Virus record (IMG/VR): IMGVR_UViG_2913137851_000001 | From: a virus | Lineage: Duplodnaviria > Heunggongvirae > Uroviricota > Caudoviricetes | Strand: one strand, 5' to 3' | DNA: 25,991 bases | In this document: positions 1 through 25,991 of the stretch, piece by piece | How positions within the stretch are numbered: the first letter of the stretch is position 1 | How the letters are laid out: each line of letters opens with the position of its first letter | Notes under the pieces: model-generated | Told to the model about the DNA's origin: nothing | Databases searched by the model: none | Seen by the model: only the letters and a program-made list of their open reading frames with translations | Program-made: the position numbers and the translations under genes

Positions 1-1
1 A

Positions 2-1297
2 TTAATTTTTCATTGCTTCGTTATGGGGCATGGTTGGGGCAAACTCGCTTAACTGTGTATTTAACAAAGCTACCTGTGCATTATTGTTTTCAGACATCCA
101 TTTTCCGTATACCTGAAATACCATTTGCGCATCTGCATGGCCCATCTGGTTTGCTATAAATGCCGGGTTAGCACCAGCTGTCAGCGACCAGCAGGCATAA
201 GTATGTCTCGACTGATATGATTTTCGATGGCGGAGTCCGGCACGTTTTATCGCTGCGTCCCACATCTGCCTTATTGAGTCAACGGTAAAATGGTCACCAT
301 AATTTTTTACTCTCGCTGACACTTCAGGTTGAAAAACAAAGGTGCATTTATGTTTTTCTGTTCTGCCATACTCTCTGAGGTGAACATCAATGATATGCTC
401 TTTGCTCAGTCTCGTTAATGTCATCTGACTCCGGAGAGCGTCGATTGCTGGCTTAATAAGATGAATGACCCGATTGGTTCCCGCCTGTGTTTTTGGTACC
501 GTGAAACGGTCTTTTGCTAAATTTCTCCTGATCATCATTGTTCCATTTTTCAGATCTATGTCCTCCCATCCAAGTGCACACAGCTCACCAGGGCGAACGC
601 CAGTATAAACAGAAACACACCATAAATTTTTGGCTTGCTGATTTCTGCACGCATCGATAAGACGGATGAATTCCTCCCGCGAAAGAGGATCCGGAATGGT
701 TCTTGATTCCTTTAATGGCGAGATCCCCTTAAACGGGTTATCTGCCAGGTAACCGTTATCAACACCAAACTGGAACACGGCGTTAAGATTTGTCATGTAA
801 TTATTTACAGTTACAGCCGATCTCCCTGGTTGTGTAACAATATAGTTACTTTTGGGGATCTGGTATCCAGTCAGTAGCTCTTTACGAACCTCCAGTAATT
901 TTTCTTTATTAATCGATGAGGCAAGATTTTTTTCACCGATTATGCTCAGGATATTTTTGATGACGGCACGGTATGTGTTGAGTGATGTTTTTGCGACTTC
1001 AGTTTCTTTCAGTGCCAGAAATTTTTCAGCCAGTTCTTTTATGGTTAAATCTTGTCGAGTCTCACCAAATTTTTCCAGATTGCGTGAGGAGGGAAACTGT
1101 TTTGCATAGTCGAAAACACCAGTTTTTATTGCGTAACAAACAGAGGCGCGTAGCTCACCTGCAACGCGCCTGTTTTTTGCTGTGTCAGGAACCCCCAGGT
1201 TTTCCCTGACTCTTACGCCTTTATAAACAAACCAGATACGTAATTTCCCTCCATGGTTTTCCACGCCTGTCGGATATTTCATTTCAACTTCTCTCAT
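2..1297 (-). CDS. Prophage tyrosine-type site-specific integrase
   Basis: 431-codon ORF whose stop lies at window positions 2-4. C-terminal region carries the tyrosine-recombinase box II pattern (LRHTYA ... GH ... YG). An excisionase-like gene sits immediately upstream on the same strand. Start ambiguous between ATG at 1297 and ATG at 1282 (MKYPTG...). Confidence 0.8.
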   Translation of the reverse strand: MREVEMKYPTGVENHGGKLRIWFVYKGVRVRENLGVPDTAKNRRVAGELRASVCYAIKTGVFDYAKQFPSSRNLEKFGETRQDLTIKELAEKFLALKETEVAKTSLNTYRAVIKNILSIIGEKNLASSINKEKLLEVRKELLTGYQIPKSNYIVTQPGRSAVTVNNYMTNLNAVFQFGVDNGYLADNPFKGISPLKESRTIPDPLSREEFIRLIDACRNQQAKNLWCVSVYTGVRPGELCALGWEDIDLKNGTMMIRRNLAKDRFTVPKTQAGTNRVIHLIKPAIDALRSQMTLTRLSKEHIIDVHLREYGRTEKHKCTFVFQPEVSARVKNYGDHFTVDSIRQMWDAAIKRAGLRHRKSYQSRHTYACWSLTAGANPAFIANQMGHADAQMVFQVYGKWMSENNNAQVALLNTQLSEFAPTMPHNEAMKN

Positions 1298-1316
1298 TAG
1301 TTAGTGTGGCTTTTAG

Positions 1317-1568
1317 TCAAGTAAGATGACGTCTTGGTCTTGCTGATGCCTGGCGCTCAATCCAGCGATCAATTTCTTCCAGGTTGTAAAAGCATGGACT
1401 GTTATCCCATGGCATACCGTCATGAGCGACATGCTTATATTCCCTTCCTTCCATAAACGATTTTTCCCGGGCCTTTTTTAACGTACCTTTTTTTATTCCT
1501 TTCAGCGCAATTAACTGCTCTTCGGATACCCATTTGCCGGGAGAGACAATCATGATTACTTCGCTCAT
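1317..1568 (-). CDS. Small excisionase / AlpA-like DNA-binding protein
   Basis: 83-aa ORF directly upstream of int on the same strand, the usual xis-int arrangement. Purine-rich stretch (AAGAG) upstream of the ATG. Function is inferred from position and size only. Confidence 0.55.
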   Translation of the reverse strand: MSEVIMIVSPGKWVSEEQLIALKGIKKGTLKKAREKSFMEGREYKHVAHDGMPWDNSPCFYNLEEIDRWIERQASARPRRHLT

Positions 1569-1640
1569 CGATTTCTTTATCTCTTACATCAGACGAGCGC
1601 CGGTTGCAGAATACCAGTCACAACCGGCGACAGTTGAACA

Positions 1641-4112
1641 TTAAGAATCAGCCTGACTCGGGATCAGTTTTTGCCAGATAACTGAAACGTATTTTGCCTG
1701 GTAACGGGCGTCATCAAGTGCATTATGGCGCTCACCTTCGAATGGAATAGCCGTTCTGGCATCGAAGTCTATGGCTTTCCCCAGCTCAACGATTGTGCGT
1801 ACATCGCGATCGTTGTAGTAACGCCACGGGCAGGGGATCCCCTGCCGTTCGTATGAACGGCGCAAAATCGTGTTGTCGAAGTTGGCTCCATTTCCCCAAA
1901 CCTGAACAAAAAATTCACCGGAGTTTTCGTCGATAAATTCTCGCAATTGTAACAGTGCATCATCTAACGGGATTTCATCGGTCATAATGGCAGATTGCGC
2001 TTCGCGTGATTGCTTAAGCCACCATTTAATGGTGTCCCGATCAATGACTCCGCCAGCAGTTTCCAGATCGATAGTCTTACTAAATTCCGGTCCCATATCT
2101 CCGGTTTGCGGATCGAAAAATATTGCACCTATTGAGATGATCGGGGCATCAGGATTTTTTCCCATGGTTTCAAGGTCGATCATTAGATGGTCACACGTCC
2201 TGCTGGTGGATGTGATTTCGTGATGACTGTTCACCTTAATTGGGTGATCTGCCGTCTCGCCAGTTTCATTATCGCTATTGTGATGCTGATTGCCGCCAGT
2301 GTTCTCCTTGTGTGGATGTTCAGCGCCTTCCATTTCCTCCGGATCATCTTCCTGAACTTCAACCTGATACTCTTCATCGAATGTTTCTTGGTATGTTGCG
2401 TCGCCCATCACCGCGCCACAATCAGGGCAGTTGCCGCCGCCGGTCTGACCGCAGGCGGTGCAGACTTTTTCCACTTCCTGTTGCGCTACTGGTTCAGGCT
2501 GTTTCGTTTCTGGCTCGTTTTGTAACGCATTTGGACTGTTTTGTTCCGCTTTTTGGTAGTTCCGTTCCGATTCATGCTGGTTCTGGTTCACAGAATCGCG
2601 GGTCTGGAGCCCCTTAACCCATTTCGGATCATTCGGGTCACTAATCCCTTCAACAAATTCACCACGTGATGCAGCAAGCAACTTATCGGCGTCAGGCTGG
2701 CTGATATTGGCTGCCTGCATAATTTTGTTTACTTCGTCAGCGGTAACTTTTATCGGCTCTGGTTGTTCTGAATCTTCAGCGGTATCTACATTTTGCGGTA
2801 AGCCCGTGTATGTGCCATTTTTTCGGGCAAAATATTCTTCTTTTGTGATTTCAGTGGCGCCAGCAGCCAGTGCCTTATCCAGACCAGAGAGTTTGTTTGC
2901 GCGACCGTATTTTTCTCCGTCCTTATCTGCGAAGAGGAAATAGAACGGCCCCTCACGCTCTACAGATGGTTCAGCTTCCGGCGCGGTTTCATTTTTTGGG
3001 ATATCAGATACCTCAGTTTCCACTGCATCAGTTTGTGTTTCTGATGACTGGAGAACATCAACAGTGCCCAGGTCTGTTTCTTCATTCTCAAACACGCCCT
3101 TTGTCGTCAGGTATTCGCAGATATATTTGTTCAGTGCTACGGGATCTTTGTGAATGTCGATCGGACGCTCACGGACAAGGCCAAAAATAGTTTGGCGGTC
3201 GTAGCGAAGGGCATCAGGCTGTTTGCGCATTGATGCCGAGATACGCTTCCAGTCTTCGCGGTCGTTGTCGATAACTTCTTTTTTTGCCCAGCGATGGATG
3301 CTGCCGTCAATGTTTCCGGCATCCACATCACTAGGCCAGAGAGCGTAGGCCAGTTCGTCATCCAGTGTTTTCCATGTCTGCTTGTATTCGCGATGAATGG
3401 CAGCAATGACCGGGCTGATTTTTCCTGTTGAATTTTCAGTGTACTGTTGATTGGCTCTGGCGCGGGCGAGATCAACAACAGACGTGTATTTTCCGGTTTC
3501 CTTGCGTTCACCTTCGCGACGTTTTTTCCAGATGCGCATCTCTGCCTGAATTTCGGGCCATTTAGCACCAGGAATACATTTATGCTTAACCCACCCAATG
3601 GCGTGCAACTTAAGCTCCGGATACATGGCGTTAACTTCTGGCATTTTCATCAACGCTTCAACGATATGTCCGTCGAATGTTGCCATGTCTTCCTGCAACA
3701 ATTCCTGTGCGCTAATAACCATATCAACGGTGATGTTTTCACATGTGTCGAACTTAACCATGACAGCGTTCTGTACTTCAGGGGCCAGCTTGTCAAAAGT
3801 GACGTTCATCGGATCGGATTCAGTCTCAACCGGGACAAAAGAAGCAGACTCCTCATCCCAGCGGTTTTCCTGCATATATTCAGCATCCCATGAATCGAGG
3901 GCAGGGCGGGGTATGCCAGGTTTATCCTCGCAGACAATAAATTTATAAGCGCAGTCCTGAGCAGCCGGATAATGTTCCAGGAATTGCCAGTGAAATTTTG
4001 CTCGAGCACGGCGTTCGTCGCCAGCTTCAATGGCTGTGGCTACAGCCACAGCGCCTTCTTCCCTTGTTGCCAGTTCGTCAGGAATAGCGGCGCAAATAAA
4101 GACTTTACTCAT
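1641..4112 (-). CDS. RecE-like prophage exonuclease with C-terminal DnaQ-like (DEDDh) 3'-5' exonuclease domain
   Basis: Long ORF; the preferred start is the ATG at 4112 (MSKVF...), preceded by GAGG, rather than the TTG at 4148 used in the ORF track. Middle region contains DKLLAASRGEFVEGISDPNDPKWVKGLQTRD, which I recall as a conserved block in Rac RecE. C-terminal ~190 aa show the DEDDh pattern (MIDLETMG ... H ... ALDDA). A Cys4 cluster (CTACGQTGGGNCPDCG) lies between them. Confidence 0.75.
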   Translation of the reverse strand: MSKVFICAAIPDELATREEGAVAVATAIEAGDERRARAKFHWQFLEHYPAAQDCAYKFIVCEDKPGIPRPALDSWDAEYMQENRWDEESASFVPVETESDPMNVTFDKLAPEVQNAVMVKFDTCENITVDMVISAQELLQEDMATFDGHIVEALMKMPEVNAMYPELKLHAIGWVKHKCIPGAKWPEIQAEMRIWKKRREGERKETGKYTSVVDLARARANQQYTENSTGKISPVIAAIHREYKQTWKTLDDELAYALWPSDVDAGNIDGSIHRWAKKEVIDNDREDWKRISASMRKQPDALRYDRQTIFGLVRERPIDIHKDPVALNKYICEYLTTKGVFENEETDLGTVDVLQSSETQTDAVETEVSDIPKNETAPEAEPSVEREGPFYFLFADKDGEKYGRANKLSGLDKALAAGATEITKEEYFARKNGTYTGLPQNVDTAEDSEQPEPIKVTADEVNKIMQAANISQPDADKLLAASRGEFVEGISDPNDPKWVKGLQTRDSVNQNQHESERNYQKAEQNSPNALQNEPETKQPEPVAQQEVEKVCTACGQTGGGNCPDCGAVMGDATYQETFDEEYQVEVQEDDPEEMEGAEHPHKENTGGNQHHNSDNETGETADHPIKVNSHHEITSTSRTCDHLMIDLETMGKNPDAPIISIGAIFFDPQTGDMGPEFSKTIDLETAGGVIDRDTIKWWLKQSREAQSAIMTDEIPLDDALLQLREFIDENSGEFFVQVWGNGANFDNTILRRSYERQGIPCPWRYYNDRDVRTIVELGKAIDFDARTAIPFEGERHNALDDARYQAKYVSVIWQKLIPSQADS

Positions 4113-4204
4113 TTGTTTTAACCTCATGACAGATTTAAGGATGAACAAATCCCTGCCATTGCTGGCATATAAGAATGAAACCGGATATTTATTACGGAAC
4201 TGTT

Positions 4205-4396
4205 TTAAAGACCTGCCGGGATTTCGATATTATCCTGGTGAATAACTTTATCGACCGGGTAACAGTTACCGGGAATTTTCTGTTCGGTTGCTGCAGTCAT
4301 ACACTCCTGCATTGTCCTGTGAACACTGACTGCAATATCAACTGGCTCTCCGGAAACAAGAAAAACTGTCAGAACAAGCACAAATGCTGAATTCAT
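4205..4396 (-). CDS. ydfD: YdfD, small membrane lysis protein
   Basis: 63 aa from the internal ATG (MNSAFVLVLTVFLVSGEPVD...), matching recalled YdfD. N-terminal hydrophobic helix. Its ATG overlaps the dicB stop (ATGA). Confidence 0.75.
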   Translation of the reverse strand: MNSAFVLVLTVFLVSGEPVDIAVSVHRTMQECMTAATEQKIPGNCYPVDKVIHQDNIEIPAGL

Positions 4397-4581
4397 TGTG
4401 CACATCCTTTTGGCATCAGACGTAAACGAGCCAGCATTGAAACAATGCATATTTTATTTAATAGCTCCCGTTCTTGTTTTCTCTTGTTAATGGCATCTTC
4501 AGTAAATACTGGGTTACTGATAGTGACACCAATTTCAAAACAACCTTCAGACGTATTAACGTTTGGTAATAACGTTTTCAT
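4393..4581 (-). CDS. dicB: DicB cell-division inhibitor
   Basis: 62 aa (MKTLLPNVNTSEGCFEIGVTISNPVFTEDAINKRKQERELLNKICIVSMLARLRLMPKGCAQ), matching recalled DicB. Lies downstream of DicF on the same strand. Confidence 0.88.
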   Translation of the reverse strand: MKTLLPNVNTSEGCFEIGVTISNPVFTEDAINKRKQERELLNKICIVSMLARLRLMPKGCAQ

Positions 4582-4755
4582 TATCGCGTCCTCAACAATG
4601 AATTTTGTGATGCAGTGCCTGGTGCCTCCAGGTGACGTTAACCAGTTAACAATTAACGCCGGATACAGAGAATCCACCCATAACACTGTTTTTGGTTTTA
4701 ACTGTTCCGCGTGCGCTCAGCCGCATTCACCACATCACAAAATTCACTTTAAAAA

Positions 4756-4808
4756 GGGCGGCAGAGCAGTCACGGAGTAAAACTGATACCGCCAAACGTC
4801 ACCAGAAA
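4756..4808 (-). ncRNA. dicF: DicF small regulatory RNA
   Basis: Reverse complement of 4756-4808 reads TTTCTGGTGACGTTTGGCGGTATCAGTTTTACTCCGTGACTGCTCTGCCGCCC, matching recalled 53-nt DicF. It ends in a GC-rich stem followed by TTTTT (the + strand AAAAA at 4751-4755). Sits between ydfC and dicB as in K-12. Confidence 0.85.
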
Positions 4809-5148
4809 ATTGATAACAGAGGGCGTTGCAGCGGGGTTGTCACTTAAGCGTATGGTCAACCTGACAACCCGGTGTCCTCAACGGGGAAGGAATAACCCCG
4901 CCATACTTACCGCCGCGCCATTTCGCGGGTTGCCACAACCGGAAGCGCACGGTCGACGAAAATTTAACGACAGGCTATCTATGAACCAGCTACCTCGCCG
5001 TGCGCTTTCGCGTTATGGTCTGACTTTTCAGGGAAATATCCTTTCAGTAAACTGTCAGTTCCGGATGCGCACCCGTGTCCGGCGCACGCACTCCACCTCA
5101 CCCGTGGAGAACTCCTTAATTACTAACCTTAGCTTTGTTGATTAGCTA

Positions 5149-5367
5149 CTAACGCGGGTATGTAATCATTCTGGCAATGCTTAATGCCGCTGCTTTTTCC
5201 AGATTGGTGATATCCTGCTCCAGAGCGGACAGATTTTCAGCCTGCTTAGCCCTGGCTTCATTAGCCCATTTCAGATCCTGCGCTGCATTAATTTTCTGGC
5301 GCATCCACTCATAAAGTTCATCATCGGTATAGTCTGGCGCGATGATGACGGGTTCTCGTTTCTGCAT
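5149..5367 (-). CDS. ydfC: YdfC, dicB-operon protein
   Basis: 72-aa ORF (MQKREPVIIAPDYTDDELYEWMRQKINAAQDLKWANEAR...), consistent with recalled YdfC and with operon position. Confidence 0.75.
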   Translation of the reverse strand: MQKREPVIIAPDYTDDELYEWMRQKINAAQDLKWANEARAKQAENLSALEQDITNLEKAAALSIARMITYPR

Positions 5368-5396
5368 ACTGATTCCTCGCGGTGCTGTTTCGCTTA

Positions 5397-5525
5397 TCAG
5401 CCGTTAGATTTTGCCGAACTGGAAAGCGCCTGTTTAAACTCACTGAAGCTGAGAGCTTCTTCGCCTTCGGCAAGGCCTTCGAAGTATTCTTCGTAAGCCT
5501 TTTCCATGATTGTGTCGAAATCCAT
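5397..5525 (-). CDS. ydfB: YdfB, small dicB-operon protein
   Basis: 42-aa ORF below the ORF-track size cut-off, translated by hand as MDFDTIMEKAYEEYFEGLAEGEEALSFSEFKQALSSSAKSNG. AGGTGAG SD upstream. Start is 1 nt beyond the ydfA stop. Confidence 0.7.
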   Translation of the reverse strand: MDFDTIMEKAYEEYFEGLAEGEEALSFSEFKQALSSSAKSNG

Positions 5526-5526
5526 A

Positions 5527-5682
5527 TCACTCACCTGAGTTTCTTTCCAGCCAGCGACGGGCACCATTTTCGGTTTTAAACGTTTTGCTTTTGGTATACG
5601 TCATTGCGGTGAACGTGCCGTCCTGGTTTGGAAACACGCCGTACACCAGAGATTCGTTGTTGCCAAGATCGATAGTATCCAT
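5527..5682 (-). CDS. ydfA: YdfA, first gene of the dicB operon
   Basis: 51 aa from the internal ATG (MDTIDLGNNESLVYGVFPNQDGTFTAMTYTKSKTFKTENGARRWLERNSGE). TGAGGT SD upstream. Confidence 0.7.
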   Translation of the reverse strand: MDTIDLGNNESLVYGVFPNQDGTFTAMTYTKSKTFKTENGARRWLERNSGE

Positions 5683-5848
5683 GCTGACCTCATTTCCCCT
5701 TAACGCTGGGGTAGCGGAACTGTTTGCTGAGAACACCGTGCGGTGTGTTGATGCAAACAAGATTAGCCATGACTAACATATCGGTCAAGTGATTTTGTAT
5801 GCTATAGCTAACATAATTGATGTGGTAAAAGATAACTCATTGATGATG

Positions 5849-6256
5849 TTATCTTTTATTTGTCCGCTGACGGGCTTTTAGTAATTCTTCAAAGAGTTTA
5901 TTGAAGTTTTTTACTCGAGCTCGCATTTCGGCGAGCTGGGTATCCTGTTCTGATTCTGGCAGTGCATTAAACAGCTCAAGGAGCTCTAGTTCTTTGGGGG
6001 ATAAGGCAACTGGCTTCTCAACAGGTGGTGTTGGTTGCTTGTCTTCATCGCCAAATAGAATCCATGTTGGTGAGCATTGCAATACTTTGCTGAGGGCAAA
6101 AAGGTTCTTCCCTGTAGGTTCACTATCACCCCGTTCCCATTGTGATACAGACACATGGGAGATTTTCAGGGCTTTAGCAAGAGACCTTTGGGTGTGTTTG
6201 AGGTTTTTCCGACGATACCTGATGCGTTCGCCGATAGTTAAATTTTTTGTTTCCAT
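5849..6256 (-). CDS. dicA: DicA, HTH (Xre/c2-like) repressor
   Basis: 135 aa (METKNLTIGERIRYRRKNLKHTQRSLAKALKISHVSVSQWERG...) with an HTH motif; matches recalled DicA. Divergent from dicC. Confidence 0.88.
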   Translation of the reverse strand: METKNLTIGERIRYRRKNLKHTQRSLAKALKISHVSVSQWERGDSEPTGKNLFALSKVLQCSPTWILFGDEDKQPTPPVEKPVALSPKELELLELFNALPESEQDTQLAEMRARVKNFNKLFEELLKARQRTNKR

Positions 6257-6307
6257 AGTTAGCTAATGCTAAATCGTATTGACTATGTTTTTGTTAACAT
6301 CTATCTT

Positions 6308-6323
6308 GTTAGTTATGACTAAC
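6308..6323. promoter_or_regulatory. Palindromic operator-like site in the dicA-dicC intergenic region
   Basis: GTTAGT-TATG-ACTAAC inverted repeat between the divergent dicA and dicC starts. A related site TTAGCCATGACTAA occurs at 5763-5776 upstream of ydfA. Confidence 0.5.
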
Positions 6324-6339
6324 AATAAAGGTGTTTTAA

Positions 6340-6570
6340 ATGCTTAAAACTGACGCTCTTTTGTATTTCGGTTCAAAAACAAAACTTGCACAAGCAGCAG
6401 GTATTCGTTTGGCTTCGCTTTATAGCTGGAAAGGGGATTTAGTTCCCGAAGGTCGCGCGATGCGTCTACAGGAGGCATCTGGCGGGGAGCTTCAGTATGA
6501 TCCCAAAGTTTATGATGAATATCGTAAGACGAAGCGGGCGGGGCGGTTGAACAATGAAAATCACTCCTGA
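6340..6570 (+). CDS. dicC: DicC, Cro-like regulator
   Basis: 76-aa ORF divergent from dicA (MLKTDALLYFGSKTKLAQAAGIRLASLYSWKGD...), consistent with recalled DicC. Confidence 0.8.
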   Translation: MLKTDALLYFGSKTKLAQAAGIRLASLYSWKGDLVPEGRAMRLQEASGGELQYDPKVYDEYRKTKRAGRLNNENHS

Positions 6571-7009
6571 ACAGGCTCGTGAGGCTCTGGATGCCTGGAT
6601 ATGTCGACCAGGAATGACACAGGAGCAGGCGACGATATTAATCACTGAAGCATTCTGGGCTTTGAAAGAGCGCCCGAACATCGATGTTCAGCGTGTCACA
6701 TATGAAGGTGGCGCGATTGATCAGCGAGCGCTTGGCGTTAATCGAGTGAAGATATTTGAACGCTGGAAGGCTATCGACACCAGGGATAAGCGTGAAAAGT
6801 TCACGGCGCTAGTGCCTGCAATTATGGAGGCTATCCGGATTAATGATTTCAGGTTGTATCGTGAAATTACTGACGGAAAAAGCATCACGTGCATGATCGC
6901 CGGGTTAAACAAAGAATATGGCGATGTGGTGGAGTCCGGACTGCTTTTTGCTGATCCTGCCGTAGTGGATCGTGAAACATTACTCATACCACGAAATAAA
7001 AGACGATGA
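6554..7009 (+). CDS. YdaT/YdfX-like (CII-like domain) protein
   Basis: 151-aa ORF overlapping the dicC 3' end by 17 nt. Occupies the position taken by ydaT after the cro-like gene in Rac-type immunity regions. Family assignment rests on weak recalled similarity. Confidence 0.5.
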   Translation: MKITPEQAREALDAWICRPGMTQEQATILITEAFWALKERPNIDVQRVTYEGGAIDQRALGVNRVKIFERWKAIDTRDKREKFTALVPAIMEAIRINDFRLYREITDGKSITCMIAGLNKEYGDVVESGLLFADPAVVDRETLLIPRNKRR

Positions 7010-7020
7010 GGAAGAACAAA

Positions 7021-7480
7021 GTGGCTGATTTTTGTTCAGCTAAATATAACATCAGTTTTGAAGAGCGGGATGAACTATTAATGGACTATGGTGAGTTACG
7101 CGGTGGAAGTGCTGCTGATGTCGAATCCTAGCGTGATGACTATGAAGCGGGAAAAACTCCGGTCGAAGCATATTGTGATGAGTGGGGCGATGAATGAGCG
7201 AGATTAATTATCAGGAAGGGCATGAAACGGCGGGGCAAGCAAAACCAGTGGCATGGCGATATCGCTACGTGAAAAAAGGCGTTACGGACTTTCAGGGGAA
7301 GTAGTGGTCTGGTGACTGGAAATATGTACCGAAAAAAGAGGATTGTAACGACAGGCCGAACTATCAAATTCAGGCCTTATTCACTGCCTCACCAGTCCCA
7401 GTTACATCAGAAGAACTGGTTAAAGCTGTGCACTTTTATGAACAACTAAAACGCGAAAATCCACCAACATCCGGCAACTA
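7021..7480 (+). pseudogene. Decayed early-region ORFs (in-frame amber stop and frameshift)
   Basis: Hand translation: GTG 7021 ... in-frame TAG at 7129-7131 ... TGA at 7195-7197 overlapping ATG 7194 (ATGA). A 36-codon ORF runs 7194-7304 (MSEINYQEGHETAGQAKPVAWRYRYVKKGVTDFQGK). Coding-like sequence continues in another frame to about 7480. Confidence 0.4.
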
Positions 7481-7735
7481 GATTAATGGATTAACTATGT
7501 CGGTTAAACGACCAGCCAACTGAAAAAGCGGAAACCTGATTACAGGTTGCCAGATAAGGCAATGAGCTACCTGGCGCGGAACGGACTGATAAGTATGGGG
7601 AATGTTTTACGATGAACCTTTAGACTAAAGAGTTTGTAACGCTATGTAAGTGATTTTTTCTGGTTTAGATATTTATATGTCCGGCCAAATTGAGGTGTGT
7701 TTAAATGTAATTGCACATTGATTGTAGGAGGAATA

Positions 7736-7915
7736 ATGAAAAACGCATTGCAGTTTTTGTTTGTTGCGTTCTGGTTGTTCGCATCATGTATGCCCATCAT
7801 CTTCACAGCAAGGTATATGGAAAAAGTTGATGTTTTGATATTAATATTTGGATATATAAATGCCCTTTTTTTAGGGGTGTTCATGGCGGTCATGTGCATT
7901 GAATACTGGCGGTAA
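7736..7915 (+). CDS. Small (59-aa) predicted two-helix membrane protein
   Basis: AGGAGG at 7726-7731 precedes ATG 7736. Product MKNALQFLFVAFWLFASCMPIIFTARYMEKVDVLILIFGYINALFLGVFMAVMCIEYWR has two hydrophobic stretches. Sits in an AT-rich island (about 7600-7920). Confidence 0.4.
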   Translation: MKNALQFLFVAFWLFASCMPIIFTARYMEKVDVLILIFGYINALFLGVFMAVMCIEYWR

Positions 7916-8042
7916 ATACAGCGAACTCCATTGGTTTAGTTGGATATTTACTGTGCTGGACAAAAACGGTTTGCGGGGAAATCTTAGTTAAGTAGAATGA
8001 CTGCGGGTGCTTGAGGCTATCTGCCTCGGGCATGGACACCAA

Positions 8043-8046
8043 CGGC
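8043..8046. repeat. Target-site duplication (CGGC), left copy
   Basis: CGGC immediately flanks the IS terminus TGACCTGCC at 8047 and is repeated at 9268-9271. Confidence 0.7.
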
Positions 8047-8075
8047 TGACCTGCCCCCACGATTAGATACAACAC

Positions 8076-8909
8076 TCAGTTAGTAACGTCGGAATCTTCA
8101 TTCTCAGAATGACCCTTTCTCCAGCCCGCTGCAAATTCAGACGGTGTCTGATAATTCAGCGTGGAGTGCGGGCGGCATTCGTTATAATCCTGCCGCCAGT
8201 CATTAATAATTTTCCTGGCATGAACGATATCGCTGAACCAGTGCTCATTCAAACATTCATCGCGAAATCGTCCGTTAAAGCTCTCAATAAATCCGTTCTG
8301 CGTTGGCTTGCCCGGCTGGATTAAGCGCAACTCAACACCATGCTCAAAGGCCCATTGATCCAGTGCACGGCAAGTGAACTCCGGCCCCTGGTCAGTTCTT
8401 ATCGTCGCCGGATAGCCTCGAAACAGTGCAATGCTGTCCAGAATACGCGTGACCTGAACGCCTGAAATCCCAAAGGCAACAGTGACCGTCAGGCATTCCT
8501 TTGTGAAATCATCGACGCAGGTAAGACACTTGATCCTGCGACCGGTGGAAAGTGCGTCCATGACGAAATCCATCGACCAGGTCAGATTGGGCGCCGCCGG
8601 ACGGAGCAGCGGCAGACGTTCTGTTGCCAGCCCTTTACGACGTCTTCTGCGTTTTACGCCCAGGCCACTGAGGTGATAAAGCCGGTACACGCGCTTATGA
8701 TTAACATGAAGCCCTTCACGGCGCAGCAACTGCCAAATACGACGGTAGCCAAAACGCCTGCGCTCCAGTGCCAGCTCAGTGATGCGCCCTGATAAATGCG
8801 CATCAGCAGCCGGACGGTGAGCCTCATAGCGGCAGGTCGACAGGGATAAACCTGTAAGCCTGCAGGCACGACGTTGCGACAGACCGGTCGCATCACACAT
8901 CAACATCAC
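8076..8909 (-). CDS. IS3-family transposase OrfB (DDE integrase core)
   Basis: 277-aa ORF with a DDE/rve-like region (D ... D ... E with K/R, e.g. [19 protein letters not shown]). In the -1 frame relative to orfA. Confidence 0.8.
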
Positions 8910-8932
8910 GGCTTCCCGCTTCTGGTCTGTCG

Positions 8933-9196
8933 TCAGTACTTTCGCCCAAGAGCCACCTGAAGCGCCTCTTTATCCAGCATGGCTTCGGCAAGCAGCTTCT
9001 TGAGTCTGGTGTTCTCTTCCTCAAGCGACTTCAGGCGCTTAACTTCAGGCACCTCCATACCGCCATACTTCTTACGCCAGGTGTAAAACGTGGCATCGGA
9101 AATGGCATGCTTGCGGCAGAGTTCACGGGCGGGTACCCCAGCTTCGGCTTCGCGGAGAATACTGATGATCTGTTCGTCGGAAAAACGCTTCTTCAT
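8933..9196 (-). CDS. IS3-family transposase OrfA (HTH)
   Basis: 87 aa, [46 protein letters not shown]..., the typical IS3/IS407-type OrfA with HTH and leucine zipper. Confidence 0.8.
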
Positions 9197-9267
9197 GGGG
9201 ATGTCCTCATGTGGCTTATGAAGACATTACTAACATCGGGGTGTACTAATCAACGGGGAGCAGGTCA

Positions 9268-9271
9268 CGGC
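9268..9271. repeat. Target-site duplication (CGGC), right copy
   Basis: CGGC immediately after the IS terminus ...CAGGTCA at 9261-9267. Confidence 0.7.
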
Positions 9272-9474
9272 AGATAGAGAAAAGCCCCAGTTAACATTAC
9301 GCGTCCTGCAAGACGCTTAACATTAATCTGAGGCCAATTTCATGCTAGACACATGTAGGTTAGCCTCTTACGTGCCGAAAGGCACGGAGAAGCAGGCTAT
9401 TGTTAACACCAAGCTGTAATGTCCCCTTTGAACCATTCTAAAATGTCCCCAGACAATTCTCTGGGGGATTTTTC

Positions 9475-10788
9475 ATGATCAAAGAGACTGTTACGATGAG
9501 TCATAAGGAACTCCACCGACTTCAGATTATTCAGGAACAAGCTGCGGCACGCATTGGCATTTCTATTCGGCAGGTTAAACGTCTGGTGCAACGGTATAGA
9601 AATGAAGGGCCTTCTGGTCTGGTTTCCCACCGACGTGGAAAGCGTCCTAATAATTCCTTTTCTACTGAATTCAGAGCAACAGTAATTTCACTCCTCAAAG
9701 GCCGTTACGCTGATTTTGGACCTACGTTTGCGTGCGAAAAATTGCGCGAGATACACGGTTTATCTTTATCCGTTGAAACTCTCAGAAAGTGGATGATAGA
9801 AGAGGGGTTATGGCGTGAACGCCGTCGTAAAATTGCCCGTATATATCAACGCCGCATGCGACGACCATCTTACGGTGAACTGATCCAGATTGATGGCTCA
9901 CCTCATGACTGGTTTGAAAATCGAGGCCCCAGATGTACACTGATCGTTTTCATTGATGATGCCACCAGTGCGTTGATGGCGTTGCGTTTTGTGCCTGCTG
10001 AAACAACCCGGGCTTACATGGAAACCCTCCGGGGTTACCTTAATGATCATGGCGTACCGCTCGCTCTCTACTCTGATAGACACAGTATATTCAGGGTAAA
10101 TAACCCAGAGCGGGAAGGTGAGCTGACCCAGTTCACTCGTGCGATAAAGACACTGGGCATCGAGCCAATCCATGCCAACAGCCCGCAGGCAAAAGGGCGG
10201 GTAGAGCGCGCCAATCAGACACTACAGGACAGGCTGGTCAAAGAAATGCGGCTTCAGAATATCAGTGATATTGAAACAGCAAATGCATGGTTGCCGACCT
10301 TTATTGAAGCCTATAACAACCGGTTCGCTACGTCGCCTCGTACTACTGATAATGCTCATCTTGATGTGCACCATTCTGAAGAGGAACTGGGTTATATCTT
10401 CAGCCTACAGGCGAAGCGCGTTCTGTCTAAAAATCTCACTTTCCAGTACAAAAGCAGTGCGTTTCAGGTACGCAGTGAGGGCCGGGGATATCGACTTAGG
10501 CATTCGGTTGTTACTGTATGCGAGAACTTTGACGGTGAAATTAACGTTCTGTATGACGGGAAAGCGCTGGGCTGGGAAAAGTATGTTGATGGCCCGGAGC
10601 CTATACCACTGGATGATGAAAAGAGTGTCCATGAACGAGTGGATAATGCCCGTATTGATTTACGCTCAAAATACTATGTTAAACCTAAAGCTGACCATCC
10701 CTGGCTTACGCGCCGAACGCAAAGTCATCAGCAAGTTAAGCCCCCGAAGTTACCTAAAAAGAAGCCTGATCCCGATAAAAAAGATTGA
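9475..10788 (+). CDS. DDE transposase (IS481/ISNCY-like; N-terminal HTH plus integrase-core domain)
   Basis: 437-aa ORF with N-terminal HTH (ISIRQVKRLVQRY) and a central rve-like DDE region (IQIDGS...D, FIDDATS, SDRHSIF, KGRVERANQTL). Ends of the element were not identifiable by eye. Confidence 0.75.
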   Translation: MIKETVTMSHKELHRLQIIQEQAAARIGISIRQVKRLVQRYRNEGPSGLVSHRRGKRPNNSFSTEFRATVISLLKGRYADFGPTFACEKLREIHGLSLSVETLRKWMIEEGLWRERRRKIARIYQRRMRRPSYGELIQIDGSPHDWFENRGPRCTLIVFIDDATSALMALRFVPAETTRAYMETLRGYLNDHGVPLALYSDRHSIFRVNNPEREGELTQFTRAIKTLGIEPIHANSPQAKGRVERANQTLQDRLVKEMRLQNISDIETANAWLPTFIEAYNNRFATSPRTTDNAHLDVHHSEEELGYIFSLQAKRVLSKNLTFQYKSSAFQVRSEGRGYRLRHSVVTVCENFDGEINVLYDGKALGWEKYVDGPEPIPLDDEKSVHERVDNARIDLRSKYYVKPKADHPWLTRRTQSHQQVKPPKLPKKKPDPDKKD

Positions 10789-11224
10789 AACCAAGATCGA
10801 TTCGGTTGAGTGCATATCCATTCATAGGGTAGATTCTTAAGTCGCGTTTCTGGTGTTCATTTTCGGGTGGTTTGTTACTTGTTTTACCGGGGATATGCCA
10901 GAAACGCGCTGAGTCAGTCTGGGCGGTGCGCGTAATGAGGCGTTATGGTAAATAGCCTATGCTAATGTCCGCTAAGAGCAAGAAGCGGAAGTTGGCAGTT
11001 TTGTGGACTGTCCCCACAAAAGTGACTACAGAAATAGTTGCAATTCATAATTGATCATGGGTTGTCAGTTAAACTCGTGGCGATTTAAATAGACTAATTG
11101 GGAGTGCGTCCATTACTTATATCTTGTAATGTTAACTATCAGAAATGATACAAAGATAATATGTCTTTAAAGAAAAGGCTGATGGCGAAAAGTGGCCCGA
11201 TGAGGGCCACAATACGGCTGTCAC

Positions 11225-11557
11225 TTAGACGTAAATATCAATGGTGCCAGCGGTATTTGTATCGTCTTTTTTCTCTTCTTTTTTATCAGGCTGAACTGTC
11301 GCGTCTTCATTCTTTTTCTCTGCCTGCTGCCTTAACAACTGCTCCAGTTGAGCCCAGAGGCTTTCAATTTGCTTCTGTACCAATGCAGCCATTTCTTTTT
11401 TCTGCTGTGTCGTCATCCCCTCTTCCGATGAGATTTTCCCAAGCTTTTCAGTCAGCACCTGAATTTGTCTTGTGATTTTGGCTATTTCTGATGTTCCTTC
11501 CGGGGCGGAGTTGTTTGAAATAACGGTTGAGGTATTTCCCTGAATTGTGACAGACAT
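11225..11557 (-). CDS. flxA: FlxA (FliA-regulated protein)
   Basis: 110-aa product MSVTIQGNTSTVISNNSAPEGTSEIAKITRQIQVLTEKLGK... matches recalled FlxA. A sigma-28-type promoter lies directly upstream. Confidence 0.85.
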   Translation of the reverse strand: MSVTIQGNTSTVISNNSAPEGTSEIAKITRQIQVLTEKLGKISSEEGMTTQQKKEMAALVQKQIESLWAQLEQLLRQQAEKKNEDATVQPDKKEEKKDDTNTAGTIDIYV

Positions 11558-11580
11558 AGATTTCTCCTTTTAAAAAAGCA

Positions 11581-11607
11581 CTATCGGCATGCACAAAAAA
11601 ATCTTTA
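11581..11607 (-). promoter_or_regulatory. Sigma-28 (FliA) promoter of flxA
   Basis: On the minus strand reads TAAAGATT-N12-GCCGATAG (consensus TAAAGTTT-N11-GCCGATAA), about 25 nt upstream of the flxA ATG. Confidence 0.7.
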
Positions 11608-11759
11608 ATCGTATTTCTTGTGTCATTAATTGTTTGATGTTCAGATTGTTTTCCTCGCGGGCTGGCGCGCCTCAGAAAGTAAAGCTTGTTGACAGGGGTA
11701 AACGTTCGGCAATAATTTTCTGCCGCATGCGGGTGTTGCATAAAACGTGTTACGTTCCT

Positions 11760-12065
11760 TTATCGACAGGTCAGGTCACCGCTCACCCGCCGACGAGAAA
11801 GCAACACTGACATGCTAAAGCAAAAAATAGATGAATAAGTTGAGTTGTGCATATGTAGCCTGACCGTCACAAAGTATATGGTGTCTGTACCAGTAAGATG
11901 ATGGCCGGACTCTTTAAAAACGAGCTGACCTGCACAATACAGGATGGACTTAGCAATGGCTGCTCCTGGCACAAAGCGGACAGTGATCACCGTTCTTACG
12001 ACTACTTTCTGACTTCCTTCGTGACTTGCCCTAAGCATGTTGTAGTGCGATACTTGTAATGACAT
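11760..12065 (-). CDS. Hypothetical protein (YdfV-like by position and length)
   Basis: 101-aa ORF divergent from relB. Its start lies inside the relB operator. Composition is not strongly protein-like, so this call is weak. Confidence 0.3.
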   Translation of the reverse strand: MSLQVSHYNMLRASHEGSQKVVVRTVITVRFVPGAAIAKSILYCAGQLVFKESGHHLTGTDTIYFVTVRLHMHNSTYSSIFCFSMSVLLSRRRVSGDLTCR

Positions 12066-12078
12066 TTGTAATTACAAG
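12053..12078 (+). promoter_or_regulatory. relBE operator (relO) inverted repeats
   Basis: CTTGTAATGACATTTGTAATTACAAG: repeated TTGTAAT / ATTACAA hexads immediately upstream of the relB SD. Confidence 0.7.
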
Positions 12079-12089
12079 AGGTGTAAGAC

Positions 12090-12329
12090 ATGGGTAGCAT
12101 TAACCTGCGTATTGACGATGAACTTAAAGCGCGTTCTTACGCCGCGCTTGAAAAAATGGGTGTAACTCCTTCTGAAGCGCTTCGTCTCATGCTCGAGTAT
12201 ATCGCTGACAATGAACGCTTGCCGTTCAAACAGACACTCCTGAGTGATGAAGATGCTGAACTTGTGGAGATAGTGAAAGAACGGCTTCGTAATCCTAAGC
12301 CAGTACGTGTGACGCTGGATGAACTCTGA
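12090..12329 (+). CDS. relB: RelB antitoxin
   Basis: 79-aa product MGSINLRIDDELKARSYAALEKMGVTPSEALRLMLEYIADNERLPFKQTLLSDEDAELVEIVKERLRNPKPVRVTLDEL matches recalled RelB. AGAGGTG SD. Confidence 0.92.
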   Translation: MGSINLRIDDELKARSYAALEKMGVTPSEALRLMLEYIADNERLPFKQTLLSDEDAELVEIVKERLRNPKPVRVTLDEL

Positions 12330-12616
12330 TGGCGTATTTTCTGGATTTTGACGAGCGGGCACTAAAGGAATGGCGAAAGCTGGGCTCGACGGTACGTGAA
12401 CAGTTGAAAAAGAAGCTGGTTGAAGTACTTAAGTCACCCCGGATTGAAGCAAACAAGCTCCGTGGTATGCCTGATTGTTACAAGATTAAGCTCCGGTCTT
12501 CAGGCTATCGCCTTGTATACCAGGTTATAGACGAGAAAGTTGTCGTTTTCGTGATTTCTGTTGGGAAAAGAGAACGCTCGGAAGTATATAGCGAGGCGGT
12601 CAAACGCATTCTCTGA
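12329..12616 (+). CDS. relE: RelE mRNA-interferase toxin
   Basis: 95-aa product MAYFLDFDERALKEWRKLGSTVREQLKKKLVEVLKSPRIEANKLRGMPDCYKIKLRSSGYRLVYQVIDEKVVVFVISVGKRERSEVYSEAVKRIL matches recalled RelE. Start overlaps the relB stop (TGATG). Confidence 0.92.
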   Translation: MAYFLDFDERALKEWRKLGSTVREQLKKKLVEVLKSPRIEANKLRGMPDCYKIKLRSSGYRLVYQVIDEKVVVFVISVGKRERSEVYSEAVKRIL

Positions 12617-12687
12617 ACCAAAGCATGACATCTCTGTTTCGCACCGAAGGTGACACTTCTGCTTTGCGTTGACAGGAGAAGCAGGCT

Positions 12688-12843
12688 ATGAAGCAGCAAA
12701 AGGCGATGTTAATCGCCCTGATCGTCATCTGTTTAACCGTCATAGTGACGGCACTGGTAACGAGGAAAGACCTCTGCGAGGTACGAATCCGAACCGGCCA
12801 GACGGAGGTCGCTGTCTTCACAGCTTACGAACCTGAGGAGTAA
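12688..12843 (+). CDS. hokD: HokD (RelF) Hok-family small membrane toxin
   Basis: Below the ORF-track size cut-off; translated by hand as MKQQKAMLIALIVICLTVIVTALVTRKDLCEVRIRTGQTEVAVFTAYEPEE (51 aa). AGGAGA SD upstream. Confidence 0.85.
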   Translation: MKQQKAMLIALIVICLTVIVTALVTRKDLCEVRIRTGQTEVAVFTAYEPEE

Positions 12844-12911
12844 GAGACCCGGCGGGGGAGAAATCCCTCGCCACCTCTGATGTGGCAGGCATCCTCAACG
12901 CACCCGCACTT

Positions 12912-12933
12912 AACCCGCTTCGGCGGGTTTTTG
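12912..12933 (+). terminator. Rho-independent terminator after relBE-hokD
   Basis: ACCCGC-TTCG-GCGGGT hairpin followed by TTTTTGTTTTT. Confidence 0.7.
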
Positions 12934-13059
12934 TTTTTATTTTCAACGCGTTTGAAGTTCTGGACGGTGCCGGAATAGAATCAAAAATACTTAAGTAGCG
13001 CGCAGGGATAAGAGGGATGGTCCCTTAAAGGGGAGAGCTAATTATCCGGAAGGATTCTG

Positions 13060-13311
13060 ATGATGAACATCGAAGAACTGCGTAAAATTTTTTGTGAAGA
13101 TGGCCTCTATGCTGTGTGCGTTGAAAATGGAAATCTTGTTAGTCATTACCGCATTATGTGTTTGCGAAAGAATGGGGCTGCGTTAATTAATTTTGTGGAT
13201 GCTCGGGTCACGGACGGATTTATCTTGCGCGAAGGTGAGTTTGTCACTTCATTACAGGCATTGAAAGAGATCGGAATAAAAGCTGGCTTTTCTGCTTTTT
13301 CAGGAGAATAA
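13060..13311 (+). CDS. rem: Rem (small prophage protein)
   Basis: 83-aa ORF MMNIEELRKIFCEDGLYAVCVENGNLVSHYRIMCLRKNGAALINFVDARVTDGFILREGEFVTSLQALKEIGIKAGFSAFSGE, consistent with recalled Rem. GGAAGGA SD. Confidence 0.7.
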   Translation: MMNIEELRKIFCEDGLYAVCVENGNLVSHYRIMCLRKNGAALINFVDARVTDGFILREGEFVTSLQALKEIGIKAGFSAFSGE

Positions 13312-13377
13312 ACTCATCTACAATCTTGCGCGGGGCTGAACTCCCGCTGAGTAACACCGTGCCACCGGAGAAAACCG

Positions 13378-13656
13378 ATGGCACGCAACGCAAAATATTA
13401 CAATTCTGATAATTCGCCCGTTCTTGCCTGCACGCACGGGCGGTATTCTCACGCATTCAAGTCTGAATGGTTCCAGCACCCTCCATGCACTGCAGAACAG
13501 GCCGAATGGCTGATTCATTCTTACCGCAGGCGCGGGTTCGAGGTTAAGAAAGCTCTCAGTCTCGACTATCGGCACTGGATAATCTCTGTCAGGCTGCCTT
13601 ATTCCGAACGCCCACCACGTGCGTCCCGCACTTTCCAGCAACGGATCTGGAGGTAA
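13378..13656 (+). CDS. Hypothetical 92-aa protein, translationally coupled to ydfU
   Basis: GGAGA SD then ATG at 13378. Its last codons (..GGAGGTAA) supply the SD for the ydfU GTG start 1 nt downstream. Product contains Cys/His residues (CTHGRYSH ... HPPC). Confidence 0.55.
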   Translation: MARNAKYYNSDNSPVLACTHGRYSHAFKSEWFQHPPCTAEQAEWLIHSYRRRGFEVKKALSLDYRHWIISVRLPYSERPPRASRTFQQRIWR

Positions 13657-13657
13657 C

Positions 13658-14707
13658 GTGCGGGTATTACTTAGACCTGTTCTGGTGCCTGAGCTTGGGC
13701 TGGTGGTCCTTAAGCCGGGCCGTGAATCCATACAGATATTTCATAATCCTCGAGTGCTGGTGGAACCGGAACCAAAAAGCATGCGTAATCTGCCATCCGG
13801 AGTCGTTCCTGCCGTTCGCCAGCCGCTGGCGGAAGACAAAACATTGCTGCCGTTTTTTAGTAACGAACGGGTGATTCGTGCTGCTGGCGGCGTTGGCGCA
13901 TTGTCCGACTGGCTATTACGTCATGTTACATCCTGCCAGTGGCCTAATGGCGATTACCATCACACTGAAACAGTCATTCACCGTTATGGTACCGGCGCAA
14001 TGGTGTTGTGCTGGCACTGCGACAACCAACTGCGTGACCAGACATCGGAATCACTGGAGCTGCTTGCTCAACAAAATCTGACAGCATGGGTGATTGACGT
14101 CATCCGTCACGCAATAAGCGGTACGCAGGAGCGGGAATTATCTTTGGCTGAATTATCCTGGTGGGCGGTCTGCAATCAGGTGGTGGATGCACTACCTGAG
14201 GCTGTATCGCGTCGTTCGCTGGGATTACCAGCGGAAAAAATCTGCTCGGTGTACCGCGAAAGCGACATCGTACCGGGAGAGCAGACCGCCACCAGCATAT
14301 TGAAACAACGCACAAAAAATCTTGCACCGTTGCCTTACGCCCACCAGCAACAAAAATCACCACAGGAAAAGACGGTGGTAAGCATCACCGTTGATCCAGA
14401 GTCTCCGGAATCTTTCATGAAGCTGCCTAAACGTCGCCGCTGGGTTAAGGAGAAATACACACGTTGGGTTAAGACACAGCCGTGTGCTTGCTGCGGTATG
14501 CCAGCCGACGATCCGCATCATCTGATTGGTCACGGGCAGGGCGGAATGGGAACAAAAGCACATGATCTCTTTGTGTTGCCTTTGTGCAGAAAGCATCACA
14601 ACGAGCTGCATACGGATACAGTGGCATTTGAAGATAAGTATGGCTCCCAACTGGAGCTGATATTTCGTTTTATCGATCGCGCGCTGACAATTGGCGTACT
14701 GGCGTAA
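13658..14707 (+). CDS. ydfU: YdfU (DUF968-type protein with C-terminal Cys/His-rich, HNH-like motif)
   Basis: 349 aa if started at GTG 13658 (GGAGG SD), matching the recalled K-12 length. C-terminus CACCGMPADDPHHLIGHGQGG ... CRKHHNELH. Confidence 0.7.
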   Translation: MRVLLRPVLVPELGLVVLKPGRESIQIFHNPRVLVEPEPKSMRNLPSGVVPAVRQPLAEDKTLLPFFSNERVIRAAGGVGALSDWLLRHVTSCQWPNGDYHHTETVIHRYGTGAMVLCWHCDNQLRDQTSESLELLAQQNLTAWVIDVIRHAISGTQERELSLAELSWWAVCNQVVDALPEAVSRRSLGLPAEKICSVYRESDIVPGEQTATSILKQRTKNLAPLPYAHQQQKSPQEKTVVSITVDPESPESFMKLPKRRRWVKEKYTRWVKTQPCACCGMPADDPHHLIGHGQGGMGTKAHDLFVLPLCRKHHNELHTDTVAFEDKYGSQLELIFRFIDRALTIGVLA

Positions 14708-14720
14708 GTGGAGAACGAGC

Positions 14721-15473
14721 ATGAACCTTGAAGCCTTACCAAAATATTACTCCCCAAAATCTCCAAAATTGAGCGATGACGCTCCAGCGACAGGCACCGG
14801 TTGTTTAACAATTACGGATGTAATGGCAGCGCAGGGGATGGTGCAGTCGAAAGCACCACTTGGGTTGGCCTTATTTCTGGCAAAAGTTGGTGTTCAGGAC
14901 CCTCAGTTTGCGATTGAAGGCCTGCTAAATTACGCGATGGCACTGGATAACCCGACATTGAACAAATTGAGTGAAGAAATCCGGTTACAGATTATTCCTT
15001 ACCTCGTGAGTTTTGCCTTTGCTGATTACTCCAGGTCTGCGGCAAGTAAGGCTCGCTGTGAGCATTGTTCAGGTACGGGATTTTATAATGTATTGCGCGA
15101 AGTGGTGAAACACTACAGACGCGGGGAATCTGTAATCAAGGAAGAATGGGTGAAGGAACTATGTCAGCATTGCCATGGTAAGGGCGAAGCCAGCACAGCG
15201 TGCAGAGGGTGTAAGGGTAAAGGGATTGTTCTGGATGAAAAAAGAACCCGGTTTCATGGCGTACCGGTATATAAGATTTGTGGGCGTTGTAATGGAAACC
15301 GGTTTAGTCGTTTACCGACCACGCTGGCACGACGTCATGTCCAGAAGCTGGTACCAGACCTGACCGATTATCAGTGGTATAAGGGGTATGCGGACGTCAT
15401 TGGTAAACTGGTAACAAAGTGCTGGCAGGAAGAAGCATACGCGGAAGCGCAATTGAGGAAGGTGACGAGATAA
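14721..15473 (+). CDS. quuQ: Q-like late-gene antiterminator
   Basis: 250 aa from ATG 14721 (GGAGAA SD). Lies immediately upstream of a late-type promoter and short terminated leader. Contains four CxxCxGxG repeats. Confidence 0.7.
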   Translation: MNLEALPKYYSPKSPKLSDDAPATGTGCLTITDVMAAQGMVQSKAPLGLALFLAKVGVQDPQFAIEGLLNYAMALDNPTLNKLSEEIRLQIIPYLVSFAFADYSRSAASKARCEHCSGTGFYNVLREVVKHYRRGESVIKEEWVKELCQHCHGKGEASTACRGCKGKGIVLDEKRTRFHGVPVYKICGRCNGNRFSRLPTTLARRHVQKLVPDLTDYQWYKGYADVIGKLVTKCWQEEAYAEAQLRKVTR

Positions 15474-15504
15474 ATGATTTTTGCTGAAGATGGCGACATG
15501 ATGT

Positions 15505-15533
15505 TTGCATTTTTCAAAAAATATGGATAAAAT
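15505..15533 (+). promoter_or_regulatory. PR'-like late promoter (probable Q-utilisation region)
   Basis: TTGCAT-17 bp-TAAAAT just downstream of the Q gene, followed about 50 nt later by a strong terminator, the lambdoid PR'/tR' arrangement. Confidence 0.55.
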
Positions 15534-15578
15534 TTTTTCAACGATGGGCTTTGTATACCCGACGTTAAGAAAAAGTAG

Positions 15579-15609
15579 AAAACCCGCTGATGAGCGGGTT
15601 TTGTGCTTT
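15579..15609 (+). terminator. Rho-independent terminator (tR'-like)
   Basis: AAAACCCGC-TGATG-AGCGGGTTTT hairpin followed by a T-rich tract. Confidence 0.75.
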
Positions 15610-15894
15610 AAATGGGGCAATGGTAATGTTGAATCTCATCCCGGGACTCATGTCTGTTAACTTATTATTTAGCTGGTGACTTGGTTATTTGCCTGATGTT
15701 TAAAATGTTTTCTTCCAGTACAATGTCCCTAAACACAATGAGTCTGCTTATTATATTATTAGCAGAGCTATTACGGCCAAAGTACAGCATAAGCTTTTAA
15801 AGCCAATCAACCAGTCATCAAGACAGACGGGGTTATTCATAAAAACTCTCCATGTGTGATCCGATGGGGCCTGAAATTAAAGCTTTAATATAGC

Positions 15895-16107
15895 TCATGA
15901 AAGGTAAACATTGGCAGCTGAAGGGCCACGCAGACCATTTATCCGGCAAAATTCCACGCGTAATCCGGTGGTAATTTCTTCTGCATCGCGGAGATTGAGC
16001 GCTGAAACATGAAGCTGGACATCGATACGACCATCGGATGGGGTGATAAGACCCTTGCCGCTTTTGCCGTCAAAGGTTTTGACAATTCCTGTCATTTTAC
16101 GGGACAA
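15895..16107 (-). CDS. cspF: CspA-family cold-shock-domain protein (CspF-like)
   Basis: 70-aa product [26 protein letters not shown]... with cold-shock-domain motifs. Divergent from cspB. Confidence 0.85.
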
Positions 16108-16407
16108 AAAAATTCCTTAATACTGATAACTTGGCGCACTATACACACGTTCCTGAAGAAAGCTATAGTTTTTTGATGGGGTTGAAGATGGCTGGATGTC
16201 TAAAATAAACATTGCTTCATATGTTCAACTATGCGTTAATGATTGCGTCGGTTTGAAGAACAGACGATATACGAAGTAGTTTACTAAAGCAGTTCTCATT
16301 TCAGGTGTTATTCACTTATTCCTTCTTTGAGTCTCTCCAATTAAGTACGAAGTCGTTTCTGTTATGCAAACCATTTATGCCGAAAGGCTCAAGTTAAGGA
16401 ATGTAGA

Positions 16408-16623
16408 ATGTCAAATAAAATGACTGGTTTAGTAAAATGGTTTAACGCTGATAAAGGTTTCGGCTTTATTTCTCCTGTTGATGGTAGTAAAGATGTGTTT
16501 GTGCATTTTTCTGCGATTCAGAATGATAATTATCGAACCTTATTTGAAGGTCAAAAGGTTACCTTCTCTATAGAGAGTGGTGCTAAAGGTCCTGCAGCAG
16601 CAAATGTCATCATTACTGATTAA
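16408..16623 (+). CDS. cspB: Cold-shock protein CspB
   Basis: 71-aa product [71 protein letters not shown], the CspA family with RNP1/RNP2 motifs. Confidence 0.9.
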
Positions 16624-16903
16624 AATTCATCGCTCGTCTGTATACGATAACGAAGAAGGCTGATGCCTGAGTAGAGATACGGACAGAGTAGTGAATATTG
16701 GATCTCTTTAATAAAAAGTAAGGAGGTCCAATACATGAAACAATGGCTAGCATATTTGGCAAAATCTTAATCAGGAAAAGTATGCTAACCATTGTGGTGA
16801 AGTGCAGGTTTGCTGCATGAATAGTTTTACAGCAGAAGCTAACTGCTGGCATGGCAAAACAAAGTGCGTAAGTGGATGACTCCCACAAAAAGCACCACAA
16901 TCT

Positions 16904-16927
16904 CAAACCCGCTCAGGCGGGTTTTTT
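16904..16927 (+). terminator. Rho-independent terminator
   Basis: AAACCCGC-CTCA-GGCGGGTTTTTT, about 280 nt downstream of cspB. Confidence 0.7.
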
Positions 16928-16986
16928 ATTATCTGCTTTAAATATATTATTAAAATATAAAAAATACTTGTTACTAATAAAATCAA

Positions 16987-17157
16987 TCAGGCTACAGCTT
17001 TAAGATTTGTCTGGAATACTTTGTTGCAATGAGGGCAGATCAAAAGGGCACCTTTTTGTACTCTTGAAAAACTGTGTTCTGACTCTTGGGTGCAGTTTGG
17101 GCAGGAACATTTAACGAGATAATTACGGCGTGATTTTGAGTTTTTACGTTCTGACAT
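16987..17157 (-). CDS. Small zinc-ribbon protein (56 aa)
   Basis: From the internal ATG: MSERKNSKSRRNYLVKCSCPNCTQESEHSFSRVQKGALLICPHCNKVFQTNLKAVA, with CxxC-N20-CxxC. Weak AGGA SD. Confidence 0.4.
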   Translation of the reverse strand: MSERKNSKSRRNYLVKCSCPNCTQESEHSFSRVQKGALLICPHCNKVFQTNLKAVA

Positions 17158-17376
17158 AGGCTTTTCCTGTATAAATGGCCGTATACAGTACACTAAATAT
17201 GAAAACATTTCTCGTATTATTATTTTATATATGACTTTCTTTCAAAATAATTACCCACATTTTTAATGTGTATGTTTTTTTAGCGCCGTTGAGAACAACG
17301 TGTGCTGTCAAAACTACCCCGTAGACTCCGATCTTTTCAAACATATTGCACCATCCGTGTACATCGGGGTGAGGAT

Positions 17377-17592
17377 ATGAAATCAATGGATAAGTTAACA
17401 ACAGGTGTTGCCTATGGCACATCGGCGGGTAATGCTGGTTTCTGGGCATTGCAGTTACTCGATAAAGTAACTCCGTCACAGTGGGCTGCAATCGGTGTGC
17501 TGGGTAGCCTGGTTTTTGGCCTGCTGACGTATCTGACAAATCTTTATTTCAAGATTAAAGAAGACAGGCGTAAGGCTGCGAGAGGAGAGTAA
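17377..17592 (+). CDS. essQ: Class II holin / pinholin (S21-like) with dual-start motif
   Basis: 71 aa, [71 protein letters not shown]. Two TM segments. The Met-Lys-Ser-Met start gives potential holin and antiholin products. Closely resembles recalled phage 21 S. Confidence 0.85.
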
Positions 17593-17596
17593 TCCA

Positions 17597-17904
17597 ATGA
17601 CTCAAGACTATGAACTGGTTGTGAAAGGAGTCCGTAATTTTGAGAATAAAGTTACGGTAACTGTAGCCTTACAGGACAAAGAACGCTTTGACGGTGAAAT
17701 TTTTGACCTGGATGTCGCCATGGACCGTGTTGAAGGAGCTGCGCTGGAGTTTTATGAGGCAGCAGCCAGAAGGAGCGTCCGGCAAGTCTTCCTGGAAGTA
17801 GCAGAAAAATTGTCAGAAAAAGTTGAGTCTTATCTGCAGCATCAGTACTCCTTTAAGATTGAAAATCCTGCCAATAAGCACGAGCGTCCTCATCATAAAT
17901 ATCT

Positions 17905-17908
<4 letters not shown>
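17597..17908 (+). CDS. ydfR: YdfR (DUF1327-like) protein
   Basis: 103-aa ORF between holin and endolysin. Its stop overlaps the endolysin ATG (ATGA). Confidence 0.7.
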
Positions 17909-18932
<1,024 letters not shown>

Positions 18933-19182
18933 GGTAATATTAAATCGGAACATTTACATCGCGGAATGTAAAATTTAAATAAAAAGGACTCTTCCATGAG
19001 CCAAAATTCCTGAAATCTTAAGGGTAAGATAAAAGGTCTTAATCAGAATGACACGTTTTATTAATAAATAAAGCTATTCTTTCATTGCTGTGTTTTTCTT
19101 TACAAAAGTAATCCTTGCTATGGGTGGTTAATCATGCGTTAATGGTGTTCTGGTTTGTTACAAATTTATCTGAAGCAGTCAT

Positions 19183-19191
19183 TGTTATAAT
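19183..19191 (+). promoter_or_regulatory. Extended -10 promoter element upstream of cspI
   Basis: TGtTATAAT about 100 nt upstream of the cspI ATG. The -35 is weak. Transcription start was not determined. Confidence 0.4.
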
Positions 19192-19294
19192 TTTATTATT
19201 TGTACCTCTTGAGATTTCCTTGTTGGTTTTTCTCTCTGATATTTTTTTTCGGACCATTCTGCCCAAGGGCTAATTTCTTCAAAAGGTAATAATT

Positions 19295-19507
19295 ATGTCT
19301 AACAAAATGACTGGTTTAGTGAAATGGTTTAACCCTGAAAAAGGTTTTGGTTTCATCACGCCGAAAGATGGCAGCAAAGATGTGTTTGTCCATTTCTCAG
19401 CAATTCAGAGCAACGATTTCAAAACATTAACTGAGAATCAGGAAGTTGAATTTGGTATTGAGAACGGACCTAAAGGTCCTGCCGCTGTTCATGTAGTGGC
19501 GCTTTGA
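19295..19507 (+). CDS. cspI: Cold-shock protein CspI
   Basis: 70-aa product [82 protein letters not shown] as in cspA-type leaders. Confidence 0.9.
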
Positions 19508-19710
19508 GGTAGACAATATTACAAACCATATTCACTTTAGATGCCCGTGTTGTCATGGTTCCCAGTATAGAACATCATCTTTTGATGTTTCTGACATGAA
19601 TCCTTTCGGGGCAAAATGTATCTTTTGTAAATCAATGATGATTACATTTGATAATATTTCACAATACTTAAATGCCAGCCGTCTGTCGTTGGATTTAAAA
19701 AAGTGAAAAT

Positions 19711-19734
19711 GAAGGCTCCTTCGGGAGCTTTTTT
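19711..19734 (+). terminator. Rho-independent terminator
   Basis: AGGCTCC-TTCG-GGAGCTT hairpin (UUCG tetraloop) followed by TTTTTTG. Confidence 0.7.
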
Positions 19735-19778
19735 GCTTGGTGTCTATTCGATGGATACTCACATACTACGGTAACATC

Positions 19779-20009
19779 ATGAAAAAAATCATAGTTTTTT
19801 TTAACTCTGAACCAGCAGTGGTAGTGCCAGCGATGACTGGAGTTAACACCATCATGCGTGAATATCCAAATGGCGAAAAAACACACCTTACTGTAATGGC
19901 CGCAGGGTTTCCATCTCTGACCGGAGATCATAAAGTCATTTATGTAGCCGCGGATCGACATGTTACTTCAGAAGAAATTCTGGAAGCAGCAATAAGGCTC
20001 TTGAGTTGA
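19779..20009 (+). CDS. Hypothetical protein (76 aa)
   Basis: Internal ATG of the 90-aa ORF in the track: MKKIIVFFNSEPAVVVPAMTGVNTIMREYPNGEK... Balanced composition; no recognisable motif. Confidence 0.4.
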   Translation: MKKIIVFFNSEPAVVVPAMTGVNTIMREYPNGEKTHLTVMAAGFPSLTGDHKVIYVAADRHVTSEEILEAAIRLLS

Positions 20010-20177
20010 TTTGATGCTATTGCATTGATAATTCAGGAAAATTCTCTTTGTCTGTTTGTGTAAAATTTAGACTATCGTATGTTGATTATTGCGATGTTTC
20101 ATCTTATCTTTTACACGTTTGCACCATATAATCGACTTACTGTGTAACTGGAAAGTCATAACAGACTAAAAGAGGAA

Positions 20178-20354
20178 ATGATGAATATTGAAAACTTAAA
20201 AACAAAAGCAGAAGCAGATATTTCTGAATATATAACAAAAAAAATTATTGAACTTAAGAAAAAGACCGGGAAAGAAGTTACCAGTATTCAGTTTACCGCA
20301 CGGGAAAAAATGACGGGTCTTGAAAGCTATGATGTCAAGATTAATTTAATCTGA
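20178..20354 (+). CDS. gnsB: GnsA/GnsB-family small protein
   Basis: 58-codon ORF, below the ORF-track cut-off: MMNIENLKTKAEADISEYITKKIIELKKKTGKEVTSIQFTAREKMTGLESYDVKINLI, resembling recalled GnsA/GnsB. AGAGGAA SD. Confidence 0.75.
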   Translation: MMNIENLKTKAEADISEYITKKIIELKKKTGKEVTSIQFTAREKMTGLESYDVKINLI

Positions 20355-20382
20355 TGTATTCAATAATAAAATTTATCCATAA

Positions 20383-20404
20383 ACCTCGTTTTTACGGGGT
20401 TTTG
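20383..20404 (+). terminator. Possible terminator between convergent gnsB and ydfO
   Basis: Imperfect hairpin ACCTCGT...ACGGGGT followed by TTTTG. Confidence 0.35.
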
Positions 20405-20505
20405 TTATATTTGAATGGTTCCGAATATCTAAATCACAATTGTTGATGGTTTTTATTAAACCAATGCAGTCCGGCTCAGGAGTGAGAGAAGCCGGACGTT
20501 ATGGT

Positions 20506-20916
20506 TTAGCGTGGTAAGATCTGTGTAGTTTTCTGGATGCTTTCAGTAAATAGTAATGAATTATCAAAGGTATAGTAATATCTTTTTTGTTCGTGGATAT
20601 TTGTAACCCACCGAAAAACTCCTGCTTTAGCAAGGTTTCTTCTGTATTCCTGAAATGTGATCTCTCTGGATTTCAGCTTATTAGAGGTCGTTTCTATAAG
20701 ATGCCTATCCTTTGAAAATTTGACAGACACAATGTTTTTTAGGCCCTTTAATAACACTGTATTATCATTTTTTAATACAATATGAACATTCTCTGTGGCT
20801 AAATAGTAAATGTAATGTGAGACATTGTGACGTTTTAGCTCAGAATAAAACCATTGATAGTTTAAATCGTTTCGAACTTTATCAAATATTTGTTTAAAAA
20901 TGACTACCTGATCCAT
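20506..20916 (-). CDS. ydfO: YdfO (DUF1398-family) protein
   Basis: 136 aa from the ATG at 20916 (GGAAGG SD), matching the recalled K-12 length. Function unknown. Confidence 0.7.
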
Positions 20917-20973
20917 AGATAAACCTTCCATGTGATATGAGGGGGCGTAGTCTGCACGATTATCTAAATTGCT

Positions 20974-21147
20974 TCAATCTGGTCTGACCTGTTTTCTGAG
21001 CAATTCAGTAATGTCACTCTTTTCTTTGTTTGCTTCAGAAGAAACTCTTTTTTCTGAGCACAGTCTCCGGCGGCAGGCTTCAATGACCCAGGCTGAGAAA
21101 TTCCCGGACCCTTTTTGCTCAAGAGCGATGTTAATTTGTTCAATCAT
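20974..21147 (-). CDS. Possible small ribbon-helix-helix-like protein (57 aa)
   Basis: [33 protein letters not shown]... fits a beta-strand plus two-helix RHH pattern. No convincing SD. Lies antisense to the out-of-frame 5' part of the tail-fibre ORF. Confidence 0.3.
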
Positions 21148-22108
21148 TTGGTTAACCGCGCTGACAGACAATACGCAGGGGGCAGCAGGTCTTGAGTTAT
21201 ACGAGGTGTATAACAACGGATATCCAACAGCGTATGGAAATATCATTCACCTGAAAGGGATGACAGCCGTTGGCGAAGGTGAGTTACTCATCGGCTGGAG
21301 TGGTACAAGCGGTGCTCATGCTCCGGCATTTATTCGTTCACGACGGGATACGACCGACGCAAACTGGTCGCCGTGGGCGCAGCTTTACACCTCGGCTCAT
21401 CCTCCTGCAGAGTTTTATCCAGTCGGTGCACCAATCCCGTGGCCATCAGATACCGTTCCGTCTGGTTATGCCCTGATGCAGGGGCAGACTTTTGACAAAT
21501 CTGCATACCCGAAACTTGCAGTTGCTTATCCGTCAGGCGTGATCCCTGATATGCGTGGCTGGACGATTAAGGGCAAGCCCGCCAGTGGTCGGGCCGTATT
21601 ATCTCAGGAACAGGACGGCATTAAATCGCACACCCACAGCGCCAGCGCATCCAGTACGGATTTGGGGACGAAAACCACATCGTCGTTTGATTACGGAACC
21701 AAATCCACGAATAACACCGGGGCGCATACCCATAGTATTAGCGGGACCGCAAATAGTGCCGGTGCGCACCAACACAAGAGTTCCGGTGCATTTGGTGGCA
21801 CGAACACGAGCATTTTCCCTAATGGTTATACCGCGATTTCAAATCTAAGCGCGGGGATTATGAGCACAACAAGCGGTAGTGGCCAGACTCGTAATGCAGG
21901 GAAGACATCATCAGATGGTGCTCATACCCACTCGCTGTCCGGCACTGCTGCAAGCGCAGGCGCACATGCACATACTGTCGGTATTGGTGCTCATACGCAC
22001 TCCGTTGCGATTGGTTCACATGGACACACCATCACCGTTAACGCTGCTGGTAACGCGGAAAACACCGTCAAAAACATCGCATTTAACTATATTGTGAGGC
22101 TTGCATAA
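21128..22108 (+). pseudogene. stfQ: Side tail-fibre gene fragment (C-terminal domain only; 5'-truncated)
   Basis: C-terminal roughly 300 aa are tail-fibre-like, with Gly/Ser/Thr/His-rich repeats ([49 protein letters not shown]). The N-terminal about 60 aa of the ORF are low-complexity read-through. No upstream tail-fibre N-terminal domain exists. Followed directly by tfa. Confidence 0.7.
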
Positions 22109-22683
22109 TGGCATTCAGAATGAGTGAACAACCACGGACCATAAAAATTTATAATCTGCTGGCCGGAACTAATGAATTTATTGGTGAAGGTGATGCATAT
22201 ATTCCGCCTCATACAGGTCTGCCAGCAAACAGTACCGATATTGCACCGCCAGATATTCCGGCTGGCTTCGTGGCTGTTTTCAACAGTGATGAGTCATCGT
22301 GGCATCTCGTTGAAGATCATCGGGGTAAAACGGTTTATGACGTGGCTTCCGGCGACGCGTTATTTATTTCTGAACTCGGTCCGTTACCGGAAAATGTTAC
22401 CTGGTTATCGCCGGAAGGGGAGTTTCAGAAGTGGAACGGCACAGCCTGGGTGAAGGATACGGAAGCAGAAAAACTGTTCCGGATCCGGGAGGCGGAAGAA
22501 ACAAAAAACAACCTGATGCAGGTAGCCAGTGAGCATATTGCGCCGCTTCAGGATGCTGCAGATCTGGAAATTGCAACGGAGGAAGAAATCTCGTTGCTGG
22601 AAGCATGGAAAAAGTATCGGGTATTGCTGAACCGTGTTGATACGTCAACTGCACAGGATATTGAATGGCCAGCACTGCCGTAG
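22108..22683 (+). CDS. tfaQ: Tail-fibre assembly chaperone
   Basis: 191-aa ORF starting at the stop of the tail-fibre gene (ATAATGG overlap); typical Tfa N-terminus ([17 protein letters not shown]...). Confidence 0.8.
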
Positions 22684-22780
22684 GGTAAAACATATAAATT
22701 CTATAATTAGATGTATCTTTCCATTTACGGCAAGGAAGGGGGCTTGGAAGACGTAAAGCATCTCACACCGAGATTATTTT

Positions 22781-23371
22781 TTATATGTCAGGTGTCTGAA
22801 GTTTTGCTTTGGCTCTTAAAATGGTTTGCCGCGAGGTTTTGAATTCCCGGGCAATGGCACTTATACTTACACCTGACTTAATTCGTTCGAATACCGCCTG
22901 TTTCTGTTCTTCATTTAACACAGGTGGTCGACCAAAACGTTTCCCTGCGCCGCGGGCTCTTACTATCCCGGAATGAGTGCGTTCAAGTAAAAGGTCTCGT
23001 TCAAATTCAGCGACTGCTGAAATTACTTGCATCATCATTTTTCCTGTTGGACTGGTCAGGTCAATGCCCCCCAATGCTAAGCAATGCACTCTGATACCTG
23101 TTTCGGTCAGTTGTTCCACTGTTTTCCTGATATCCATTGCATTACAACCAAGGCGATCCAGTTTTGTCACAATCAATTGATCACCACATTTCAGGCGAGC
23201 AAGCAACCGGTTAAAACCAGGACGCTCACTGGTTGCTGCTGAGCCGCTAATGTGTTCTTCGATTATTTGCTGAGGTTTGATTTTAAAACCTGCACTTTCG
23301 ATTTCCCGGCGTTGATTTTCGGTGGTCTGATCCAGCGTTGATATCCGACAGTAAGCAAAAATTTGAGACAT
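22781..23371 (-). CDS. pinQ: Serine-recombinase DNA invertase (Pin/Gin/Hin family)
   Basis: 196 aa. N-terminal catalytic motif ([16 protein letters not shown] with the active-site Ser context), C-terminal HTH, and a resolvase-fold middle region. Confidence 0.88.
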
Positions 23372-23687
23372 AGTGAGACTCTATACGAAATTGGTGTTCA
23401 TATCATAATGCATCTCAGAAAATAATTATGATTATTTTTGTGCATATTTGTATGTACACGTTCGAAAATAAACGAATGCGTATGCAACCCCGTAATTTTG
23501 GTGAGACCCAAAATCGATTTTGTGAAAAATGGCTTTAACTCGGTTTGTTTTTCGAGTTCCGGGCGGACTCAAGGAAGAAGAATAGTGTTGCGTGTTATTT
23601 TAACCAGATTTCAAGTTGTTTGGTCGTGGAAAAGTGGAGCAAAATGTTGTTAAAGTGGAAAAATGATAAAAAAGTAAGTTTATTATA

Positions 23688-23921
23688 TTACATTTTACCA
23701 TTTAAATTTTGGTTGTCTTTAAGAACTGATATCGCTGTTTGTAATAATTCTTTGTTATCCAGCCATGATTTTTTCTTTATGTTTCCTTCAATGTAATCAA
23801 GCAATGTTCTGGTATTGATAGGTCTTCCCTGTTTTGCTACTTCCACTACAGCATCCCCTAGGATAATTCTTACTTCAGGAAGCTGCGCAGGGAACCACTT
23901 TAGGGTGTCTTTTGATTTCAT
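23688..23921 (-). CDS. ydfK: YdfK/YnaE-family cold-shock-associated small protein
   Basis: 77 aa from the internal ATG: MKSKDTLKWFPAQLPEVRIILGDAVVEVAKQGRPINTRTLLDYIEGNIKK... AAGGA SD 8 nt upstream. Confidence 0.75.
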   Translation of the reverse strand: MKSKDTLKWFPAQLPEVRIILGDAVVEVAKQGRPINTRTLLDYIEGNIKKKSWLDNKELLQTAISVLKDNQNLNGKM

Positions 23922-24707
23922 GAAGATATTCCTTAAAATATTATTGATTTTCATTGCGATATTGTATGTCTGATTCAGGATATGTTGACTTATACATCGG
24001 TTTTGTCTGGGTTATTGGATATGCCAATCCCTAATTTTATTAGGGCATGACTAAAAATGCTGAATATGATAAGGAGAGATGTGATTATCAGTATGCTGTT
24101 CATATAGCCTCGAATTAGTAATGTGTTATATATGATATAGTTGACAATTTTTATCTTGGGTGTTCTTAAAGTTCGTAGATAAACATTGTCGTTTCAGGTA
24201 TACAGGAATGCTAACAGGTGGCAGCAAAAATCAGGCGGTTTATGGCGCAAGCTGAAGCGGCAACTGCAAACTATCTTATGTAGAGACTCTACACGGATTG
24301 GGTTTAAAAGTATACATAGATAACAGTTTTTATCTGAAAAAGAAAAATATCAAGGTGATATAGCCTATATGCCTTTGATGCGGAGGAATGAATGTGATGG
24401 GAGTGATGTATCTGAATAGTTGAAAAACCGCAGACACGCCTTATGCAAGAACGTGCTGCGATTGGCTGGTAAATTTTTCGATAGTGTGAGTATTGAATGA
24501 TTTCCAGCCGTTCTTGATTTTACGCATAAATCCATGAAAAAACTACTTATCTGTTGGGGAGTTTTTTTGGGGCATATATGGGACAGAAATAGGCCCCAGA
24601 TAGACACTGAGATCGAACTTAGGATGCTTTTTAAAAAAATGCAACTATCTGAAAAAACCTAGAAAACGCCAAGGAAACCACAGGATGGGAAAAAACACCT
24701 GTGAATT

Positions 24708-25991
24708 ATGGATTTCCAGTTATATTCGCTCGGCGCAGCGTTAGTGTTTCATGAAATATTTTTTCCTGAATCATCAACGGCAATGGCGTTAATTCTGGCA
24801 ATGGGAACCTACGGTGCAGGTTATGTGGCGCGTATTGTCGGAGCATTTATTTTCGGCAAAATGGGCGACAGAATAGGGCGTAAAAAAGTGCTCTTTATTA
24901 CCATCACCATGATGGGGATCTGTACCACCTTAATTGGTGTGTTACCGACCTATGCACAGATTGGTGTTTTTGCACCCATCTTGCTGGTGACGTTGCGTAT
25001 TATTCAGGGGTTGGGTGCAGGTGCGGAAATTTCCGGTGCCGGTACGATGCTGGCGGAATATGCGCCAAAAGGTAAGCGCGGAATTATCTCCTCATTTGTG
25101 GCTATGGGAACTAACTGCGGAACCTTGAGCGCAACGGCAATCTGGGCCTTTATGTTCTTCATTCTCAGTAAAGAGGAACTGCTGGCGTGGGGATGGCGTA
25201 TACCGTTCCTGGCGAGCGTTGTCGTGATGGTCTTTGCTATCTGGTTGCGTATGAATCTGAAAGAAAGCCCGGTCTTTGAGAAGGTTAACGACAGTAACCA
25301 ACCGACAGCAAAACCTGCACCTGCTGGTAGCATGTTCCAGAGCAAATCCTTCTGGCTGGCAACAGGGCTGCGTTTTGGTCAGGCGGGTAACTCCGGGTTA
25401 ATTCAGACTTTCCTTGCAGGCTATTTAGTGCAGACGTTATTGTTTAACAAAGCAATTCCAACAGATGCATTGATGATCAGTTCGATTCTCGGCTTTATGA
25501 CCATTCCGTTCCTTGGTTGGTTATCCGATAAAATTGGTCGCCGGATCCCGTATATTATTATGAATACCTCCGCGATTGTGCTGGCATGGCCAATGCTTTC
25601 TATCATTGTAGATAAAAGCTATGCCCCGAGCACCATTATGGTTGCACTGATTGTGATTCATAACTGTGCGGTGCTGGGATTATTTGCTCTGGAAAACATT
25701 ACCATGGCAGAAATGTTCGGCTGTAAAAACCGCTTTACCCGGATGGCTATTTCTAAAGAAATTGGTGATCTTATCGCTTCCGGTTTTGGTCCTATCCTGG
25801 CGGGTATTTTCTGCACCATGACGGAATCCTGGTATCCGATCGCCATTATGATCATGGCATATTCAGTGATTGGTTTAATCTCTGCGCTGAAAATGCCAGA
25901 GGTGAAAGACCGTGATTTAAGTGCGCTGGAAGACGCTGCGGAAGATCAACCGCGTGTTGTAAGAGCTGCGCAACCTTCCAGAAGTCTGTAA
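24708..25991 (+). CDS. ydfJ: MFS (metabolite:H+ symporter family) transporter, N-terminally truncated by prophage insertion
   Basis: 427-aa ORF with multiple TM helices and MFS signature (GxxxDRxGRK, IGVLPTYAQIG). Alignment by recall to ShiA-type MHS transporters indicates about 30 N-terminal residues are missing. An in-frame TGA lies 2 codons upstream of the first ATG. Confidence 0.8.
   Translation: MDFQLYSLGAALVFHEIFFPESSTAMALILAMGTYGAGYVARIVGAFIFGKMGDRIGRKKVLFITITMMGICTTLIGVLPTYAQIGVFAPILLVTLRIIQGLGAGAEISGAGTMLAEYAPKGKRGIISSFVAMGTNCGTLSATAIWAFMFFILSKEELLAWGWRIPFLASVVVMVFAIWLRMNLKESPVFEKVNDSNQPTAKPAPAGSMFQSKSFWLATGLRFGQAGNSGLIQTFLAGYLVQTLLFNKAIPTDALMISSILGFMTIPFLGWLSDKIGRRIPYIIMNTSAIVLAWPMLSIIVDKSYAPSTIMVALIVIHNCAVLGLFALENITMAEMFGCKNRFTRMAISKEIGDLIASGFGPILAGIFCTMTESWYPIAIMIMAYSVIGLISALKMPEVKDRDLSALEDAAEDQPRVVRAAQPSRSL

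Follow-up and report, generated by a model that had tools for sequence, protein, structure and literature searches.

A recurrent deletion endpoint near the PinQ recombinase gene in the Qin prophage of Escherichia coli C

The DNA invertases Gin of phage Mu, Cin of P1, PinE of e14 and Hin are two-domain small serine recombinases found near tail-fibre and chaperone genes; they depend on Fis and act on 26-bp crossover sites (..AAACC-NN-GGTTT..). The members are so similar that they can replace one another; a pair of such sites brackets the invertible segment in inverted orientation, and the segment contains either a promoter or two alternative tail-fibre/chaperone cassettes. The Tn3 and gamma-delta resolvases cross over at a palindromic central dinucleotide and generate deletions between directly oriented sites, and the two-base staggered cut is a property of serine recombinases. 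Deletions anchored at one fixed site have also been described: those of the lambda b region that end in attP are made by Int, and Cin recombines with quasi-cix sites that share the central dinucleotide.

Closest to the locus described here are PinQ and PinR, encoded in the Qin and Rac prophages of Escherichia coli K-12 (PMC12529663). In K-12, overproduction of PinQ raised the inversion of the P segment of e14 from about 30% to 88% (Kirigo et al., NAR 2025, PMC12529663), and deletion of pinQ lowered it, while deletion of pinE left the segment locked despite the presence of pinQ and pinR (PMC12529663). In the following, we describe the corresponding locus of E. coli C. Its gene set is textbook K-12 biology, and the idea of its initial annotation, that the recombinase could act in trans on other prophages, had already been published, so that the finding made there adds little. 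What is new is that the point at which the tail-fibre gene is truncated is a TA endpoint shared by multiple deletions.

The Qin right arm in E. coli C

The stretch of DNA analysed here, referred to as the window, comprises 25,991 nucleotides and is the E. coli C version of the cryptic, defective lambdoid prophage Qin. In nucleotide comparisons, E. coli C genomes match the region at 100%, phage PhiR42_1 is collinear with the entire window, and the RefSeq names across the region read ydfO, YnfO-family, tail-protein pseudogene, tfaQ, pinQ, ydfK and ydfJ. The part under study is the Qin right arm, which consists of the 3' third of the side tail-fibre gene stf, the chaperone gene tfaQ and the convergent recombinase gene pinQ.

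The stfQ remnant (positions 21152–22108, plus strand), with a Collar domain and fibre repeats, comprises the last 318 codons and the stop of a 1025-codon gene whose intact homologue is found in the phages PhiR42_1 and mEp460. PGAP calls it a pseudogene without N-terminus, and it lacks its own start codon. Over the first ~220 nt it shows 71% identity to the Sv' region of P1, to which the stf tip is thus related. Immediately beyond lies tfaQ (22108–22683, plus strand), an intact tail-fibre assembly gene (Caudo_TAP, E = 3.6e-43) whose protein has the same accession as K-12 TfaQ. The initial annotation had recognized both the 5' truncation and the retained tfa. It had, however, placed the start at 20969, which is merely where a mechanical TTG open reading frame begins, whereas true stf sequence starts at 21152/21154. 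Bases 20969–21153 are instead the antisense strand of a remnant gene of the YlcI/YnfO family (20974–21171, minus strand; Pfam DUF3950, E = 4.4e-21), which is a RefSeq CDS in strain NCTC122 (locus 6575–6772). The original 5' end of this ynfO-like remnant was removed by the deletion, its annotated start now falls within antisense stf sequence, and its K-12 counterpart is longer, at 234 bp.

The two remnants meet at deletion junction R (21152–21153), where T 21153 and A 21154 form a TA common to both parents. A deletion removed the 5' two-thirds of stf, the right end of the deleted segment being the TA in GGG-TA-ACCGCG. Measured across this junction, 968 bp (the ynfO 5' end and nohA) are gone relative to K-12, 1550 bp relative to strain LR-58-1 and about 22 kb relative to the intact phage. 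Among complete genomes, only seven have the exact junction, and all seven belong to the E. coli C lineage. Apart from the 968 bp, the arm resembles K-12 Qin: PinQ is the identical protein (WP_000078177.1 in RefSeq for both), with 99% identity to PinR, and its neighbours are likewise tfaQ, an stf remnant and ydfK.

The recombinase gene pinQ (22781–23371, minus strand), delineated by its open reading frame and Pfam domains, is followed by ydfK (23688–23921, minus strand; RefSeq annotation), which encodes a cold-shock-induced small protein and is part of a conserved right-arm module that also occurs in Rac and in intact phages. The right prophage/host boundary, attR, lies at 24700–24720, with phage homology ending around 24716 and a truncated ydfJ beyond. 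None of PinQ, the stf tip and TfaQ has a specific model in NCBIfam. A homology end that recurs near the tfa stop (~22670) was set aside as ordinary mosaicism at a conserved gene end; it is not a multi-partner junction.

A TA dinucleotide in stf as a shared deletion endpoint

At least 15 independent deletions end exactly at the TA in GGG-TA-ACCGCG. This count comprises the junctions of the window, K-12 and LR-58-1 as well as 12 further distinct non-stf left flanks from IMG/VR, sampled as loci that share the sequence to the right of the junction and all joined to it at exactly the same nucleotide. The right half of the site, AACCGCGCTGACA (21154–21166, plus strand), is kept in every R-anchored deletion, while the left ends fall in ynfO, nohA and the terminase, portal, capsid, tape-measure and J genes. 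One deletion extends rightward from the same TA, and either side of the site can be retained to the nucleotide. All eight partners that were mapped on PhiR42_1 are collinear with the site and lie upstream of it; the events are therefore deletions and not inversions.

The partner sites also have features in common. Where the parental sequence could be recovered, TA stands at the crossover in 11 of 12 partners, against a chance expectation of 1/16; the exception (L056) has TT or CT in the available references. One partner (L022) shares 8 nt with the site, TAACCGCG, and the pseudo-site of another (L138) reads GATGAGTGCGGT-TA-TCACGG. Set against the mirrored right half-site, the retained partner halves agree at 5.07 of 12 positions, compared to 3.30 for all 669 other TA sites in the region, with the consensus gCGGT-TA; this preference (Mann-Whitney p = 8.5e-5) is a statistical one over 15 sites and was found post hoc. 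The retained flank resembles the inverted right half more closely (p = 8.5e-5) than it resembles the left flank that it replaced (p = 0.04). A shared TA is likewise the crossover point of two neighbouring deletions that have their ends elsewhere, but not of a deletion in the prophage's early region.

For the Rac-type stf, the same analysis yielded no multi-partner position; among the truncation junctions there, three start with TAACGG, TAACCGCC and TACCGG, and a possible fourth, TAT, needs one mismatch. Searches with a 32-nt template, the core palindromes, a weight matrix of the pseudo-sites and GCGGTTAACCGC at three mismatches returned no second copy of the site above chance in the intact phage or the window, including the surroundings of pinQ. 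Two candidates were discarded along the way: GTAGGGTAA at the tfaQ stop as a direct-repeat partner, as an 8/9 match is expected several times per window, and the att core as the origin of these deletions, as its sequence is unrelated to the site.

Taken together, the shared endpoint, the TA partners and the mirrored half-site would be the footprint of a site-specific recombinase with a two-base overlap. Most economically, an enzyme with a two-base staggered cut would join one preferred site in stf to directly oriented pseudo-sites. The TA overlap and the deletion-only pattern fit the Tn3/gamma-delta resolvases, but this site is single-copy and lies inside a coding sequence, 1.6 kb from pinQ, and no three-subsite res region is found beside that gene. 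As in the deletions anchored by Int or Cin, there is one fixed endpoint with many secondary partners and a requirement for identity of the overlap bases; here, however, the overlap is TA, the enzyme is a candidate only, and the events stem from natural prophage decay across many strains rather than from laboratory isolates.

PinQ and other candidate enzymes

PinQ has the two domains of a small serine recombinase, a resolvase catalytic domain (PF00239, E = 2.5e-36, residues 4–144) and a C-terminal helix-turn-helix (HTH_7, PF02796, E = 2e-11, residues 147–190). With more than 98% identity to K-12 PinQ and PinR, and with its gene placed after stf-tfa at the att-proximal end of a lambdoid prophage, it is of the PinQ/PinR type. 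Taken strictly, the family name Pin, as used in the initial annotation, does not hold: PinQ shows an identity of 38.9% with PinE, 36.3% with Cin and 35.8% with Gin, whereas these three share 75–82% with one another. Its closest solved structures are Gin (E = 1.6e-29) and then gamma-delta resolvase (E = 9e-23), with Tn3 resolvase also matched; it stands roughly as near to gamma-delta resolvase as to Gin, Cin and PinE. Judged by these comparisons, PinQ belongs to a small serine recombinase lineage apart from the Gin/Cin/Hin/PinE invertases, from which its helix-turn-helix region also sets it apart. More distant 'relatives' from Shigella and E. coli (L092, L093) proved to be low-quality Qin or Rac copies with frameshifts and gave no context.

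The gene had been called intact, which is correct for its uninterrupted 196-residue reading frame but less so for its active site. In Tn3 numbering, the catalytic set is Y6, R8, S10, D36, R68 and R71. PinQ retains Y7, R9, S11 (codon 23339–23341) and R73, has Glu for D36, and has Cys76 (codon 23144–23146) in place of R71, the arginine that Gin, Cin, PinE and both the gamma-delta and Tn3 resolvases possess. Tn3 resolvase with R71A or R71K no longer recombines and cleaves about 1000-fold more slowly (PMC2794168), and homologues with 61–70% identity to PinQ keep the arginine. PinQ may therefore be a poor catalyst.

Nevertheless, the prime suspect for the deletions at the TA site would be an enzyme of the PinQ/PinR type, suspected on genomic rather than biochemical grounds. 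A pin gene lies downstream in 8 of the 9 deletion events with enough flank, versus 18 of the 45 loci in which the site is intact (Fisher p = 0.009), a difference confounded by shared ancestry. Against the suspicion, PinR in Rac adjoins stfR, which does not contain this stf module. Tentatively, and somewhat short of an even chance, we propose that the TA in GGG-TA-ACCGCG is the preferred crossover site of a resolvase-like TA-core activity, most plausibly PinQ/PinR, which has repeatedly fused this site to CGGT-TA-like pseudo-sites with deletion of head and tail genes. The broader account, of a Qin right arm in its native layout, a separate PinQ lineage and deletions by a TA-site recombinase for which PinQ/PinR is the suspect, appears to us rather probable as a whole.

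The first alternative to be weighed concerns PinQ itself. The enzyme might be catalytically crippled and its effect on e14 indirect, exerted via PinE or through selection of pre-existing inverted cells, in which case it would be neither the enzyme of the stf hot spot nor a true trans-acting invertase. Besides Cys76 and the inability of Tn3 R71 mutants to recombine, the deviating helix-turn-helix speaks for this possibility, as does the locking of the P segment by the pinE deletion even though pinQ and pinR are present. Moreover, neither a catalytic mutant nor overexpression of pinQ in a pinE deletion appears in the strain list or main text of the e14 study, the main text of which leaves direct PinQ catalysis at e14 sites not established (PMC12529663). 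Yet the cysteine is preserved in functional phages, R71 mutants of Tn3 resolvase were described as 'not inert' (PMC2794168), and e14 inversion rose with overproduction of PinQ and fell with deletion of pinQ. We thus regard a crippled PinQ as a serious but on balance unlikely reading. As for action in trans on other prophages, the suggestion of the initial annotation is borne out by the report on e14 in K-12 but finds no such target here: in the E. coli C strain NCTC122, icd lies directly beside iraM with no e14 between them at this attachment site, the one inspected. At its usual position, the sole published trans substrate of PinQ is absent from this host.

Alternatively, the hot spot is real but was made by another agent, be it a different TA-core recombinase or a nuclease of the host or of a co-resident element, with PinQ a mere neighbour. 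No pin gene lies downstream of the intact site in 27 of 45 stf loci, some deletion loci are pin-less (L031/L064, and L170 for the Rac type), PinQ has no known binding site and none that recurs near pinQ, and again the R71-equivalent arginine is absent. To our knowledge, however, a two-base overlap is not left by tyrosine recombinases, gyrase or DDE transposases. The annotation of the intact phage contains a tyrosine integrase and IS transposases but no further serine recombinase, and the att core is unrelated to the site. Trans action can explain the pin-less loci, given how often E. coli prophages carry PinQ/PinR copies. A different maker is, in our estimate, doubtful.

The deletions could, finally, have a non-enzymatic origin, with DNA structure or a replication pause at the site leading to microhomology-mediated slippage or end-joining. 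Such a process would account for junctions that share merely 2–3 nt, as in illegitimate recombination, and for the 8 nt shared by L022. We consider it very unlikely, as the microhomology is not a random dinucleotide but TA, in the two neighbouring deletions as well as in 11 of the 12 events anchored at R, as the resemblance of the retained flank to the inverted right half over the replaced left flank is the opposite of what direct-repeat slippage predicts, and as both sides of the site can be conserved to the nucleotide.

A native layout without a second cassette

Given that the recombinase had been called orphaned, the intact relatives are instructive. The functional Qin-like phages PhiR42_1 and mEp460 have the gene order J, lom, a 1025-residue stf, tfa and then the same convergent recombinase on the opposite strand; neither carries a second stf/tfa cassette, and the window, too, has a single stf and a single tfa. 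A scan of PhiR42_1, mEp460 and Rac with a weight matrix derived from the half-sites of cix (P1), gix (Mu) and pix (e14) detected no Din-type crossover sites. A layout without second cassette or crossover sites is therefore the ancestral, native one and not a product of decay. Since functional phages encode PinQ beside a full-length stf and just one tfa, PinQ never had a local invertible tail-fibre cassette under its control.

Within the window, several points of the initial annotation stand. No alternative inverted copy of stf or tfa and no inverted-repeat pair around stf-tfa was found, the best inverted repeats being scattered and 12–26 nt long with 73–92% complementarity. Nor did the matrix scan reveal a canonical crossover site: the best score, 11.3 bits, compares with 27–30 bits for true sites and lies below the mean maximum of shuffled windows (12.0). 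By both the scan and the inverted-repeat search, pinQ has no adjoining Gin/Pin-type substrate. An alignment with the P region of e14, as proposed there, had nothing to align, since nucleotide comparison with the window returned zero similarity. The earlier observation thus largely holds, with corrections to the coordinate, the family and the intactness of the enzyme, whereas its interpretation is supported in part. Its model, in which prophage decay deprived a Gin/Pin-type tail-fibre invertase of its invertible segment and crossover sites, is highly improbable and already contradicted: the position of pinQ beside stf and tfa, the kinship of the stf tip with the P1 Sv' region and a name given for similarity to Pin are outweighed by intact functional relatives without second cassette or crossover sites, by an identity to the invertase family of only 36–39%, and by the 3' end of pinQ, which faces tfaQ at a distance of 97 bp, while gin, cin and pinE have their 5' end, the end with the Fis-dependent enhancer in this family, beside the invertible segment.

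Three points could matter for work on PinQ/PinR. First, PinQ is not of the Gin type, and intact phages place no invertible segment beside its gene. Second, PinQ deviates at a position that Tn3 resolvase cannot do without, so that the published e14 result calls for a catalytic-mutant control. Third, at least 15 independent deletions in prophage remnants across E. coli, all at one TA and with a mirror-symmetric flank preference, provide a concrete candidate DNA site for PinQ/PinR, and the hot spot suggests a possible route by which lambdoid prophages lose their structural genes. If PinQ/PinR is indeed the TA-core enzyme, this would be the first identification of its native DNA target, and a recombinase carried by the phages themselves would be what turns lambdoid prophages into immobile remnants.

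Identity of the region and its tail-fibre remnant

The region is the right arm of the cryptic prophage Qin. A 3.5-kb query around the locus is 100% identical to complete E. coli genomes; it is unbroken only in strains of E. coli C (NCTC122, C122, WG5 with its derivatives, and PA11), where the RefSeq order is cspI, gnsB, ydfO, a YlcI/YnfO-family gene, a tail-protein pseudogene 'missing N-terminus', tfaQ, pinQ, ydfK, ynfT and a truncated ydfJ; TfaQ and PinQ share their RefSeq protein accessions with the K-12 proteins. Deletions and one IS insertion aside, the window aligns collinearly along its full length with phage PhiR42_1, integrase gene through attachment site, and phage homology ends at about 24716, where ydfJ resumes. 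PhiR42_1 (PV340562.1), a functional, induced phage, corresponds essentially to Qin in intact form (dicC-like cro, relBE, flxA, cspB/cspF, ydfK), and its genome is a useful reference for reconstructing Qin decay. Relative to it, the window carries a 1220-bp IS insertion (8047-9266), flanked by a 5-bp repeat of phage sequence and containing an IS3-family (IS2 InsD-like) transposase gene on the minus strand (8076-8909), and lacks about 2.25 kb of the early region at 6978/6979 (PhiR42_1 8042-10295; replication protein O, LygF, methyltransferase).

In this arm, tfaQ (22108-22683, plus strand) is intact, and the stf ORF encodes a Collar domain and fibre repeats. Alignments with K-12, strain LR-58-1 and intact phages show that tail-fibre sequence begins at 21152-21154, with everything to its left antisense to a ynfO remnant; the start at 20969 given in the initial annotation is that of a mechanical TTG ORF. 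The stf remnant (21152-22108, plus strand) comprises 318 codons, the final ones of a gene of 1025. Over its first ~220 nt it has 71% identity with Sv', a region of the phage P1 invertible segment, which makes its description as a variable C-terminal part a fair one. The 379-codon ORF from 20969 overlaps, on the opposite strand, the annotated YnfO-family gene of E. coli C (20974-21171); this gene spans the deletion junction and thus takes its first codons from tail-fibre sequence in antisense.

The initial annotation had also found neither an alternative inverted copy of stf-tfa nor a canonical pair of crossover sites around it, and both observations hold. We found neither an inverted second copy nor an inverted-repeat pair bracketing stf-tfa in the window. 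On a half-site weight matrix made from the P1, Mu and e14 crossover sites, read in their own records, true sites score 27-30 bits, whereas the best Gin/Cin/Pin-type candidate in the window reaches 11.3, below the average best of shuffled windows. The same matrix detected no such sites in Rac or the intact phages, and the e14 P region has no nucleotide similarity to the window.

A recurrent deletion endpoint in stf

Three Qin variants have different left sides and a right junction that is common to the nucleotide: E. coli C reads ...TTTGGT-TA-ACCGCG, K-12 ...TGAATA-TA-ACCGCG and strain LR-58-1 ...CGCCAG-TA-ACCGCG, while intact stf reads ...GGTCGGG-TA-ACCGCGCTGACAG. We scanned IMG/VR with the sequence right of the junction and its AGCC variant. 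Most matched loci have the intact left flank, and 12 further distinct, non-tail-fibre left flanks, from terminase, portal, capsid, head-tail and tape-measure genes, are fused at the exact same position. This hot spot (window 21152-21166; compared loci L017, L022, L028, L031, L037, L038, L051, L056, L137-L142 and L125) is the nucleotide-exact endpoint of at least 15 independent deletions and of one in the opposite direction, in a locus with the left side preserved, where the deletion starts at the same TA and runs rightwards into tfa.

Other loci supplied the undeleted partner sequence of 12 events, and TA is present at the crossover in 11 of these partners (chance, 1/16). All eight partners mappable on PhiR42_1 lie upstream and collinear, and the events are therefore deletions, never inversions. 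The partner halves that were kept resemble the right half-site in mirror image (on average 5.07 of 12 positions match, versus 3.30 for the 669 other TA sites in the same part of the phage; p = 8.5e-5), with a consensus, gCGGT-TA, that is the reverse complement of TA-ACCGC; their resemblance to the left flank that was replaced is weak (p = 0.04). TA is likewise shared at two neighbouring deletions that do not use the hot spot, terminase to stf in strain DLI.5a and nohA to J in LR-58-1, unlike the early-region deletion at 6978/6979, which has no TA overlap.

Qin occupies the same chromosomal site in several deletion states, namely those of E. coli C, K-12, LR-58-1 (L003 4700-5306) and DLI.5a (L009 3390-3433). 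As these are not all derivable from one another, the prophage has decayed repeatedly in different lineages. A further candidate state is a terminase-to-stf junction of the type seen in loci L031 and L064, which apparently occurs in strain S3 too.

As a control, the procedure was repeated on Rac-type stf, where it yielded no multi-partner position, only ordinary mosaic boundaries with one or two left-flank types each. Three truncation-like junctions start at TAACGG, TAACCGCC and TACCGG; a possible fourth, TAT, hinges on one mismatch. The stfR gene of K-12 Rac (L004 1470-1480) contains TTA-ACCGCC, a look-alike of the Qin half-site, at which one IMG/VR locus is truncated exactly; the truncations at TAACGG and TACCGG are two others (loci L170, L167 and L190).

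INTERPRETING and the proposed agent of the hot spot

Together, a fixed endpoint, an obligatory two-base identity, a mirror-symmetric flank preference and deletion-only outcomes form the footprint of a site-specific recombinase cutting with a two-base stagger. Such a cut is a property of serine recombinases; the figure for tyrosine recombinases is 6-8 bases, and an element stays behind where a DDE transposase has acted. A parallel logic applies to lambda deletions that have attP as their fixed end and to the recombination of Cin with quasi-sites. We consider it highly probable that a site-specific process at the hot spot is real.

That PinQ/PinR is its agent is a tentative proposal, which we rate as somewhat doubtful. 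The PinQ type is the sole serine recombinase in the annotated PhiR42_1 genome, and pin lies downstream in 8 of the 9 deletion events with enough flank versus 18 of 45 intact loci (p = 0.009, a value inflated by shared ancestry). However, no second copy of the site was found near the pin gene or elsewhere in the phage, Rac stfR lacks this stf module, pin is missing nearby in some deletion loci, and PinQ catalysis is possibly crippled by Cys76. Where pin is absent after tfa (L064 6493-9428, also L031), its slot holds two large ORFs of 605 and 373 aa with no assigned function and may be a position for accessory or defence cargo.

PinQ, its catalytic residue and action in trans

The pinQ gene (22781-23371, minus strand) had been described as an intact, orphaned Pin-family invertase. 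Its 196 codons are indeed uninterrupted and encode resolvase and HTH_7 domains. Yet the intact phages PhiR42_1 and mEp460 encode J, lom, a full-length stf, one tfa and then, on the opposite strand, a 98-99% identical recombinase, equally without a second tail-fibre cassette, and K-12 Rac has the same build with a complete stfR. The window therefore has the native layout with the front of stf removed, and the premise of orphaning by decay is wrong. The family assignment does not stand either: while Gin, Cin and PinE are 75-82% identical to one another, PinQ is only 36-39% identical to them, has a different helix-turn-helix sequence and, unlike gin, cin and pinE, points its 3' rather than its 5' end toward the tail-fibre genes. 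Among solved structures, it matches Gin (E = 1.6e-29) and gamma-delta resolvase (E = 9e-23).

Moreover, intactness does not extend to a conserved arginine. The DRLGR motif of Gin, Cin, PinE, gamma-delta and Tn3 resolvase appears as DRLGC in PinQ, PinR and the functional-phage copies. Cys76 (codon at 23144-23146) aligns with the Gin arginine and R71 of gamma-delta resolvase, the counterpart of Tn3 R71, and the arginine is retained in homologues from other proteobacteria that are 61-70% identical. In Tn3 resolvase, R71 belongs to a set of six residues at which mutations abolish recombination; R71A and R71K have this effect and cleave strands about a thousand-fold more slowly, although these mutants are still 'not inert' (PMC2794168). 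Cys76 may therefore cripple PinQ catalysis.

The suggestion that PinQ could act in trans is already in print: its overproduction raises inversion of the 1797-bp e14 P segment from ~30% to 88%, and this inversion yields a chimeric protein, StfE2, which keeps phage T2 from adsorbing (Kirigo et al., NAR 2025, PMC12529663). In the same study, database searches revealed inversions in e14 only, in neither Qin nor Rac. On these data PinQ is a putative rather than an established direct catalyst at Gin-type sites, since pinE deletion locks the segment despite the presence of pinQ and pinR, and the strain list includes neither a catalytic mutant nor pinQ overexpression in the pinE deletion (PMC12529663). 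In NCTC122 (L136), icd directly adjoins iraM with no e14 between them. The host matching the window thus does not carry the published substrate at its normal position, and E. coli C is without pinE, mcrA and the P segment at the usual e14 site.

Given that the locus is already known, that its trans-action hypothesis has been tested by others and that it was not orphaned by decay, its novelty as first described is low. What merits follow-up is the recurrent TA crossover that made the truncation, together with the Cys76 substitution.
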